A program made the translations under genes and the position numbers. Below, in pieces: positions 1 to 64,000 of a DNA stretch of 64,000 nt; the first letter of the stretch is position 1; each line of letters begins with the position of its first letter. Source of the DNA: Pseudomonadota bacterium. Lineage in GTDB: Bacteria > Bdellovibrionota > Bdellovibrionia > Bdellovibrionales > Bdellovibrionaceae. The notes below the pieces were generated by a model, which ran no database searches, had not been told where the DNA came from, and saw nothing but the letters and a program-made list of their open reading frames with translations. The stretch covers positions 114,998-178,997 of the forward strand of contig JBEGVH010000040.1 in assembly GCA_041178425.1 (NCBI GenBank). The letters are read 5' to 3'.

Positions 1-111
1 GGGGGGTACCATCTGCACGCTCATGACGGCCACCATTGTGGGTGCCATCTATTAAATCTCTAATTCTGCACCCACTTTCAGAGGGCTGACGGTGAGTGTG
101 ATTGGTTTGCT

Positions 112-597
112 TTAAGCTGCTTTTTGTTTTTTCTGAATAAATCGAAAGTATTTACTTTCAATCACATCGATTTCCATGGGTTCATTTTTTGAATCAACAA
201 CAGACTCTGGAATATGAAGAGCACCGTGGTCATCGTATTCTTTTCCTAAGGTGAAAAGAACCTGTTTTTCTTCTCCCGTTCCATCAGAATAATAAGGAAC
301 AAAAAATGATTCAACCTTGCCCGTCGCAGGTAAAAAACCATCTACCATATTTATTTGATCAACAATAATTTTTGGACAATGGCGATAGACAACCTTTGTT
401 TTTGGGAACGGGCTGAGCCATTTGATCCACTCTCTGATTCCACACGAATTAATCCCTTTGACCTCTTTAAAGTCAAAAATAAGAGTGTTGGCTCCATTGA
501 GAACATCGCTCGAGAGAGTCACCTCTTCGTCGATAGAGCCCGACACATCGATAAGAAGAGTGTCCTGAGTTTTCTTAATGTTAAAATTATTTGCCAT
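112..597 (-). CDS. STAS/anti-anti-sigma-like protein (GIRxW family)
   Basis: SGSIDE...LIFDFKEVKGINSCGIREW aligns to the STAS core (SpoIIAA LNLEDLSFMDSSG). Last gene of an overlapping operon with a kinase and a PP2C phosphatase. Confidence 0.7.
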   Translation of the reverse strand: MANNFNIKKTQDTLLIDVSGSIDEEVTLSSDVLNGANTLIFDFKEVKGINSCGIREWIKWLSPFPKTKVVYRHCPKIIVDQINMVDGFLPATGKVESFFVPYYSDGTGEEKQVLFTLGKEYDDHGALHIPESVVDSKNEPMEIDVIESKYFRFIQKKQKAA

Positions 598-1414
598 TAC
601 GTCCTCCTGTTGGGGGAATGTTTAAAAATTGTAGGTTTTTACCAATAGCGCAAAATTGTTTGTAGCTGGTTCTTAGAGGAAAAGTACAACTCACTAAAGT
701 GGCTTCTCCTTTTTTGACAGCGATTGTAATGCCGGTAGAGTAGCGATGGAGAAGTGAACAGCCGATCCCGGCTCCACCGGGTTTATCACCAAGATTGATG
801 ATATTTTTAGTACCGCTCAATTCAATATCGCGCATTCGCTGGATTATTTTAGGAATATGAAGGCTGCCATAAGCATCAATACAGGTGATGGTTGCCTTGT
901 GCTGATCGTAAGCGGCAATGATCTCTGATGTTTTAGTCGACTTCTCTAAGCCCATTTTGATGGCCTCTTGGGGGGCATCGTAAACGGCGTTCATGAATAA
1001 TTCTTCGAATGCTATTCTCATATGATCAGAAATAGTTGCTGACTCAGCCGCTGCGAAAAAAGGTTCCAACTTGTTAAGAATCAAATCTTTTTCTTTGGCG
1101 AGTGAAAAGGTTAAATTCACAGATTTAGGTTTTTCCTCATAGAGGGCCAGAAGGGGATTTGCGAGAAAGCCTTCTGGGTCAGATTTGACCTTAAGAGCCA
1201 CGAGGAGTTCTTCGAGAAAGTTTCGATTATTGCTGTTTAGAAAAGTATTAAAGGGTCCGCGTGTTGCCAGTTCTAAAATTTGTCCCTCTGCCCATTGTGA
1301 CGAATGGAGCACTGTTTTTTCTGGGTCTGAGTATATTATTTTTCCTTGCCGATATTCGGTGACGTCAAAGGATGAAAAAGAGTCCATAAATTCGAAGAGT
1401 TTTGGGGCACTCAT
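587..1414 (-). CDS. RsbW/SpoIIAB-like HATPase_c serine kinase (anti-sigma type) with N-terminal extension
   Basis: N-box EELFMNAV, D-x-x-G (DAYGS) and G2 box GGAGIGCSLL; overlaps both neighbouring genes. Confidence 0.7.
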   Translation of the reverse strand: MSAPKLFEFMDSFSSFDVTEYRQGKIIYSDPEKTVLHSSQWAEGQILELATRGPFNTFLNSNNRNFLEELLVALKVKSDPEGFLANPLLALYEEKPKSVNLTFSLAKEKDLILNKLEPFFAAAESATISDHMRIAFEELFMNAVYDAPQEAIKMGLEKSTKTSEIIAAYDQHKATITCIDAYGSLHIPKIIQRMRDIELSGTKNIINLGDKPGGAGIGCSLLHRYSTGITIAVKKGEATLVSCTFPLRTSYKQFCAIGKNLQFLNIPPTGGRNGK

Positions 1415-3264
1415 GCGGCGTCTCCATATTTTACACAGAAAAAGGTAACATCATCAACAAGGGTTGTATTCGTTCGGTAAGACTGTAGGGAGTTGTTCAT
1501 CATGTTCACAAACTTAGGAGGATTGGATCTTTCGGGCATCGTCTCGAGAATAATCCTCAGAAACTCTCGTTCTCCCAGTGATTGCCCCGAAGGGCTTTGA
1601 ATGTCGGCGATTCCATCCGTGTAAAAAAAGATAAAATCGTTAGGGTCTAATTGAAAACTCGTTTGCTCGTACACGGTGGCTGGGTCTTGGCCTAGGCGGG
1701 CATTATTGACATCAATCAGAGGTTTGAGATCTTTTTTTCTTGGTTTCTGAATGTCGGCTTTTAGTAAATAAGGCGCTTCATGACTGGCATTGCAATAAGT
1801 AAAAACTCCTGTTTCGGTATCAATGATTCCTAGAAAAAAAGTCATCATGACTCGACCTCGTGAAACGTCGTAAATCGAGCGATTAAGAAGGCGCATAATT
1901 TGTTTGGCATCGAGGGTAAAGTGTTCCATCACACTCGCAGCACTGCGCGCGGCACTCGTGATAAGGGCTGCGGGGGCACCGTGGCCGGTGGCATCTCCTA
2001 TACAGAGCATGATCCTTTTATTGATTTTAGCGTAGTACCACCAGTCGCCTCCGCATTCGCTGGCAGGTTCGTAATGGCCGGCAATATGAACGTTGCCAAA
2101 GACTTGTGTGGTCGGGGGAAAGAGAGTTTCTTGAACGGTTCTGGCGGTTTGCAGTTCCCCTTCCATCCTGGCTTTTTCAGCCGTCTCATTGAGGAGTCTG
2201 GCCACTTCGGTCGACATGAGGTTAAACGAAGTCGCGAGGGAGCCAATCTCATCTTTCGACGGTACATTCACCCGAAACGTGAACTCCCCCTGAGCAATTC
2301 GTTGAGTGGCACTCAGGAGATCTCTGAGGGCTTTCGTAAGAGTTTGCGAGCCAATGATGCTCAAAAGTAGAGTAATACTCAAGAGAATGCCCGCAAAAAG
2401 CAAAGATTTAGTGACGAGAGTTTTGATAGCGGAGAGGGCCTTTTCTCTGTCAACGATAGATGTCACAATGAGTTTTCCGAAGCCAATTTTGTTATAGGAC
2501 ACCAGATAGCCTGATTTTTTTCTTTCGACGAGTTCTGTGCCTTCGGTGCTGTTTTTCTTTTTGAGGACTTTGAAAAATTCTGAATCGAGAATAGTCGGTG
2601 TGTTTTTTTTCTGAGTCACTTTTTCCTGGTAACCAAAGAGAAAATCACCGGAGTCTGTGGCCAGAAAGAGAGATTGGTTAGCTTTTGCGGAAAATAGATC
2701 AGCAAGTTCCTGACTCCTAAAAACGATTGCAAATTTTAAAACGCTTTTGTCAATAGGGTTTTCGATACTTTCAATCAAAAGAATATTTTCGTTCTTAAAA
2801 GGCGTGCGAACGAGGTGAGTTTCGTCTTTGTACCCATTCACCAACTGATTGATTTGTTGGAGGCTGGCAATAAAATCTTCGAGATCTTCTGGGTTTTTCT
2901 TTAAATGGTCTTTCAGCGTCAGTGGGGATTTCGAGCTATCAAGAAGCCCTATAAAAAGGAGATTGCTCTCGCCATTAAAAGTTTCGCGAGAGAGCATCCC
3001 AAATTCACCATTGCCGACTCGATCTTGAAGAACTGGTTTCACCGAAGCTAAAATGGTCTGAAAGGTTCCCCTGGCTTGAGAGGCCAAACTTCGGTTAACA
3101 TTTGAATTTGTATCGTAAATGTAAGCAATTTTGTCTTTTTCGAATACATTGATAACGAGTAACAAATAGGAGCCAAGCAGCAGTAGTGGAACTACTGTCA
3201 GGAGTATCATCACCTTGTATTTCAGCGAAAGGTCTGACCAACTCATCGCATTGCTTATCGTCAT
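1411..3264 (-). CDS. Membrane PP2C/SpoIIE (RsbU-like) phosphatase with periplasmic Cache-like sensor and HAMP
   Basis: Two TM segments, HAMP (DEIGSLATSFN), GGDWW, GDATGHG, YTDGI and DDVT motifs. Start is probably ATG 3264 or 3246 rather than 3486, which overlaps the divergent gene. Confidence 0.9.
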   Translation of the reverse strand: MTISNAMSWSDLSLKYKVMILLTVVPLLLLGSYLLLVINVFEKDKIAYIYDTNSNVNRSLASQARGTFQTILASVKPVLQDRVGNGEFGMLSRETFNGESNLLFIGLLDSSKSPLTLKDHLKKNPEDLEDFIASLQQINQLVNGYKDETHLVRTPFKNENILLIESIENPIDKSVLKFAIVFRSQELADLFSAKANQSLFLATDSGDFLFGYQEKVTQKKNTPTILDSEFFKVLKKKNSTEGTELVERKKSGYLVSYNKIGFGKLIVTSIVDREKALSAIKTLVTKSLLFAGILLSITLLLSIIGSQTLTKALRDLLSATQRIAQGEFTFRVNVPSKDEIGSLATSFNLMSTEVARLLNETAEKARMEGELQTARTVQETLFPPTTQVFGNVHIAGHYEPASECGGDWWYYAKINKRIMLCIGDATGHGAPAALITSAARSAASVMEHFTLDAKQIMRLLNRSIYDVSRGRVMMTFFLGIIDTETGVFTYCNASHEAPYLLKADIQKPRKKDLKPLIDVNNARLGQDPATVYEQTSFQLDPNDFIFFYTDGIADIQSPSGQSLGEREFLRIILETMPERSNPPKFVNMMNNSLQSYRTNTTLVDDVTFFCVKYGDAA

Positions 3265-3336
3265 TTTAGGGGGAGTCAATAGTCCTGAAGTTTTAACTGA
3301 CGGGTTGTTGAAAAAAACCAAGACGAAGGTCCAATT

Positions 3337-3362
3337 TAAAGGCTCAAAGAAAAGTCCGATAG
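3337..3362 (+). promoter_or_regulatory. Putative sigma28 (FliA)-type promoter
   Basis: TAAA-N14-TCCGATAG ends 7 nt before ATG 3370; no Shine-Dalgarno sequence present. Confidence 0.4.
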
Positions 3363-3369
3363 TGGCTGT

Positions 3370-6156
3370 ATGCAAACGTCTTCGATTCGGCGGCCTGAAA
3401 ATCTCGATAAAATACTGGTGGGAGTGGCTCTTTTTGGGTTTGCTTTTCTTCTCTACTTTTTGATCAATGATTCTTGGATGCATCAACGCAAAGAGGATGG
3501 CTCGAGAACTAAAATTGGATCGGTAGTAGAGTTATCTCTTGATGTGCGTCGGCGTTCAAAAGATGAATTTATTTGGCTTCCCATCGAGAAAACCTTACCA
3601 GTCTTTGAAGGCGACTCCATTTTTACCGGTTCGAAAAGTCATACGACCATCAAATTAGATTCAGGCGTTCGTTTGGTGGTCGACCCCGATTCTCTTATTG
3701 TGCTTGAGCAAACTGCCGATGCGATGAAGCTCGATTTAAAATTTGGTCAACTCCGCGGAAGCCTCGATGACAAGAAAGCCGGGCTTTTAAAAATAACAGT
3801 GAATAACAATGACATGGCTCTCGCTGGCAAATCAGTGGAATTTGCAATGGAAAAAGTGAAGACAAAGGAGACCAAACTCAAGGTAACAAAAGGAACGGCA
3901 CAGCTTCTTGATGTGAAATCTAACAAGAAAATTGAAGTGAACCAGAATCAACAAATCCGCCTCACTCAAGCACCGACGGGGACCGTTCAGCAGCCAGTGG
4001 CGGTGGAAACTTCGATGGACTTCATTAATTTGAGTCGTTGGGCCATGCCGCGAAACCTTTGGTTGCCCCAAAGGCAGGCTTTAAAATTCTCTTGGGAGAC
4101 CGAGGGGCCTGTGGACGCCTATGAGTTCACGCTCTCAGAGTCAGCCGATCTGACGAAGCCTTTGGTAAAAGAGCTAGTTCGTCGACCGGCGTATGTTTGG
4201 ACACCCACAGACGATTCAGGAAAAATCTTTTGGCAGGTCAAAGCTCTGAACAGAGCCAAAAAGCAGTCGATTGAGTCTGAAGTGATTCAGTGGTCCTACA
4301 CGCTTCAGACGCCTCCCCACTGGACGAATCTCCAGGAGCCAATACTTATCTCTAAGCTAGATCTCAAGGGCATCGATTCGCAAAAGCCTTTGGAGTATTT
4401 TGTGTCTTGGGATGCGCCTCTTAAAACGGCGCAATTTCGTTTGGAATGGGCTCGAAATGCAAAATTCATCGATGCTCAGAGTTCGGAGTTTATGGATCAT
4501 CGTTGGCGAATTCCTAAATGGGATACCGGTCAATACTTTCTGAGAGTGCGAAGTGAATCAATCGGGCGGCCGCCATCTCTATGGTCTAGGCCTTTGGTAG
4601 TTACCATTACGGATCAAGACTCAGAGGGGTTAATTCCTCCCGCACTAGCGGTGACGGAATTGGAGACAGAAGCGAATAAAGGGATAGCCAAAATCGACTG
4701 GAAGCCACAAGAGAAAGCTGTCGACTATGTGATTGAGGTTGCTGATGCTGAGGATTTTGCGAATCTTTTAAAAACGACTCAGTTGAAGAAGTCACCTTGG
4801 TCGAGCGAGAGCCTTCCACAGGGTAGCTACTTTGTGAGAGTGGTTCCTCTCTCCGAAAAAGGGCGCCGTGGTCCGGCGTCAAAAATAATCAAATGGGTCT
4901 CTCGTTCCTCTGGACCTCAATGGTTGTTAGAACAAAAAAAGATAGACGTCGAAATACCACGAGATAGTGCTAACCATTTGATGGCTTTTCCTGACACGAT
5001 CGTTCAATGGAAAGAGATGGGTTCTCAAAAAGCCACTCTTTACTATTTAGAGCAAGATCGGTCGCCTGATTTTAAAAATAAGCAAACCAATAAAATATCG
5101 GCAAATCAAATGGTGCTAAAAAATTTGGACGCAGGCGACTATTATTACCGACTTCGTTCTTACTACGCTGATGGAACTTTTTCTGTACCTTCAGAGCCGC
5201 TCCATCTTCATGTCACAGAGAAAACAGCCATTGGTGTGCCTCAGCCTGTGATGATAACAAAAACCCTTGAGAGCTCGCTCAACTTAGAAGATCAGTCGAT
5301 GGTGAAACTAAAGTGGAAAAAAATGAAAGAGGCGGTCCAATTTGTTGTTCAAATGAGTGAAACGGAAGACTTTAAAAATCTCCTCATTGAAAAGAAAGCG
5401 GATCTTCAGCAGATTGATCTCTCGGTACAAAAAATAGGAACCTACTTTCTCCGAGTGGCTGGTATCTCAAAAAAAGAAGAGCAGGGCCCGTGGAGTGAAA
5501 TTGTACCCTGGAAGGTGTCGATGGGAGCTCCGTTATTAAACCCTATGAGCAATGTTCTGATTGAAGTGGAGAGCTCAGAGTCGGCGGTGCCTTTGACTCC
5601 TTTGTTGATAAGTTGGAAGGCTCACAAGAGCTTGACCGACTTTCAATTGCAAATCGCCGAGGATGATGAGTTTAAAAATGTGGTCTACAATGAAAGAGTA
5701 AATGGTAACGAGTATAGATACAATCTCACAAAGGGCGGAAAATATCGAATCAGAGTGAAGGGGATTGATCCTGGAGGAAGCGAATTAACGTCCTTTTCGG
5801 CCATGGAATCCATGAGTTTTATAATGAAGCGACCACTGATTGCACCTCATCTGCTGTTTCCAAAAAATAAGACATCCTACGTTCTTGCAAAAATGAAGAC
5901 ATCAGAGCTTTGGTTAGCCTGGGAAAACAAAGACAAGGGGTCCACTTCTTATCAGGTGGAGTTTTCAAAAGACAGTGAGTTCAGTGAGGTCACCTATACT
6001 CGAAAAACAAACGAACCGCGCCTTCTGCTAGATCAAAAAATTATTAAAGGAAAAATCTACTGGCGGGTTAAAGCTATCAACGACGACCAACAGCTCAGTT
6101 CCAACTGGAGTGAGGTTTGGAGTATGGCTGTGGTCGATGTGATGAGCGAAGATTAG
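3370..6156 (+). CDS. FecR-domain protein with N-terminal TM anchor and multiple fibronectin-III-like repeats
   Basis: GDSIFTG...LVVDPDSLIVL...LKFGQL is FecR-like. Repeated units of W...Y/F-x-[LV]-E-x-[SA]-x-x-x-DF...G-x-Y-[FY]-x-RV...S-x-WS occur about 7 times. Confidence 0.8.
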   Translation: MQTSSIRRPENLDKILVGVALFGFAFLLYFLINDSWMHQRKEDGSRTKIGSVVELSLDVRRRSKDEFIWLPIEKTLPVFEGDSIFTGSKSHTTIKLDSGVRLVVDPDSLIVLEQTADAMKLDLKFGQLRGSLDDKKAGLLKITVNNNDMALAGKSVEFAMEKVKTKETKLKVTKGTAQLLDVKSNKKIEVNQNQQIRLTQAPTGTVQQPVAVETSMDFINLSRWAMPRNLWLPQRQALKFSWETEGPVDAYEFTLSESADLTKPLVKELVRRPAYVWTPTDDSGKIFWQVKALNRAKKQSIESEVIQWSYTLQTPPHWTNLQEPILISKLDLKGIDSQKPLEYFVSWDAPLKTAQFRLEWARNAKFIDAQSSEFMDHRWRIPKWDTGQYFLRVRSESIGRPPSLWSRPLVVTITDQDSEGLIPPALAVTELETEANKGIAKIDWKPQEKAVDYVIEVADAEDFANLLKTTQLKKSPWSSESLPQGSYFVRVVPLSEKGRRGPASKIIKWVSRSSGPQWLLEQKKIDVEIPRDSANHLMAFPDTIVQWKEMGSQKATLYYLEQDRSPDFKNKQTNKISANQMVLKNLDAGDYYYRLRSYYADGTFSVPSEPLHLHVTEKTAIGVPQPVMITKTLESSLNLEDQSMVKLKWKKMKEAVQFVVQMSETEDFKNLLIEKKADLQQIDLSVQKIGTYFLRVAGISKKEEQGPWSEIVPWKVSMGAPLLNPMSNVLIEVESSESAVPLTPLLISWKAHKSLTDFQLQIAEDDEFKNVVYNERVNGNEYRYNLTKGGKYRIRVKGIDPGGSELTSFSAMESMSFIMKRPLIAPHLLFPKNKTSYVLAKMKTSELWLAWENKDKGSTSYQVEFSKDSEFSEVTYTRKTNEPRLLLDQKIIKGKIYWRVKAINDDQQLSSNWSEVWSMAVVDVMSED

Positions 6157-8048
6157 AAGCGAAAGCCTAGGCCACCCTGAAGTTCAGTCGTCGAAGTTGT
6201 TGCTGTCGTGGTGGTGTTAACTTTTGTTTGTAGCGCCTCAACGATAAGCTTCCAACTCCAATAGCTCTTTTTGTTTCTGTTGTAGCGGCTCTGCCAAGAG
6301 GCAGAAACAAGGCTTCCACCCTTGCATTCTTCATTCAGGCAGGCCGGATAAACGCCAAGCTGGGCCGAGTGAAAATTTCCAAAGAGTATCGATGTAGTCT
6401 GATGGGGGCCATCATGGGCTATTTTTAATCCGGCCCATTGGTTTTGAGTGGAGCGACCAGAGGCCGTGCTATTGGTCACGCTCCGATAAGCAACCCGAAG
6501 GCTGGTGCTTGGTTGAACATAATAAAACCCTGACGTGAATCGATAGATCAGATCAAAATCAACAAAGCTAGAGTTTGTTTTTGCCGCTGAAAACGCTTGT
6601 GCTCCGAAGGTCATCGCGGTTCCCCAGCGAAGTAAATTGGCTGCGCCCGTCATGCCAAGTAATCCGTCGAAGTATTTTTGAAAGTAAAGATCCCCACGGA
6701 AAGAATTGTCGCTGCTTGAAAGAGTCGTTGTTTCTGATTTAACAGATGACCCCACAGAGCCACCACCTAGACCAAGGCCAAGATCCCAACCCTCCGCACG
6801 TTCAACTTCATAAGAACCGAGAAGTTTGATTTTATTAATTCCAATCTCTAGTAAGTGAGCCTTGTTATAGCCAAGAGCAATTTTATTGAGTGTCCATTCA
6901 AATTCAGAGCCGCTGGTCTCAACGGTGTCACCCTCGGTTTTGGTAACCAGATTGAGGCCATCAGCATTTTTGAACTTTATTGTTAAAGACGACGAATAGG
7001 TTTTGGTTTGGTTATTCAAAAGGATGGGGCGCTGATCTTGCGTTGGAATCATTTGGGTGTTGATAGATAAAGCTTGTCGAAGTGGAACCTGTCCATAGGC
7101 TTCTATAAAAAGGGAAGACTCTTTGGTATCGACATTTGCCTCCCAAGGGATCGCTTTTTTGTTACCAGGAATTTTTTCGCGAGCTTTGAAATTCACCGAA
7201 GAATTGGCTCGATTAAATGTGACATCTAAAAGTTGGAGCGGTACAAAATCACTACGCATTTCTACAGAGAGGCCCGAGATGAGTTGGGCGGCGAGGGACG
7301 CTGTTCTGATGTTTTGATCAAATTGGATAATACCGCTCTCACCAACTTCGGAGCCATTAACAAAAAGAGAATGATCTTTACGAACCGTCTTAATAAGAAC
7401 GGGCTCCCAGCCATCCCCTTTTTGTTTCAGAGTATAATTGGGTGTACAGATCTGGATACGGTTCACTCTTGATTCTGAAAACAGGCAGAGAGTGAAAAAT
7501 GAATTTTTGGCTAACTGTGCTTCAATCGCTGAAACGTCATGCAAATAAAATAGTCCAGAGGATGTGCGCCCCTCTGAGCCTTTTTGGCGATCTTCTTCGA
7601 CTTTTTCAATTTCGTTGATGTCTTTGATGGTCTGACTCCAGATGGCTCTACCATGGGGATCTTTAAGAATCAGAGTGCCACCCACGAGAAACTGCATTGG
7701 TGCTTGAAAAGTCATTGTCTCCGGGTCTTTTTTGAAGAGCTGCATATTTTTCGTAGAAATAACGATATCGCCGACAAGAATAGAATCATTATCGATAACC
7801 TTGTACTCAAGAGTCTGATTGAGAAACTTAATTTGTTTATCAGTGACGATGATATAGAAGTTTTCAATCAGATTGAGGCTGTCATCATCATTGCCTGCCG
7901 TTGATTCGGAGGCTTCTGGCGTGGTTTTTTCTTTTGATTCAACTTCGGCTGTTTTGCTTTCAGAATTTTTACTATCGGCAGCAAGAGTGAGGATCGGTGT
8001 TATCAGTAAAAAAAAGAGAATTTTTGAAAGTAAAAAATATTTATTCAT
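6153..8048 (-). CDS. Secreted protein with probable C-terminal outer-membrane beta-barrel; paralog of 8137-10179
   Basis: Signal peptide, amphipathic beta-strands, C-terminal GGLGFRF (BAM-type signal). Confidence 0.65.
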   Translation of the reverse strand: MNKYFLLSKILFFLLITPILTLAADSKNSESKTAEVESKEKTTPEASESTAGNDDDSLNLIENFYIIVTDKQIKFLNQTLEYKVIDNDSILVGDIVISTKNMQLFKKDPETMTFQAPMQFLVGGTLILKDPHGRAIWSQTIKDINEIEKVEEDRQKGSEGRTSSGLFYLHDVSAIEAQLAKNSFFTLCLFSESRVNRIQICTPNYTLKQKGDGWEPVLIKTVRKDHSLFVNGSEVGESGIIQFDQNIRTASLAAQLISGLSVEMRSDFVPLQLLDVTFNRANSSVNFKAREKIPGNKKAIPWEANVDTKESSLFIEAYGQVPLRQALSINTQMIPTQDQRPILLNNQTKTYSSSLTIKFKNADGLNLVTKTEGDTVETSGSEFEWTLNKIALGYNKAHLLEIGINKIKLLGSYEVERAEGWDLGLGLGGGSVGSSVKSETTTLSSSDNSFRGDLYFQKYFDGLLGMTGAANLLRWGTAMTFGAQAFSAAKTNSSFVDFDLIYRFTSGFYYVQPSTSLRVAYRSVTNSTASGRSTQNQWAGLKIAHDGPHQTTSILFGNFHSAQLGVYPACLNEECKGGSLVSASWQSRYNRNKKSYWSWKLIVEALQTKVNTTTTATTSTTELQGGLGFRF

Positions 8049-8136
8049 ACCGTCAGGATCAGAGAAACCAGGCAGAATTTCAAGTCATTTCGGCCCGGTT
8101 CCTGAATTTATTGATCGGTAAAAAAGGTCTTCTTTT

Positions 8137-10179
8137 TTAAAAGTTTAAACCCAGTCCTGCTGTTCCGTAGAGGGCTTGAACGTTCACATTGGATTTGCCT
8201 ACGGAGTAGTTGTAGGCTTTAATTCCAAAGCCAGCCTCACCAAAAAAGTACTTTTTCCATAAAACTTTTCCGTGGAAGTTCAGAGCGTAATTGGGATTCG
8301 GAGTTGTTTTTACTCCTGAAGTGAGTGGTAAAACATAATAGACCAGTTCCATGTCAACCCACTTTGGATAGTTCATATACGGAAACCAACTAATGATGCG
8401 GTCAAAAACGAGGGGCATCGAACGGGCCCAAAATAGTCCTGTTCCGGCAAATGAACCCTTAATATCGGTGATCGTGATGTCTTCAAAACCAAGAATAAGT
8501 CCCCAGGTTTCATCGCGCTCCCACAACCCGGGAGTGAATCGGTACTTCATATCAACGGTCGTTAGCCCCAGTGACAGGGGCGTACCAGTGCCGCCATTGG
8601 GTTGAAAGGTTTTAAGGCTCGAAAGGCGCTTGGCTGAGACTCCCCAACGTTGTTTGCTCAAGAGGGGGCTTTCGAGTCCGAGCAAAGTTTCAAACCACTG
8701 ATTATAGGCAAATTCATTCAAGAGATTGAGCTGCATATCTTTTGACAAAACACCCGCCAGGCGAAAGCTAAACTCTCCACTATAGCCTCGAAAGAGGTTG
8801 TAATAGGCGGTAAAGTTTTGGTTGTTTTCAGTGGCGATAAGGCCTCCATCTTGTTCTTCGCCTTTAACGTCGGCCGGAAACTCCCAGGTGAAGTTATTCG
8901 TATTGCTCACTAAATTTAATTTACCTGGAGGGGCTGCCTTGAATTGGCCACCATTGATGGAGGCCCCCTTAATTGCCGGACGACTGCTGTAAGTAGAAAG
9001 AGGAGGATTGATGAGTGTGATTTTTGAGAGGGCCGTAGGGGCTTTTGAAATCTCTAAATTATAGCGAAATAAGCCACCACCTGCACCGGGAACAATAAAA
9101 TAGGTTTTATTTGATGGCATCATCGATACCCAAAAATCTTTTGGAGCGGCGATGGTTGCTTGCCATTGCAATTTAGCTGTTAAGCTTTTAGGGTCAACAC
9201 CCGGAAAAAAACGTGTTTCGGGAAAAGTGGGAATATTTGAGTGGCCGGTGAAGAAATAGGCTTTTTTAGTCTCCTCGTAGGCAAAATCGAGAAGGTTAAG
9301 AGAATTGGGCTTGCTGAAAAATTCGACGGTGAAGCCTTGTTTTGAAACGGCGAGAAATCGAACCGGAGTTTCTGGTTTAATTTCAACCAAAGCTTCGGTG
9401 CTCGTTTCTTTTTGATCAAGAAAAACTTTTGTCGATCCTGATTGGATCTGTAGTTTCAGAGTTCTGTCTTTGTTTGAGTAACGATAATAAGGCGTGCAGG
9501 CCTTAAAAAAGTATTCGCTATCGGCCTTTTTCCAACAGAAGCGATAACCGCTTTTCATGTTCATGCCCATGAGAGCTCGCTTCATCTTTTCCGCCGACAA
9601 CAGGGCGCTGGTTTGTTCTTGAGGGTTAACGTCTTTCCAGAAATTGTTGCTGAGGGTTTTGGCGAGCAGGCTTCCTTGATTGAACTGTTCTTTGGAAAAC
9701 TCTCGTTCGGCAAGCACTTGCCCGCTTTCGCCAACCACTTCTAAAGTTCCGCTGGTCCCGAGGGCCATGGGAGCCGTAATAAAAAGAACCATGGTGTTGG
9801 GGCCGTAGGGGATTCCCGCAGGAATTCCCAAATTCTTCATTGGAGTGATGAGAGCCTGAAAGGTCGTTGGGTTAAAAGTGGCACCTGAAATGACCATGTC
9901 TTCAGCGCGATCAATACCAAAACTCAATTGGGGACCAATCACCTTGACGCCATTTTTTTCGGGCCTGAATTTTAAAACGTGAGGCTGAACCTGAAAGTCG
10001 GCCAGCGACAAGGGTTTGATCGGTGTGAGGGGCGTCTTTTTTTGCGGGAGCTCATTTTTCGCCGGTGCCGGAGCTGCAGGAGGCTCTTGGGGGACCGTTG
10101 GCGAGGGGGTCTCTTGAGCGAAAGCTGAAAGAGAGAGAAAAGAAAAAAAGAGGACGAGATTCAAATTAAAAATTTTCAT
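8137..10179 (-). CDS. Secreted protein with probable C-terminal outer-membrane beta-barrel
   Basis: Signal peptide ending AFA-Q, Pro-rich linker, C-terminal GTAGLGLNF. Confidence 0.65.
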   Translation of the reverse strand: MKIFNLNLVLFFSFLSLSAFAQETPSPTVPQEPPAAPAPAKNELPQKKTPLTPIKPLSLADFQVQPHVLKFRPEKNGVKVIGPQLSFGIDRAEDMVISGATFNPTTFQALITPMKNLGIPAGIPYGPNTMVLFITAPMALGTSGTLEVVGESGQVLAEREFSKEQFNQGSLLAKTLSNNFWKDVNPQEQTSALLSAEKMKRALMGMNMKSGYRFCWKKADSEYFFKACTPYYRYSNKDRTLKLQIQSGSTKVFLDQKETSTEALVEIKPETPVRFLAVSKQGFTVEFFSKPNSLNLLDFAYEETKKAYFFTGHSNIPTFPETRFFPGVDPKSLTAKLQWQATIAAPKDFWVSMMPSNKTYFIVPGAGGGLFRYNLEISKAPTALSKITLINPPLSTYSSRPAIKGASINGGQFKAAPPGKLNLVSNTNNFTWEFPADVKGEEQDGGLIATENNQNFTAYYNLFRGYSGEFSFRLAGVLSKDMQLNLLNEFAYNQWFETLLGLESPLLSKQRWGVSAKRLSSLKTFQPNGGTGTPLSLGLTTVDMKYRFTPGLWERDETWGLILGFEDITITDIKGSFAGTGLFWARSMPLVFDRIISWFPYMNYPKWVDMELVYYVLPLTSGVKTTPNPNYALNFHGKVLWKKYFFGEAGFGIKAYNYSVGKSNVNVQALYGTAGLGLNF

Positions 10180-10242
10180 ACCTTTAGTCTTAGTGAAAAG
10201 AGTTCGGTTGTCTAGAAAAGATTGAATTCGAAGAGAGGCTAA

Positions 10243-11229
10243 TTAGCGAGTCATTCGTTTTAGTTTATAAATAAGATCCCATTTGGGGGCGAACTTGGCG
10301 ATTTCATCGCAAGAAAATGTCACGTAAACGCCGGTCTCTTCCATTATTTTTTCAGAAATTACCTTTTTTTCAATCAATGAGTTGACGTCGTCCATCCGAA
10401 CAAGAAAATCGAGTTCTTTCATAGACTCATCTTGCATGTCTTTCAGAGAGAGCTTTACTAATCCTTTTGCGTTAGGAGTTAACTTTTGTCCAAAATGAAG
10501 GACCGCTTTTAGAATGGTCAGCTCATCTTCTCTTATTAGAATTCGATCTTTTTCTTGTTTAAAAAGCCAATCGTTGTACCAATCGACAAATTCGAACAGT
10601 TGATCGGGCTTTTTATTGACGATCTTTTGTTTGCCTTCGCCTAAATCTTCTACCGAGAATAAACCAATTTCATTGAGGGCAGAAAGAAGCTTTTCCATTT
10701 TGTGGGTGGCTTCTTGAAAGATCTGAATCGTGTAATTACGCAAGCGAAACTGTGGAACGATTAGGCCATCTTCGGTGCTTTGTCCATAACGGTGACCCAC
10801 AAAATTCAAAATAGAGAGTAATTTGTTAATGGTATGTGGGGGGAAGAGATCCTCTTCTCCGGGTGGTTTTTCGAGGTTTTTAATTCGCATATTCGCTTCA
10901 CGAAGATGGTCGTTGACCGTTCTCATGACGGCCTTGCACCACTCAGGAAAGTTTTGAAATTGTGCGTGTAGCGCTTTAAACGGAAGTACAATCACCTCGG
11001 AATCTTTGATGGCTTTCACAGAGGCGCTGCGGGGGCGACCGTCAAAAAAGGCCATTTCGCCCACCATCGAGCCAGGCCCTAATTCGGCGAGAATGATTTC
11101 ATTGGTATTTTTAGCTTTAGTAACAGCGAGACGGCCGCCTTTAACAACGTACATGGCGTCGGATGGATCTCCATCGCGAAAAAGGTAATGGCCTGCAGGT
11201 ATCTTTACTGATGCTGAAGACAAACTCAT
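10243..11229 (-). CDS. Cyclic-nucleotide-binding (Crp/Fnr-type cNMP domain) protein
   Basis: LFRDGD...YVVKGG...GEMAFFDGRPRSASV is a canonical cNMP cassette; long C-terminal region unassigned. Confidence 0.85.
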   Translation of the reverse strand: MSLSSASVKIPAGHYLFRDGDPSDAMYVVKGGRLAVTKAKNTNEIILAELGPGSMVGEMAFFDGRPRSASVKAIKDSEVIVLPFKALHAQFQNFPEWCKAVMRTVNDHLREANMRIKNLEKPPGEEDLFPPHTINKLLSILNFVGHRYGQSTEDGLIVPQFRLRNYTIQIFQEATHKMEKLLSALNEIGLFSVEDLGEGKQKIVNKKPDQLFEFVDWYNDWLFKQEKDRILIREDELTILKAVLHFGQKLTPNAKGLVKLSLKDMQDESMKELDFLVRMDDVNSLIEKKVISEKIMEETGVYVTFSCDEIAKFAPKWDLIYKLKRMTR

Positions 11230-11286
11230 CTCCCCATAATGAAAGGAAGTTTCCTCTTACTATTGTGGGGGAGTGTTAGTTGTGGG

Positions 11287-11952
11287 TCAAATGCCTTTCA
11301 GTGGAATGGGACGAACATCGGTAGCCACTCGACAATGACCCTCGGTGGCTTTAACGACCTGTTCAATACTGAGGTCAGGGGCATGCTCGAGAAGCACAAA
11401 TTCCCCCTTTTCAATTTTAAACACACCGTAGTCGGTAAAAACCTGATCAATGCACGATCGTCCGGTGAGAGGGAGATCGCATTTCTTAAGGAGTTTCGAA
11501 TTTCCATCCTTATCGGTCTGTTGCATCGCTACAAGAACTCGTTTGGCTCCTGCCACAAGGTCCATAGCGCCGCCCATACCTTTGACCATTTTACCCGGAA
11601 TCATCCAGTTCGCGATATTACCTTCTTGGTCCACCTGCATTGCACCCAAGATGGTAAGATCGACGTGACCACCTCGGATCATGGCGAAGCTATCGGCGCT
11701 CGAAAAAAAACTTGCACCAGGAATGGCCGTAATAGTTTGTTTTCCAGCATTGATGAGGTCGGGATCAATGTCAGTTTCGCGAGGAAAAGGGCCAATCCCT
11801 AAAAGGCCGTTCTCGCTTTGCAAAAACACTCCTGAATCTGCGGGAAGAAAGTTGGCGACCAGAGTCGGAATTCCGATTCCTAAATTGACCACGCTACCCG
11901 CAGGGACTTCTAAAGCTAATCGTTGCGCAAGTTGTTCTCGATTGAGTGGCAT
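11287..11952 (-). CDS. scoB: 3-oxoacid CoA-transferase subunit B
   Basis: VNLGIGIPT, catalytic SENG, GMGGAMDLV. Confidence 0.93.
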   Translation of the reverse strand: MPLNREQLAQRLALEVPAGSVVNLGIGIPTLVANFLPADSGVFLQSENGLLGIGPFPRETDIDPDLINAGKQTITAIPGASFFSSADSFAMIRGGHVDLTILGAMQVDQEGNIANWMIPGKMVKGMGGAMDLVAGAKRVLVAMQQTDKDGNSKLLKKCDLPLTGRSCIDQVFTDYGVFKIEKGEFVLLEHAPDLSIEQVVKATEGHCRVATDVRPIPLKGI

Positions 11953-11972
11953 ATTAAATCCTCAAAAAAATA

Positions 11973-12674
11973 TTATTTACTAATCGTACGCTGTTCGATT
12001 CGTTTTTGATAATTGGTACCTTGAATGATACGTTGAACAAAGACACCCGGGGTATGGATTTGATCTGGGTCTAACTCGCCAACTTCAACAAGCTCTTCAA
12101 CCTCAGCAATTGTTATCTTTCCTGCGGTGGCTACCATAGGATTAAAGTTTCGCGCCGTTTTTCTGAAGATGAGATTGCCAAACTTATCGCCCTTCCAGGC
12201 TTTGACAAGAGCAAAGTCTCCAGTGATTCCTTTTTCAAGAACGTAGTGACGTCCGTTAAATTCGCGGGTTTCTTTGCCTTCGGCCACAAGGGTTCCGTAT
12301 CCTGTGGGCGTGTAGAAAGCAGGAATTCCAGCTCCGCCCGCACGCAAACGCTCGGCGAGAGTTCCTTGGGGTGTTAATTCCACTTCTAGTTCGCCACTCA
12401 TGTATTGTTTTTCAAAAGTGGCGTTCTCACCCACATAACTAGAAACCATTTTGCGAATTTGTTTAGTTTGCAAGAGAAGGCCCAGGCCCCAATCATCAAC
12501 ACCCGCATTGTTAGAAACGCAAGTGAGTCCCTTCGCTCCTGAGTCGCGAAGAGCAATGATGAGATTTTCGGGAATTCCGCAAAGGCCAAAACCGCCAACT
12601 AATACCGTCATATTGTCGGCGATGCCTTCGAGTGCCGCTTTCGCATTAGGGTAAACCTTTTTGAATGCGGACAT
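11973..12674 (-). CDS. scoA: 3-oxoacid CoA-transferase subunit A
   Basis: [34 protein letters not shown]. Confidence 0.93.
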
Positions 12675-12678
12675 AGTC

Positions 12679-13860
12679 TTAGATCTCCGTTTTTTCGATA
12701 ATCATAGCAACGGCCTCGCCGCCACCAATACAGAGAGTGGCTAGTCCGTATTTTTTCTTATGAGTATGAAGAGCATGTGTTAGCGTCGTCAGAACGCGAG
12801 CTCCGCTAGCTCCAATCGGATGGCCAAGAGCTACGGCTCCACCATGGGGATTAACTTTCTCTGCCGCGATGTTGAGTTCTTTCATCGCCACCATTGTTAC
12901 TACGGCAAAGGCTTCATTGATTTCCCAGAAATCAATATCATTGACGCTGAGTTTGGCCATTTGAAGTGCTTTTTTGATGGCACCAACAGGAGCTGTTGTG
13001 AACCACTTTGGATCTTGAGCAAAGGTGGCATAACTCACAATTTTTGCTAAGGGCTTCAGGGAGCGTGCTTTCACCTGTGATCCAGACATTAGAACCAAGG
13101 CACTGGCACCATCATTAATTTTACTGGCGTTAGCGGCGGTAATGGTTCCTTGTTTATCGAAGGCGGGCTTCAAGCCGGTCATTTTATCGAAGCGGGCGTT
13201 GCCTGGCTCTTCATCTTTATCGATGGTGACTGTGTCTTTCTTGCCTGCAATAGAAAGATTAATAATTTCGTTCTTAAAAAGACCTTCTGATTGAGCCTTT
13301 TGTGCTTTCTTATAGCTGTCGATGGCGAATTCGTCTTGGCCTTCTCGAGTAAAGTTATGCTCCTTCACGCAAAGTTCTCCGGCATTTCCCATATGCCAGT
13401 TGTTGTAAGGATCCCAGAGACCATCCTTAATCATCGAATCGATGAGAGATACATTTCCCATGCGATATCCAAGGCGGGAATTTTCCATTAGGTGGGGGGT
13501 TTGCGACATATTTTCTTGTCCGCCCGAAACAACGATGAGCTCAGGGTTCAAACGAATGGCATCGGCGCCGAGCATTACCGCTTTGAGGCCTGATCCACAA
13601 ACTTTGTTGATAGTTAAACAAGCGACAGATGTTGGTAAGCCCGCATGAATGGCTGATTGGCGTGCGGGGGCTTGGCCGACTCCGGCGGTAAGAACTTGGC
13701 CCATGATACATTCAGAGATGTCTTCGGGTTTTACTTGACTCCGAGCGATAGCTTCTTTGATGGCAGCGGCGCCCAGCTGGGGAGCACTTAAGGTGCTCAG
13801 AGTTCCTTGAAAAGATCCGATGGGGGTGCGAACAGCACTTGTAATATAAACATTTTCCAT
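12679..13860 (-). CDS. atoB: Acetyl-CoA C-acetyltransferase (thiolase)
   Basis: [25 protein letters not shown]. Confidence 0.93.
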
Positions 13861-13943
13861 TGATGATCTCCTTATGCCTGTGGGTGGAGTAAAGTTTTGT
13901 TGGAGTCCACCGAGTTTTCAAAGTTTTGTCAAGGAGGAAGGTC

Positions 13944-14894
13944 ATGAGAGCTCTGCGATGGTTTTCTGCTGCGAGCATTTATTTTTTAAGTTCAGTTTTA
14001 TTGGCAATGGATTGGGAGATTCCTTCTTCTGGTGTACAGGTTGTCCAAGTTCGAGCGCGCGCAGCAAAAGTGGTGGTTGAAAAAAATCATGGAAGCACCA
14101 TCCGCGTTTCGATTTCAGGCCTGGGCGAACAATCGTGGCAACACGAATTGCAAACTTCGAACTTATTAATTTCTGGCCCTGAGGATCTCGGAACTACCGA
14201 AGAAACAAAAATAACCTTGGGAATTCCCGATTCAATCACTCAGACGCAGTTAGTTTTTGAAGATATCCGAGCTGACCTCAAGTCAGTCTCGCGGTTGGTT
14301 GTGACTGCTCTCAAGGGGAGAATCTCTGTGAGTGCGGCTGGCGAGAACGTGAAGTTTTTCATGGAGAAGGGTGAAATCATCAGTGCTCAGCATTTGGGCT
14401 CCATGGAAATTGAGAGTTATGGAGGAAAAATCACGATTAACGATGGGCAAGGCCCTTTGAAAATCAGACTTTTTGGTGGCGATTTAGCAGTGACTAAAAG
14501 TCAGGGAAGTATCAATCTGGAAAGTAACGCATCTTCGGCAAAAATCAACGGACTCCAGGGCAACCTATCGCTTCTCTGGGGAAAAGGAACATTTCAATTG
14601 ATGGATTTTAGTGGGCGATTTGAAGGGGTCAGTCGCGATGGGCAGCTACAACTTCAATTAAAACCAGAGGCGATGGTTGATCTCCAAGCGGAGCGAGGCA
14701 AGGTTAACATTAATTTACCGTCAGACAGTGGTGCCGCTGTGAATGTAAGAACGGTGAGTGGAAGCCTTAGTGTTCCAGGGCCCATTAAATCAGGAAGAGA
14801 GGGGCGATTCCGAGTGGCCCGTGGTAAATTGGTGGGCGCCTCAAAAGGAAGCATAACGATTCGATCGGATGATGCCTCCGTTGGAATCAGATAG
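13944..14894 (+). CDS. Secreted DUF4097/adhesin-like beta-strand repeat protein
   Basis: AGGAGG RBS before ATG 13944; signal peptide; repeated G-x-[IL]-x-[IL] beta-solenoid units. Confidence 0.7.
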   Translation: MRALRWFSAASIYFLSSVLLAMDWEIPSSGVQVVQVRARAAKVVVEKNHGSTIRVSISGLGEQSWQHELQTSNLLISGPEDLGTTEETKITLGIPDSITQTQLVFEDIRADLKSVSRLVVTALKGRISVSAAGENVKFFMEKGEIISAQHLGSMEIESYGGKITINDGQGPLKIRLFGGDLAVTKSQGSINLESNASSAKINGLQGNLSLLWGKGTFQLMDFSGRFEGVSRDGQLQLQLKPEAMVDLQAERGKVNINLPSDSGAAVNVRTVSGSLSVPGPIKSGREGRFRVARGKLVGASKGSITIRSDDASVGIR

Positions 14895-14947
14895 TTTTGA
14901 TCAAATCCATTGACAGAGACCTAAAAATAACACAAGCATCGAAGACT

Positions 14948-15892
14948 ATGGGAAAATCGACTCAAAAATCAGCTAAAAAAGATTCAAAATCAGCCAAGGT
15001 GTCTGCCAAAGCGGCAGCACCTAAAAAAGCCGTGAAGGCTGCGCCTAAAAAAGCCGTTGATAAAAAGGCTTTAGATAAAAAAGCAGCCGATAAAAAAGCG
15101 GCGAAAGCACCTGTCAAGGGGGCGTCAAAAGGGGCTATAAAACCGGCTACCAAAAAAGGTCCGGCTCCGAAGACGGTTGTTAAACCTCCAGTGGCTTCTA
15201 AAAAAGTAGAAGCTAAAAAAACCGTCCCAGCGAAAGTCGAAGAACCGAAAAAAGGTAAGGCACCAAAAACTCCAGCACCCGCGGCTCCGGCCCCTACTAA
15301 ACCTGCCAAAGCGGCATCGAAAAAGAAAGGTGCTGCCAAAAAGGAAGAATTTGAGCTCGAAGACGACTTGGTAGGTGAGGGTGATGATTTTGCTTCTGAT
15401 GAACTTTCCGAGTATCAAGCTGAGTTAGAGAGTGCTGAAGAAGAAGTTGAAGAGAAAGAACTTCCCATAGAAGAGACGCCTGTGGTGGTTGCACCAACTT
15501 CGATTAAAGAAAAAGGCGACGATATTATTCTCACGGATGCTGAAGGGCGCCGTTACTGTCGTGTGAAGGACTGTGATCAAGTAGCAACAGTCGATGGGTA
15601 TTGCCGTTTTCACTACCTTCTTTTGTGGAAAAAAATCCAAGTTCGTAAGAAGATTCTAACCGATGGTAAACTTGAACGTTACATCGAAGAATTGACGTCT
15701 CGTTATCCAGATAAGTTTTTAGAAGTTATCCGTCGTGATTTGCGAACAGAAAAAGATTTCGTTTCTGCCATCCAAGAAATGGAAATTGATGAATCTGGCG
15801 GCGATAGTGATTTTGAAGATGAGTCATCTAACTTCATTGAAGAAGTACGCGGCGCATCTCCCGAAGGAATTGTGGAAGACGACGAATACTAG
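14948..15892 (+). CDS. Hypothetical protein: Lys/Ala/Pro-rich N-terminus, acidic linker, Cys3His putative Zn-finger, acidic tail
   Basis: Composition plus CRVKDC...YCRFH; followed by a strong terminator. Confidence 0.75.
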   Translation: MGKSTQKSAKKDSKSAKVSAKAAAPKKAVKAAPKKAVDKKALDKKAADKKAAKAPVKGASKGAIKPATKKGPAPKTVVKPPVASKKVEAKKTVPAKVEEPKKGKAPKTPAPAAPAPTKPAKAASKKKGAAKKEEFELEDDLVGEGDDFASDELSEYQAELESAEEEVEEKELPIEETPVVVAPTSIKEKGDDIILTDAEGRRYCRVKDCDQVATVDGYCRFHYLLLWKKIQVRKKILTDGKLERYIEELTSRYPDKFLEVIRRDLRTEKDFVSAIQEMEIDESGGDSDFEDESSNFIEEVRGASPEGIVEDDEY

Positions 15893-15915
15893 GGTCTTTA
15901 GAAATTTAGTTTCAC

Positions 15916-15950
15916 AAAAAAAAAGGGTGCTGAGGAAGCACCCTTTTTTT
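15916..15950. terminator. Bidirectional intrinsic terminator
   Basis: A9-GGGTGCT-gagga-AGCACCC-T7 between convergent genes. Confidence 0.9.
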
Positions 15951-15969
15951 ATTCTCTTGATTGCAGGTT

Positions 15970-16596
15970 TTAATGCTTTACCGTGTTGGAGTCATAATTT
16001 TGGCAATGCCCTGAGTCTTCATCCTCTTCAGTGCCATCATCGCCTTCGAAATTAAGGTCATCGAGATCATCCGCTTCATCGTCTTCTGGGCTCACCTGAA
16101 TACGCTCCTCGACAACGTAGTCGAGAGCGTCTTGGCTTTCTTGTTCATGAACCAGTTCGCTGTCAAGGGATCCTAAGAGTCTATCGGCCTCAGCCTCAAG
16201 GTCTGTATTCACTGTGGTGTATTGCACGAACAAGGGTGTGCCCTCGAATTTGAACTCCGTCCATTGGCGAGGAAAGTCCGCCTCACCATCGAAATCAAAA
16301 TACTCAGCCATCATCGACGCTGCCGCTTCAATACAATGGTGCATCACTTTTTTGGCATTTTGAGCTTCGGGATTGTAGTGGGCTGAAATTTCAAAATTAT
16401 CCTGTTTTAAGCTACCCTCCGTGCGAATTCCAAGGCGAAAGAGGATCTCCTCGGGGTAGATACGGCCGTCGAGATGGAGGCCTGCGCCTTCGATGAGGTT
16501 TTCTTCAAAAGTTTCGGCAACAAGGTCTTGTACCTGCTCGAGGAACTCTGGTGGGAAATTTGTCCATGTTTTCGAGTTACTGAGGCGTGGATTCAT
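15970..16596 (-). CDS. Acidic hypothetical protein
   Basis: AAGGAG RBS before ATG 16596 (MNPRLSNS); the longer ORF start overlaps miaB. Confidence 0.7.
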   Translation of the reverse strand: MNPRLSNSKTWTNFPPEFLEQVQDLVAETFEENLIEGAGLHLDGRIYPEEILFRLGIRTEGSLKQDNFEISAHYNPEAQNAKKVMHHCIEAAASMMAEYFDFDGEADFPRQWTEFKFEGTPLFVQYTTVNTDLEAEADRLLGSLDSELVHEQESQDALDYVVEERIQVSPEDDEADDLDDLNFEGDDGTEEDEDSGHCQNYDSNTVKH

Positions 16597-16691
16597 CGTA
16601 TTTTCTCCTTGGCGTTGACCCGTTTGAAGGAATGTCTTATAAAGCATGATCAAATTTGAGGCAATGCGAAATTTCGTGCCAGGAGGAATTC

Positions 16692-18065
16692 TTGATCGAA
16701 ACTCAACCAGCGGATTCAGTCGTTCCCAAAACCCAATACTCCAACCATGATATCGGTCAAGGCCGTGGGGTTTATGTTTCAACCTATGGTTGTCAGATGA
16801 ACGTCAATGATTCTGAGAGGATGTATGCCCTATTAGAAATGGCTAATTTCGTACCAGTGCCTGCTCCAGAGCAAGCGTCGCTGATCATCATCAATTCTTG
16901 CAGTGTTCGTGAAAAGCCAGTTCATAAAGTTTTTTCTGAAGTTGGCACTTTTCGTAAACTCCGTGAAAAAAATCCTAGTTTAAAAATCGGGGTCGGAGGG
17001 TGTGTAGGCTCTCAAGAAAAAGCTAATCTGGTAAAAAAACAGCCTATGATCGATTTCGTATTTGGAACCGATAATATCGATCAGTTGCCTTCGATCATTG
17101 CCAAGGTTTATGAGTCCGATAAAGCTACAATTCAAACGAGTTTCGAGCATAGAGCGCCATACTATATTGAAACTCTGGTGAGAAATCCTGGTGTGGCTTC
17201 TTTCGTGAACGTAACAAAGGGCTGTGATAATTTCTGTACCTTCTGTGTTGTACCTTACACGCGAGGGCGTGAAAAATCGCGTCCCTATGAGCATGTCATA
17301 AAAGATGTCAATGAACTCACGGCCCGAGGAGTGAAAGAGGTTACTCTTTTAGGACAAAATGTAAACTCCTATGAGTCGGAATGCGGAAAGGATTTTGCTG
17401 ACCTTCTGAAAGGCCTGGCTGTTGAAACTAAAATTGAGCGCATTCGCTATATGACGAGCCATCCAAAAGATTTTGATGAAAAGCTCATGCAAGTAATGGC
17501 GGATCACCAAACTAAAATTTGTGAATACATTCACTTGCCCGTTCAAAGTGGAAGCACTCGCATTCTCGAAAAAATGAATCGCGGCTATAGTCGTGAGGAG
17601 TATCTCGCAAAGATTGCTCAGATTAAAAAAATTATTCCTAATGTTGTGCTTTCAACAGATATCATTGTTGGCTTTCCGGGCGAATCCGAAGAAGACTTTC
17701 AAGATACGGTGAATATGATAAAAGAAGTCGGTTATGAGACCATCTTTGCTTATAAGTATTCACCGCGACCATTCACTAAAGCGGCGCGTTTTGAAGATCA
17801 AGTTCCAGAAGACGTAAAAGATCGTCGATTGAGCGAGCTCTTTGATTTTCACAACGCCATGGGGTTTGAATTAGTGAAGCGATACGAGGGTCAGGTTTTA
17901 CAAGTCCTTGTTGAGAGTTTTTCTGAAGAGCGAGGAAATCTACACGGACGTTCAATACAAAATAAAAATGTTTACTTTAATGGCCCCAAAGAACTCGTTG
18001 GGCAAACGGTGCCCGTTCGAATCACTCGAGCCGCTCCTGCCACTTTCCGTGGAGAAATGGTGTGA
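16692..18065 (+). CDS. miaB: tRNA-2-methylthio-N6-dimethylallyladenosine synthase
   Basis: TYGCQMN, NSCSVRE, radical SAM CDNFCTFC, C-terminal TRAM domain; AGGAGG before TTG 16692. Confidence 0.95.
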   Translation: MIETQPADSVVPKTQYSNHDIGQGRGVYVSTYGCQMNVNDSERMYALLEMANFVPVPAPEQASLIIINSCSVREKPVHKVFSEVGTFRKLREKNPSLKIGVGGCVGSQEKANLVKKQPMIDFVFGTDNIDQLPSIIAKVYESDKATIQTSFEHRAPYYIETLVRNPGVASFVNVTKGCDNFCTFCVVPYTRGREKSRPYEHVIKDVNELTARGVKEVTLLGQNVNSYESECGKDFADLLKGLAVETKIERIRYMTSHPKDFDEKLMQVMADHQTKICEYIHLPVQSGSTRILEKMNRGYSREEYLAKIAQIKKIIPNVVLSTDIIVGFPGESEEDFQDTVNMIKEVGYETIFAYKYSPRPFTKAARFEDQVPEDVKDRRLSELFDFHNAMGFELVKRYEGQVLQVLVESFSEERGNLHGRSIQNKNVYFNGPKELVGQTVPVRITRAAPATFRGEMV

Positions 18066-18067
18066 TT

Positions 18068-18628
18068 ATGAAAGAAGATATCAAGATTCCAGAAACCCTC
18101 ACTCAGTTTTTATTCCATCAACCCCTTGATGAGAACGAGTCGATATCAGACAATGAACTCATCGAAGTACTTCCCTATGGATTATCAGTGGGCCCAGAAA
18201 TGGGGCAGTCCATTCTTATTCTCAAGGCCGTCAAGCAGGATCTCACTTTGCCAATTCCGGTAAACCCCCTCGAAGCAGGAATTACTCTGGCTCAATCGAA
18301 TAAGACGATTGCACCAGTGAGCCCTCATAAGGCGACGGCGGCTCTTTTTAAAGCTCTTGGAATGACCATTGAAAAATGCGTTTTTGTTGAAATCAAAAAC
18401 TCACATCAATATGTGAAGCTCTTTATTACGGGGCACCCAGAAGTGCGTTCACTAAAAGTAAAAGCTGAGGATGTGTTGTCTCTTTGCCTTTATTTAGAAG
18501 TTCCGTTGTATTCGACGCGAGAATTCATTGCTCGAAGTCGGGTGATGGTGGCAGAAATTGATGAGCAGCGACGTGAGTTAATGAGTAATCCTGCGATTGC
18601 TTCCAAAAAACATCTATATATGAATTAA
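18068..18628 (+). CDS. Bifunctional nuclease (DUF151)-like protein, divergent
   Basis: ILILK...LPIPVNPLEAG pattern and the familiar position just downstream of miaB. Confidence 0.6.
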   Translation: MKEDIKIPETLTQFLFHQPLDENESISDNELIEVLPYGLSVGPEMGQSILILKAVKQDLTLPIPVNPLEAGITLAQSNKTIAPVSPHKATAALFKALGMTIEKCVFVEIKNSHQYVKLFITGHPEVRSLKVKAEDVLSLCLYLEVPLYSTREFIARSRVMVAEIDEQRRELMSNPAIASKKHLYMN

Positions 18629-18656
18629 ATCTCGGTTTTTTTAAGGGGGCGCACTC

Positions 18657-19163
18657 ATGGAAATTCCTTGTCGAGGATCGAAGCCAAAGCTAGAGGCCAA
18701 TGTGTTTATTGCCGACGGAGCCAAGATTGTTGGAGATGTTCAAATTGGTGAACAGAGCTCGATCTGGTTCAATGCGGTTCTTCGTGGCGATGTTGCGCCC
18801 ATCAAAATTGGAAAAAGAACCAACATCCAAGATAATGCCGTTGTTCATGGAACTTGGAATAAGGCGGCGGCCACAATTGGAGATGGGGTCACCATTGGAC
18901 ACACCGCTATTTTGCACGGTTGCACCATTGGTGATAATTGTTTGATTGGTATGGGTGCTATCATTATGGATCATGCCAAAGTCGGCGCAAACTCGATTGT
19001 TGGAGCTGGCTCGTTGATAACTGAGGGAAGTGAGTTTCCGGAGGGATCTTTGATATTGGGTCGTCCAGCAAAAGCGGTTCGACCACTTAAAAAAGAAGAA
19101 TTGGAATTTCTCCCAAAATCGGCAGCCAACTATATTACCTATACAAGTTGGTACAAAGATTAA
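18657..19163 (+). CDS. Gamma carbonic anhydrase family hexapeptide-repeat protein
   Basis: LRGD, NIQDNAVVH, IGHTAILHGC (three Zn-binding His). Confidence 0.92.
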   Translation: MEIPCRGSKPKLEANVFIADGAKIVGDVQIGEQSSIWFNAVLRGDVAPIKIGKRTNIQDNAVVHGTWNKAAATIGDGVTIGHTAILHGCTIGDNCLIGMGAIIMDHAKVGANSIVGAGSLITEGSEFPEGSLILGRPAKAVRPLKKEELEFLPKSAANYITYTSWYKD

Positions 19164-19179
19164 AACGGACTGGATTAAG

Positions 19180-19707
19180 TTAAAGAATTCCGAGTTTCTT
19201 CATGAGTTCGTCGATATCCTCTTGCCCCAAGGCTTCTTCTGGGTTTCCTGTATCTTCACTCACTGAGCCGCGAACGTCTTTGCCAAATTTACCTGAGATC
19301 CAGCGCAGGCGATCAAGAAAAGCGTGATTGAATAATGCTTCCATATCGAGTTTGTCTTCAGCACCCATATTGTTAACCATGGTTTCTAAAACCTCTGTAG
19401 CATCGGCTAAAAAAGCCACAGACACAGCAAGGAGATTTTCATTGTCGGTTATCTGAGAGGCTTTGTAGGCGACGGTTTTGCAGATTTCTGTATAGGCCGC
19501 AATTTGGTGGGCAATGTGATCTTCGGGTAAATCCAAGGCAATAATTTTTACTCCCCCCATGATTCGATCAACGTATTGTCCGAATGTTTCGAGGTCCTTC
19601 GCCTTTGAAAGATCATCATCAACGTGGTCAACGATCTGAAAAAGAGATTTTATTAATTCGAGAGATTCTTTTTTAAAGGATTCAATATAGTGAGTGCTAT
19701 TTGACAT
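19180..19707 (-). CDS. HPt-like helical protein with CheZ-like C-terminal peptide
   Basis: FKKESLEL...VDRIMGG resembles CheA P1/HPt; tail QEDIDELMKKLG. Confidence 0.55.
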   Translation of the reverse strand: MSNSTHYIESFKKESLELIKSLFQIVDHVDDDLSKAKDLETFGQYVDRIMGGVKIIALDLPEDHIAHQIAAYTEICKTVAYKASQITDNENLLAVSVAFLADATEVLETMVNNMGAEDKLDMEALFNHAFLDRLRWISGKFGKDVRGSVSEDTGNPEEALGQEDIDELMKKLGIL

Positions 19708-19784
19708 GCTCTCTATAGTATTTGTTTATTGGTGGGAGCGAAACTCCGAAAGCGGTATCCAAGACCTAAGGCGTGGGTCTTTTT

Positions 19785-20606
19785 CTAAGCGCCTTTCATT
19801 TGTATTATTTGTTGGATCAAAATAAAGCTTCCCATCAAGAGAACAAAATAACCAAAAGCCTTTTTAAGAAATTTTTCATCGGTTTTGGACGCCATTCGGG
19901 TTCCCAATTGTATGCCTATGGTGGCAATCAATGCCAACGTCAAAAGGAGTCTCCAATCGGGCGTTAGGCCCGTCGCAAGATTATTGGCAAACCCAAAGAG
20001 TGAGTTGATCGTAATGATGACGAGTGAGGTACCAACCGCCAATCTCATTGAAAGTCCCCGAAAAAATATGAGGGCAGGGATGATGAGAAAACCGCCACCA
20101 GCTCCGACGAGTCCAGTGACTCCACCGACGAAGATACCCTGACCAATAATAGGTAGCTTTTTCTTTGTGGCGGGTAGGTCTTGGCCCTGGGTCTTGGTTG
20201 GCTGGGGCGTAGCTTTTGCTCTGATCATCGAAATTGAGGCCAGCAGCATTAATACGGCGAATATCACCATTAGAAGTGCATCCTTGGTGAGTTGCATGGG
20301 GCCAAAGCTAAAGAGCACCGTGGGGATAGAGGGCACGATGTAGGTGCGCATGAGAAAAACCCCTGTTAGACTTGGGATCCCAAAAAGGGCCACCGTTTTA
20401 AAGTCAACGGTTCGGGAGCGCATGTACGAATAACTTCCAAGAAGGGTTGTTGCTCCAACAACAAAGAGAGAATAAACGGTGGCTGTAGCCGGTGGAACTT
20501 TGAATAAGTACACCAGAATCGGTACAGTCAGGATGGAACCACCACCACCAAGAAGTCCGAGAGTGACTCCCATAAAAACACTGGCTAGGTATCCTAAAAA
20601 AAGCAT
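19785..20606 (-). CDS. TauE/SafE family sulfite exporter
   Basis: Duplicated GLLGGGGSILTVP / GLVGAGGGFLIIP motifs, AVGTSL, about 8 TM segments. Confidence 0.9.
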   Translation of the reverse strand: MLFLGYLASVFMGVTLGLLGGGGSILTVPILVYLFKVPPATATVYSLFVVGATTLLGSYSYMRSRTVDFKTVALFGIPSLTGVFLMRTYIVPSIPTVLFSFGPMQLTKDALLMVIFAVLMLLASISMIRAKATPQPTKTQGQDLPATKKKLPIIGQGIFVGGVTGLVGAGGGFLIIPALIFFRGLSMRLAVGTSLVIITINSLFGFANNLATGLTPDWRLLLTLALIATIGIQLGTRMASKTDEKFLKKAFGYFVLLMGSFILIQQIIQMKGA

Positions 20607-20676
20607 GGAGTCCTCTTTTTTAAATGGGGGCGTTGCAAAGTTTTCAGTTCCTATTAGAGCTCAATTTGAATAAAAA

Positions 20677-20698
20677 AACGATGTTCTAGAACATCGTT
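20677..20698. promoter_or_regulatory. Perfect 22-bp palindrome, putative operator
   Basis: AACGATGTTCTAGAACATCGTT is its own reverse complement and lies between divergent genes. Confidence 0.6.
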
Positions 20699-20818
20699 AG
20701 ACCTGAGGCTAAATGACTCGTAAAAAAGTGTCATCATTGGCAGCCGTTTCGCCGTCCTGTAGAGCTTAATCCACCCTAATTTGAGCTGGGCACAATCCTA
20801 AGCGTGGAGGACATCCTT

Positions 20819-21871
20819 TTGATTCGGCATTCCCTTATTTTTTTTCTGGTTTTTGTAGGGATCGAGGCAGTAGCCGTCGAAGAAGATCTCAATCTCGATA
20901 AAATCACCGAACTATCCGCTCCGGTAGTGATCCCGAAAACTCCCGAATCTAAGTATTCGCTTATGGGGCGAATGGATCTAACATTAGAAAGTAATCCGGT
21001 CACGGCCGCAGCCAACGGCAACCGATCGGACCTCAAGAATTGGCATGGATTGCGCCTCTTTTTAAAATTAAAAGCTTCGGCCAAGACTCATTTTTTCGGT
21101 GAAGTAGCCAATCAAGATTTTTACTACGTTGATTACAAGACAACTGATCACACCACGGTGAGTTTTGGAAAGATTATTGTTCCTTTTGGAGACACCCGGT
21201 ATTTTCACCATTTCTACGGTGGGATCCAAGGAAAAGGAGCCACTGGAATTATGTTTCCAAATGTTTGGGCCGAGTCAGGGGTGAGTGTTCAGACGCAAGC
21301 AGGTCGTGACCTTGTTCTTGATACTTATGTTGTTAATGGTTTTAAGGCTTCTTCAGCAACGACCTTTCCGGATCTCAATCAAGCGGCCAGTGATAATCCC
21401 AGTGGCACCAAACGCCAGGCCCTCGGGGCTCGTCTTCAATGGCAGGGCCAGGAACGACTTACGGTCTTGGCTTCGGGCTACCTCGATGTTTATTGGGATA
21501 ATCGGCGGTTAAGCTTGCTGGGTCTTGATGCTTTCTCTGATTATGGGTTTTTTAGTTGGCCCATTCGTTTTGGTTTAGGGGTTGCCGATGCGACCGCCGA
21601 AAAAATACCGCAACAGGGAACTTTGCATCGACGAGGCGATTATATTTTGCTCGCAGGAAACGACTTTGGGCCAGGAGAGTGGAGACTTCGTTACGGAACC
21701 TACAATCATATTACCAAAACTCAGTCCGATGATGACAGTCATAGTTTTGATATGGCCTACATCTGGAACATCGACGTCATCCGCATGATGATTCAGAGGC
21801 AATGGAATTTCGAGTCGCAAAATGAAAAAGACGACGATCTCTGGCGTTTGATGACCAGTATCGATTTTTAA
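20819..21871 (+). CDS. Outer-membrane beta-barrel porin
   Basis: GGAGG RBS before TTG 20819; signal peptide; FGKIIVPFG and PNVWAESG resemble OprO/P-like porins; ends in F. Confidence 0.7.
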   Translation: MIRHSLIFFLVFVGIEAVAVEEDLNLDKITELSAPVVIPKTPESKYSLMGRMDLTLESNPVTAAANGNRSDLKNWHGLRLFLKLKASAKTHFFGEVANQDFYYVDYKTTDHTTVSFGKIIVPFGDTRYFHHFYGGIQGKGATGIMFPNVWAESGVSVQTQAGRDLVLDTYVVNGFKASSATTFPDLNQAASDNPSGTKRQALGARLQWQGQERLTVLASGYLDVYWDNRRLSLLGLDAFSDYGFFSWPIRFGLGVADATAEKIPQQGTLHRRGDYILLAGNDFGPGEWRLRYGTYNHITKTQSDDDSHSFDMAYIWNIDVIRMMIQRQWNFESQNEKDDDLWRLMTSIDF

Positions 21872-21894
21872 AATGAGAGAGGAATAAAAGAACG

Positions 21895-22473
21895 ATGACA
21901 TGGACTCAAGTGAGTAGCCTTCGATTGCGAAACGCCCCGAGGGCTTTTAAGGCCTTAGCACTAGGCTTTGTATTTTCTATTTCATTGGCCTACCTCTATG
22001 CGCTTGGAAATATTGTGATGGTCGTTGGTCTCACACCCAAAGACATAGCCGTTCATTATTATGGAGCAACAACGAATATCACAGAATCGCCTGTTGCATC
22101 CGGTGAAGAGACCATCAATCTTGAGGATCTGGGGGAGCCGTCAGAGGCTGCACCGATAGCCCCTGGTCCTCGGCCGTCCTTTAAAAATCTGGTTGGCGAG
22201 GGTCATTTTCATTTGTTTGGAATGAGTAGTTTCTTTTTTGGTTTATGTCTTTTGGCGCTTTTCACTGGTATCAATGAGACCCTCAAGAGTTTTCTTGTTG
22301 GAGGAGCTTTTGTATTTGTTGTTCTAGATAACATTAGTTTTATGGCGACACGGTTTCTGGGGCCGAAGTTTGCGATGATGACGGCAGTATCTGGGGGCAT
22401 TATGGGGCTTTGTTTTGCGGGTCTCTGGTTATCGATTGTTTACGAACTGTTGCAAAAAAAGGAGTTAAAATGA
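21895..22473 (+). CDS. 4-TM inner-membrane protein with HFHLFGM motif (possible heme-b binding)
   Basis: Four hydrophobic helices; HxH at the start of TM2; stop overlaps the start of the FMN-binding gene. Confidence 0.65.
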   Translation: MTWTQVSSLRLRNAPRAFKALALGFVFSISLAYLYALGNIVMVVGLTPKDIAVHYYGATTNITESPVASGEETINLEDLGEPSEAAPIAPGPRPSFKNLVGEGHFHLFGMSSFFFGLCLLALFTGINETLKSFLVGGAFVFVVLDNISFMATRFLGPKFAMMTAVSGGIMGLCFAGLWLSIVYELLQKKELK

Positions 22474-22991
22474 AATGGCTTATTCTTTTGATGGTTTTTC
22501 TCAGTGGAATCGCTCAAGCTGAGGAATTGATCTCAATGAAAGATTATCTCAAAAAAGAACTTTCAGGTTATAGTAAACTGACCAAAGAATCTTTTGCGTT
22601 GAGCGTTGAACAAAAAGCCGAATTCGGAAAAGTAGCACCGAACTCTGATGAGGAGTCGTATACCTTCTTTTTTGGGAAGACCGCCGAAGGGCAGGTAGAG
22701 AAAGCCTGCACCATTGTTGCTCAAAAGGGAAAAGAAGGCCCTATATCGCTTGGGGTTTGTTTTGATCCAAAAGGACTTCTTCAATCGGTGACCGTTCTTT
22801 CGCATGAAGAGGAACGAGGTCGTCGAATCACCGAAGAAAGTTTTTTAAAACAATTCAAGGGAAAAAAGGCAACTGACGCTTTCGTTCTTGGTGCTGATGT
22901 TGATGGAATCAGTGGTGCCACTTACTCATCGAAAGCTATTTCGGAAGCTCTTCGTAAATCGGCCTTTGCATTCAAAACATTTGTGAAATGA
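22470..22991 (+). CDS. Periplasmic FMN-binding (flavinylated) protein, RnfG/NqrC-like
   Basis: Signal peptide; VDGISGATYSS carries the [S/T]GA[S/T] flavinylation motif; FLKQFKGK. Confidence 0.88.
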   Translation: MKWLILLMVFLSGIAQAEELISMKDYLKKELSGYSKLTKESFALSVEQKAEFGKVAPNSDEESYTFFFGKTAEGQVEKACTIVAQKGKEGPISLGVCFDPKGLLQSVTVLSHEEERGRRITEESFLKQFKGKKATDAFVLGADVDGISGATYSSKAISEALRKSAFAFKTFVK

Positions 22992-23515
22992 GAGATTCAA
23001 TGAATAACGATCGGTTAGGATCGACTTTAGTTCTTTTTGTAGGACTCACTTTGATGGGAGGTTGTGGAACCAAGGCTCCTTTTCAAAGGGGTAAAGTGGT
23101 CATCGAAGAGTCAGGTCAAAAAAATGAAAAGCCAAATACCGTCCCGACTGCGACCCCGACGCCTCTTCCTACGGGCGAGCCGAAAGCCTCTGAAACTCCG
23201 GTACCAACGGTACAACCCTCACCGGAGCCCCTTCCTGCGGTGACTCTCAATAGAGCCTATTTTAACAGTGAAATATTACCGTTGTTGGCTGCAAAGAAAA
23301 TTAATGGGACGACGAAAGGATGTTCGATGTGTCACGGCAATCCTGCAAGAACCTTCGAAGACGCACAAACCCTCGTAGTGCCCGGGCAACCTGAGAAAAG
23401 TCGTCTCTACATGAAGGCTACCGGTGCTGCGGGGTCCGGACATATGCAGATCTGGGCTTCGGATTCCCCGGAGGCGATGAAACTCCTGTTTTGGATCAGC
23501 GGTAAGGCTCAGTAG
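22988..23515 (+). CDS. Monoheme c-type cytochrome lipoprotein (planctomycete cytochrome C-like)
   Basis: Lipobox-like LMGGC, Pro/Thr linker, F..EILPLL...CSMCH, VVPGQPEKSRLY, distal Met candidate (HMQ). Confidence 0.78.
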   Translation: MRDSMNNDRLGSTLVLFVGLTLMGGCGTKAPFQRGKVVIEESGQKNEKPNTVPTATPTPLPTGEPKASETPVPTVQPSPEPLPAVTLNRAYFNSEILPLLAAKKINGTTKGCSMCHGNPARTFEDAQTLVVPGQPEKSRLYMKATGAAGSGHMQIWASDSPEAMKLLFWISGKAQ

Positions 23516-23529
23516 GTCGCTTGATATTT

Positions 23530-24528
23530 ATGAGAAAAAAACAACAATCGTTAGTGATTGGATTTTTAGTTTTTATTTTTACGTCGGCCTGTCAGCACAA
23601 GCCGACGTTTTTTTTATGGAATCAAAAAGTAAAGAGCTGTGTCTCTGAACACCGAATTCCTAGCATGGGTACATTTTTTGAAATGCAACTGGTGCATGCG
23701 TGTGACTTTAACCCCGAAAAGGTTGTTGTATCTGCCAAAGAAGAGCTCGATGCCATCGAGTCTGAGTTGAGTCTCTACCAAACGTCGAGTCAGCTGTCCC
23801 GGCTCAATCGTGATGGATTTCTTTGTCCCGCTTCGCCCCATCTGTTAAGAATGACCGAAGTGTCTATCGACTTTTACGAGAGAACGGCCGGAAGGTTCGA
23901 TGTTTCTATTTTACCAGTGTTAAAGGCAATTGAAAAAAGCTTCGAAAAAACAGGCAGGTCTCCGAAAGACCTTTCAAAGTTCCGCGCTCTCGTTAATGGT
24001 GCGGGTGTATCCCTTACTAACGGGTGTCTGCGTTTCAAAAGCCCAGGAATGGCTCTTACCTTTGATGGTGTAGCAAAAGGGTATGCCGTCGACAGAGTAG
24101 CAGAAGCATTAACGAATAATATCGATGGTTATCTTCTTAACTTCTCAGGAAATATGCGTTGGTATGGTGAAAAACCTGAGGGGCCATGGAAAATTGCTGT
24201 ATGGAATCCCGTGGCTCGCTCTTTGATTTCGCTAGCACCGACAACGAGCGGGGCGATTGCATCTTCTGGTTCAGAACATGTTCACTATGATTCGAATTCT
24301 ATGTGGCATCATTTGATTGATCCGAAAACTCTTCGCCCTTCGAATCGATACCAATCGGTGACCGTCGTTGGAAGCCGTGCCATGGAGTGCGATATTCTTT
24401 CGACGACTTTTTTTGTGCTCGAGTTAACGGAGGCGAGACGATTGCAAAAAAAACAGTTTCCCCAGGTCTCTCTTTACTTGATCAATAAAAAAGGGGAGCT
24501 CCAGTGGCTCCCCTCATTGAAAAACTAG
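23530..24528 (+). CDS. apbE: FAD:protein FMN transferase lipoprotein
   Basis: SMGT, FDVSI, DGVAKGYAVD, ASSG, HLIDPKT, D..ST; lipobox FTSAC. Confidence 0.92.
   Translation: MRKKQQSLVIGFLVFIFTSACQHKPTFFLWNQKVKSCVSEHRIPSMGTFFEMQLVHACDFNPEKVVVSAKEELDAIESELSLYQTSSQLSRLNRDGFLCPASPHLLRMTEVSIDFYERTAGRFDVSILPVLKAIEKSFEKTGRSPKDLSKFRALVNGAGVSLTNGCLRFKSPGMALTFDGVAKGYAVDRVAEALTNNIDGYLLNFSGNMRWYGEKPEGPWKIAVWNPVARSLISLAPTTSGAIASSGSEHVHYDSNSMWHHLIDPKTLRPSNRYQSVTVVGSRAMECDILSTTFFVLELTEARRLQKKQFPQVSLYLINKKGELQWLPSLKN
24487..24514 (-). terminator. Intrinsic terminator for the cytochrome gene, inside the apbE 3' end
   Basis: A6-GGGGAGC-tccagtg-GCTCCCC; gives a U-tract on the minus strand. Confidence 0.65.
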
Positions 24529-24542
24529 CGTTCTAGTCTCTT

Positions 24543-25340
24543 TTAGAGTGATCTAAAAGAGAAACTTCTATTCGCGCGAGTTAAATTGCCATGACATTGC
24601 ATGCACGATTGAGTGATCAGAAGTCCTTTTTCGAAGGCTTCAGGTCGCTCTTGAGAGGCCAATTGAACGGTTTCTTCCGCACGAAGATGAACTTCTCCCA
24701 CCATGATATCAGATCCGTGCATCATTTTTTTCTCTTTTAAATCTGCGGCGATGCGAGCGATCTCCATCGCGCTCATTCGTAGAGTAGCGAAGTTTTGACG
24801 GCCCAATTGCGAAGCCGCAAAAATTCCTGAATAAGCTGACATCATGCCATTCATGCTTTTGCACAAGTAGGGGGTGCGGCCTTCTTTGTTGCAATTTTTT
24901 GAAATCACATCCCAATCATTTTTAAAAATTTGATCCCATCCGATTCCGCTCGTAGCAGCCGTTTGACTATGGCAGGTCGCACATTTTTTCTGAATAGTAT
25001 TTGCAACCGTCAATGTCATAGGATCTTGATTGTTGGCGTATTGGGACAGCGTCTGAGCTTGGCTCATCACTGCCATGATTCCCTCTTGGTGATCAGTTCC
25101 GAGGAGCTTACTTTCAGCTAGATTTTGAGTGATGGCGTTAATTTCGCCTGCGATACTTCCCATATAGGGGTAGTTCACTTGCATTAATTCACGCTGTTCA
25201 CCCAAAGCCATCACTTGGCTCCTCAGGTATCTCATGTTGTAGCACAATTCTCCAGTCAAAGGATCGGAGCAGAGTGACGCATTGGCAGTATTAAAAAATA
25301 AAATCGCAGTAAATAAGCTGAACATAAAAGACTTTTTCAT
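24543..25340 (-). CDS. Secreted diheme c-type cytochrome, tandem helical-bundle (c'/c556-like) domains
   Basis: Signal peptide; CATCH and CMQCH each close an approximately 120-aa helical repeat. Confidence 0.75.
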   Translation of the reverse strand: MKKSFMFSLFTAILFFNTANASLCSDPLTGELCYNMRYLRSQVMALGEQRELMQVNYPYMGSIAGEINAITQNLAESKLLGTDHQEGIMAVMSQAQTLSQYANNQDPMTLTVANTIQKKCATCHSQTAATSGIGWDQIFKNDWDVISKNCNKEGRTPYLCKSMNGMMSAYSGIFAASQLGRQNFATLRMSAMEIARIAADLKEKKMMHGSDIMVGEVHLRAEETVQLASQERPEAFEKGLLITQSCMQCHGNLTRANRSFSFRSL

Positions 25341-25464
25341 AGTCCCCTCCCTTTGGTTTCATAGAAACAAAAAACACCCCCAAACTCAAAGAGATTGAAA
25401 GTAAAAGCTGAAACCAGCGGTTGCGCGTTGTTCGAATGGTTAATTCTGTCCCATTTGGTGCGAA

Positions 25465-25491
25465 GGAGCTTTCAGATAACCTGAAAGCTCC
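25465..25491 (-). terminator. 11-bp stem hairpin downstream of the gliding operon
   Basis: GGAGCTTTCAG-ataac-CTGAAAGCTCC; only a weak U-tract. Confidence 0.55.
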
Positions 25492-25518
25492 AAGCCAGTG
25501 AGGAGGTTCTAGGAGGCT

Positions 25519-28500
25519 TTAATTGGCTGGAACATCGGCGCGAGTCACCGTTTGAGGGGCCGGAGGGGGGCAAGCTTCGGAGACCATTTTCGCTATGCCT
25601 GTTGTTTTCCAATAGTCAGCCTTGAGTCTTCTCATGGTCTCAGTGGCTCCTTCACATTTTTTTTGTTGAAGAAAATCAACCGTTGCTAAAAACGGCTGCT
25701 CTTCAATTTGATTCCAGAAGTCTCCCATTTGTTTAAGATCATTCAATAGGCTGGCATCGGGCTTTTGCGAAAAGCGCGTTCTTAAGTCCTCATAACTAAG
25801 AAGTGGCTCTTGCGCTCTCTGCTGAGCCAGTTTGAGGTACCAAACGGATTGTTCGAGGGAATTTGTTTGCCAAGCAGCGACCGAAAGGTAGTACGGCCCC
25901 CAGGGTGCATCAGGAAACAAATCAGAAAGCCTTAGGGCGGCCACCTCCAGTTCTTTGTAAAGCCCCTTTGAAAGACAGGCATTGGCCTCGCGACCGAGGG
26001 CTGATAGCGAATTTAACCGACTGATGTTTGAGAGGACACAACTCTTTTTGCCGACAGTGAGATCGAGGAGGGGACGGTAGGCAATGGCTTCTTCCCAGGA
26101 TGGAACGTAGATTCTCAGCTCGCGGCCATTGAGATCGGAGCGAGACCCTTGAAGGTTGTTTTGTGAGACCAGGGTAGTTTTTGTTATCTGTTCAAGGTCT
26201 GCGAGCGCTTTCTCGATGTCTCGCGGACGGTTTTGTAAGGTTGGTAGAATTTGTGAAATTTCCTCCTTCAGTGCCATGAGGTCTTCGTTCTTAGTATCAA
26301 AGGAGTCTGCAGACGTTTGCAGTGCTTGAGTATAATCGGCGTACAGGTTTTTAAGATCGAGAAGAGCTTTTTTACGGATGTCGAGGTCGTCTGACTTGCC
26401 ACCGAGTGTTTCCAGGAGCTGCGCGGCCTTGGCAAATTTTTCTGCTTTAAACGACATGACCATAGCCATACGACCGGAAGAGGCCTTCAGCCCTTGCTTG
26501 AAGTATTCACTCACAAGTACTTTGGACTGAAGATACCGAGCTTGTCGGCGGATATCAGAAGGAGTCGTATCTTTGTTGAGGTTCAGAGCGATTTGGTAGC
26601 AATCAGACAACTTATTTTTTGAACAAAGCTCTTCTCCTCTTTTGAGTTCCGCTTTGCTAAAGTAGGGTTCTACCCCTTTTTCGATCAGGGTGTTCTCGAG
26701 CTTTTTTGCTTTTTCAGGAGAATACTGACCAAAGAATTTCAAGCGCTTTGTTAGGAGCACTTGTTTTTCGCTGGCGCTCATTTGTTGCTCAAGGGCCTGC
26801 CATGCCTGGTCAGTTGATTCGACATCGCCAGACCAAGAGGAAAACTCTGCTAATAGCTCATTTAACTCGCGTTTTTTTTCGGGGGTTTGAACCAAAGATA
26901 AAGCGAGCGACATAGACACTCTTGCTCGATTCAGATCGCCGAGTTTTAAAAATAATTCATTGGCATGAAGACTGAATTTCTCTGCGTCTGTCGACTTCTT
27001 TATTTGCGCCATTTCTTTGGCTAACACTTCGGATTGCTCAGCGGCACGACGAAACTGCTTTCTTTTTTCTAAAAGCTCTATAGCCAAGTGAAGGGCATCA
27101 AGAGCCTTGATTTCTGGGCGATGCTCTTTATAGAAAAGCTCCGATAAGGTAGCCGCCTCACCGAATTTATTTTTTTCGACCAACTGTTGAATAATCGATT
27201 GTTGTGCTTCTTGATAAATTCCTTTGATTTTTAAGGCTCTTTCGCCGGTTGATGACTTGAGAATAATTAGACTCGCGGATGCGAGCGATGGATAGTCTTT
27301 TTTCGCTCGGTGAATTTCGAGAATTAAATCGTCTCTTTTGTTGATGAGAACTGAGGTTTTTGGAATCATTTTCGATAATGTGATCAGAGACTGGGAGAAA
27401 TCTCTCGCCTCATAGAAGAGATAGGCTTTTTTGAACATGACATCTTGGGTGAATTCTCCTGTTGGCATTCGCATCAAGTATTCATTGAGCGCCAAAGACA
27501 GTTTTTCACGAAGAACCTGATTCTTATTGTCTGTCGCTAGCTGACGGTCAAGACTGACAATATGCCCATAGAGGGCCGTATGAAGAATCGGGTTTTCGGC
27601 CTTCTCATTTTTTGAAAGCTCTTCGTATTGAAGGCCTGCGGCTTTAAATTCGCCTTGAGAAAAGAGAAATTCAGCATAAGCCAGGTGAAGGGGAATATTG
27701 GGTTCCTTTTGTTTCTCAAAATGGAGGTATTCACCAAAAATAAAATGAAGCTGTGAAATCATGTCTTTGCTTCGATTGAGTTTATTCCATGCCTGCCACC
27801 ATTGGCTTGTGTACTCAGTGAGAAAATCTGGGTAGCTGGTTTTACAGAAGGCTTCTGAGTCCTTGCTTTTCGACTGCCATCGAGGGTCGTTACAGAGCTT
27901 TGATGCGTCTTGAATAATACTGACAACGGTGGAGGTGTGCTGTTTGTCGTTGTGGTAGTGGGCTCTTTTAATCAATATGGGCCCGGCGCTTTCATCTTGA
28001 GGATTGTCTTTGAGGAATTGAGCAAGAACAGAATCCATTTCGAGAAGTTTGCCGTGGCGTTCATAAATTGCAGACAAGTCAAGGACGGTTGGTCCAACTT
28101 CATTTGGAAGAAGCTTCTTGTTAAAGTATGTGATCGCATTTTCGACTGTTCCAACTTCGCTGTAAAAGAGGGCGAGATCGCGCCGCGCCTCAGTACGAAC
28201 GTGCGAGATGGTGGCAATTTTCTGAGATTGAAGAAGAAGTTTTTCTAATTTTTTTAAGCCATCGCTCGTCTCTTTTTGATTGTAGGAGCACCAAGCACTT
28301 TTGTAGAGCGCAAGGGGGGCAATGGGTGTGCGAGGCCATTTTTGTACGAGATCGAAATGGGTCATCGCTGTCGCATAATTTTGTTTCTGAAAATAGAGTT
28401 CTCCCAGTGCCATGTTCGTCTCTGGCAGCAGAACTGATTTTGGAAACTTCTCAGGAATCATCAGGAATTTTTGTAAAGCAAGGTCTCGTTCTCCTCTCTG

Positions 28501-28971
28501 ATCATGGGCAAACGCCCGATTGAAAAGCACTTCATCCATGGCTGCAAATTGGGGGTGCTGAGCTTCAATGATTTGATAGTTTTCTATCGCCTTACCAAGA
28601 TAGTTTTTGGCACTGACCGAGGTTAAGTCACTCTGGAAGAGATCACGGAGTTTTTTTTCACTTCTGTAGAGGTCGATGAATCGCCCTGTTTTGGCTCGTC
28701 GGGTGTAGAGTTCGGCAAGGCGAAAAAGCAGGTCAGGTTGCTGGGAGCTCCCTTTGTATTTTTTTAGAAGGGCCTCTAATTGTTTGATGGCCATGTCTTC
28801 GCTTCGCGAGATTAGTGCTTCGGCTTCGGCCGCCGTTTTGACATTAGCCGCTTCAGTTTGTTTGTTTAGTTTGATCTCAGGAAGCACTCCCTTGGGGGTG
28901 TGTTCGGCGGCAAAAAGAGAGGTCGAGACTGATAATGAAAGTAACGACAACTGAAAGCGTTTCATAACCAC
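25519..28971 (-). CDS. Large periplasmic TPR protein (GltD/AgmU-like gliding component)
   Basis: Signal peptide; DLLFRLAELY, ALGELYF, ALYKSAWC, EARRDLALFY TPR motifs; in an operon with ExbB/ExbD homologs. Confidence 0.72.
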   Translation of the reverse strand: MVMKRFQLSLLSLSVSTSLFAAEHTPKGVLPEIKLNKQTEAANVKTAAEAEALISRSEDMAIKQLEALLKKYKGSSQQPDLLFRLAELYTRRAKTGRFIDLYRSEKKLRDLFQSDLTSVSAKNYLGKAIENYQIIEAQHPQFAAMDEVLFNRAFAHDQRGERDLALQKFLMIPEKFPKSVLLPETNMALGELYFQKQNYATAMTHFDLVQKWPRTPIAPLALYKSAWCSYNQKETSDGLKKLEKLLLQSQKIATISHVRTEARRDLALFYSEVGTVENAITYFNKKLLPNEVGPTVLDLSAIYERHGKLLEMDSVLAQFLKDNPQDESAGPILIKRAHYHNDKQHTSTVVSIIQDASKLCNDPRWQSKSKDSEAFCKTSYPDFLTEYTSQWWQAWNKLNRSKDMISQLHFIFGEYLHFEKQKEPNIPLHLAYAEFLFSQGEFKAAGLQYEELSKNEKAENPILHTALYGHIVSLDRQLATDNKNQVLREKLSLALNEYLMRMPTGEFTQDVMFKKAYLFYEARDFSQSLITLSKMIPKTSVLINKRDDLILEIHRAKKDYPSLASASLIILKSSTGERALKIKGIYQEAQQSIIQQLVEKNKFGEAATLSELFYKEHRPEIKALDALHLAIELLEKRKQFRRAAEQSEVLAKEMAQIKKSTDAEKFSLHANELFLKLGDLNRARVSMSLALSLVQTPEKKRELNELLAEFSSWSGDVESTDQAWQALEQQMSASEKQVLLTKRLKFFGQYSPEKAKKLENTLIEKGVEPYFSKAELKRGEELCSKNKLSDCYQIALNLNKDTTPSDIRRQARYLQSKVLVSEYFKQGLKASSGRMAMVMSFKAEKFAKAAQLLETLGGKSDDLDIRKKALLDLKNLYADYTQALQTSADSFDTKNEDLMALKEEISQILPTLQNRPRDIEKALADLEQITKTTLVSQNNLQGSRSDLNGRELRIYVPSWEEAIAYRPLLDLTVGKKSCVLSNISRLNSLSALGREANACLSKGLYKELEVAALRLSDLFPDAPWGPYYLSVAAWQTNSLEQSVWYLKLAQQRAQEPLLSYEDLRTRFSQKPDASLLNDLKQMGDFWNQIEEQPFLATVDFLQQKKCEGATETMRRLKADYWKTTGIAKMVSEACPPPAPQTVTRADVPAN

Positions 28972-28973
28972 CT

Positions 28974-29468
28974 CTAATTTCCTGAAATAGTTGCAAGGCG
29001 AACTTTTAAAAAACCAGCCATGGAGGCCGTCGATAAAATTTGTCGGACATTGGGGTATGGCGCCTCTCGATCAACTTGGAGAATGATTTCCTCTTTATCT
29101 TTCTTAGACTTTTTTATTTCTTGAAGGGCCGCAAGAAGTGGCTTGATGATCTCACCTTGGTCGATGTCTTTTGAGGCGACCATAAAATTGTTAACTTTTA
29201 AGAGCTCCTTTTCATTAAGGCTCAAGAGATCCTTTGAAAGGCTTACCATGGGGGCTTCTTGAGGTTGTTGGTCCGAAACAGAAGTGGGCATTCGAACTCC
29301 CATTTGAGGTTTTACATCGTAGGAGTTCGTCGAATAGGTTTGTAAGAGAAACACCAACATGATGGTAAACATGTCGGTCATAGAGTTTATATTTAACGAG
29401 AATGTTGTATTGGGTTTCTTTTTAAATCGGATTCTTCTATCCACTTTATCCCTCCAGCGTGTTGGCAA
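28974..29468 (-). CDS. ExbD/TolR family protein (AglS-like)
   Basis: LNINSMTDMFTIMLVFLL TM with Asp; IILQVDREAPY...AGF. Confidence 0.85.
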   Translation of the reverse strand: MPTRWRDKVDRRIRFKKKPNTTFSLNINSMTDMFTIMLVFLLQTYSTNSYDVKPQMGVRMPTSVSDQQPQEAPMVSLSKDLLSLNEKELLKVNNFMVASKDIDQGEIIKPLLAALQEIKKSKKDKEEIILQVDREAPYPNVRQILSTASMAGFLKVRLATISGN

Positions 29469-29991
29469 AGACTACATCAGGATACATATACTCAGTTTCT
29501 TCCAACGTGCCGGATTGAGGATTTGTAAACTTAAATTTTTCGTTCTTGGTTGGGCTCTTTCGAGCGGCATCAATTATTTTAACAATTGTATCGTAGGGAA
29601 CATTCCCCTGAGGCAATAGATCGAGTCGAAAGAGCTGAGGAGCTTGTCTCTTGAATCTCGCCAGTGACTCTTGAACTGTTTTGAATTCGTCCTCCTTTTG
29701 GGGATACGCCATTTTTAATTCACTGAGTGTTTTTCCCCCCGAAGACAACTTCATTTGAATACCCCTCGAAGGGTGTATTTGAAGCTCCAATTGTGGCATT
29801 TCATTGGGTTTAGCCTCGCTGACAGCAGCCGCCACCGGGGCGGGGAGTTCGCTTTGAATGACAACGATAGGAACAAAAGCGGATGAAACAATTAACACAG
29901 GAACCAGCTTGACCATCACCGCCAAGAGCGGCGCGAGGTCTAGCTCGAATTCATGCGATAGCCCATCGACGGGTAGTGATCTGCGTCTCAT
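29446..29991 (-). CDS. ExbD/TolR family protein (AglQ-like position), TM Asp absent
   Basis: ELDLAPLLAVMVKL TM; VPYDTIVKIIDAAR periplasmic ExbD motif. Confidence 0.8.
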   Translation of the reverse strand: MRRRSLPVDGLSHEFELDLAPLLAVMVKLVPVLIVSSAFVPIVVIQSELPAPVAAAVSEAKPNEMPQLELQIHPSRGIQMKLSSGGKTLSELKMAYPQKEDEFKTVQESLARFKRQAPQLFRLDLLPQGNVPYDTIVKIIDAARKSPTKNEKFKFTNPQSGTLEETEYMYPDVVFANTLEG

Positions 29992-30005
29992 GATAACCCC
30001 CTTTG

Positions 30006-30719
30006 TTACGAGGCTCGGTAGGCGCCGGCGCCATTTAATTTTGGTGCTTCTGGACCAAGGTCATCTGTGCCCGCGGAGTTAACCGAGAGGAGAGGCCCTG
30101 CGCCCGTCAAGGTTTCTTCTAGTTTTTGCACTTGCTCATAAAGTTCCTCTCCTAGCTGGTTTTGTCGAGACACTAAAAATGAGTACACGATCATCACCGG
30201 TATTGCGACAGCGAGACCAAGAGCGGTGGTGTACATCGAAACTGAAATACCATGGGCGAGCAAAGCCTGCTTTTGAGAGGGATCCGCTGTTGCCACCGCT
30301 TGGAAAGAAAGAATTAGACCATGAATGGTTCCGAGTAACCCAAGAAGTGTTGCGACGTTGGCTAACATCGACAGGTAGTGAATTCGCTTACTAAACTGTG
30401 GCATATTTTCTGAAAGCGCAATATCAGTGGCTTGGTGAATCGCTTCTTCTTCACGATCAGCCTTGAGGAGAATCGTTTTAAAGGCCTTGGCGAGAGGTTT
30501 TTTTGCGAGACCCTCGCAAAGAAGAAGAGCCTCTTCGTATCTCTGTTGTCCAACGAAGTGTTGGATCCGTTTATTGAACTGATCGGTGTTCAAATGAAAA
30601 TCAAAGAAAAGCGTCTTAATGCGCTCAGCAATGATGGCGATTGCAAAGAGGCCGGTGGCTATGATAGTCCAGCCAACGACTCCTGCATCGACGATGAAAT
30701 TAACGATTTGTTGTAACAT
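30006..30719 (-). CDS. MotA/TolQ/ExbB proton channel (AglR-like)
   Basis: ATLLGLLGTIHGLI and GIS..MYTTALGLAVAIP; three TM segments. Confidence 0.92.
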   Translation of the reverse strand: MLQQIVNFIVDAGVVGWTIIATGLFAIAIIAERIKTLFFDFHLNTDQFNKRIQHFVGQQRYEEALLLCEGLAKKPLAKAFKTILLKADREEEAIHQATDIALSENMPQFSKRIHYLSMLANVATLLGLLGTIHGLILSFQAVATADPSQKQALLAHGISVSMYTTALGLAVAIPVMIVYSFLVSRQNQLGEELYEQVQKLEETLTGAGPLLSVNSAGTDDLGPEAPKLNGAGAYRAS

Positions 30720-31299
30720 GGCTTACTCCTTTTGAGGTGTTAATGTTTTCATTAACATTGTTTCGTACCCAGTCTGCGAGCTGAATGTCAGCGCCTTCGT
30801 CTTTTTCCTCAAAACGTACAACATATTGAATGGCTGTATTAAATCGCATTCTTTCGTTTATAAATCGTTTTCCAGTGACCACTGCAAGGCAGCTAAAAGA
30901 GCTGTGGCTACCCTCTGATGTTTGAAAGTGCAGATGGATTTTATCACCTGGTTTAAGAGAGGGACTTGTGATCTCGATAAGGGCTCCACCCTGGCTTAAA
31001 GAGATCGAACGCCCTTGCCAGAGTAGTTCCTCATTATGAGCCACCAGGTTTACTTCTTTTCGAGTTCTCTCCCATTGGCGACGATTAAAAAGGGCACACG
31101 TCTCTTGCCTTTTTGTTTGTTCCGCCATCGCTAAGGGTGAAAATTCATCGGTGGTTACCAAAGTTTTCCACTGCCGCAATCCGTTCTTCCACACCAGATC
31201 ACCTTCAAAGCATTTGCCATTCTGTCGCAACTGGATAATTTCTCCAGTTGTGTAAGGACCATATTTTTTTTGATTTCGCGAAATGAACCATTCCTTCAT
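30700..31299 (-). CDS. GYF_2 + PilZ domain protein
   Basis: WF...KYGPY...LVWKNGLRQW (GYF_2); RRQWER and SLSQGGA (PilZ). Confidence 0.8.
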   Translation of the reverse strand: MKEWFISRNQKKYGPYTTGEIIQLRQNGKCFEGDLVWKNGLRQWKTLVTTDEFSPLAMAEQTKRQETCALFNRRQWERTRKEVNLVAHNEELLWQGRSISLSQGGALIEITSPSLKPGDKIHLHFQTSEGSHSSFSCLAVVTGKRFINERMRFNTAIQYVVRFEEKDEGADIQLADWVRNNVNENINTSKGVSHVTTNR

Positions 31300-31309
31300 T
31301 TTGTGCTCC

Positions 31310-32368
31310 TTAAATCTTTACGCCGATAGGATCAAAGTCGATCACGATATTGGCACCCGCTGCAGGAATATAATTTCCATGAAACAAAATACTGTTATCA
31401 CTAGGGCGGTAGGTCCAACCGTTAGCTTCATCGTTGGGAACGACCTTGCTGTCGACGCTCACTCTGATTGTTTCAACGATCGGTTTACGAGTGAGAGCGA
31501 AGACGGTTGAATAGGACGCGATCGAATCGGAAATCATTGATAGGGTGTCGCTGAAGGGGGCGCAGAGGCTTCCTATTTTTCCGCCGGTCTTGTTGGCGAG
31601 TTCCATGTACCGAACTCCAGGGTAACGCACAAATCCGTCTTGGTTCAGTTGGTTCTGGCAGGCGAGATCGGTGACTGTGATCGTAGACACTGAATAGTTG
31701 GCGGGTGTATCTGCGGTTGGGCGCTGAGTGTATTCATCGAGAAATTCAACATATTTTTGTACCGGTTCCAACTCAGGGTCATTGTAGTTGTTGTTGTTAA
31801 AGGTTCGACTGCTATGGCTAAAATCATCTTCGTCACTCACAACGATGATAGCAAGAAAGGCATCGGGCCTTCTAAAGCCAGCATTGGCTGGATCGAGGAG
31901 GGTGGCTTTGAAGGATTGAAAAGCTCGCTCATCGCCTGTTCCTCGTGTGCCTAGTTTCGCGTTAATGGTGAACGTATTAACTAGGTTCGGTGTGTTCTTG
32001 TCGAGAACGAAAGAACCCGAGTGTTCATTAGTGTCGACACCATCGCGAAGCCTCGAAAAGTCCAAGGTGTCGTCGAAAAGATTTTTCCAGGCATCGGTAG
32101 CACCCACGCCGATGTGAAAATCAAAATTGTTTTTTTGAAAACTTTGAATGAAAGATTGAAAGTTGTTGGCAAGATTTATTTGTGAGGTTTCCATAGAACC
32201 GGAGTTATCGATAATCCACAGAACGTCAATTTTGCGGGGCTCGTAAACAACGTTTTGTGCGTAGATGTTGGAGTCAGCAAGAATTGAAAAATAATGGGCT
32301 CTCTTAGGCTCACAACCAGCCAGTGCGATGGCGCCGATCACCAATGACTTGAGAATTGTTTTTTTCAT
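31310..32368 (-). CDS. vWA-domain lipoprotein (CglB-like adhesin)
   Basis: GGAGG RBS; lipobox LAGC; MIDAS IDNSGSM; FRRPDAFLAIIVVSDEDD. Confidence 0.8.
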   Translation of the reverse strand: MKKTILKSLVIGAIALAGCEPKRAHYFSILADSNIYAQNVVYEPRKIDVLWIIDNSGSMETSQINLANNFQSFIQSFQKNNFDFHIGVGATDAWKNLFDDTLDFSRLRDGVDTNEHSGSFVLDKNTPNLVNTFTINAKLGTRGTGDERAFQSFKATLLDPANAGFRRPDAFLAIIVVSDEDDFSHSSRTFNNNNYNDPELEPVQKYVEFLDEYTQRPTADTPANYSVSTITVTDLACQNQLNQDGFVRYPGVRYMELANKTGGKIGSLCAPFSDTLSMISDSIASYSTVFALTRKPIVETIRVSVDSKVVPNDEANGWTYRPSDNSILFHGNYIPAAGANIVIDFDPIGVKI

Positions 32369-32702
32369 CCGAACACCTCCTTCTAACAAAATTCATTTTT
32401 ATTAGTCCAGCACCTGCTCAGTGTAGGATGGGTTGCTTGGAGTTCTCAAATTGGTGATTAAGTCTATGGATCAACTCAGAAAAAAGTCTAGGTGTCTCAA
32501 GTTGACTACATGTAAGTTATCGAAAACAGGGAATAATCAAATTTTGTTTAAAAAATAAAAAAAAATGTTTGAAAACAAATTTTACAAAAAACACAAATTG
32601 TGAAACGAGTCAGTCTATACGCCGTCAGGAATTTAAAAAAAGTGTTGAAGCCTTGGCCGCTTTTCTTAAAATTTATTTTTTGTTCGTAAAAGCAAGGTTT
32701 GT

Positions 32703-33176
32703 TTAAAAGAAAAACCGAGCGCCGATCCCAGTATCGATCGAGACTGTCGTGCTTGGGATAAGTTCTAGTTGGGTTCCTAGTTCACCGTAAAGTTCAATGG
32801 ATTGTCGTTGCCAGTGATGACTGAGCCCCACGGGTATGCGAACACCGAGAGAAGTTTCGGATTTATTTGTTTTGGCCCTGGTTTGGCTCTCGATACTGGC
32901 GCCAAGGCCATAGTAAAAATCAACAGGCGATAATTTTATTTTTAGGTCCGACGGCTGGTGAACTAAGTAACTACCGTAGATAGCGACTTCTTTGTTGTCA
33001 TCGAGATCCCAAGAGAGGATCCCGTCGATTGCGTTGATTCCGTTAAGCCAGTACTTGAGAGAGATTCCGCTAGGACTGCCGATTCGAACTCCAACTCCGA
33101 AAGGTTTTGCAAAGGCTTTAAGGAGATGGGGCTGGAAAAGAAAAAGCAGGAGGAATGCAGTAATCGATTTTTTCAT
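32703..33176 (-). CDS. Small outer-membrane beta-barrel (DUF3996-like)
   Basis: FGVGVRIGSPSGISLKYW, FYYGLGA, LGVRIPVG, GIGARFFF. Confidence 0.75.
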   Translation of the reverse strand: MKKSITAFLLLFLFQPHLLKAFAKPFGVGVRIGSPSGISLKYWLNGINAIDGILSWDLDDNKEVAIYGSYLVHQPSDLKIKLSPVDFYYGLGASIESQTRAKTNKSETSLGVRIPVGLSHHWQRQSIELYGELGTQLELIPSTTVSIDTGIGARFFF

Positions 33177-33402
33177 TTTGAGATACTTCCGCGGTTATTG
33201 CAAAGAAATCGTTTTGTCGGAGTTTGGCGAAGTTCTCAAAACGATGCAAATAAAAAATAATTTATCTGATTGTGTTGGGTTGAATTTAAATTTCGCTCTA
33301 ATTTTTGAGGGGTTAAAGAGGATGTCTCAGACACGAACAGTTGCAGGTGGTTCTCTTAGTTAGGTTTTGAGGTAAGATATTTGAAACGGAGGAAGTGGGC
33401 TG

Positions 33403-35316
33403 ATGTGCGTCTTTAGAACCCCATCGATCAGTAGTATTGTGATGCCCAAGGCCCTTGGAGCCCTCCTAGTGATGTTCATTTCTAATCTTGGTGTTGCTCA
33501 GGAATTTGTTCCCGGAGAGCTCATCATAAAAACTAAATCAAAAATGCTCCCTCGAACCAGTCCCGCTTTTTTTGGTAAGCTTTCGGCCAAGGGAATGAGT
33601 CTAAAGGGGTCCTTCGGCCGCTCCCAGGTGCACCATTTAAAACTTCAGGCGTCGCAAGATTTAAAAAAGACAATTGAAGAACTCAGTCGCGACCCCGATA
33701 TAGAGTACGTTGAACCCAATTACATTATTAGAAAGTCGGGTAAACCACCGGGGATTGAAAAGGTTTTTTCAGCCCCTGAAGAAATGGTTTCTGCTCTAGC
33801 CACTGTGGGTGGAACTGGCTATCAGCAATCTTTTGCACCGGTCGCTGTTAATGAGGCGTGGCTTGAAATCACACCCGTCACAGCGACAAAGCCAGTGGTG
33901 GCAATCTTAGATACAGGAATCGACGATACCCACTATGTTTTTACCCAATCGGGAGGGCTTTGGACGAATTCTGATGAAATTGCCGGTAACGGGGTTGACG
34001 ACGACAACAATGGTTATATCGATGATATCAACGGTTGGAATTTTTATGCGGGAAGAAGTCGGCCTTGGGACGACGATGGCCATGGAACTCACGTCTCGGG
34101 GATTGTTCTTGGTTTGTCTTTGGATATTTTTAAAAACCCTTTGCTTGAGGCTAAGATTCAGGTGATGGCGCTTAAATTTTTAGGGGCTGATGGAAGTGGT
34201 GACACGGCCAGTGCCGTTCGTGCTGTCGATTATGCCGTGGCTAATGGAGCGAAAGTGATTAATGCTTCTTGGGGTGGAAGTAGCTATAGTAGAGCACTTC
34301 ATGAGGCTATGTCGAGAGCCTATTCCAGCGGAATCTTGATTGTGACTGCCGCGGGGAACTCGGGCAGCAATAATGATCAAATGCCCATCTACCCGGCGAG
34401 TTTTGAAATTCCGGGTTTGATTGCTGTTGCGGCCTCCAACAGCCAGGATAGCCTCACGTCTTTCTCTAACTTTGGCGCCAATTCCGTTCATGTGGCCGCC
34501 CCCGGATTATCGATTGGTAGTACGTATCCACGAAATACTTTTGGATACGCCAGTGGAACCTCAATGGCGTCTCCGTTTGTGGCGGGGATGGCGGCGATGA
34601 TGCTCCGAGAGTCGAATCAGTTGTCGGGGTTTCAGTTAAAAGATTTAATTCTTCAATCCATCGATACTTCGATTAAGTTTTCAGGTAAACTCTATGCTCC
34701 CGGACGCGTAAACGTGCTCAAGGGTATTCGCTCTGCAAAAAATTTAGCGAATGCCTCCACTGTTGTTCCCTCGTATAGTGCCACGGTACCGGACCGGGTC
34801 CTTGCATCGGAAAACGGCGGTTCGTCGGGCGGGGGCTCCGCCGGAGGGGGCTGTGGAACCATCAGTGTCATCAAGGCCTTTGGTGATAAGGGATCATCTA
34901 CACCGAGTGGAGGGGCGGCCGCTCCTGTGATTGTTCTGTTGTTTTTGCCGGTTATCGTCTGGTTGTTGATAAGGAGTGGAGTTCGTGAAGCTAAAGCAGT
35001 TGTTTCTGGAGAAGACTTACGCCTTACAGAGCGAGTTGATGTTTCGGAGACAATTACGATAAAAACCAAAAATGGAAACTTCGAAGTGCAGTTGAAGAAT
35101 ATCTCTGGTGGTGGTTTAGGTTTTCATTTTCAGGATCTTGAGTTGGATAAGGATGAGTGCGTGACCTTTATTTTGAGAAGCAAAAATGGCGGCGAGAGCG
35201 TTGAAGTCTCAGGCCGTATAGCCTGGACGGATGCAAAATCTCATGCCGGAGTGCAATTTAATGCACTCAACGATTACATTCACAGTTTTTTGTTAAGATC
35301 GTATGCGCGCATTTAA
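33403..35316 (+). CDS. S8 subtilisin-like protease with C-terminal TM helix and PilZ domain
   Basis: ILDTG, HGTHVSG, AAGN, GTSMASP; prodomain VEPNY; GGGCG then TM; RLTER and NISGGG. Confidence 0.9.
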   Translation: MCVFRTPSISSIVMPKALGALLVMFISNLGVAQEFVPGELIIKTKSKMLPRTSPAFFGKLSAKGMSLKGSFGRSQVHHLKLQASQDLKKTIEELSRDPDIEYVEPNYIIRKSGKPPGIEKVFSAPEEMVSALATVGGTGYQQSFAPVAVNEAWLEITPVTATKPVVAILDTGIDDTHYVFTQSGGLWTNSDEIAGNGVDDDNNGYIDDINGWNFYAGRSRPWDDDGHGTHVSGIVLGLSLDIFKNPLLEAKIQVMALKFLGADGSGDTASAVRAVDYAVANGAKVINASWGGSSYSRALHEAMSRAYSSGILIVTAAGNSGSNNDQMPIYPASFEIPGLIAVAASNSQDSLTSFSNFGANSVHVAAPGLSIGSTYPRNTFGYASGTSMASPFVAGMAAMMLRESNQLSGFQLKDLILQSIDTSIKFSGKLYAPGRVNVLKGIRSAKNLANASTVVPSYSATVPDRVLASENGGSSGGGSAGGGCGTISVIKAFGDKGSSTPSGGAAAPVIVLLFLPVIVWLLIRSGVREAKAVVSGEDLRLTERVDVSETITIKTKNGNFEVQLKNISGGGLGFHFQDLELDKDECVTFILRSKNGGESVEVSGRIAWTDAKSHAGVQFNALNDYIHSFLLRSYARI

Positions 35317-36122
35317 TGAAGTACCGTGCTAAATTTAATAACGATCGGATAATGGTCTGAAGTCTTTATTGATTCTAAAATAGTTTTTGTCTGTATTTTT
35401 AATCCTCTAAAAAAAACATGATCGAGCGGCATAAAGCGTTGGTCATTTTCGAATTCAACATGTTGGATATTCAGGCGAGTCATTTTTCGTAGTAAATAAT
35501 TCAATCGGCTCGAGTTCCAAGTGTTGAAGTCGCCAGCAAATAGGATTGGCCCCTTGTGCTCTTCGAGTTTTTGAAGGACTTGGTCGATGTGGCGGTAAAA
35601 AGAGGAATTGGTCACAAAGTTAATAGCATGAATATTAATAGCTAACAGATTTTCGGGTTGGTTCTCGAGATCAAATTCTGAAAAGAGAGCCATTTTGGGT
35701 GAGTTCGCTATGGGCTCTCGAACAGGACTTCTTAGCCATGTTGTTTTTAACGGAGTGGTGGAAGCGCCCGTGACCACACCTGTGGCGCGTCCTTGATAAA
35801 GAAAACTGGTTGCAAACGACCACAGAAAATCTGGCAGCTGCCCCGTGACTTCTTCGTAGTGCGGGACTTCGTGACCTTCTTGTAGGAGAATAAGGTCACT
35901 CTGGCTGGAGAGCCTATGAAAATCGTTCTGCCACGCTCGTCCATCCTGGGCCTTATGAATATTCCAAACGAGTATTTGAATTTCAGATGGGAGTGCCTTT
36001 CGTTTTGCATGGCCTTTTTGGATGAGGACCTTTTGATCCACGGGAATTTGGTTCTGAGCTTTACTGGCCGACGCTAATACAAGGAGAGAGCTACTTAAAA
36101 GAAATTTGGTCATCTTGGTCAC
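35313..36122 (-). CDS. Endonuclease/exonuclease/phosphatase family (YafD-like), with signal peptide
   Basis: WNIHK, LLQEG, NIHAINF, GDFNTW, LDHVF, SDH. Confidence 0.88.
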   Translation of the reverse strand: MTKMTKFLLSSSLLVLASASKAQNQIPVDQKVLIQKGHAKRKALPSEIQILVWNIHKAQDGRAWQNDFHRLSSQSDLILLQEGHEVPHYEEVTGQLPDFLWSFATSFLYQGRATGVVTGASTTPLKTTWLRSPVREPIANSPKMALFSEFDLENQPENLLAINIHAINFVTNSSFYRHIDQVLQKLEEHKGPILFAGDFNTWNSSRLNYLLRKMTRLNIQHVEFENDQRFMPLDHVFFRGLKIQTKTILESIKTSDHYPIVIKFSTVLH

Positions 36123-36221
36123 GAATCAGCCTCCCTTATTGAGAATACGGCGTATCTACTCGCAAAGGAAGGTCCTGATCAAGGAATAATTCGAGGAACC
36201 TAACATGAACCAATTCAAGAT

Positions 36222-37559
36222 TTAAAGGTCTTCACAGTCCTTAGGATCGAAGACATAAGGCTTATTGAGGTCACGAAGGCTCAAATCTAATTTAAGAGCT
36301 CCTGAACGACAGTTCTTTTGGAGAATGCGTTTTGCTGCAAGCGCATTATTTATGAGCCCCTTGTCGGTATCAAATAAATCCTGTTTGGTTAGGAGAAGCT
36401 CTTTTTGCAGAAACTGTGCGGTTTCTGGCTGGCGAATCTCATTCGCCCAGACCATCAAAGTTTTATAGGTTTTAGGCGTCATGTGGCGAATTTTTTCTAA
36501 AACACCAAAGGCTTTAAATCTATTTTCTTTTGCGATACCACAATCATTATCCTTTAAAATCATTTGTTTAATAGGATTTGATCCTGAAAAAGGCTCACGC
36601 TCAACCCTTACGTTGTTGTTTTCGATGCTATAGTAATACTCAAGGTAATGGATATTGCCAATGCGATCCTGCTGATTCAAGAGGTAATCAAAAAGAACCA
36701 TATTTGAGATATCTTGCATTTGTACAATATTTTGAATTTTCTCGTGGAGAGACAATCCTTCGTTCAATTGATCAATCGATTGAGAGGAGGCCACCTTCAA
36801 AAAGGGCGGCTGTTGCTGAAATCGAAGCTCCCGAGTGTCGTAATCCCCGCGGCCATTCACTTCGCTATAATATTGCTCCCCATTAGTGTTAAATAGAATC
36901 GCACCATAAATATACTTTTGGTCTTCGGTGAAGAGACGTGGGTATTTGGCAGGACTCTGGTGTGCTTTTGCATATTGCTTCCAAGTTTGGTGAATGAGTT
37001 CTTGATTGAGAGGGCCAAAATACGAAAGAGCTTCTTCGGTCCATCGATAGTGGGCCTCTTTATCGACGGTTCTAAGCACCGACACAGGAATATTAAGTAT
37101 ACCGCCAAATCGTCGCGACAAATGATAGTACATAAGTATGGAGGGAGTGTAGGAGCAAGAGATGCTCTGTTTGTATTTAGCAATGAGAGTAAGGCGCTCG
37201 TCTTTTTTTTGGCAATTCACCGAAAATGAAGGAAATTGTAAATTGGATTTGTCGACCAAGAGATTGATACCAGGGTTGGTGCTACTGATTTTTGGGCAAA
37301 CGGCCACGCGCTTGGTATTCGAAGTGAGGCCATAAAGATCAAAGCGGCATAATTGCTGTTCCGACTGTAGATCGGCCTCTGAAAATTGACTATTGGGAAG
37401 CTTATGGGCCCGAACGCAGATTTCTTTTTTCTGATGGGGAGAGGAGAATGAAACAATTTCTTCGCCGAGGCTGTCCTCACTATTGTAGGCGAGAGCTTTG
37501 GTTGCCGCGGTATTAATAGAAAACACAGAGACTAGCGCAAGTAGCAAGTTCATATTCAC
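36222..37559 (-). CDS. Secreted atypical kinase-like protein (Fam20/four-jointed/PI3K-like catalytic motifs)
   Basis: Signal peptide; LFDYLLNQQDRIGN and ILKDNDCG; multiple Cys. Confidence 0.55.
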   Translation of the reverse strand: MNMNLLLALVSVFSINTAATKALAYNSEDSLGEEIVSFSSPHQKKEICVRAHKLPNSQFSEADLQSEQQLCRFDLYGLTSNTKRVAVCPKISSTNPGINLLVDKSNLQFPSFSVNCQKKDERLTLIAKYKQSISCSYTPSILMYYHLSRRFGGILNIPVSVLRTVDKEAHYRWTEEALSYFGPLNQELIHQTWKQYAKAHQSPAKYPRLFTEDQKYIYGAILFNTNGEQYYSEVNGRGDYDTRELRFQQQPPFLKVASSQSIDQLNEGLSLHEKIQNIVQMQDISNMVLFDYLLNQQDRIGNIHYLEYYYSIENNNVRVEREPFSGSNPIKQMILKDNDCGIAKENRFKAFGVLEKIRHMTPKTYKTLMVWANEIRQPETAQFLQKELLLTKQDLFDTDKGLINNALAAKRILQKNCRSGALKLDLSLRDLNKPYVFDPKDCEDL

Positions 37560-37680
37560 CTCGTTGCTGAAATCAACAGAGATTGTTTTGAAGCCTCTTG
37601 GTTTAGTTGGGGAGATTTATTTATAAATAAGAAGTTTTTACCTGTTTTTGCAAAAATTGTTACCCGTTTAAACGGATGAT

Positions 37681-37724
37681 AAAACCCAATGTAAAAACCC
37701 AAGGAAAAGCCCATTGGGTTTTTT
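37681..37724 (-). terminator. Intrinsic terminator downstream of purA
   Basis: AAAACCCAA occurs twice on the plus strand and can pair with TTGGGTTTTT; U-tracts on the minus strand. Confidence 0.7.
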
Positions 37725-37732
37725 AAATTTCG

Positions 37733-39040
<1,308 letters not shown>

Positions 39041-39189
39041 TTAAAAGACGGATCCTGTTGAAAATACATTACAAACTCTCTTATGAGCCTCCGCTTTTCA
39101 AGATTCATTGCTCTGTGCGACTAAAAAAATAGTTGTCAGAGACACGGACAAGGCAAAAGGTGCGTCTAAAAAAGCACACTTCCATCTTA

Positions 39190-40164
39190 TTAGAGACTGT
39201 TCCCAGGTCTATACCAAGCTACTTTTGGTGGCAGTTCATCCCCCAAATCTTGGTTTTCAAGAAAACGTGGCAGCTTGAGGTAGGCTTCTTGGCTGGCCTT
39301 TTCAAAAGCTTCTCGGGTGGAGGCTCCCACGTGTGGAGTGGTGACTACATTTTGAAATTGGAGCAATTTAGAGTCTCGGGCAAGGGGTTCGTACTCAAAG
39401 ACATCGAGCCCGACGGCTCCGATTTTATTTGCCTGAAGCAATTGAACAAGAGCCTTTTCGTGAACCACCGGACCGCGACAGGTGTTCAGGAGAATGGCAT
39501 GGGGAGAAAGTGAGGCCAAAAACATTTCACCGAGCATATGCCATGTTTCTTTCGTTAATGGAACGTGGAGGCTCACGACATCAGCCTGGGTGAGCAGCTC
39601 TTCGAGGCTGACTCGTTCAATATTTTGATTGAAGCTCTCGTCTTCTTGATAGGGGTCGAACGCCATGATCTTCATTCCAAAAGCTTGAGCAATGCGCGCC
39701 ACGTGGCTGCCAACTCGCCCTAGCCCGACCACTCCAAAGGTTTTTCCCTGAAGCTCGATGCCAAGAATTTTATTGCGATCCCAGTCACCCCGCTGAACGG
39801 CCTTTTGGGCCTCAATAAGGCGTCGGGTGCAAGCGAGAAGAAGGGCCCAGGTGAGTTCAGCGGTGCTGGCCGTGTGGCTTGAAGGGCAGTGACTCAAAAG
39901 GATATTTCGCTGGCAGCACAATTCAATGTCAATGTGGTTAAAGCCGGCAGTGGCGGTGATGATGACTTTTAACCTTGGAAAAAGTTCGAGAAACTTTTGA
40001 TCCACTTTAGTTTGAGACCGAATGATAAGGGCCTCAATGTCTTGCCATGTTTCTTTTGGTTTTTGAAACCATTGCATGTCATGGACAATGTGAAAACGAG
40101 AATCGGTTTGCATCTGCACCAAAGAGGTCAGGGCAAAGCGCTCCGTGATTAAGACTTTAACCAT
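39190..40164 (-). CDS. D-2-hydroxyacid dehydrogenase, SerA-like (no ACT domain)
   Basis: GLGRVG, LHVPL, NTCRG, DVFEYEP, TPHVGAST. Confidence 0.85.
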   Translation of the reverse strand: MVKVLITERFALTSLVQMQTDSRFHIVHDMQWFQKPKETWQDIEALIIRSQTKVDQKFLELFPRLKVIITATAGFNHIDIELCCQRNILLSHCPSSHTASTAELTWALLLACTRRLIEAQKAVQRGDWDRNKILGIELQGKTFGVVGLGRVGSHVARIAQAFGMKIMAFDPYQEDESFNQNIERVSLEELLTQADVVSLHVPLTKETWHMLGEMFLASLSPHAILLNTCRGPVVHEKALVQLLQANKIGAVGLDVFEYEPLARDSKLLQFQNVVTTPHVGASTREAFEKASQEAYLKLPRFLENQDLGDELPPKVAWYRPGNSL

Positions 40165-41279
40165 GCTTGCATCTCGCTTTCAGAAACGGGTTTAAACTGA
40201 ATGTGGTTTTGATCGAGTGCGGCCTGTAAATCAAGCATCAAACGAATCTGGTCGCTGGGTTCGATATAGCCCATGTGACCAATTCGAAGAATTTTTCCTT
40301 TGAGTTGATCTTGGCCACCCATGATGGTGATATTAAATTCCTTCTCGAGGGTGGTGCGAACCTTTTGGCTATCTGAGCCCTCAGGAAGATAAAAGGCAGT
40401 GATGGAATCGGCTGGTGCTTGAGCTAGAAGTTTGAATCCCATTTGCGTAATGAAATGACGAGTGAACTCCGCTCTTTTTCGAATTTCTGCAAAATGCTGG
40501 GAGAGGCCCTTTTGCAGAATTATTTCAAGAACGACATCGAGCGCTTTGACGAGACTCACGTTGGAACTGAACCAAGACTCTCCTCGGCGGTTGGCTTTGT
40601 CCTCTTCGCGAATGTCCATGTAGTATCGTGGGGTCGTGACGTGCGGAATTGTTTTCCATGCTTTTTCTGAAAAGCTCAAAAAACTCATGCCGGTTGGTAG
40701 CATGAACGCTTTTTGGGAGCCCGCAACCAAGCCATCGATATGCCATTCATCCATGGGCACAGGAAACGCCCCGACGGCGGTGATGCCATCAACCAAAAAA
40801 AGAATGTCGGGATAATTTTTGATAATTTCACCGAGGCTTTTGAGTGGGTGTTTAACAGCGGTGCTCGTCTCGCAGGCTTGGCAGAAAACGGCACGAAGAG
40901 GGTATTTCTCGAGGTAGGGAACGATCTGCTCCGGAGTCACCGCCTCGCCCCAAGGAACTTTTAGCTCGTGAACCTTAAGTTGAAAGGCCTTGCCCATTTC
41001 GACCCAGCGCTCGCCAAATTTTCCAGAGTTGATAATAAGAACTTCATCACCCGGATTGCATGTGTTCACCATGAGACACTCCATTCCTCCGGAGCCCGTG
41101 GTGGTGAGCATATATACCCGTTGCGTCGTTCCAAAAATGCTTGGTAATCTCTCTAAGACCTTCTTGAAGGTTAGATCAAAGAGTGGCGTGCGGTGGTGAA
41201 TCATTGGTTCGCTGAGAATTTCTCGCACTTTAGGGTGAAGATTGACGGGGCCTGGTGCTAATAATAAATAGGGTTTCAT
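40149..41279 (-). CDS. Class V PLP aminotransferase (serine-pyruvate/alanine-glyoxylate family)
   Basis: LAPGP, HHRT, ETST, VDG, GSQKAF (PLP Lys), RIGHMG. Confidence 0.9.
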   Translation of the reverse strand: MKPYLLLAPGPVNLHPKVREILSEPMIHHRTPLFDLTFKKVLERLPSIFGTTQRVYMLTTTGSGGMECLMVNTCNPGDEVLIINSGKFGERWVEMGKAFQLKVHELKVPWGEAVTPEQIVPYLEKYPLRAVFCQACETSTAVKHPLKSLGEIIKNYPDILFLVDGITAVGAFPVPMDEWHIDGLVAGSQKAFMLPTGMSFLSFSEKAWKTIPHVTTPRYYMDIREEDKANRRGESWFSSNVSLVKALDVVLEIILQKGLSQHFAEIRKRAEFTRHFITQMGFKLLAQAPADSITAFYLPEGSDSQKVRTTLEKEFNITIMGGQDQLKGKILRIGHMGYIEPSDQIRLMLDLQAALDQNHIQFKPVSESEMQAWLKS

Positions 41280-41337
41280 AACTCGCAGCTCTTGTTATAG
41301 TGTTTTGTGAGCAGTTTCTTCAATTTATGAAACAAGT

Positions 41338-41895
41338 TTGAGGGGTTTGCCAGTGAAAGCTTGGATTTTGCTTATTTTCTTTTGTGCATCGTGTGCCTAT
41401 CGGCAGGGTGCCCCTGAGCGAACTATTCCTGGAGGCTATCGACAAGTTCGTGTGCCTATGTTCAAAAACTTAAGCCAAGAAGTCGGCATCGAGACCTCAT
41501 TCACTAACGCAGTGATCGATCAATTAGCGCAATCTCGGGTAGCGCAATTAAGTCCGGAGGCGGAGGTCGATGTGAGTGGAACCATAGAAAGTGTTCAGTA
41601 TTATCCTTCTGGAAACGTCCAAATCGGTAAAATTGGAAATGATCAAGTTGTTCGCGCCACTGATTATCGAGTTGTTATCGTTATGGAGATGTCGGTAAAA
41701 AAAAGAAGTGATGATCAGACCCTATGGACAGGAAAATTCACGGGGCAAAGGACTTTTTCGGCCGCTCAAATTTCTGCTCCTGTGGTTAATAGCGCAAACC
41801 CGCTTTACAATTTGTCTGCACGTCGTAGAAATATCGGGGAGCTAGCCATCGACATGGCGGCTCAAGCGACCGATAAAATGACTGAAAATTTTTAG
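41338..41895 (+). CDS. lptE: LPS assembly lipoprotein LptE-like
   Basis: Lipobox CASC-AY, FKNLSQEVGIE; directly upstream of holA. Confidence 0.7.
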   Translation: MRGLPVKAWILLIFFCASCAYRQGAPERTIPGGYRQVRVPMFKNLSQEVGIETSFTNAVIDQLAQSRVAQLSPEAEVDVSGTIESVQYYPSGNVQIGKIGNDQVVRATDYRVVIVMEMSVKKRSDDQTLWTGKFTGQRTFSAAQISAPVVNSANPLYNLSARRRNIGELAIDMAAQATDKMTENF

Positions 41896-41903
41896 GGAAC
41901 ACG

Positions 41904-42902
41904 ATGGCAACGATCGATATTCAACAGGCAATGCGAGCCATTGGTCAAAAACAGATCGACCCCCTCTATCTTTTGATCGGAGAAGAAAGATATTTTTCTG
42001 AGAGATGTTTGGCGCAGCTTCGTCATACTTTGGTGAGTGAAGATCTGCGGGAGTTCAACGAGGACCTTTTTTATGCCTCCGATGTAAATATTGAAAAAGT
42101 TATCGACTCTCTCCAGACTTTTCCGGTGATGGCCGAGAAAAGATTGGTCATTTTAAAAGAAGCCCATTTATTGACTGAGAAATCATGGGCCCAATTGGAT
42201 GAGATCAAAGAGTTGAATAAGGATACAACTGTTTTTGTGATTTTGGCTCATCAACTCGATAAGCGTAAGAAATCTATCAAAAAGTGGGTCGACTGGGGGA
42301 CTGTCATCGACTGTGTTACGCCTCAAGAGGCCTCTCGTTCAGGATGGATTCGATCCATGGCCAAAGAAAAGGGTTTAGAGCTTGATAATGAATCTCTCGG
42401 GTATATGGTTCAGATGGGAGCCAATACGTTAGAGGAACTTGATCGTGACTTAGATAAACTGTTTTTGTTTTTTGGCGAACCACGAAAGATCACTATTGGT
42501 GATGTGGCTCGAGTGCTTGAGCGATCAAGAGAAGAGAGCATTTTTTCATTGGCGGAGGCCGTCGCTAAAAAGGATCGACCGCAAGCCCTTTTTCTCTTTC
42601 ACCGATTACATGCTCAAGGTGAGAGCGAAATAGCTTTGGTCGCATTAATTGCTCGCCACCTTCGAATTTTACTCAAGTTAAAAGAAGCCCAGTCTTTGGG
42701 CTTAAAGGGACCTTCGCTCGCGCAAAAAGTGGGGGTTAATAATTACTTTTTATCTAATTATGTACAGCAAAGTTCTCTATGGACGGAAAAATCTCTGGCC
42801 GCTGCCCTCATGTCGTTGGCGGATATCGATCGTCAACTCAAGTCTTCGTCTTTGGCTCCGGATTTGTGGCTAGAGCAGTTTTTGCTTTTCGTGGCTCGTT
42901 AA
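41904..42902 (+). CDS. holA: DNA polymerase III delta subunit
   Basis: YLLIGEE, TFPVMAEKRLV, LDKRKK, DLDKL, IDRQLKSS. Confidence 0.92.
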   Translation: MATIDIQQAMRAIGQKQIDPLYLLIGEERYFSERCLAQLRHTLVSEDLREFNEDLFYASDVNIEKVIDSLQTFPVMAEKRLVILKEAHLLTEKSWAQLDEIKELNKDTTVFVILAHQLDKRKKSIKKWVDWGTVIDCVTPQEASRSGWIRSMAKEKGLELDNESLGYMVQMGANTLEELDRDLDKLFLFFGEPRKITIGDVARVLERSREESIFSLAEAVAKKDRPQALFLFHRLHAQGESEIALVALIARHLRILLKLKEAQSLGLKGPSLAQKVGVNNYFLSNYVQQSSLWTEKSLAAALMSLADIDRQLKSSSLAPDLWLEQFLLFVAR

Positions 42903-42918
42903 TCAATCTATGAGTTTT

Positions 42919-43278
42919 TTAAACAAAGGGTTCGTTGTTCGTTCGAGCCGAAATAAAAGCTCGTATTCGTCGCTTATCTCCAATGGGGAGAGGCAGAAAT
43001 TGGATGCCAAGTAAAATGGGATGAGGGCCTTCATTGGATTTTTTGCTATTTCTAATCTCTCCACGGAGAGAAATCATTTCGTCGCCAGGGATTTTAAAGG
43101 TCACGACCACACCGGATTCGATTGGCAGAGAGCTTGGCCAAAAGAACGACATGCCTCCTTCGCCGAGAGAGCGTGCCTGAGTCACCATATACTGGCCCCG
43201 ATAGAGCACGCCGACCGTACCCGTAAACAGGCGGCGAGGGTACTTTCGCTTAAAGGTTGCCGATTCTGCTGCGCTCAT
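42919..43278 (-). CDS. Stand-alone PilZ domain protein
   Basis: KRKYPRR, SLGEGGM, LGIQF. Confidence 0.8.
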   Translation of the reverse strand: MSAAESATFKRKYPRRLFTGTVGVLYRGQYMVTQARSLGEGGMSFFWPSSLPIESGVVVTFKIPGDEMISLRGEIRNSKKSNEGPHPILLGIQFLPLPIGDKRRIRAFISARTNNEPFV

Positions 43279-43284
43279 ACTTCC

Positions 43285-43311
43285 CTATCGGCAGAAGGCC
43301 ACCTTTAATTA
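43285..43311 (-). promoter_or_regulatory. Putative sigma28 (FliA) promoter
   Basis: Minus strand TAAT-N15-GCCGATAG, ending 6 nt before the PilZ ATG. Confidence 0.55.
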
Positions 43312-43334
43312 AGTCCCAGAATTAAAGACCAAGG

Positions 43335-43366
43335 TGGGTCCTTTGGGGACTGGGTCCTTTGGGGAC
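43335..43366. repeat. Exact 16-bp tandem duplication TGGGTCCTTTGGGGAC x2
   Basis: Read directly; each unit holds a GTCC/GGAC mini-hairpin. Confidence 0.85.
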
Positions 43367-43505
43367 GGAGCTTAATCGATTAGCAATCGAGTGAGGATTG
43401 ACTTAGTTTTCTCTATGTACATGAAATAACAGGATTAAATTAACTTTTGAGGAGAAGTTTTAAAGGCGCTGAGTGTTTGAGGGCGAAGAGTGCAGGATTC
43501 AAAAT

Positions 43506-43543
43506 AAAAAAAGCACACCGACAATGCCTGGTGTGCTTTTTTT
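43506..43543 (-). terminator. Intrinsic terminator of rpsT
   Basis: A7-GCACACC-N10-GGTGTGC-T7. Confidence 0.88.
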
Positions 43544-43571
43544 GAAGTCTAAAAATCTTTTACGCAGACTC

Positions 43572-43838
43572 TTACTTCTCGAGTTGAGAAATCTTAGCGG
43601 CAATACGAGATTTTTTACGATCAGCGTGGTTCTTAGAAACAACGTTTTTTTTCGCAGCGCGATCGAGGAAGCTAACGAAAGCCTTGTAAAGTTCTTTAGC
43701 TTTAGAAAGATCCTTGAGGCCAAGAGCGCTAACAAGCTTTTTTTCAATCGTTTTTACACGGCCTTTACGAGCTGTGTTTACAGCGTTACGGCGAACTGAC
43801 TGACGAGCTCTTTTTTCTGCTGACTTATGATTTGCCAA
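43572..43838 (-). CDS. rpsT: 30S ribosomal protein S20
   Basis: MANHKSAEKRARQ...N.ARK...KN.ADRKKSR; TTG start with GGAGG RBS. Confidence 0.96.
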   Translation of the reverse strand: MANHKSAEKRARQSVRRNAVNTARKGRVKTIEKKLVSALGLKDLSKAKELYKAFVSFLDRAAKKNVVSKNHADRKKSRIAAKISQLEK

Positions 43839-43936
43839 GGTAAAACCTCCGGAATAGCCTTAAATAATAAAATTTGTTCACAAACGAAGCATAGGGGATA
43901 ACACAGGCCTCCTTAGACTGCAACAAAAAGGTTATT

Positions 43937-45577
43937 ATGAATCAGCAAAGTATTGAAGTTACACACCAAGAGGCCAAAAAAAATGTCGTAATTCACGCTC
44001 TTAGCATGGCCTTGGGAACCCTTTCTAGTCGCGTTTTAGGGCTCGTTCGGGACATGGCTTTTGCCGCTCTTTTTCCAAGGGCGGTAACTGATGCATGGAC
44101 CGCCGCATTTCGGCTACCAAATCTCTTTCGACGCCTTTTAGGGGAGGGGTCGCTCTCCATTAGCTTTATTCCTGTGTTTGTTGAGGCAAAATTGGGGGAT
44201 GATCAAAGTCACACTCATCAGGCCTCTAATCTTGTGAATGGCTTTTATACCTGCCTGTTATTGGTTCTTACTTTGTTGACGGCCGGTGGTATCATTGCTG
44301 CGGAGGCTGTTCTCAAGGGGCTCTTAGATCCTGCCTATGTTGCTAATACCGAACAGTTTTTGCTCACGGTTCGAATGGCCAGGATTATGTTCGGATTCAT
44401 TTTTCTGATGAGTCACTTTGCCTATTTTATGGGTATTCTCAATGCTCTGGGTGAGTATTCCTTACCCGCGATGGCTCCTGTTTTTTTTAATGTCGCAATG
44501 ATTGCGTCCACAGTGGTTCCTGCCGATTGGTTCACGAGTCCCGGCGATGGTTTAGCCTGGGGTGTTTTGCTTGGTGGAGTGTGGCAGACGGGTGTTTTGG
44601 TGCCTGCTCTCATAAAGAAAGGCTATTTGCCTCGACCTACCTTGAATTGGAATGTGCCAGGGGTGATGCGGGTTTTTAAGAGTATGGCGCCAGGGCTGAT
44701 TGGGACCGGGTTATTGCAGATCACTACCTTAATAAATCTTCGTTTTGCCAGCCGACTTGGAGAAGGATCAATTTCTTATATCTATTGGGCGGATCGGCTC
44801 TTGGAGCTTCCGCTGTCTTTGGTGGCTGTGAGTTTAGGGACCGCACTTTTGCCCACCCTTTCAAAAATGTGGTCCGAAGGTCACAGATCAAAGCTATTAG
44901 AAACGTCACAGCACTATCTGCGCCTCAATTTGTTTGTTTGTTTGCCGGCAGCGGCGGGCCTTTATTTTCTCTCAGAGCCGATCGTCGAAGTGCTCTTTAG
45001 AAGAGGTCGTTTTTCTGAGGCCGACGTTCAGGCTACGGCCATGGTGGTTAGTATTTATAGTTTTATCTTAATTGCCTCGAGCAGCGTAAGGGTTTTGGTT
45101 CCCATTTATTACGCCATGAAGAATACTTGGTGGCCGGCAACCGTGGGTGCAATCTGTTTGGGAGTTCACATTGTAGTGGCGCCATTTCTCATGGATCGAT
45201 GGGGATTGGGAGGACTTGTGTCATCGTCTTTTGTTAGTGCGAGTCTCAATTTTATTTGTTTAGCTGTACCTATCCGTTGGTGGATAGGGTCCTTCGGGTG
45301 GGGCAGTGTCGCCTCTAGTTTTTTTAGAAACCTATTCGCTTCGGTAGTGATGGGATGGATTGTGTTCTTTATCAATCAAGCCCTTCGACCTCACCTGGGC
45401 ACGGGAGAAGTGGGGCGACTCGCCAACCTCATCATTAGTATTACTGTGGGTGTTCTATTTTTTGTGGCGGTGGCTCGAATTTTACGATCTGAAGAAATGG
45501 AAACAACTTTTAAGACGCTAAAAGATAAAATTTCGAGAAGGTTTGGTAATTCGAAAAAGTTTGCTCAGTTCAAATAA
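43937..45577 (+). CDS. murJ: Lipid II flippase
   Basis: SRVLGLVRD, AFRLPNLFRRLLGEG, YWADRLLELP; divergent from rpsT as usual. Confidence 0.96.
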   Translation: MNQQSIEVTHQEAKKNVVIHALSMALGTLSSRVLGLVRDMAFAALFPRAVTDAWTAAFRLPNLFRRLLGEGSLSISFIPVFVEAKLGDDQSHTHQASNLVNGFYTCLLLVLTLLTAGGIIAAEAVLKGLLDPAYVANTEQFLLTVRMARIMFGFIFLMSHFAYFMGILNALGEYSLPAMAPVFFNVAMIASTVVPADWFTSPGDGLAWGVLLGGVWQTGVLVPALIKKGYLPRPTLNWNVPGVMRVFKSMAPGLIGTGLLQITTLINLRFASRLGEGSISYIYWADRLLELPLSLVAVSLGTALLPTLSKMWSEGHRSKLLETSQHYLRLNLFVCLPAAAGLYFLSEPIVEVLFRRGRFSEADVQATAMVVSIYSFILIASSSVRVLVPIYYAMKNTWWPATVGAICLGVHIVVAPFLMDRWGLGGLVSSSFVSASLNFICLAVPIRWWIGSFGWGSVASSFFRNLFASVVMGWIVFFINQALRPHLGTGEVGRLANLIISITVGVLFFVAVARILRSEEMETTFKTLKDKISRRFGNSKKFAQFK

Positions 45578-45610
45578 AATATGTTTAAAAAGAAACAAGG
45601 GGGCGATGCA

Positions 45611-46105
45611 ATGAGATTAGTTAGTATTTTTGTGGGGGGATTTTTATCTTGCTCTGTTGCACTGTTTGCACGGTCGGCCAACGCACAGTCATTTAGCGAA
45701 CAGACACCCAGTGAAATCAATCGTTCGGTTGAAAAAACTTTTACAACCAAAGAGTCAACCGTTGAAATTCAAGGCCGAAAGTTTCGCAAAATCCAAATTC
45801 AGAAAGAGTCCTATTATATCGAAACTGTCGATTCCAAACAGGCCAATGCCGATATTCGCGTGTTGTGTCAGCAGGGGCAAAGTCAATTTCTTCCCAACCA
45901 GGCAGAGGTCGGGGTGAAAACGGGCAAGCGCTCCGCGGTAGTCATCGAAGGGATACGTCAGGTGTGTAAGGAGGCTCAAGGGGGGCGACGAGAAATTGCT
46001 TTGGATCCGGCCTTAATGGCTGGGTTACAGCTGCAGGTGGGTAAAGAAAAAAATAAGAAAATTATCGTCAGTCCCATCGGTTTGACCTTCAAGGCAGACT
46101 GGTAA
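45611..46105 (+). CDS. Secreted hypothetical protein
   Basis: Signal peptide ending ANA-Q; two Cys; ends TFKADW. Confidence 0.6.
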   Translation: MRLVSIFVGGFLSCSVALFARSANAQSFSEQTPSEINRSVEKTFTTKESTVEIQGRKFRKIQIQKESYYIETVDSKQANADIRVLCQQGQSQFLPNQAEVGVKTGKRSAVVIEGIRQVCKEAQGGRREIALDPALMAGLQLQVGKEKNKKIIVSPIGLTFKADW

Positions 46106-46196
46106 AGAGCCAGGCGTGAAACTAGACCATAGTTTCATCTCTTCATTTGGAGTTTGGAATCGGTGAAACAACTCATTATTCTATTTTTGAGGAGAG

Positions 46197-46685
46197 GTGA
46201 ATCCTATGCAGGCTAAAGTGACTGGTGGAAAATATGAATTCTATGTTGAAGGTTCCATAGGTGAAAAAAACGCTCTTTTTGATTATGTGATTAAAGCCCC
46301 AACAGAAATTCTTGTTGATATGGATAAAGTCACTGTTATCAATTCAATCGGTGTCAAAAACTGGATCAATTGGTGCCTTAAGGTTGGTCCGAGCCCCAAA
46401 TTAGAACTTCAAAAATGCCCCTTTGTGATCATAAGCCAAGTGAATATGGTGTTTGGATTTCTTCCAAAACATGCACGAATCAATTCGTTTTATGCACTCT
46501 ATGCTTGCGGTTGTCGGGCTGAGGAAAAAGTACTTTTTGAACGAGGAAAACACTTCAAATACGCAGAGAATGGCGTGAAGGCTTGGTTTGACTTTCCAGA
46601 AGAAGTTCCTTGCAAAAAGTGCGGAAAAACGATGGAAGCTGATTTTTTTCCAGAAAAAATCACAAAGTTCTTAACTCCCGAATAA
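46197..46685 (+). CDS. STAS-like protein with C-terminal Zn-ribbon; paralog of 112-597
   Basis: VDMDKVTVINSIGVKNW, CP..I.QVNM, YACGC...CKKCG. Confidence 0.72.
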   Translation: MNPMQAKVTGGKYEFYVEGSIGEKNALFDYVIKAPTEILVDMDKVTVINSIGVKNWINWCLKVGPSPKLELQKCPFVIISQVNMVFGFLPKHARINSFYALYACGCRAEEKVLFERGKHFKYAENGVKAWFDFPEEVPCKKCGKTMEADFFPEKITKFLTPE

Positions 46686-47092
46686 GGGGCCTTCGAGATT
46701 GATTCAACTCAAGTCTTCCGGCCTCGAATTTTTTGTTCTTCACCGTAAGCAACAAAAGCTAGACAGATAATTCCTAAGACCGTGGCGCCGTACATGGCCG
46801 TGAATATGCCACGAATTACGTCTATGAAAATGCAGTCGCCACCTTCGAGCCTCAAAGCCCGATGAAGAAAGTCGTTATTCGGGTCGGTGGAGGGGAGGGG
46901 GAGAAGGGTATTTTGGCAATCTAAAGGCTCCCGCGAACGTGATGTGTTGGCCGTGCCATTTTTTGGCACCCACTGGGGTTATTTTTCATGGGAGGCGGGG
47001 GTTGATTGTTAAATAAACAATGTTTGATTAGTATGAGCCTCCGCAGGTGACCCCATGCCACCAAACAATCGCCAAACCTTTGGAGGTTTCAA

Positions 47093-47467
47093 ATGAAAGC
47101 CAGATTGATTTTTTTAAGCATCACATTTTCCCTGTTAACACTGCTTTCAATGGCCGTTGCTCGCGCCCAGCCACTGGGAACTTTGGGTCTAAAAATAAAA
47201 GTAAAAACGTCTGCATTTTATTTGGCCGAAGTGGCAAAGGCCAAAAAGCTTGGTCATTCTTTTTGGTGTGAATCGGTCGCTGAAGAATTAAAGAGCCAGA
47301 ATTACTCTTCGTTGACGCAATATCCTTCCGTTTATTCTATGGTCGTTTTGGATTGCCGGTATAATCCCCATGATGGTCTTGATTCTTATCGCATGATCGG
47401 TTTAGCCACATTTGCGAATGAAGAAGTGGTGGGCTTTTCTGTTGCTAATGTTCATCAGCCAGATTAA
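47093..47467 (+). CDS. Secreted hypothetical protein
   Basis: GGAGG RBS, signal peptide ending ARA-Q, two Cys. Confidence 0.55.
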   Translation: MKARLIFLSITFSLLTLLSMAVARAQPLGTLGLKIKVKTSAFYLAEVAKAKKLGHSFWCESVAEELKSQNYSSLTQYPSVYSMVVLDCRYNPHDGLDSYRMIGLATFANEEVVGFSVANVHQPD

Positions 47468-47505
47468 GTCCTATAGGCTCAACGATCAATTTGGGTGGGG
47501 GCCTA

Positions 47506-48036
47506 ATGAAGATTGAATTCGCTGATGCACTTTTATCGCAAGTTAAAGAGATCGCTCATCTGGTGAATGGCGCTTATCGTGGTGAAGGTTCCAAGATTGG
47601 TTGGACCACCGAGGCCGATCTACTCGATGGCCAGCGTGCCGATGCAGGCCTCATCGCGGCTTTAGTTAATCCTCCAGACTCAAAAATTCTTTTAGCCATC
47701 AGTCAAACATCTCAGCAAGTGATAGGCTGTGTGCATCTTGAAAAACGAAATACCATTATGTATTTGGGAATGTTGGTCGTGATGCCAGGCTTGCAAGCGC
47801 AAGGACTTGGTAAACAGATGATCGTTGAAGCGCAAAAGCAGGCCCATCTTTGGGGGTGTGATGAAATTGAAATGTCAGTTTTATCGGTACGAGCGGAATT
47901 GATCGCTTGGTATGTCAAACAAGGATTTATGCTCACCGGCGAACGGAAGCCATTTCCGTCCCACGATCCTCGATTTGGAATTCCTAAGGTTTCGAATCTT
48001 GAATTTGTGATTTTAAAAAAGAACCTAGCTCGCTAA
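47506..48036 (+). CDS. GNAT family N-acetyltransferase
   Basis: VNGAYRG..GWTTEA, QAQGLGK acetyl-CoA motif, LIAWYVKQGF. Confidence 0.9.
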   Translation: MKIEFADALLSQVKEIAHLVNGAYRGEGSKIGWTTEADLLDGQRADAGLIAALVNPPDSKILLAISQTSQQVIGCVHLEKRNTIMYLGMLVVMPGLQAQGLGKQMIVEAQKQAHLWGCDEIEMSVLSVRAELIAWYVKQGFMLTGERKPFPSHDPRFGIPKVSNLEFVILKKNLAR

Positions 48037-48053
48037 GGACGTTCAAAAACACT

Positions 48054-48875
48054 TCAGTTGGGTTCAAGCTCCCTATCAATAAAGGTTTTAATGGTAGAGC
48101 CGTTCGTAAAAATACTTTGCGTACAATCTGGGGTGCCGCGACTTGTGATACCAACAAGGTAAAGACCATCTGGCGTTTTGATGAACGCTGGGCCCCCTGA
48201 ATCTCCTCGGCAAACACCTGTTCCATTGAATTGATCAATGGAGAACTCGCTCGTCGAATAATGAGGGTTTGTGATGTCGACGATGGCCCATCGTAGGACC
48301 CCTGAACCCTGGGGTTCCTGATTCTGGAAATAGCCAAAACCAACAACCCAAACCGGCATTCCTGTACCAATCACGTCCATGAATTCAAAAACCTCGATCG
48401 GGTTATAGTCGCCAGGAAGCGGGTTGGCTATTTCAACGAGCGCCAAATCAGATCGATTATGTGGGGCTATAGGATCATAATCGGGATGAATAATGACATT
48501 TTTCAAACGATCAAAAGGGCTGTCTGAACGAAAAGTGGTATCAAAAAAAACAAAGTGATTGGTGATAGCGCCGAGAACGCAATGAGCAGCAGTAATAAGG
48601 TGACGAGAGTTGATCACCACGGCTGTGCAAATTGTTTGGCGCTTTTTATCGAATAATCCAACCGTGTGTTTTCGAAGGCTGGAAAACGCTCTGACATTTT
48701 CGCCTCTCAAAATATAGTGAGCGTCTTGGGGTGGAGAAAGTTTTGAGGCAAGTGAGGTGAGAGAACGAAGTTGGCCGCTAGGTGGTGCCGACGCGGGTGC
48801 GCATTGGGTGATCCCCAAAAATAATCCAACCGCGACAATACACAGTAAAAAGAACTGAAGGTGTCGAAGAATCAA
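48054..48875 (-). CDS. Secreted trypsin-like (S1) serine protease
   Basis: TAAHC, DLAL, CRGDSGGP; signal or lipoprotein-like N-terminus. Confidence 0.92.
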   Translation of the reverse strand: MILRHLQFFLLCIVAVGLFLGITQCAPASAPPSGQLRSLTSLASKLSPPQDAHYILRGENVRAFSSLRKHTVGLFDKKRQTICTAVVINSRHLITAAHCVLGAITNHFVFFDTTFRSDSPFDRLKNVIIHPDYDPIAPHNRSDLALVEIANPLPGDYNPIEVFEFMDVIGTGMPVWVVGFGYFQNQEPQGSGVLRWAIVDITNPHYSTSEFSIDQFNGTGVCRGDSGGPAFIKTPDGLYLVGITSRGTPDCTQSIFTNGSTIKTFIDRELEPN

Positions 48876-49005
48876 AAAAACCCCTTTGAAGCGTTACCAT
48901 GACTTACCTTGGAACTGGCTCGCTGAACAAAGGGCTAATTTGAAAAAGAAATTTTTTTAGGTTTGAATCTTTTCGAATGTCCATGGTCTTGAGGATGGAA
49001 TCGAT

Positions 49006-49037
49006 AAAAAAAACGGGGAACCGTTGGTTCCCCGTTT
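49006..49037 (-). terminator. Intrinsic terminator
   Basis: AAACGGGGAACC-gtt-GGTTCCCCGTTT with an A-run on the left. Confidence 0.88.
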
Positions 49038-49061
49038 GAGTAATCTCAACAATAGGACGAC

Positions 49062-51326
49062 TTAGTTTTGATACATTCGAATGGAATGTAGAACTTTTTC
49101 AATTGGACTGTTGCGTATTAAAAGGCTGTTGATATCCGAATCCACTCGGTAGTCGATAGATTGGCTCACACCATCTTTATTGACGCTGAGGCGCAGTTTA
49201 AAGGGATCTGGAAGCTTAGTGACCTCCACTATCGAGCCTTCCGTGATGGCGCCAAAATTGAGTTGGTACTCAGCGACCCCCACTCCCAGTGTATTTTCTA
49301 CCATTCGTTCCATCGGACGAGCTCCAAACTCAGGGCTTCGGCCATACACCGAAATGAATAATCGCGTGGGAGCGTCAACCACCATATTCCACTCAAAGTT
49401 CTCCTTTATTTTGGCGAGTTTCTTATCCACAAGGATATTGGCAAGCTGACGAAATTCAGTGTCGCTGAACGGTTTAAAAATACTTATCGCATCAAAACGG
49501 TTCAGGAAACTCATTCGAAAGTGCTGCTTTAAATCGGCCATGACGAGCGCTCGGAGATCTGGGTGAGTCGGGTTTTTAAGCACCACATCTGACGCCGCAT
49601 TTGTCGTCATGATAATGAAAGCGCCACGGGCAAAGAGCGGTCTTTGATAGGGGTCGTAAAAAACTCCTTCGTCCATCATGAAGTAAAGCTGATCCAGAAC
49701 CTCGATCGAGGCTTTGTCGATTTCCTCAAAAAGATAGACGGCAAAAGGAGTGTTGGTGAGGTGGCGAGACATGACTTCTTGAAAGTTCTTGAAGCTGCTT
49801 TTCTCTTTGTAAGTGGTCATATCCATGGTGATGAGTTTCATTTGCATGAAATCAGCCATTTTCTTTGCCACGTAGCTTTTGCCAGTTCCTGTGGGACCAG
49901 CAAGTAGGGCCGTCGCCACGGGCTTGTCGTCGGTTCGTCCAGCAACAAACCCATTTTTTGCGAGACGAACGAGGTCTTTCTTGCCTTCCACCACGCCAAC
50001 AACATCGCTATTAAGATTGGCTTCGAGATTTTTGATAACAGAAAAATCGCGATCAATGAACCAAGCAGGGACCTGAGCAATCGTTAGAACAGCTCGTCGT
50101 GCTTCTTCGCGTGTGAAGGTATGCTGTTTGATGACTTTGCCATAGGCTCTCGAAACAACAAAACCCTGATTAGAGCCTGTAGAATCGGAGTTGAGTACGA
50201 TCTTGAGTTTGTTAGTGTAAAAGAACGCTGTTCTTGCGCCAGCGGTGAGTCGACCGGTGAGCCGGGTTAGCGGATTCTGTGGATTGTTCGCATCGTAGAT
50301 GTCGAGGTGATCAAAGTTATTTTCAATGTCGAAAGAGCTAAATTCGAGCTGAATAGCATTGTAGCCGGGAGCTTCGATAAAGTACTCCCTGCGGCTATCA
50401 GGAGGGTAAGGATGTTCTGATTCAAAGCTAATTTTTAATTCTTCCGGTTTAGGCTCTTCACTCGCTCCCGTCCCTCGAACAAGAGCATTCAGCACTGAAA
50501 TTGTTCGGTCGGGCTCTTGGCGATTGGGCTGATAATAAGCAATATTTTTTACGATGTACTGCAAATCTTTATTGTTGAGTTTGAGATTGGGGTATAGCAA
50601 TCGAAGATAAGCCTCTGACAATTGCAGAGTTTGCTCCTGATTCAGCGGTGGCAAAATAAGTCGATCGCCGAAGGCCTCAAGAACGTATGAATTTCGCGAT
50701 CGAATAATTTCGTTGTATTCGAATTTGTCAATGAAAGCAATCGAACGCATTCGTCCGGCGCTAATATTCGCAACATACTCACGCTCAATTCCGGTTTCGT
50801 CATTACTATGCGAACCAATTCCAATGAGAGCACTCACAGAGTTAAGGTACATTATGACGTTTTTGGAATCTGAGGGCGCTAAAATTTTTTGTTGCCAGTA
50901 TTGGTCAACATCGCCCACGTAGCGGTGACCAGACTCTATTTTGCTCACATTGATTTCGGCATGCCACATATTACTCGGACATTGACTGCCGACTCGGCCC
51001 GAAGCGAGTCTTGCGAAAAGATAAAGATAAGCCTGTGAGGGTTCCCCAACAACCAACACCGATTTATTTTGCTGACTACCGCAAACGACCTCTTCGATTC
51101 TTTGAGCCAAATCGTCGAAGAGAGAGACTTCTTTCATGAATGTTGTTGGCTTTTTCCAAACCTCTGAAATTTGATAGGTGGTGTTTCCTGGCCCCATAAT
51201 AAAGCCAGACTCCTTCAAGGTGTTGAGATCCGGATCGGTTCCTGGTCTCGATTGCGCCCAAGTGATCGACGACACTAATGCCATCGCCCCGAAGAGTGTT
51301 TTTGATACTCTTGCTAAATTCCCCAT
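49062..51326 (-). CDS. ClpA/B-like AAA+ protein with signal peptide, degenerate NBD1, inserted CUB domain and NBD2
   Basis: NBD1 remnants (VLVVGEP, GHRYVGD, RQEPDRTI); CUB (SEHPYP...LEFSSFDIENNFDHLDIYD...LNSDSTGSNQGF); NBD2 (GPTGTGKS, FEEIDKA, IIMTTN, FLNRFD, FGARPM). Confidence 0.85.
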   Translation of the reverse strand: MGNLARVSKTLFGAMALVSSITWAQSRPGTDPDLNTLKESGFIMGPGNTTYQISEVWKKPTTFMKEVSLFDDLAQRIEEVVCGSQQNKSVLVVGEPSQAYLYLFARLASGRVGSQCPSNMWHAEINVSKIESGHRYVGDVDQYWQQKILAPSDSKNVIMYLNSVSALIGIGSHSNDETGIEREYVANISAGRMRSIAFIDKFEYNEIIRSRNSYVLEAFGDRLILPPLNQEQTLQLSEAYLRLLYPNLKLNNKDLQYIVKNIAYYQPNRQEPDRTISVLNALVRGTGASEEPKPEELKISFESEHPYPPDSRREYFIEAPGYNAIQLEFSSFDIENNFDHLDIYDANNPQNPLTRLTGRLTAGARTAFFYTNKLKIVLNSDSTGSNQGFVVSRAYGKVIKQHTFTREEARRAVLTIAQVPAWFIDRDFSVIKNLEANLNSDVVGVVEGKKDLVRLAKNGFVAGRTDDKPVATALLAGPTGTGKSYVAKKMADFMQMKLITMDMTTYKEKSSFKNFQEVMSRHLTNTPFAVYLFEEIDKASIEVLDQLYFMMDEGVFYDPYQRPLFARGAFIIMTTNAASDVVLKNPTHPDLRALVMADLKQHFRMSFLNRFDAISIFKPFSDTEFRQLANILVDKKLAKIKENFEWNMVVDAPTRLFISVYGRSPEFGARPMERMVENTLGVGVAEYQLNFGAITEGSIVEVTKLPDPFKLRLSVNKDGVSQSIDYRVDSDINSLLIRNSPIEKVLHSIRMYQN

Positions 51327-51347
51327 AATTCCCCTCCAAAAAACGGT

Positions 51348-51998
51348 CTACTGACCGCTTAGTTTCAAAATCTTTAGAATTAACACGCGAAGACTGGTGG
51401 TCATGAAATCTTGACCCACCCGAAATGCGAGTACCTTTGATGCGGAGTCTCGATGACGAAGAAGAAAAGGTCTTACAAATTCGAAAAGAATAAATTTAAC
51501 ACTAGCATTGTAGGCGAAATCAAAGACCAGGCGCCTCATGAGCACTAAGGCAACGCCCTCCATCACATAGGTGCTCAGAGCTTGTGAAAGCAAAGAGTTA
51601 ATGGTTCCGAATGAAATAAAAAAGACGAAACGATTGAGTCGAGAGGTAATAAAAAATACCGGTCCCCCTAGTAAGGAGGCAATAAGCGTCATTACGATGT
51701 TTATGAGTGATTGGCGGTGAACGCGCTCACGACCATCGGAGGATTTCACGATGAAGGCCTCATTATGGCTCTCACTTAAAATAGAAATAACCGTTCTAGA
51801 ACTGATCTCAGAGACCGTCGTGAGGGATGTGTTGACTAGCGCTAAAAACAAGATGGTGGAGCGATGGAGTTTCCAACAGTCGAGCCATTTCATGGCTGGG
51901 GTGGCGATGATCCACCAGAGTTTAGAAAAAAAGTAGTCTAAGAAGCTTTGTGCCAGACGCAATCCCTGCGTCAATGCCTGTACCAACCAGGGCCTCAC
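51348..51998 (-). CDS. Hypothetical membrane protein (start uncertain)
   Basis: Several hydrophobic segments; fills the gap in a co-oriented gene run. Confidence 0.55.
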   Translation of the reverse strand: MRPWLVQALTQGLRLAQSFLDYFFSKLWWIIATPAMKWLDCWKLHRSTILFLALVNTSLTTVSEISSRTVISILSESHNEAFIVKSSDGRERVHRQSLINIVMTLIASLLGGPVFFITSRLNRFVFFISFGTINSLLSQALSTYVMEGVALVLMRRLVFDFAYNASVKFILFEFVRPFLLRHRDSASKVLAFRVGQDFMTTSLRVLILKILKLSGQ

Positions 51999-52106
51999 TT
52001 TGGACGAAAAGGTATAAATACGTCCTATTTATATTAAACCGGTACCAGAAATGCTCAGTCAAGATCGGCGGGGGGAGGCAAAAAAGATACGGATCAAGGT
52101 CTATTT

Positions 52107-53987
52107 CTAAAGGCTATTATCGATCATTCCATTAATAAAATACTGTCGATGCGCCTTCCAGGCGGGTAGAAGCGGGTGCGGGCTCGTTGGAGGCTCTTCG
52201 TCAGTCGGAAGAGTCAGTGAACGCCCTTTTTCAATGTAAATCTCTTGGCCATCAAGGTAGAGGTTCACATTGCGCCTTCCTGTTTTTAAAAGGGAGCGAC
52301 CGATCAGAGAGCTGGTCTTTGGCAGAGCAAAGAGATCTTCCAAGGTGGGAAGCAAATCGATGTGTTGAACGGGTTCTTCGAGATCCATCAAGTGTCTCTC
52401 TTCAGTGAGCTGGGCTCCTGGAAAATACATGAGCATTGGCACTCGAAAACTTCCAATGGAAGTTTGGTAAACCGAAAGATAACTTTTTGAAGTATGGTCG
52501 GCCGTAAAAATAAAAAGAGTGTCTTCAAACCACTTCGACCGGCGAGAGGCTTTAAAAAAGTCCCTTAGCATGGCGTCGGTATAAGCTATTGACTGCAAAA
52601 TGGGGATTGGGCCTGTTGGAAGTTGATCTCGATAAACCTCAGGAACTTTGAAAGGATGGTGCGAGCTTAAAGAGAAAAAAACAGCAAAAAAAGGCGAAGG
52701 TTCCTTATCGAGGGTTTCTCGGAAAAAATTTAAAAACGGTCCGTCCCAGATTCCCCAAGTTCCGTCGTCATCGCCCTCAGCAGAATACTCGTTTTTTCCA
52801 AAATATTTTTGAAAACCCAATCTTTGCGTGAACTCCTCAAAAAACATAGTGCCGTTGGCACCCCCATGGAAAAATCCAGTCCAAACACCTTTTTTAGCCA
52901 GTTCAAACCCTAAGGAGGGAAGGTTGTTTGTTTGAAACGAACTCGTCAGAAAAGGTTCGTCTGTGAGAGAGGGAATTCCTGCGAGCAAAGAGGGAAGGGC
53001 TTCAATTGAGCGTCGACCATTAGCAAAGCTATTTTCAAAGTATATTGAACTTGGTTGTAAGGAATCAAGAAATGGCGTGAACGATTTTTTTTCAAATTTA
53101 AGATTTTTGTGGTCAAGTCCCGTGTATTCCAAGCCAAAAGATTCCAAAACAAAGAGAACAACGTTCTTGGGTTTTTTACTCCACGGAAATAAGTTTTGGC
53201 CTTCGCCATTGGAATTGAGGAGGCCGTTAAATTGCTCTTGGTTGTTGAAATAATCAATTCGCTTGAGGCGTTTTTTTTGTAAGGAGTGCAGAGTCGTAAA
53301 GCTACTATTGAGCGTTAGGTGGGTCAGCCGAAAATCGCTACTCATCGCCGTTGCATGGGCTAGTTCAAGAGGTTTTGGTTGAGTTCCTCCGCGCGCTCCA
53401 ACAATCATCCCAAGAAGAAGCACCGAAGTGAGAATAAGACGGTGCCGAGGGCGACTGTAGACTTTTAAAAGAGGAGATTGTTCATTGAACCGTGGATTCC
53501 AACTGTGGATCGAACGTACGTACAACCATAGCAGGCTTACATTGATAATAATTAACAACCAATAGGTCGTCCAAAGAGCTCCAATTTTTCCCTTGGTTTC
53601 GCCGATAAGATAAAGACTATCGGTTGTCATTCGTCGGCCTGAGAAATGGATAAACTCCAAATCGATAATGTTTAGAACAAGAAAGGGAATATGAATAAAA
53701 AGAAATGTCATTCGAAGAACAAGTTCTTTGTATTTCTTTATTTTGGAGGGCCAAGGGACTATAGCTCCGATCAGGGGAATGAACGAGAGCCAAGCGAGGA
53801 TCGAAAGATCAAAACGAGCCCCTTGCAGAAAGGCCTTGATGAGTGAAGACAGGGAGGCGTGTTCAAACCAAACCTTCCAGTTCCAGGTGAGAAATTCAAT
53901 TCTAAGAAAAAAATAAAAGGCCAGCGTTGCTAGTAGCCAAACCAGAGTTTTAAGAAAGATTGAAAAGTCTGATTTGGCGACCGACAT
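52107..53987 (-). CDS. LTA synthase family / sulfatase-fold phosphoglycerol transferase
   Basis: 5 TM segments then NVVLFVLES, NGRRSIE, SSHHPF, TADH. Confidence 0.9.
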   Translation of the reverse strand: MSVAKSDFSIFLKTLVWLLATLAFYFFLRIEFLTWNWKVWFEHASLSSLIKAFLQGARFDLSILAWLSFIPLIGAIVPWPSKIKKYKELVLRMTFLFIHIPFLVLNIIDLEFIHFSGRRMTTDSLYLIGETKGKIGALWTTYWLLIIINVSLLWLYVRSIHSWNPRFNEQSPLLKVYSRPRHRLILTSVLLLGMIVGARGGTQPKPLELAHATAMSSDFRLTHLTLNSSFTTLHSLQKKRLKRIDYFNNQEQFNGLLNSNGEGQNLFPWSKKPKNVVLFVLESFGLEYTGLDHKNLKFEKKSFTPFLDSLQPSSIYFENSFANGRRSIEALPSLLAGIPSLTDEPFLTSSFQTNNLPSLGFELAKKGVWTGFFHGGANGTMFFEEFTQRLGFQKYFGKNEYSAEGDDDGTWGIWDGPFLNFFRETLDKEPSPFFAVFFSLSSHHPFKVPEVYRDQLPTGPIPILQSIAYTDAMLRDFFKASRRSKWFEDTLFIFTADHTSKSYLSVYQTSIGSFRVPMLMYFPGAQLTEERHLMDLEEPVQHIDLLPTLEDLFALPKTSSLIGRSLLKTGRRNVNLYLDGQEIYIEKGRSLTLPTDEEPPTSPHPLLPAWKAHRQYFINGMIDNSL

Positions 53988-53995
53988 TAGGTGAC

Positions 53996-55414
53996 CTATT
54001 CCTCAGAGCTTTCGAGCATTATAAAGCCCATTCCGCCCTCTCGCTGTATGCGAAGGGTATTGGTACCTTTTCGCAAAGCCTTTGTGGCCTCTGAGGTCGA
54101 TCGCACGCGTTTGCGATTCACATCGTAAATGACATCGCCGGGGCGCAGTCCAGCGTAGGCCGCTGGGCTTCCGGTCATTATCTCTGTCACCACGGGTAAG
54201 CCCGTTAATTCTTCCGATAGGCCCCACTGTTTGATAATTAACTTATCAACAGCTGTGATTTTGAAGCCCAGGTTGAAAGGAGTTTCCTGACCCTTAACTT
54301 TTTGTTCTTTTGTCGCAAGAGGTTTCTTGGCTTCAGGTCGTTCGGCAACCGCTATCTCGAGAGTTTTTTCTTTGTTTTCTCTTAGAATCTTAACCTTCGA
54401 GACTTGTCCAATAGGACTTCCTGCGACGGCATTCATAAATTCGACCAGGGATTTAATTTTTTTGCCATTAAATTCAAGAACCACGTCGTAGGTTTCAATT
54501 CCGCTCTTGTCTGCCGGGCTATCGGGGACCACTTGAGTGATGATAACCCCTTCGTCCCTCTTTATTCCTAGGTGGGCTGCTGCGCGAGGATTCAATTCAT
54601 CGAGGCCCACCCCAATATAACCTTGGCGAACGTGACCATTTGATTCTAAATCTTTAATCACCACTTTGACGTCATCAATGGGGATTGCAAATCCGATTCC
54701 CTGTGCGCGGGCATCAATCGCTGAATTAACCCCAATTACAAAGCCTTTGGAATTGACGAGGGGTCCGCCGGAGTTGCCTGGATTGATGCTTGCATCCGTT
54801 TGTAGGAATGGAAAACGATTGAGTTCACCAATCTCCCGCCCCTTTGCGGAAATGATTCCTTTGGTCATCGTGTGGCCATGCCCATAGGGATTCCCAAAGG
54901 CGGCAACCCATTCACCCACTTCGACATCGGCTGATGTACCAAGGGGCGCCGTTGGTAGTTTTTGTTTGGAGTTGATCTTGATGAGGGCGATGTCTGTGCG
55001 GGAGTCGCGACCAATGACCTCGGCCTTGAATTCCTTCTGAGAACCCTCTGTTAGTTGAACCAAGATAACATCGGCGCCATCGATCACATGGTTGTTTGTA
55101 ATAATAAGCCCATCTTCTCGAATAATAAAACCAGTTCCCAGCGCTGTTTGGGGTTGTGCCTTCGGTATATTAAACTGTTGCCCGTAAAATTGTTCCAACA
55201 ACTCAAGCATTGGGTCGTTCATTTTTCGGCCTTTTGGCGTGGTAGATGTGGAAATGTTAACAACCGCCGGATTAATAGCTCGTGCCAATTCAACAAAAAG
55301 ATTCTCTGGTAAAGGGTTGCCTAATTTTAGCGTTGGCGATTTTGTTTGCGCCAAACCAAGGGGTGAAAGACAGGCAATGAGAATAAACACTATCAGGCTT
55401 CTGAATGGTTGCAT
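53996..55414 (-). CDS. degP: HtrA/DegP (Do) serine protease with two PDZ domains
   Basis: TNNHV, TDIAL, QTDASINPGNSGGP; AAGGAG RBS before ATG 55414. Confidence 0.92.
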   Translation of the reverse strand: MQPFRSLIVFILIACLSPLGLAQTKSPTLKLGNPLPENLFVELARAINPAVVNISTSTTPKGRKMNDPMLELLEQFYGQQFNIPKAQPQTALGTGFIIREDGLIITNNHVIDGADVILVQLTEGSQKEFKAEVIGRDSRTDIALIKINSKQKLPTAPLGTSADVEVGEWVAAFGNPYGHGHTMTKGIISAKGREIGELNRFPFLQTDASINPGNSGGPLVNSKGFVIGVNSAIDARAQGIGFAIPIDDVKVVIKDLESNGHVRQGYIGVGLDELNPRAAAHLGIKRDEGVIITQVVPDSPADKSGIETYDVVLEFNGKKIKSLVEFMNAVAGSPIGQVSKVKILRENKEKTLEIAVAERPEAKKPLATKEQKVKGQETPFNLGFKITAVDKLIIKQWGLSEELTGLPVVTEIMTGSPAAYAGLRPGDVIYDVNRKRVRSTSEATKALRKGTNTLRIQREGGMGFIMLESSEE

Positions 55415-55567
55415 TTGTTTCTCCTTTTTTATTAAGATTTGGATTTGAATCCAAATGTCAATTACATCAAACAACAAAAAAACGCCAGAGGCGTTCGTCT
55501 TCCCGAATTAGATCTCAACTATTATAATTTTGTTGACTAGTAAAAGACAAGTGGGGCCAGTTTCTTT

Positions 55568-55822
55568 TTACTTGCTCATTTGCACAAATTTTAAGTGTAA
55601 GTCTTGAACAAGAAAGTTTATCAGATTTTGTTCTTCTTCGGATAAATTATTTTTAGTCTTATCTTTAAGAATCGTTAATAGGTCGATGTTAAACTTGGCC
55701 ATGGCTCGGTCCGGCTCGGTCTTCCCGGTGCTTGGGTTGGGAGCAATTCCAAGGCTAATAGCTGCGGAGGAGGCAATGGAAGTGACAAGAACTGAGAATG
55801 AAGCGTCATAGGATTCGTGCAT
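55568..55822 (-). CDS. DUF1844 family protein
   Basis: LGIAPNP.TG, AKFNIDLL..LKDKTKNNL..EE. Confidence 0.85.
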   Translation of the reverse strand: MHESYDASFSVLVTSIASSAAISLGIAPNPSTGKTEPDRAMAKFNIDLLTILKDKTKNNLSEEEQNLINFLVQDLHLKFVQMSK

Positions 55823-55834
55823 AAAAACTCCTTA

Positions 55835-56644
55835 CTAGATTGGAAAATAGCCGACCAGCAATTTCAATCTAACATCAATAGCTGGATTAAAACCCGTTGG
55901 GTTTCTGCCGTTGACCGGGTGGCTTAGGATCGAAAGGTGTTGAAAGGTATCGGGCAAATTGGATGTTTTTGTATCCATGGCGCCGTCGATTTTCCAGAGC
56001 GCTGAGGCCAGACTTCTTGTTTGCGAAATGATTTGCGTCGTCTCACTGTCTGATTTGGATTGGAGCGCATTGGGGTAGGCCACCTTGAGGTGGAGCCAAG
56101 CGATAAAGTAGCTTACTTTCGATGCCAGATGGAGGTGACGAAAAGGCAAAAATTGGTCAATCAGTTTGCCAAGGGTCATCCAGTTGAGGGCCATTCGATC
56201 AAGAATGCGTCGAAAAAACGTGTCTCGGTTTTTGGCCGTAACCAGCCCGAGGACGATTAGGGCCTCGAGTTCGTGGGGCGCTAATAAATCGATGAGAGAT
56301 TGGGAGATAAGGATTCGGGTGTTGTTTTTGTTCGCCGTAGAAATAAGAAAAAGCGGCCATGACGAGTGACAGGTGAAGATTTCCGTTTTTTTTAAGCGAA
56401 GTGTTTGTTGGTGAGACTTAAGCGTTTCAAGAATTTGCCATGGGTCTCTTCCCCTGAGCTTTTTTCCGTTATAGAGTTCGATAGCATCAGGATGCTTGTG
56501 TAAAAGCAGAAGGTAGTTCCACGCCAGGGAGAGGAGGAGACCGGTGAATAGTCCGAGACGCCCGCCCCAAACAAATCCAGCGCTCAGAAAAATCAGAGAA
56601 TTAATGAATAAGAGCAGAATCGCGCGAGACGGTTCGAAATTCAT
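55835..56644 (-). CDS. HtpX (M48)-like membrane protein lacking HExxH
   Basis: ISQSLIDLL..HELEALI...KNRDT, LASALWKI and LSHP match the HtpX scaffold. Confidence 0.65.
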   Translation of the reverse strand: MNFEPSRAILLLFINSLIFLSAGFVWGGRLGLFTGLLLSLAWNYLLLLHKHPDAIELYNGKKLRGRDPWQILETLKSHQQTLRLKKTEIFTCHSSWPLFLISTANKNNTRILISQSLIDLLAPHELEALIVLGLVTAKNRDTFFRRILDRMALNWMTLGKLIDQFLPFRHLHLASKVSYFIAWLHLKVAYPNALQSKSDSETTQIISQTRSLASALWKIDGAMDTKTSNLPDTFQHLSILSHPVNGRNPTGFNPAIDVRLKLLVGYFPI

Positions 56645-56785
56645 CCCTCGAGTGTAGGGTTTGATTTTGTGGTAAGCTATTCTTTTTGCAAAGCATTAAA
56701 CAAGAACGAATTACTCAGAGATCTTGATTGGAAAACTCCCTCGGTTTGAAATAGAGCCAGTGATTCAACTCAAGGAGGATCAGGA

Positions 56786-57787
56786 ATGATCGAAAGTAAT
56801 AACGTTGACATTATGGCCCTGAACGCAGCCGTGAAGCAAGAAAGTCAATTCTTTGAAAAAATGCTAGCTGAAATCGGCAAGGTTGTCGTTGGACAGCACG
56901 AGATGGTTCAGGGGATCGTGATGGGATTGCTCACGGGTGGCCACGTCCTTCTTGAAGGTGTTCCTGGTCTGGCTAAAACATTGACGATATCAACTGTTTC
57001 CAAATCGATCTCCTTAGATTTTCAAAGGATTCAGTTTACTCCTGATTTATTACCGACGGATCTCATTGGCACCATGATTTTTAATCCGAAGAGTGGAGAA
57101 TTTGCTCCCCGAAAAGGGCCCATTTTTACGAATATTGTTCTTGCTGACGAGATAAATAGGGCTCCGGCGAAGGTGCAGAGTGCGCTCCTTGAGGCCATGG
57201 CCGAAAAGCAAGTCACCATTGGTGAGGTGTCCTATAAGTTAGAGAATCCGTTTTTGGTTCTGGCCACGCAGAATCCCTTGGAGCAAGAAGGGACTTACCC
57301 TCTCCCTGAGGCGCAAATGGATCGGTTCATGTTTAAAATTAACGTAGAGTATCCGACCAAAACAGAAGAACTAGAAATTATTAATCGCATGTCAAAAAAC
57401 GAAAAACCAATGGTTCAGCCAGTGATCTCTCGTGAGGATCTTATTCGTGCTTCGCAAAGGGTTGATCAGATCTTTGTCGACACAAAGATTAAAAACTACA
57501 TCGTTGAATTAGTGATGGCGACGCGAGAGCCAGCAGAGCATGGACTTGGACAGTTGAAGGACCTTATTCAAGTGGGAGGGAGTCCCCGGGCGAGTTTGAG
57601 CTTGATTCGCGCAGGCAAAGCCCATGCCTTTTTGCAAGGACGAGGCTATGTGACCGTCGAAGATATCAAAGCGGTAGTTTATCACGTGCTCAGGCATCGC
57701 CTTATTTTAACTTACGAAGCCGAGGCCGAAAACATGACGACTGATCATGTGATCGCCGAAGTTTTGCGACAGGTGGAGCTTCAGTGA
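56786..57787 (+). CDS. moxR: MoxR family AAA+ ATPase
   Basis: GVPGLAKT, RIQFTPDLLP, ADEINRAPAKVQSALLEAM, LPEAQMDRF. Confidence 0.95.
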   Translation: MIESNNVDIMALNAAVKQESQFFEKMLAEIGKVVVGQHEMVQGIVMGLLTGGHVLLEGVPGLAKTLTISTVSKSISLDFQRIQFTPDLLPTDLIGTMIFNPKSGEFAPRKGPIFTNIVLADEINRAPAKVQSALLEAMAEKQVTIGEVSYKLENPFLVLATQNPLEQEGTYPLPEAQMDRFMFKINVEYPTKTEELEIINRMSKNEKPMVQPVISREDLIRASQRVDQIFVDTKIKNYIVELVMATREPAEHGLGQLKDLIQVGGSPRASLSLIRAGKAHAFLQGRGYVTVEDIKAVVYHVLRHRLILTYEAEAENMTTDHVIAEVLRQVELQ

Positions 57788-58659
57788 GTTTACCTCCTGA
57801 GATTCTTAAAAAAGTAAAGCTATTAGAGATTTCAACTCGCAAATTGGTTAATAATCTTTTTGCGGGCGAGTACCATACTGCCTTTAAGGGGCAGGGAATG
57901 ACTTTTGCTGATTTTCGCGAATACGTGCCAGGAGATGATATTCGTCATATTTCTTGGCCGTTGACCGCACGTGCCGGAAAGCCCTTTATTAAAAAATTCG
58001 ATGAAGAGCGCGAACTCACTTTGATTCTTTTGGTGGACGTCAGTGGCTCCACCGATTTTGGCAGTCGCGATCTCTTTAAAGGTGAGGTCATGGCCCATCT
58101 CGCAGCCCTTTTAGCCTTCAGTGCTGCTAAGAATAATGACCAAATTGGTCTTTTGCTTTTTTCAGATCAGGTGGAGCATTTTGTTCCCCCTAAAAAAGGC
58201 CACGGGCATGTCCAAAGACTATTGAGAGACTTGTATTACCACGAACCAAAGAGTCGCGAGACCCGATTGGAGCCAGCCCTTCAGTTTTTGCAGGGAGTTC
58301 TCAAAAAAAGAGCGGCGATTTTTATCATGAGTGATTTTTTTGATTCCCGTTACGACGAATCTTTGAGGATGCTGGGGCGAAAGCACGATGTCGTTTCGGT
58401 TGTCGTTCGAGACCCGCTGGAGCAGAGCTGGCCTTCGATGGGTTTGGTGGATCTCTGTGATAATGAGACCGGCGAAATTGTAACAGTTGATACGAGTTCT
58501 GCGGTTTTTAGGCAGCAGTGGTCTGATTTATATAAAGAAAAAGAACTCGAGAGGGATAAGCTTTTGCGCAAAGCTCAGGTTGATCGTGTAGATGTATGGC
58601 TTGATAAAGATTTTGTGGATCCCCTTGTAAAGTATTTTAAGAGTAGGCAACGCCGATGA
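57784..58659 (+). CDS. DUF58 vWA-like protein
   Basis: GQGMTFADFREYVPGDDIR, VDVSGS, MSDF. Confidence 0.92.
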   Translation: MSLPPEILKKVKLLEISTRKLVNNLFAGEYHTAFKGQGMTFADFREYVPGDDIRHISWPLTARAGKPFIKKFDEERELTLILLVDVSGSTDFGSRDLFKGEVMAHLAALLAFSAAKNNDQIGLLLFSDQVEHFVPPKKGHGHVQRLLRDLYYHEPKSRETRLEPALQFLQGVLKKRAAIFIMSDFFDSRYDESLRMLGRKHDVVSVVVRDPLEQSWPSMGLVDLCDNETGEIVTVDTSSAVFRQQWSDLYKEKELERDKLLRKAQVDRVDVWLDKDFVDPLVKYFKSRQRR

Positions 58660-59558
58660 GTTCGAGCAATTCGTCAAATAATGAGGATTTAGTTTTACAG
58701 TGCCGTAGGGTTGAGTCGGGCAACGACGAATCGCAGAACCTAACGGTGGGAGACTTGTTTAAGGTTGAGTGTCCGACCCAAAGTTTTTTCTTGAACCCAT
58801 CAAAGCTGAAGTTTATCACCAAACGCCCTTACGATTTGCAGGTACTCAGTGCGGATTTGCAGCCGGATGGACGATTGCAGTTGATGGTGACAAGTTACCA
58901 GGTGGGAGATTTTAAATCTGAAAAATTAAAACTCTCAGATGGTCTTGCTGAAGTGCCGGTGAGCGGGATCACCTTCAAAGTCGAAAGCGTAATTGATAAA
59001 AAAAATCCGCCCCAAGGACCTTTTGGTCCTTTTGGTGGCCATAGTCTCAATTTGCCGCCACTCTACTTTTGGTCCTTCTTAGCGCTAGCCCTGGTATTGT
59101 TGGTGGCCGTTGGTCTCAAGAGTTGGCGCAAGCTTCAGCGTAAGCGACTGATCGAGGGGTTAAAAAAACATGACAGTCGATTGGGTCCTCAAAGTCAGTT
59201 GCATGTGCGGTTTCGACAACTGGAGCGACAAAGGCTTCTTGATGGCGGAGAATTGCAAAATTATACAAAAGAGATCGAAGATATTCTGCGCTTGTTTGTT
59301 GTTCGCCAATTTAGAATTCCAGCCTATGATTGGTCTGATCGCTTGATCCTTGCCGACTTCCAGAAACGCTATGCTTTTCTGGGTGTGGATGTCGCAAAAG
59401 ATCTTATGGTGTTGTTGAGAGAAACTCGGAAGGCCTCTGCGCTCGCGTCTCCGCAAGCAAAAGATATCGAGCAACTTGTTCGAAAAATTAAAAAATGGGC
59501 CGATCAAGTGGATCGGTCGACGGGTGCACAGGGGCGAGCCCGAGGAGCCAGCTTATGA
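58656..59558 (+). CDS. Bat-operon single-TM protein
   Basis: Ig-like N-terminal region, one TM, helical C-terminus; sits between DUF58 and BatA. Confidence 0.65.
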   Translation: MSSSNSSNNEDLVLQCRRVESGNDESQNLTVGDLFKVECPTQSFFLNPSKLKFITKRPYDLQVLSADLQPDGRLQLMVTSYQVGDFKSEKLKLSDGLAEVPVSGITFKVESVIDKKNPPQGPFGPFGGHSLNLPPLYFWSFLALALVLLVAVGLKSWRKLQRKRLIEGLKKHDSRLGPQSQLHVRFRQLERQRLLDGGELQNYTKEIEDILRLFVVRQFRIPAYDWSDRLILADFQKRYAFLGVDVAKDLMVLLRETRKASALASPQAKDIEQLVRKIKKWADQVDRSTGAQGRARGASL

Positions 59559-60553
59559 CGTGGCATAATCCTGAAGCTTTTTTATTATTGATCCCGCTCC
59601 TGGCCATTGCTTTGAAGCAGTGGTGGCAGAGAAAAAAGAGGCCTGCTCTAAAATTCTCAACCATGCAATTAGTGCCTCGCCAAAAAACCTGGAGGGTTTA
59701 CTTGGCTCCAGTGCCGTTGGTACTTCAGTATCTTTCGCTTTTACTGTTTGTGATTGCTCTCGCGCGCCCTCAAAAAAGCGATGAGCTCACAAAGAAGAAT
59801 GTTGAAGGCATTGATATCGTGATTACCCTCGATATCTCCGATAGCATGTTGATTGAAGACATGCCTCCTCTCAACCGTTTAGAGGCGGCAAAAGAAACAA
59901 TTCGCGATTTCGTGAAAGGGCGTTCTTCGGATCGTATTGGACTCACTCTCTTTATGGGAGAAGCCTTTACCAAGATTCCGCTGACCCTCGACTACGATAT
60001 GATCGTCAGCGAGCTCAAGGAGATTCAGCCCTCTCGGACCATTAAAATGGGAACTGCCATCGGTGTTGCCTTGGCGAATTCGGTGGCCCGCCTCAAAGAC
60101 TCGAAGGCGAAATCGCGAATCATCGTGTTTCTCACGGATGGTGAGAACAACAGTGGAACTATCGATCCAGAAACGGCTCTTGAAATTGCAAAGGGAGAGG
60201 GGCTCAAAATCTACTCCATCGGAATTGGTAAAGATGGTGAAACGCGGCTCCCTGTTTATTCAATGGATCCTTTTGGTCGAAAAATTAAAACCTACCAACC
60301 GTTTCATAGCACGGTGAATGAAGAACTCTTACAGAAGATGGCTGATGATACAGGTGGTAAATATTGGCGCGCCACCTCGTACAATGGAATGAAAGAGATT
60401 TTTCGAGAGATCGATCGGCTAGAAAGAACGACCATTGAAGTCAATAAGTTCACTCGTTTCACAGAGCTCTATCAGAAATGGCTCAAGTGGGGTCTGTTTC
60501 TTTTGGCGATCAGCGTAGTTCTCAAAGCTTTTGTCTTGAGGAGGTTTCCTTGA
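59555..60553 (+). CDS. batA: BatA vWA membrane protein
   Basis: IALARPQ, LDISDSM, GTAIG, LTDGENN. Confidence 0.88.
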   Translation: MTWHNPEAFLLLIPLLAIALKQWWQRKKRPALKFSTMQLVPRQKTWRVYLAPVPLVLQYLSLLLFVIALARPQKSDELTKKNVEGIDIVITLDISDSMLIEDMPPLNRLEAAKETIRDFVKGRSSDRIGLTLFMGEAFTKIPLTLDYDMIVSELKEIQPSRTIKMGTAIGVALANSVARLKDSKAKSRIIVFLTDGENNSGTIDPETALEIAKGEGLKIYSIGIGKDGETRLPVYSMDPFGRKIKTYQPFHSTVNEELLQKMADDTGGKYWRATSYNGMKEIFREIDRLERTTIEVNKFTRFTELYQKWLKWGLFLLAISVVLKAFVLRRFP

Positions 60554-60555
60554 CG

Positions 60556-61620
60556 GTGTGGCGATGGGCCGATTCCAATTTTCTTATTTGGTTAACTCTT
60601 ATTCCGCCCCTCTATTTCGGATTGACATACCTGAGCCGAAAAAAAATGGAGATGCTTCGTAGAACTCTGGGTGAAAAAGTATTACCTGTTTTACTGAGTG
60701 GATTTTCAGCTCGCCGCCAACAGTTGAAGTTGGCTTTATTGTGTCTTTCTTTGGTATTGGCTCTTTTGGCTTTAGCACGGCCTCAGTTTGGAGAGAGTAA
60801 AGAAAACGTCAAGAGTCTCGGTGTAGAATTGATGATTCTCTTTGATGTTTCTCAAAGCATGCTAGCAGAAGACGTTAGCCCCAGTCGGCTTGAGGTGGCC
60901 AAGAGAGAAGTGGTGCGGTTTCTGGATAAGGTGCCCGGTAGTAAGGTGGGGTTAGTTGCTTTTGCAGGTTCCGCCGCATTGGTGTCGCCCATAACGACGG
61001 ACTCTTCGGCGATTAAAATGTTTGTTGAGTCCCTCACTACAGAGGCTATTGCGACTCAAGGAACCGAATTTAAAATGGCACTTGAGCAGGCGGAGGCCGC
61101 TTTTAATAGGGGCGGAGAAGATGGTGATAATGAATCAAAAGTGACAAGGGTGATCTTGATAGTTTCTGATGGAGAAGATCAAGAACCGGGCGCTATAGAA
61201 ACAGCAGAAAAACTGACCGAAAAAGGCGTGAGAATTTTTTCGGTGGCCGTTGGTACCGAAAAAGGAGGGCCAATCCCTCTGCGTGATGGAAACGGTTTTT
61301 TGAGAGGCATGAAGAAAAACTCCTCAGGGCAGCCCATCATTAGCACGAGCCGAGGGGATGTTTTAAAGTCTCTTGCCAAGGCCGGAAAGGGAAGCTTTTA
61401 TACGGCGACCTTCGGTGGGCAGTATATCGATAGCTTGGTCGAAGATATCAATAAACTTGAAAAAACAGAATTCGACTCCCAAACAATGGTTAGTTACCAG
61501 GAGCGCTATCAACTGTTTTTGCTATTAGGAATTTTATTTTTATTGATAGAGCTTTATCTCAATGCACCTCGAGGCGAGAGTGGTGAGTGGCGAGGGCGAT
61601 TTCAGGCGGAGTCTCGATGA
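60556..61620 (+). CDS. batB: BatB vWA membrane protein (start 60550 or 60556)
   Basis: LALARPQFG, DVSQSMLAEDVSPSRL, SDGED, VGTEKGGPIP. Confidence 0.88.
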   Translation: MWRWADSNFLIWLTLIPPLYFGLTYLSRKKMEMLRRTLGEKVLPVLLSGFSARRQQLKLALLCLSLVLALLALARPQFGESKENVKSLGVELMILFDVSQSMLAEDVSPSRLEVAKREVVRFLDKVPGSKVGLVAFAGSAALVSPITTDSSAIKMFVESLTTEAIATQGTEFKMALEQAEAAFNRGGEDGDNESKVTRVILIVSDGEDQEPGAIETAEKLTEKGVRIFSVAVGTEKGGPIPLRDGNGFLRGMKKNSSGQPIISTSRGDVLKSLAKAGKGSFYTATFGGQYIDSLVEDINKLEKTEFDSQTMVSYQERYQLFLLLGILFLLIELYLNAPRGESGEWRGRFQAESR

Positions 61621-62318
61621 AGGTGATTATTCTGTCTCTTACATTCATGGTTATTTCATCACATGGTTATGCGGCGAATACTTTTTGGCCGCAAACGGCC
61701 TGGCATTCTTTTGCGACTAAGATGGCGCTGTTAACCGAAAAATATGATCAAGCGCTACAGCACTCTTTGAAAGCTCTCGAGCATGATCCCATGCAACCCG
61801 AATTGCATCTCAATTTAGGAAATTCCCTAGAGGGTTTAGGGGCTGTGCAAAAAGCCGTCGATGCTTATGGCGTTGCCGGAAAACTGACCGAAGATCCGAG
61901 TATTCACTTTCAGGTGGAGTTTAATCAGGCGCAGGCCCTAGCAAAGTTAAAAAAAGTGGATGAAGCTTTAGCTCACTATCAAAAAGCGTTAGAGATGATT
62001 CCTGATTCCCGGGAGGTCAAAACTAACATTGAACTTCTCATGAGCTCCCAAGGGGGAAAGGGCGGAAAAGATAAAGACAAAGATCAAGACCAAAAAGATG
62101 GTCAGGGAGAAGGAGATCAGCAAAAAGAACCTCAGAAATTTGCTGACAATAAGCCTCAAGAAAAAAAACAGCCACAGAATTTAAGTCAAGGTGACGTTAA
62201 AAAAATTCTCGAAGAGTTAAAGCAGCAAGAGCAAAGGATTCGCGGCGATTACTACAAACAAAGCCAGCGAGAACAAAAACAAAAAGGCAGTGAAGGCAAG
62301 CGGGAGAAAGATTGGTGA
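61617..62318 (+). CDS. batC: BatC-like TPR protein
   Basis: TPR repeats (NLGN, YQKALE), Q/K/D-rich tail ending KDW. Confidence 0.82.
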   Translation: MKVIILSLTFMVISSHGYAANTFWPQTAWHSFATKMALLTEKYDQALQHSLKALEHDPMQPELHLNLGNSLEGLGAVQKAVDAYGVAGKLTEDPSIHFQVEFNQAQALAKLKKVDEALAHYQKALEMIPDSREVKTNIELLMSSQGGKGGKDKDKDQDQKDGQGEGDQQKEPQKFADNKPQEKKQPQNLSQGDVKKILEELKQQEQRIRGDYYKQSQREQKQKGSEGKREKDW

Positions 62319-64000
62319 TGATCAGTCAGCTGTTACTAATTTGGAATTTAGCTTGGGCGGGACCAGCCCCTGAAATCACCGCTAGCTTGTCGCAGCCCGA
62401 AGTGCGTCCAGGTGATACTGTCGAATTGACCATTTCAGTCAAAACCGAAGACGAGGTGTCGGTAGAGGCTCCAACCTGGTCGAAACCAGTTAATCTCAAT
62501 AATGAGGGTTTACAAACGCAGACGTCTTTTGAAAGTCATTTGCGTCCAGGTCCAAACGGCATGCAGTTTGAAAAAAAACGATCCGTAGATTTTATTTATA
62601 CACTCCGGCCAATGAGGGCAGGCAAAATCAAGTTAGGCCCGTTTTTGGTTAAAGTCGACGGACAGACATTCTCACTGGGTGCACTCAGTCTTGGGGTGAA
62701 TGCGGCGGCAGCTCAACCGCCTCGCCAGCAAGGCCTCGGCGGCCGAGGACTACTGCCTCCTGGCTTTGAAGATGAAGAAGACTCTCTTTTTGGGCAAATG
62801 CTCCGCCGTCAAAGGCAGCAGGAAAAAGAGATTCCTAGTCGCGAACTTCCTATTAACGAGAAAGAGGCGTTTTTTATTCTGGTAGAAACAGATAAAAAAG
62901 AGGCCTACGAAGGGGAGCAAATTTTTGCAAGTTGGTATATTTTTACCCGAGGAAATATACATCAATTTGATCGGTTAAAGTTTCCTGCGCTCAAGGGTTT
63001 CTGGAAAGAAGATGTCGAGCCGGCGCCCACACTCAATTTTGAAAAAGAGATAGTTAATGGAGTTCTGTATCATCGCGCCCTTCTGGCATCTTATGCTTTA
63101 TTTCCGATTAAAGAAGGCTTAACCACTATTGATGAATACAAGATCAGAGCCATCGTCAGTTTGCCATCTTCAAGTTTTGGTGGATTCTCTTTTGGGCAGC
63201 CTTATACTTACACGAGGACCAGCAAGCCCCTTAAAATTCAGGTGAAGCCGTTGCCAATGGAGGGGAGGCCTGATACTTTTTCGGGAGCGGTCGGAAATTA
63301 TACTGTTCAAGCCAGCGTTGATAATCAAACTTTCGTTCAGGGGCAGCCTTTTACACTGAGACTTCGCTTCGATGGTGATGGTAATGCCAAGATGATTGAT
63401 TTGCCAAAGATTCAGTGGCCAGAAGACTTTGAATTGTATGACTCTAAATCCGAATCGCGTTTTTTTCAGTCGGGAAAAAGCTTCAAGGAATTTACGCTTT
63501 TAGTGATTCCTAAAAAATCAGGAGTGGTTAAGTTGCCTCCTTTTGATTTCAGTTATTTTGATCCGAACTCAGGTTCTTATAAAAAAATACAGACTCAAGA
63601 AATCGCCCTACAGGTGGCGCCCGGCGTCGTTCAAAAGGGTGATTCTTCGCGAATGAAGCTCGAAAATAAAAAAGAAAACGAAGCTGTTTTAACTTTGCCA
63701 CCAGTGTTGAGAAAAGCCTCACAAAAAAAATTCTATTGGCTCTCGGGTTGGCCAATGGTCGGAGCCTGGGTTTTTCTCTATGGAGCACTTGGGATTTTAT
63801 TTATTGTCTTTAACTGGTGGTGGCTCAGACGTTTGAAGTTTCGTAAAAACCTCATGGATGAACTGAAGGATCGTCGAACAAAATGGGAGCTTGCTCTAAA
63901 AGAAAACCAGTGGGCTGCGGCAGCCACTGAAGTGATTAATGCTGTTTACTTTCTCTTAAGCCGCCTTGTGGAAGACGGTGAACTGACAAAAGATGTAACG
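62318..64000 (+). CDS. batD: BatD-like protein, runs off the window end (absent from the ORF track)
   Basis: ATG 62318 overlaps the batC stop: MISQLLLIWNLAWAGPAPEITASLSQPEV...; later AYEGEQ, GFWKE, YALFP, FSGAVGNY, GDGNAK. Confidence 0.85.
   Translation, partial: MISQLLLIWNLAWAGPAPEITASLSQPEVRPGDTVELTISVKTEDEVSVEAPTWSKPVNLNNEGLQTQTSFESHLRPGPNGMQFEKKRSVDFIYTLRPMRAGKIKLGPFLVKVDGQTFSLGALSLGVNAAAAQPPRQQGLGGRGLLPPGFEDEEDSLFGQMLRRQRQQEKEIPSRELPINEKEAFFILVETDKKEAYEGEQIFASWYIFTRGNIHQFDRLKFPALKGFWKEDVEPAPTLNFEKEIVNGVLYHRALLASYALFPIKEGLTTIDEYKIRAIVSLPSSSFGGFSFGQPYTYTRTSKPLKIQVKPLPMEGRPDTFSGAVGNYTVQASVDNQTFVQGQPFTLRLRFDGDGNAKMIDLPKIQWPEDFELYDSKSESRFFQSGKSFKEFTLLVIPKKSGVVKLPPFDFSYFDPNSGSYKKIQTQEIALQVAPGVVQKGDSSRMKLENKKENEAVLTLPPVLRKASQKKFYWLSGWPMVGAWVFLYGALGILFIVFNWWWLRRLKFRKNLMDELKDRRTKWELALKENQWAAAATEVINAVYFLLSRLVEDGELTKDVT

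Follow-up and report, generated by a model that had tools for sequence, protein, structure and literature searches.

In surveys of ApbE-dependent flavinylation, many gene clusters have no recognized electron partner in the membrane, and the locus studied here raises the question of which protein would supply electrons to the flavin in such a cluster, and what would finally receive them. An ORF check of the window, that is, the whole 64-kb stretch of DNA that was analyzed, returned five ORFs, all on the plus strand and at the same coordinates as in an earlier note on this DNA, with intergenic gaps of 23, −4, −4 or +8, and 5 or 14 nt. These genes, and the features beside them, are the following.

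20677-20698, strand not applicable: perfect 22-bp palindrome in the tauE/porin divergent intergenic region, possible operator
20819-21871, plus strand: outer-membrane porin, predicted; 350 aa, TTG start behind GGAGG
21895-22473, plus strand: HxH protein of the inner membrane, PF27139; 192 aa, GHFHLFGM, four predicted TM helices
22470-22991, plus strand: secreted FMN_bind (RnfG-like) protein; ATGA overlap with the HxH gene, PF04205, SGAT at 148-151
23000-23515 (start possibly at 22988), plus strand: monoheme cytochrome c lipoprotein; Cys22, Pro/Thr linker, CSMCH at 108-112
23530-24528 (start possibly TTG at 23521), plus strand: ApbE FAD:protein FMN transferase; PF02424, 195.8 bits
24543-25340, minus strand: diheme cytochrome c, convergent, an optional associate with homologues close to the operon in relatives

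The porin ORF stays open upstream to a GTG at 20804, and the start at 22988 would give the cytochrome gene a possible ATGA overlap with the FMN_bind gene.

The earlier note had described a tightly coupled operon for a porin with an FHHFY loop, a four-TM HFHLFGM protein, an SGAT-bearing FMN protein, a CxxCH lipoprotein and ApbE. All of these components are present, and the operon is real, as judged from its overlaps and short gaps together with a conserved gene order. Among 27 related loci, 17 were long enough for comparison (reaching 1.1 kb or more beyond the HxH gene on its upstream side and 2.6 kb or more on its downstream side). All five genes were found in the same order in 13 of these 17 loci (11 of 15 after removal of two near-duplicates), in agreement with the co-occurrence of apbE with its four partners that the earlier note had named as a check. 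The porin-HxH-FMN core was complete in 17/17, while an adjacent apbE was missing in four loci and the cytochrome in two. Since the order is kept to this extent, the adjacency of the five genes is not due to chance, and random adjacency is refuted. The tauE gene, which lies divergent from the porin gene within the window, was rejected as an operon member; none of the 27 related loci was found to carry it.

With regard to the flavin carrier, the FMN_bind protein matched PF04205 above the cut-off (47.5 bits, E 3e-12); its match to RnfG TIGR01947 fell below the cut-off, and its best PDB match was RnfG 7zc6. The flavinylation motif was kept in 22 of the 24 related FMN_bind ORFs, the other two being cut by contig ends. 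The residue modified by ApbE is the last one of the [S/T]GA[S/T] motif, and by analogy with ApbE biochemistry the protein is predicted to be flavinylated at Thr151 of SGAT. Its gene is the only FMN_bind match in the genome, and apbE in the operon is likewise the only tblastn match. ApbE carries the motifs DGVAKGY, HHLIDP and DILST behind a hydrophobic, lipoprotein-like N-terminus with Cys21, as read from its sequence. Both marks of an ApbE system, an ApbE with an export signal and a secreted FMN_bind substrate with [S/T]GA[S/T], were found. ApbE was absent from all three tested relatives without the operon and was encoded elsewhere in both genomes whose operon has no apbE; it tracked the operon in five of five genomes tested, and a dedicated ApbE in the conserved unit is supported. 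The cytochrome lipoprotein, in turn, has a conserved PFxRG after the lipid anchor and CxxCH at 108-112 as alignment invariants. Its distal His148 is conserved in 11/11 single-heme rows, from which bis-His ligation of the heme appears likely, and the best PDB match of its profile was FoxE 5mab (E 6e-6).

A membrane donor for this flavin was sought throughout the host genome, which is rated 100% complete, among the RnfD/NqrB, Ferric_reduct/MsrQ, PepSY_TM (PF03929), Fer4_5 and DUF4405 families. The NqrB/RnfD subunit PF03116 gave no match in the genome, with positive controls; no MsrQ-like six-TM diheme protein (PF01794), no PepSY protein (PF03929; such proteins usually come with DUF2271) and no DUF4405/FezC protein with four central histidines (PF14358) was found genome-wide; and the sole match to Fer4_5, or NapH/NosR-like PF12801, was CcoG of the cbb3 operon on another contig. 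Nor did PF01794, PF03929 or PF16357 match the HxH protein. The claim that no known membrane donor is present thus holds genome-wide for the five families tested.

The HxH protein itself belongs to PF27139 (Aq_1264_TM), according to a precomputed match on the protein and on all 108 homology matches, and also in Atlas; a local Pfam scan gave no match, and the Pfam copy used appears older than the PF27139 model. Its AF2 model (pLDDT 87) consists of four long helices, a fold that is accordingly only predicted. In broad homologues, H104 was present in 132/134 and H106 in 134/134; these are the only two conserved histidines of the protein, two residues apart, and His, Met and Asp are conserved on its inferred periplasmic half. 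TM2 carries H104-x-H106 at what is probably its periplasmic end, a candidate heme-b or metal site. Searches with the model returned no Foldseek match at E<=1e-3 and, in VIA-align, generic four-helix bundles only (best Z 8.8), among them 7deg (Z 7.1). The broad HxH profile retrieved no relevant PDB sequence, and the profile did not match CcoN of the host genome (hhalign 0.2%). The Atlas structural rows pointed weakly to clusters of styrene oxide isomerase and of COX1, each below the bar for naming (TM 0.43 and 0.54 by query), and neither stood out in the PDB searches. Helix X of COX1 carries an HxH heme-ligand pair, and a likeness of the HxH protein to this helix of heme-copper oxidase subunit I, or to styrene oxide isomerase, may be drawn as an analogy only. 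Styrene oxide isomerase (PF26512) is a 4-TM protein that binds heme b through one His early in TM2 at a trimer interface (PMC11374702).

The family as a whole was more informative. In 39 of 105 family members, a CxxCH domain sits within an acidic loop (residues 45-95 of the HxH protein), and this loop-inserted cytochrome is homologous to the product of gene 4 (hhalign 95.8%, E 7e-9, 43 columns). In a FastTree phylogeny with midpoint root, the cytochrome-fused proteins form one clade (SH-like 96) apart from that of the operon, which has a separate cytochrome lipoprotein and no fused one. Given this placement, the fused form was dropped as a fission ancestor and no direction is claimed. Cytochromes predominate around 80 cytochrome-fused loci, the top matches of a single query and not independent; NrfD occurs in 34, 4Fe-4S proteins in 27 and MtrB in 21. 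In other clades the HxH partner is a cytochrome-FMN-fold fusion without a flavinylation motif, and in L122, L127 and L134 a protein of the heme-b-binding EB_dh family is inserted. Across bacteria, then, PF27139 is accompanied by a flavoprotein, by a cytochrome c that is often fused in, or by MtrAB/NrfCD islands, and it is abundant, numbering 589 GTDB loci or more in a single subfamily and occurring in 58/400 genomes of one proteobacterial class and in 30/121 of a phylum-wide sample. Because the family repeatedly carries or neighbors a periplasmic electron carrier, a redox role for the HxH protein seems likely from this genomic context. This supports the redox function that had been ascribed to it, and of the suggestion that it represents a new type of donor the likely redox role stands, while the family already had a name.

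These observations make PF27139 a concrete candidate for the partner that the flavinylation surveys did not provide. We tentatively consider, at appreciably less than an even chance, that it is a widespread and overlooked inner-membrane redox hub of four helices with heme b on a single HxH pair, which would link the quinone pool to a flavinylated protein, to a separate or fused cytochrome c, or to MtrAB/NrfCD islands. If so, PF27139 would supply the membrane donor that a large number of orphan apbE clusters lack, and perhaps also a missing inner-membrane link in neutrophilic iron oxidisers. The operon in the window would be a flavin-plus-cytochrome, Fur-independent form of the hub, and flavin, cytochrome and porin modules whose present annotation is hypothetical would be tied together in iron, nickel, copper and electron-transfer islands. 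Heme binding by the HxH protein, if true, would define a new membrane cytochrome class. What the operon does in its host bacterium is a less certain matter and a narrower one.

ApbE-flavinylation systems (PMC8238504; 10.1101/2024.03.13.584918) also combine apbE, a secreted FMN_bind protein with [S/T]GA[S/T] and a His-bearing membrane protein, and in them, as here, flavin and cytochrome c seem to replace each other from one related locus to the next. Unlike in those systems, the membrane partner is not NapH-, MsrQ-, PepSY-, DsbD-, Nqr/Rnf-like or DUF4405, a single HxH pair takes the place of four histidines in two layers, and the unit includes a dedicated porin and a monoheme lipoprotein. The b cytochromes DUF4405/FezC, MsrQ-like and PepSY-like (FoxB) are likewise small, helical, proposed reducers of flavinylated partners and often concerned with iron handling, whereas the HxH protein has only two conserved histidines and none of their Pfam matches. 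The accessible parts of the Results of Meheust et al. 2021 (PMC8238504) and Huang et al. 2024 (10.1101/2024.03.13.584918) do not mention the cluster. Literature searches on PF27139 and aq_1259/1260/1262/1263/1264 found no functional description, and those on ApbE/FMN-binding/porin/cytochrome operons found no paper describing the five-gene cluster.

The porin bears on where the electrons would go. Its AF2 model (pLDDT 84) is a 16-strand barrel for which Foldseek returned ChiP/OmpU/Omp32 (E about 1e-11), and its Atlas neighbors were Porin_O_P/BBP2/LbtU-like; no Pfam or NCBIfam match was found for it. In 53 homologues, H76 and H130 were invariant, and H308 (91%), M345 (96%), H131 and M145 (both 85%) were largely conserved. 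The FHHFYGG loop is the predicted constriction loop L3, with conserved His/Met. The protein thus models as an ordinary 16-strand general-porin channel. MtrAB/MtoAB, PCC3/PCC4, Cyc2 and irc/grc share with the operon a porin, a c-type cytochrome and an inner-membrane protein in one cluster, and fused PF27139 relatives adjoin MtrAB-like genes. However, in place of the barrel of at least 24 strands with a multiheme cytochrome that characterizes MtrAB/PCC systems, the operon has a modeled barrel of 16 strands (against 24-32 in the conduits) and one CxxCH; it also includes a flavinylation module, and its membrane protein lacks HX13H motifs. An MtrB-type conduit was rejected on account of this general-porin fold and the one heme of the only cytochrome, and the trans-envelope transfer put forward in the earlier note is weakened on the same grounds.

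Taken together, the five genes likely form a previously undescribed relay in which electrons leave the inner membrane for a small solute, probably a metal ion, admitted by the porin. The reading that we favor, at slightly below an even chance, is a flavinylated periplasmic relay that reduces a porin-admitted metal ion. The HxH protein, with a predicted heme b on its histidine pair, would hand quinol-derived electrons on to the protein predicted to bear FMN at Thr151 and to the tethered cytochrome. These would then reduce a small solute that enters the periplasm through the His/Met-lined porin and is probably a metal ion (Cu or Fe). As there is one histidine layer, near the periplasmic face, electrons would be exchanged with the membrane pool and not wired across from the cytosol. 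We infer the direction of electron flow, the substrate, the role of the histidines as heme ligands and the quinone contact.

The evidence for a metal differed between clades. In that of the operon, none of 21 upstream regions reached 12/14 of the Fur pattern, and Fur regulation was rejected for it; the best scores in the window (10/14 and 11/19) equal background, and the host genome has 14/14 Fur sites elsewhere. No transporter for iron or another metal was found among 92 neighboring ORFs (NCBIfam, strict E 1e-25), so that neither a Fur box nor a linked iron transporter, the marks of a Fur-regulated iron-uptake operon, accompanies the genes; the unit may have a different regulator, or a transporter encoded farther away. 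Sister operons, judged by their surroundings, sit in Fe, Ni or Cu contexts: Fur-like boxes occur in 3/4, FeoB adjoins one of them (L023), and others lie with NikR/DUF4198/CDF or, separately, with CsoR, a heavy-metal P-type ATPase and a multicopper oxidase. The porin matched the Fur-linked sister porin weakly (E 9e-5 in a 10-sequence set), and homology to the copper-linked one is unproven (hhalign 11.6%). In a plasmid tblastn, three queries matched nothing, and the only match of the fourth was too short and weak to be informative. The original proposal is therefore borne out in its conserved unit and its lack of a known donor, and loses ground in trans-envelope transfer and, for this clade, in iron acquisition.

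It is rather unlikely that the HxH protein is instead a metal-binding permease or metal-handling subunit and not a cytochrome, with an ion bound by His104/His106, Met110, Asp145 and Met170, its redox state set by the flavoprotein and the cytochrome, and their electrons coming from elsewhere. This would fit the conserved His, Met and Asp on the periplasmic half and the lack of a separate metal transporter beside the clade of the operon. It would also fit the NikR/DUF4198 clade, whose FMN-fold partner, often starting with an HxGH segment, has neither flavinylation motif nor CxxCH, meaning that an obvious redox carrier does not always accompany the HxH protein, and L023, where the two histidines are divided between two paralogues. 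Nevertheless, a whole clade has a cytochrome c fused into the loop of the HxH protein amid multiheme, NrfCD and MtrAB islands, and no other flavin donor was found in the genome among the families tested.

A respiratory or detoxifying periplasmic branch, in which the unit would feed or drain an oxidoreductase encoded elsewhere and acting on a porin-admitted non-metal substrate, appears improbable. The absence of a metal-regulation signal in the clade, the cbb3 oxidase of the host and the divergent tauE are compatible with it, as are the extra cytochromes that recur nearby. Homologues of the diheme cytochrome c lie near the operon in six loci (L014, L016, L019, L125, L128 and L131, with a weak match in L124), class I cytochromes in L016 and an 8-heme protein in L135. 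However, the same 92 neighboring ORFs contained no conserved terminal enzyme at that threshold, tauE was found in 0/27 related loci, and the sister clades point to metals. Two more paralogues of the diheme cytochrome are encoded elsewhere in the host genome.

We regard as decidedly improbable an outer-membrane conduit resembling Cyc2 split in two, in which the lipoprotein would dock in the barrel and contact extracellular Fe or minerals. Cyc2, too, is predicted to form a barrel of 16 strands, with a single heme c (PMC13692758), the best PDB match of the cytochrome profile is the Fe(II) oxidase FoxE, and MtrB lies beside fused relatives in 21 of the best 80 loci; yet the barrel looks like a solute porin and has a conserved constriction-type loop of its own, a single heme on a flexible linker makes a poor conductor, and two of 17 loci keep the porin without the cytochrome. 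That the genes are neighbors without shared function, or a described system under another name (irc/grc, PCC3/PCC4), is scarcely credible: although IrcC/IrcD and Grc are set apart by description and not by sequence, six Bdellovibrionota families and additional metagenomic lineages keep the gene order, the gene content of irc/grc differs in the published descriptions accessible to us (irc having no porin, FMN protein or ApbE), and PCC3/PCC4 differ in a membrane protein of five TMs with two HX13H motifs.

Upstream of the operon, a sigma-70 promoter scan gave scores at shuffle level. The palindrome at 20677-20698 was not noticed on reading the upstream sequences of related loci; it occurs only once in the genome without mismatch, any other site having at least four mismatches, and is a possible operator.

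The positions and families of the five genes were compared with those in the earlier note. All five ORFs were recovered on the + strand with successive spacings of 23 nt, −4 nt, −4 or +8 nt, and 5 or 14 nt, which confirmed the tight coupling claimed there. Homologues that carry a name indicate Bdellovibrionota. The GC content of the operon is similar to that of the remaining window. Genes 3 and 5 matched FMN_bind and ApbE above the Pfam cut-offs, genes 1, 2 and 4 had no match in the local Pfam, and gene 4 gave weak NCBIfam matches only. The operon and its flanks comprise the following features:

19785-20606, -, gene of the TauE/SafE family of sulfite exporters, transcribed away from the operon
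20677-20698, 22-bp palindrome without mismatch in the spacer of the divergent tauE and porin genes, single copy in the genome
20819-21871, +, porin (gene 1)
21895-22473, +, HxH membrane protein with H104 and H106 (gene 2)
22470-22991, +, FMN_bind protein with the flavinylation motif SGAT at residues 148-151 (gene 3)
23000-23515, +, start possibly at 22988, monoheme cytochrome c lipoprotein (gene 4)
23530-24528, +, possibly from a TTG at 23521, ApbE (gene 5)
24543-25340, -, diheme cytochrome c, family unclear, two further paralogues elsewhere (contigs C29 and C6)

The palindrome is a possible operator for some regulator. The tauE gene was not found in any of the 27 related loci, and homologues of the diheme cytochrome lie near the operon in six of them. 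Further downstream (25519-30719, -), a 1150-aa TPR-like protein and ExbD/ExbD/ExbB-like genes resemble, by eye, a gliding or Ton-type motor cluster.

The co-occurrence of the partners was assessed in the 27 related loci (nine from genomes and 18 from metagenomes), ten of which were too short and were left out. Porin, HxH and FMN genes occurred in this order in 17/17 counted loci, and the full set in 13 of the 17 (11/15 without two near-duplicates), with the cytochromes of L022, L122, L127, L133 and L134 entered by direct reading. L120 and L135 held the three-gene core only, and an adjacent apbE was missing in L018 and L022, both of whose genomes carry one elsewhere. No apbE was present in three 99–100% complete relatives devoid of the operon. 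The apbE of L021 and the porin of L016 look frameshifted. In three loci (L122:5393-6571, L127:6719-7912 and L134:2435-3580) an extra gene separates porin and HxH genes, and it belongs to the EB_dh family in L122 and L127, the two scanned; an EB_dh gene also precedes the fused HxH gene of L171. Distribution is patchy: the HxH gene was found in 6/61 relatives, its close profile matched 7/401 genomes of the phylum, one of them weakly and distantly, and its broad profile 11/301. Two small uncharacterised membrane-protein genes without family match follow apbE on the same strand in L020 (5002-5892). L016 (10149-12795), and also L125, carries a divergent barrel-like protein with an N-terminal CxxCH followed by triheme and monoheme cytochromes c; the L016 barrel-like protein resembles Cyc2 by its motif and had no family match.

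The earlier note had also stated that no known membrane donor accompanies the operon, and this held genome-wide for the families searched. The host genome (3.06 Mb, completeness rating 100%) gave no match to RnfD/NqrB, Ferric_reduct, PepSY_TM or DUF4405, and its sole Fer4_5 match was CcoG of a cbb3 operon. The single FMN_bind match and the single tblastn match to apbE both lie inside the operon.

Gene 2 belongs to PF27139 (Aq_1264_TM), and its predicted structure consists of four long helices (pLDDT 87). H104 is present in 132/134 and H106 in 134/134 broad homologues; both are the sole invariant residues of a 105-row alignment, followed by D145 (75%) and M170 (60%). Since the helix 1-2 loop is acidic and harbours a CxxCH domain in 39/105 members, it probably faces the periplasm, and both histidines would then sit where helix 2 reaches the periplasmic side. 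In the Atlas, the COX1 and styrene oxide isomerase clusters were weak structural neighbours, below the naming bar. Helix X of COX1 carries an HxH heme-ligand pair. Styrene oxide isomerase binds heme b via one histidine at its trimer interface (PMC11374702). MsrQ, PepSY and DUF4405 proteins, as far as the consulted portion of Huang 2024 (10.1101/2024.03.13.584918) describes them, have a second histidine layer, whereas gene 2 has none. H104/H106 are a candidate heme site, for which the resemblance to COX1 and styrene oxide isomerase is indirect evidence; against it, neither Foldseek and VIA-align nor a profile search of the PDB and a profile alignment to CcoN yielded anything specific.

In the most likely mechanism, ApbE would flavinylate Thr151 of gene 3, and quinone-pool electrons would enter gene 2 at a histidine-bound heme located close to the periplasm. 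The flavoprotein and the tethered cytochrome would then pass them to a solute, probably a metal ion, entering via gene 1. We put this whole relay forward tentatively, at somewhat less than an even chance. That gene 2 is instead a metal permease is the strongest alternative, albeit an unlikely one.

Across bacteria, PF27139 genes occur in six types of neighbourhood:

Context I, the window operon and its relatives
Context II, L168-L170, porin, FMN protein that bears the motif, and a short HxH gene, with Fur-like boxes; L023:7068-9682, motif-like FMN gene, then two tandem PF27139-like paralogues, with convergent apbE and divergent feoB
Context III, L174-L180, porin, DUF4198, HxH and FMN-fold protein without motif, joined by NikR in L176 and by CDF/RND genes in L177
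Context IV, CsoR-type repressor, heavy-metal P-type ATPase, multicopper oxidase and motif-less cytochrome-FMN-fold fusion, annotated in L116, with L117 and L119 judged alike on reading
Context V, diheme peroxidase-like genes and motif-less cytochrome-FMN-fold fusion
Context VI, cytochrome-fused HxH proteins, at least 589 GTDB loci

A periplasmic carrier (flavin or heme c) is shared by five of the six contexts, and a metal-handling neighbourhood by three. Each L023 paralogue retains just one of the two histidines, which suggests a heterodimer with one common site, and the operon of L174-L180 is a candidate for a so far undescribed system of nickel or cobalt uptake. In L115-L119, L172, L173 and L182, the HxH gene adjoins a motif-less fusion of cytochrome c and FMN_bind-like fold; the surroundings are either resistance islands of the copper type or large genes of the diheme peroxidase-like kind.

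With regard to iron acquisition, as proposed earlier, the window scored 11/19 on a Fur consensus, equal to the background mode. A 14-position pattern reached at least 12 in 0/21 upstream regions of this clade, 3/4 of context II, 1/6 of context III, 0/6 of contexts IV/V and 11/1000 random windows, the context II value being biased upward because the pattern was tuned after its sites had been seen. The test was able to detect sites in the host, since two 14/14 sites were found, one directly upstream of a Fur-family gene (C41:8421) and one near genes without obvious iron role (C9:207688). The neighbourhoods of 15 operons, up to 4.5 kb away, held 92 ORFs, none of which matched an NCBIfam model (E 1e-25) for transport of iron, copper or nickel; the sole transporter was a peptide-type ABC permease. 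This survey is not exhaustive because many ORFs had no NCBIfam match. On these results, iron uptake is supported for a sister clade and not for that of the window. As a further alternative to the relay, a respiratory branch with a non-metal substrate is rather improbable.

Gene 4 has a lipobox followed by the conserved peptide PFxRG, then a variable tether and a single CxxCH. Its distal histidine, present in 11/11 single-heme alignment rows, suggests bis-His ligation and low potential, and the top PDB match of its profile was FoxE (E 6e-6). Gene 1 was modelled as a 16-strand barrel with structural matches to ChiP, OmpU and Omp32 (E about 1e-11) and Atlas neighbours of the Porin_O_P, BBP2 and LbtU-like types; its His/Met residues are conserved, and FHHFYGG sits in the long third loop, where model confidence is low. 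In contrast, the MtoB/PioB conduit barrels have 24–32 strands (PMC5566968). The porin had been placed at the end of a trans-envelope electron path; the model fits better with a selective solute channel than with a sheath around a heme wire. An outward conduit of the split-Cyc2 type is retained as a minor rival, slightly less probable than the respiratory branch, because Cyc2 is likewise predicted with 16 strands and one heme (PMC13692758).

That the cluster is already known, or non-functional, is very improbable. A literature search on PF27139 and on an ApbE-porin-FMN-cytochrome operon found no paper, and neither the operon nor the membrane family appears in the text consulted of Meheust 2021 (PMC8238504) or Huang 2024 (10.1101/2024.03.13.584918). 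Three small supplementary files of PMC8238504 gave no match, while its large cluster tables could contain the genes. The irc cluster differs in gene content, by its description in the portions available of 10.1101/2025.02.27.639646, PMC8788666 and PMC12442390. The operon is real and conserved, and it represents a variant, apparently undescribed, of extracytosolic electron transfer linked to ApbE; its chief value lies in PF27139 as a candidate membrane family for such transfer.

The cytochrome-fused HxH proteins of context VI form one clade (FastTree tree, SH-like 96). No homologue of the window-type porin, FMN protein, cytochrome or ApbE was found in the best 80 of the at least 589 loci; these 80 are the closest matches to a single query and not independent. 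Of the 80, 74 contained a cluster of class I cytochromes c with a median of four CxxCH, 34 contained NrfD, 32 a cluster of multiheme-cytochrome b561 type, 27 a 4Fe-4S protein and 21 MtrB; five fused loci from a separate search (L183-L187) had mostly unrelated neighbours. A profile comparison showed homology between the inserted cytochrome and gene 4 (hhalign 95.8%, 43 columns). By eye (alignments A3 and A7), it seems circularly permuted relative to gene 4, with the W-I/G-A helix before CxxCH. In a phylum-wide sample, 30/121 genomes gave a match, nearly all from one evenly recurring group of 1.7–3.1 Mb genomes. The recurring small Pseudomonadota genomes of L138-L166, possibly Zetaproteobacteria, nearly always carry a fused HxH gene, often adjoined by monoheme and triheme cytochromes, and these loci are possibly related to the grc operon.

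Follow-up and report, generated by a model that had tools for sequence, protein, structure and literature searches.

The window, i.e., the whole stretch of 64,000 nucleotides that was analysed, encodes at 49062-51326 an uninterrupted open reading frame of 754 amino acids on the minus strand, whose product we refer to as the ATPase. The plus-strand frame of this interval has many stops upon translation and gives no coding reading; the coordinates in the earlier note stand, and the strand, absent from it, is minus. A partner gene lies upstream across an intergenic gap of 21 nucleotides, and a terminator-like hairpin 25 nucleotides 3' of the ATPase stop codon ends the two-gene unit. The ATPase gene and the upstream partner gene form a two-gene operon with the following features:

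51348..51998, minus strand: partner gene P0121, about 212-216 aa, upstream of the ATPase gene (synteny)
51331..51337, minus strand: Shine-Dalgarno-like GGAGGGG, 4 nucleotides 5' of the ATG at 51326, read from the sequence
49062..51326, minus strand: whole ATPase gene P0001, 754 aa (ORF, translation, Pfam, AF2 model, Foldseek)
51255..51326, minus strand: predicted Sec signal peptide, residues 1-24, with R6 and K9 in the n-region, a hydrophobic core and T-W-A followed by Q-S
51132..51254, minus strand: conserved mature N-segment, residues 25-65 (PDL..L..SG.IMGPG...W), replacing the Clp N-domain (alignments)
50451..51131, minus strand: degenerate NBD1, residues 66-292, with the Clp D1 fold and neither the Walker A Gly-Lys-Thr nor the Walker B Asp-Glu
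50133..50441, minus strand: CUB domain insert, residues 296-398, at the position of the ClpB/ClpC M-domain; Pfam CUB above cut-off
49485..50132, minus strand: linker helices and large subdomain of NBD2, residues 399-614 (Pfam, alignments)
49221..49457, minus strand: D2-small (lid), residues 624-702, with sensor-2 G668-A-R670; Pfam ClpB_D2-small (PF10431) above cut-off
49062..49220, minus strand: family-specific C-terminal extension, residues 703-754 plus stop, two strands and a helix in the model
49011..49037, minus strand: intrinsic-terminator-like hairpin, a 12-bp stem, 7 of its pairs G-C, followed by a run of T

The protein thus reads, from its N-terminus, as a signal peptide, N-segment, pseudo-NBD1, CUB, NBD2, D2-small and C-terminal extension. 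Its AF2 model (pLDDT 87.6) matches the protomers of ClpA, ClpC and ClpB in Foldseek searches over 664-820 columns (E 6e-34 and weaker), and the family profile aligns residues 66-696 with residues 176-839 of ClpB. The NCBIfam Clp models match the C-terminal half only, and the equivalog cut-offs are missed for ClpA (142 vs 993 bits), ClpB (115 vs 1232) and ClpV (95 vs 885). The N-segment has no Pfam match; likewise, there is no match to the Clp N-terminal domain (PF02861), which is also missing in the alignment with ClpA and ClpC.

NBD1 is homologous to the cognate Clp module, with the family profile matching ClpC 186-455 (i-E 5e-7). Alignment with canonical ClpA and ClpC shows GEPSQAY at the Walker A position where Clp proteins have GE[AP]GVGKT, and MYLNSVS at the Walker B position in place of LFIDEIH, a loss that holds across the family. 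NBD1 retains the pore-loop motif Y136-V-G138, and some grip on a polypeptide may therefore be possible. It also houses two invariant cysteines, C82 and C116: a census found them kept in 43 of 43 family members, the mature chain being free of further cysteine in 39 of the 43.

The inserted domain matches Pfam CUB (PF00431) at residues 303-391, where its 29.4 bits exceed the cut-off of 21.4; a precomputed PF00431 assignment exists for 54 of 64 family members. A profile of 12 insert sequences, when run against the PDB, recovered cubilin as the best match (E 3.6e-26), along with PCPE-1, neuropilin, enteropeptidase, C1r and MASP. The AF2 model of the whole ATPase has strands throughout 295-397 (pLDDT about 75-91). 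The PDRTI motif aligns with PDKAI of Clp, and the insert occupies the position where ClpC carries its M-domain. Residues Y307, E335, D339 and D381 align with the Tyr/Glu/Asp/Asp of cubilin-type CUBs, which we take to be the calcium site; all 12 insert sequences have the first three, while D381 is kept in 90% of them or more. Judged by its sequence, the insert is a true CUB domain of the calcium type, for which calcium binding is predicted. No cysteine occurs between residues 288 and 404.

In NBD2, Pfam AAA_2 (PF07724) is matched at residues 468-614 (E 1e-20) above its cut-off, as are CUB and ClpB_D2-small, the other two domains named for checking in the earlier note. The motifs comprise Walker A (G477-S484), Walker B (F533-E-E-I-D537), sensor-1 (T574/N576) and the arginine finger R610. 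Residues K483, E535, N576, R610 and R670 are invariant in all 43 family members, together with FEEID, T574 and G668-A-R670. With its catalytic set complete down to an arginine finger of its own, NBD2 is expected to hydrolyse ATP in a homo-oligomer. Two loops have been lost in comparison with ClpA and ClpC: a deletion of 12 residues takes out GAPPGYVG, i.e., the GYVG pore loop (the same gap measures 10 + 2 residues against T. thermophilus ClpB), and the ClpP-docking [LIV]-G-[FL] (VGF/IGF) loop is deleted. Both deletions would count against a threading motor and against a ClpP partner. The C-terminal extension is missing from ClpA and ClpC in the alignment.

The N-termini of the family are variable in sequence and constant in their n/h/c pattern. 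A simple n/h/c heuristic, which is the basis of the signal-peptide call, is passed by 58 of the 60 full-length members as against 0 of 56 canonical Clp controls, and the two members that fail are gene calls shortened at the N-terminus. This suggests that the ATPase is exported by the Sec pathway. The only other CUB proteins of this genome are two subtilases, both with signal-like N-termini. As a counterpoint to export, the bacterial periplasm is generally considered free of ATP, whereas purifying selection clearly acts on the catalytic site. The anatomy described in the earlier note is borne out by these comparisons: the Sec signal peptide as a predicted pattern, the missing Clp N-domain, the recognisable but degenerate NBD1, the CUB domain in the M-domain place and the intact catalytic motifs of NBD2. 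Absent from that note were the loop losses in NBD2, the two invariant cysteines, the partner gene, and the CUB-less Verrucomicrobia homologs with their transporter.

A homolog search recovered about 64 full-length relatives of the ATPase at 40-82% identity, and the bit score falls from 494 to 118 between them and ordinary Clp proteins. The family is sharply set apart from the latter and is without a curated model; our literature searches found no paper on an AAA+ protein of bacteria that is exported and Clp-like or bears a CUB domain. In a scan of contigs with the ATPase, the Walker motifs pulled in many ordinary Clp genes; the family members recovered by it are L006-L011 and L014 only, with 37-46% identity and a match extending into the N-terminal region. 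The architecture presented in the earlier note proved to be conserved and no one-off. Across the phylum, the gene was detected in only 11 of 401 sampled genomes and not in the 26 sampled from the biggest genus within its family, which places it outside the core predation genes. Named relatives carry the labels Bdellovibrionales or Oligoflexales, and five marine MAGs labelled Verrucomicrobia hold CUB-less homologs with signal peptides. The C82/C116 pair is not conserved in a Verrucomicrobia-labelled homolog, and the CUB insert is cleanly missing from the protein P0050.

The partner co-occurs with the ATPase: of the 11 genomes with an ATPase gene, 10 have it, in 9 cases directly upstream, and among 390 genomes lacking the ATPase only 2 do. 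In one ATPase-bearing genome (G199) it is encoded elsewhere, and in another (G274, 97% complete) none was found. The AF2 model of the partner P0121 (pLDDT 92.2) has six helices, and the protein is arginine-rich and without an evident signal peptide. Pfam and NCBIfam returned no match to P0121, nor did PADLOC to the partner, and a profile search recovered 63 relatives, none tied to a named family. Comparison with the ESM Atlas gave low scores only, and Foldseek found no PDB match to the model at E 0.001 or better. A structural search with VIA-align recovered an ECF S-component among other small membrane bundles, its best Z of 8.7 falling in a range that the tool's own guidance gives as common for helical bundles. 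The family-averaged hydropathy peaks at a borderline 1.5-1.6 (Kyte-Doolittle), and three homologs have no segment above 1.6 on this scale; the partner is probably membrane-embedded. Four longer proteins that carry a partner-like C-terminal region are free of Pfam domains, and the one compared with the ATPase, P0183, does not resemble it. A complex prediction for the mature ATPase with the partner gave a score of 0.00, which is no verdict and counts neither for nor against contact.

Within the window, genes for a trypsin-like and an HtrA-like protease flank the operon, and the terminator-like hairpin stands between the operon and the trypsin gene. A conserved protease neighbourhood was considered and rejected, as trypsin, HtrA and sulfatase genes recur in 0 of 13 related loci.

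We propose, with moderate confidence, that the ATPase is an exported Hsp100/Clp-derived AAA+ switch or remodeller with a single active ring, which is Torsin-like and paired with the upstream helical protein. Under this proposal, a two-tier AAA+ protein of Hsp100/Clp descent would leave the cytoplasm via the Sec pathway. The first tier would be a pseudo-ATPase scaffold that retains an aromatic pore-loop motif, and the second, NBD2, would be the sole ATPase, hydrolysing ATP as a homo-oligomer. The CUB domain in place of the coiled coil would take hold of a ligand by one of its basic side chains, by analogy to cubilin and the C1r/C1s-type CUBs. Like Torsin, the protein would serve as a local remodeller or as a switch gated by ATP, with no processive threading and no protease partnership, and would act together with the helical, probably membrane-bound protein encoded upstream. 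The analysis demonstrates the anatomy of the domains, their conservation, the operon and the co-occurrence; export, oligomerisation, calcium binding, contact with the partner and the switch mechanism are inferences. Bacterial AAA+ motors are cytoplasmic according to the textbooks, and periplasmic quality control is taught as being ATP-independent. A conserved Clp derivative with a clear predicted export signal and a strictly selected catalytic site leaves two choices: extracytoplasmic ATP-driven protein machines exist in bacteria, or the export prediction fails for this family.

A bolder version, which we consider unlikely, is that some bacteria possess a periplasmic ATP-driven AAA+ machine fed with ATP by the membrane protein of the adjacent gene. 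In the Verrucomicrobia-labelled lineage, the feeder would be an ATP:ADP-antiporter-like transporter, which is encoded 27-34 nucleotides downstream in both of the two loci with enough flank; one of the two transporters reaches 32 bits with the Pfam TLC model, whose cut-off is 21. In the Bdellovibrio-like lineages the six-helix partner would then serve as an anchor or as a novel conduit for nucleotides. In this genome no TLC transporter was matched, although the 14 control genomes gave none either; the Verrucomicrobia-type transporter has its nearest relative here in a generic MFS protein encoded elsewhere in the genome, and of 5 other genomes with the ATPase, 2 show weak C-terminal TLC matches. 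ATP feeding, if true, would overturn the view of a periplasm without an ATP economy, and the antiporter-like neighbour in the CUB-less clade opens the ATP supply to direct testing.

It is similarly improbable, in our estimate, that the ATPase is exported without being a machine, either sensing leaked ATP (from the cell's own damage or from lysed neighbours) and signalling to the membrane partner, or serving as a nucleotide-loaded scaffold or holdase of one turnover. A compartment that is normally poor in ATP, the missing threading loop and the pairing with a probable membrane protein would all suit such a role, and there is a precedent in Lig E, a periplasm-targeted ATP-dependent bacterial enzyme with a signal peptide (10.64898/2026.03.22.713542, PMC10799422). 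However, invariance extends to the Walker B glutamate and to sensor-1, the arginine finger and sensor-2 alike, as one would expect of repeated hydrolysis rather than of binding alone.

The earlier note had inferred a secreted remodeller that may work in prey contents. In the fuller form of this view, an unfoldase or disaggregase leaving the predator would run on the ATP left in prey contents and unfold prey proteins ahead of secreted proteases, with the CUB domain picking the substrates. The predicted export signal and intact NBD2, the aromatic pore-loop motif kept in NBD1, the protease genes beside the operon and the labels of the named relatives are in line with this proposal, which we nonetheless regard as unlikely. 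It is unsupported because NBD2, the only ring capable of hydrolysis, is without the GYVG loop that drives Hsp100 threading; moreover, the protease neighbours do not recur in related loci and lie, in the case of the trypsin gene, beyond a terminator, the gene was found in few of the sampled genomes of the phylum, and signal-bearing homologs occur in the marine MAGs labelled Verrucomicrobia.

Least probable of all, and in our view very unlikely, is that the hydrophobic N-terminus is a membrane anchor or partner-docking helix holding the ATPase on the cytoplasmic face, where it would act with the upstream membrane protein as an odd yet cytoplasmic relative of Clp. The ATP at hand there would fit the strictly conserved catalytic site, and the partner is without an evident signal peptide; against this reading stand the short hydrophobic cores (median uncharged run of 17 residues), the positive n-region with a small-x-small site in 58 of 60, a charge greater on the N-side than the C-side, placing the N-end inside, in 60 of 60, a lipobox-like L-I-G-C in one member, and the two invariant cysteines and calcium-type CUB, which fit an extracytoplasmic protein.

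Returning to the proposed Torsin-like switch, we compared it with known systems. Like ClpB, Hsp104 and ClpC, the ATPase has two stacked AAA+ modules of the same fold with a D2-small lid, sequence homology in D2 (E 1e-28 to 1e-50) and an NBD1 lid that is interrupted by an insertion at the same site. Unlike them, it has no N-domain, no Walker A/B in NBD1 and no D2 pore loop, bears a CUB domain instead of the coiled coil and has a predicted N-terminal export signal. It can be seen as a natural experiment in Hsp100 design, with a dead ring, a coiled coil exchanged for a CUB and a pore loop lost. The closest match by both NCBIfam and Foldseek is ClpA, from which it differs in having no ClpP-docking VGF/IGF loop. 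The PADLOC defence ATPases DolB and PDC-M37B were rejected as relatives, since they match only the generic D2 region at no more than 46.8 bits and the partner has no match.

The CUB domain shares the aligned Tyr, Glu, Asp and Asp with the calcium-binding CUBs of cubilin, C1r/C1s, MASP, PCPE-1 and neuropilin. Animal CUBs have two conserved disulfides; unlike them, the present domain is bacterial, has no disulfide cysteines and is embedded in an AAA+ lid. Lig E differs from the ATPase in its unrelated fold; in addition, a single prior adenylation is possible for a ligase, while an AAA+ ring depends on a continuing supply of ATP. Plasmodium HSP101 of the PTEX translocon is an Hsp100 of the ClpB type that is secreted and works in an extracytoplasmic compartment, as is predicted for the ATPase, and the family profile matches its structure 6e10 (E 2e-32). 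HSP101 works in the parasitophorous vacuole and threads cargo with both rings active and with pore loops, and it has no CUB domain.

The loss of the GYVG loop from NBD2 has a parallel in Torsin, which is not known to have pore-loop aromatics. The Pfam Torsin model (PF06309) matches the ATPase at residues 431-497 only, with 19.9 bits (E 8.5e-4) against a cut-off of 27. In the reports on Torsin with LAP1/LULL1 (PMC4358337, PMC4999309), Torsin is an animal AAA+ protein of the ER lumen with a membrane-bound partner, and the ATPase resembles it in having a D2-like AAA+ module behind a signal sequence, a predicted location outside the cytosol and a probable membrane partner. The arginine finger of Torsin comes from its cofactor LAP1, according to PMC4358337, whereas the ATPase has its own invariant R610 (FLNRFD). 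Torsin has a single module, while here a pseudo-NBD1 lies in the same chain as NBD2, and the six-helix partner, unlike that of Torsin, is not AAA-like. The parallel with this eukaryotic system could inform the mechanisms of non-threading AAA+ proteins.

The ATPase is encoded by a single unbroken ORF of 754 aa at 49062-51326. These boundaries agree with those in the earlier note, with the gene lying on the minus strand: on translation, the plus-strand frame of this interval is not open and is crowded with stops. It is framed by two signals:

ending 4 nt short of the ATG at 51326, minus strand: ribosome-binding site GGAGGGG, read from the sequence
49037-49011, minus strand: strong terminator-like hairpin, 12-bp stem with 7 G-C pairs, then a T-run

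The spacing of the GGAGGGG motif supports the ATG at 51326 and, with it, translation of the N-terminal hydrophobic segment; the hairpin begins 25 nt past the stop codon. Pfam searches recovered over their cut-offs all three domains that had been surmised from the sequence, and no Clp_N domain was found, in line with the previous claim that it is missing:

aa 303-391: CUB, 29.4 bits (cut-off 21.4)
aa 468-614: AAA_2, E 1e-20
aa 624-702: ClpB_D2-small

With the NCBIfam ClpA, ClpB and ClpV models, matches are confined to the C-terminal half and stay far under the cut-offs (for ClpA, 142 against 993 bits). A confident AlphaFold2 model (mean pLDDT 87.6, pTM 0.72), for which 43 family sequences were used, was aligned by Foldseek across 664-820 columns with protomers of ClpA, ClpC and ClpB (E down to 6e-34), and therefore both AAA+ tiers are present as folds. 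The family profile also gave a significant match of NBD1 to ClpC D1 (i-E 5e-7), and aa 66-696 align in one stretch with residues 176-839 of T. thermophilus ClpB. Taken together, Pfam, the model, the alignments and the family profile confirm and extend the architecture described in the earlier note.

The motifs of the two nucleotide-binding domains were compared using an alignment of the family with three ClpA and two ClpC proteins (A5), and their conservation was taken from the 43-sequence family alignment (A1). In NBD1, the Walker A position reads GEPSQAY against GE[AP]GVGKT in Clp, and the Walker B position MYLNSVS against LFIDEIH. These replacements extend across the family, bearing out the degeneracy first suspected in this one protein, and would leave NBD1 family-wide incapable of the usual ATP binding or hydrolysis. 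The aromatic pore-loop motif Y136-V-G138 of NBD1 is kept in the family, with Y136 and G138 staying invariant on inclusion of the Clp proteins. NBD2 is the one conserved catalytic ring: its Walker A lysine K483, the FEEID motif with E535, T574/N576, R610 and G668-A-R670 are invariant in 43/43 sequences (A1), as expected from the intact Walker A, sensor-1, arginine finger and sensor-2 proposed for it before. It has lost two elements that the first reading missed, one for threading and one for ClpP docking. The GYVG pore-loop segment is deleted, with a gap of 10 + 2 residues relative to T. thermophilus ClpB and of 12 residues relative to ClpA and ClpC (A5), and so is the loop with the VGF/IGF tripeptide (A5), the docking element of ClpA and ClpC on ClpP. 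The model has a helix at residues 509-525, starting straight after a Tyr-Lys-Glu-Lys stretch, so that no protruding loop would be left in NBD2.

The PDRTI motif of the ATPase aligns with PDKAI of Clp (A5), and directly after it comes an insert of ~100 residues, at the place that holds the M-domain in ClpC and nothing in ClpA. A profile of the insert by itself, made from 12 sequences, matched cubilin among solved structures (E 3.6e-26), as well as the CUB domains of PCPE-1, neuropilin-1, enteropeptidase, C1r and MASP-1/2. Its position, the Pfam match and this profile all uphold the idea of a CUB at the M-domain site, and by these comparisons the insert is a genuine CUB that forms a module of its own. 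A precomputed Pfam CUB match is present in 54/64 family members, and one member of 646 aa (P0050) is without exactly this module, query residues 1-302 and 401-734 flanking the gap. In the insert alignment (A4), Y307, E335 and D339 occur in 12/12 sequences, and at least 90% of them have D381. The four positions are aligned with a Tyr, Glu, Asp and Asp in cubilin, residues that make up the Ca2+ site with which CUBs of this type hold on to a ligand lysine or arginine. By this alignment, the ATPase CUB would be of the calcium type, with a predicted Ca2+ site. Unlike animal CUBs, it has zero cysteines. The only other CUB matches in the genome are two subtilases (Peptidase_S8; L004:1492-3201 and L005:1489-3120, both minus strand) with a C-terminal CUB and signal-like N-termini.

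The N-termini of the family vary in sequence and share their layout: a positive start is followed by a short hydrophobic core, and a small-x-small site stands a few residues ahead of the conserved mature N-terminus. A simple scoring rule, heuristic in nature, calls the previously proposed signal peptide in 58/60 full-length members and in 0/56 canonical Clp controls from the same search; the two failing members are gene calls that start inside the hydrophobic core. The N-side charge exceeds the C-side charge in 60/60 members, which predicts an N-in, C-out orientation. In P0064, a divergent member of 708 aa without a CUB match, the signal segment ends in a lipobox-like L-I-G-C, suggestive of a variant with a lipid anchor. 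C82 and C116 are kept in 43/43 aligned members, 39 of which have no further cysteine in ~730 mature residues, a pattern typical of exported proteins with a structural disulfide and pointing to a putative one here; a Verrucomicrobia-labelled homolog without C82 counts against the general validity of the pair. This pattern, along with the confinement of the other CUBs of the genome to subtilases with signal-like N-termini, lends indirect support to export. The earlier interpretation of a secreted remodeller acting in prey contents is partly upheld: export out of the cytoplasm is likely on computational grounds, and the unfolding of prey contents is doubtful.

A word-indexed search recovered 64 full-length relatives, of about 740-790 aa and with 40-82% identity, beyond which the score drops from 494 to 118 bits and ordinary ClpA/ClpC matching D2 only begin. 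By these sequence criteria the relatives are a distinct conserved family, named in source records only as "AAA family ATPase" or, automatically, "ClpA". Its distribution is patchy: it is present in 3/5 genomes of the window's own genus (the two lacking it are 94% and 81% complete), was found in 0/20 other genera of the same family and 0/16 genomes from other families of the order, and occurs in 11/401 genomes and 7/203 genera across the phylum sample. The named contigs bearing members are MAGs labelled Oligoflexales and, drawn from different studies, five labelled Verrucomicrobia.

The ATPase gene forms a two-gene unit with a partner gene, in the following neighbourhood:

41904-42902, plus strand: DNA polymerase III delta subunit
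42919-43278, minus strand: PilZ-domain protein
43937-45577, plus strand: MurJ flippase
47491-48036, plus strand: GNAT acetyltransferase
48054-48875, minus strand: trypsin-like protease, flanking the operon
51348-51998, minus strand: partner gene, directly upstream of the ATPase gene, 21-nt gap
52107-53987, minus strand: sulfatase-family protein, 626 aa, flanking the operon
53996-55477, minus strand: HtrA/DegP-like protease with two PDZ domains, flanking the operon
56786-58659, plus strand: MoxR-type AAA_3 ATPase, then a DUF58/VWA protein

The first four are ordinary housekeeping neighbours, and the last two genes are the usual MoxR-VWA pair, unrelated to the ATPase finding. The trypsin-like, sulfatase-family and HtrA-like genes were rejected as conserved neighbours since none recurs in 13 related loci; the partner ORF, about 212-226 aa long, is alone in recurring there. 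Counted in the same 401-genome sample, the partner profile has a strong match (E 9e-54 or better) in 12 genomes. These include 10 of the 11 with the ATPase, the partner being directly upstream in 9; one genome (G199) has two copies, both elsewhere, and in another (G274) no partner was found. Only 2/390 genomes without the ATPase have it, one copy with a stop codon. The pair spans five families, in a sample whose related genomes are not independent.

Against 1.84 billion representatives, the partner profile gave 63 matches at E 0.001 or better, which by this measure makes for a small, isolated family. The partner protein (P0121) had no match in Pfam, NCBIfam or PADLOC, and six longer profile matches that were scanned had no Pfam domain. 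Its model is confident (pLDDT 92.2) and consists of six long helices plus a hairpin; invariant residues, polar and charged, recur at a spacing of four (E64, R68, Q96, R123, Q139, R156, R176, R193). Structure searches with it gave nothing decisive, the best rows being small integral-membrane bundles, several of them ECF S-components, at Z up to 8.7, a value common for helical bundles. As its hydropathy is borderline for transmembrane helices, the partner is only likely to be a membrane protein. A weak partner-like region is also seen near the C-terminus of 560-770 aa proteins (P0181-P0184 and those of six genomes of one genus, g62 of family f18; E 1e-8 to 1e-10 in the genomes); these are without a Pfam domain, and P0183 has a signal-like N-terminal segment.

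The CUB-less homologs in Verrucomicrobia-labelled MAGs have clear signal peptides too. In the two such loci with enough downstream sequence, the next gene, on the same strand and 27-34 nt downstream, encodes a multi-pass transporter of 449-467 aa:

L010:6404-7807, plus strand: transporter gene after a CUB-less homolog
L009:7809-9158, plus strand: transporter gene after a CUB-less homolog

The L010 transporter scores 32.2 bits against a cut-off of 21 on Pfam TLC (ATP/ADP transporter) and 33.9 against 387 on TIGR00769 (NTP/NDP exchange transporter); that of L009 reaches neither and has only a sub-threshold MFS_1 match (30.2 against 33.4 bits). A metagenome protein collection gave 457 matches to the L010 transporter, the best 120 of the 457 being 90-100% identical, and the relatives listed with the same precomputed Pfam domain and the JGI name "AAA family ATP:ADP antiporter" stand at 90-91% identity. 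These matches hint weakly at an ATP:ADP-antiporter-like protein. TLC had no match in the window's own genome, where a generic MFS elsewhere is the only relative of that transporter, although the control genomes gave none either; the partner gene had no credible match in the four Verrucomicrobia-labelled genomes searched. An exported ATPase beside a nucleotide-exchanger-like gene is a weak if pointed coincidence and might be a slender lead on the problem of ATP supply.

We propose that the ATPase would cross the inner membrane by Sec and fold outside, with the Clp-like tiers driving assembly and ATP cycling taking place in NBD2. The regulatory coiled coil of ClpB is the part that talks to Hsp70; at this site, the calcium-type CUB might couple ligand capture to the state of the ATPase. 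Because NBD2 is without its pore loop, a switch or local remodeller, the mode attributed to Torsin, would be more likely than a processive unfoldase. A search of the open-access literature and bioRxiv for bacterial exported Clp-like or CUB-bearing AAA+ proteins found no paper on them. With its localisation and mechanism argued computationally, there is a genuine possibility that the family points to bacterial use of ATP outside the cytoplasm.

The ATPase is homologous to the class I Hsp100 proteins, yet fails several defining features of ClpA, ClpB and ClpC, and so we do not file it as any of these. ATP-dependent enzymes of such kind, including AAA+ proteins, are as a rule cytosolic. There are three known exceptions to which the working of the ATPase may best be likened: Torsin with LAP1/LULL1 (PMC4358337, PMC4999309), Plasmodium HSP101 in PTEX, and Lig E, a periplasm-targeted ATP-dependent ligase (10.64898/2026.03.22.713542, PMC10799422).
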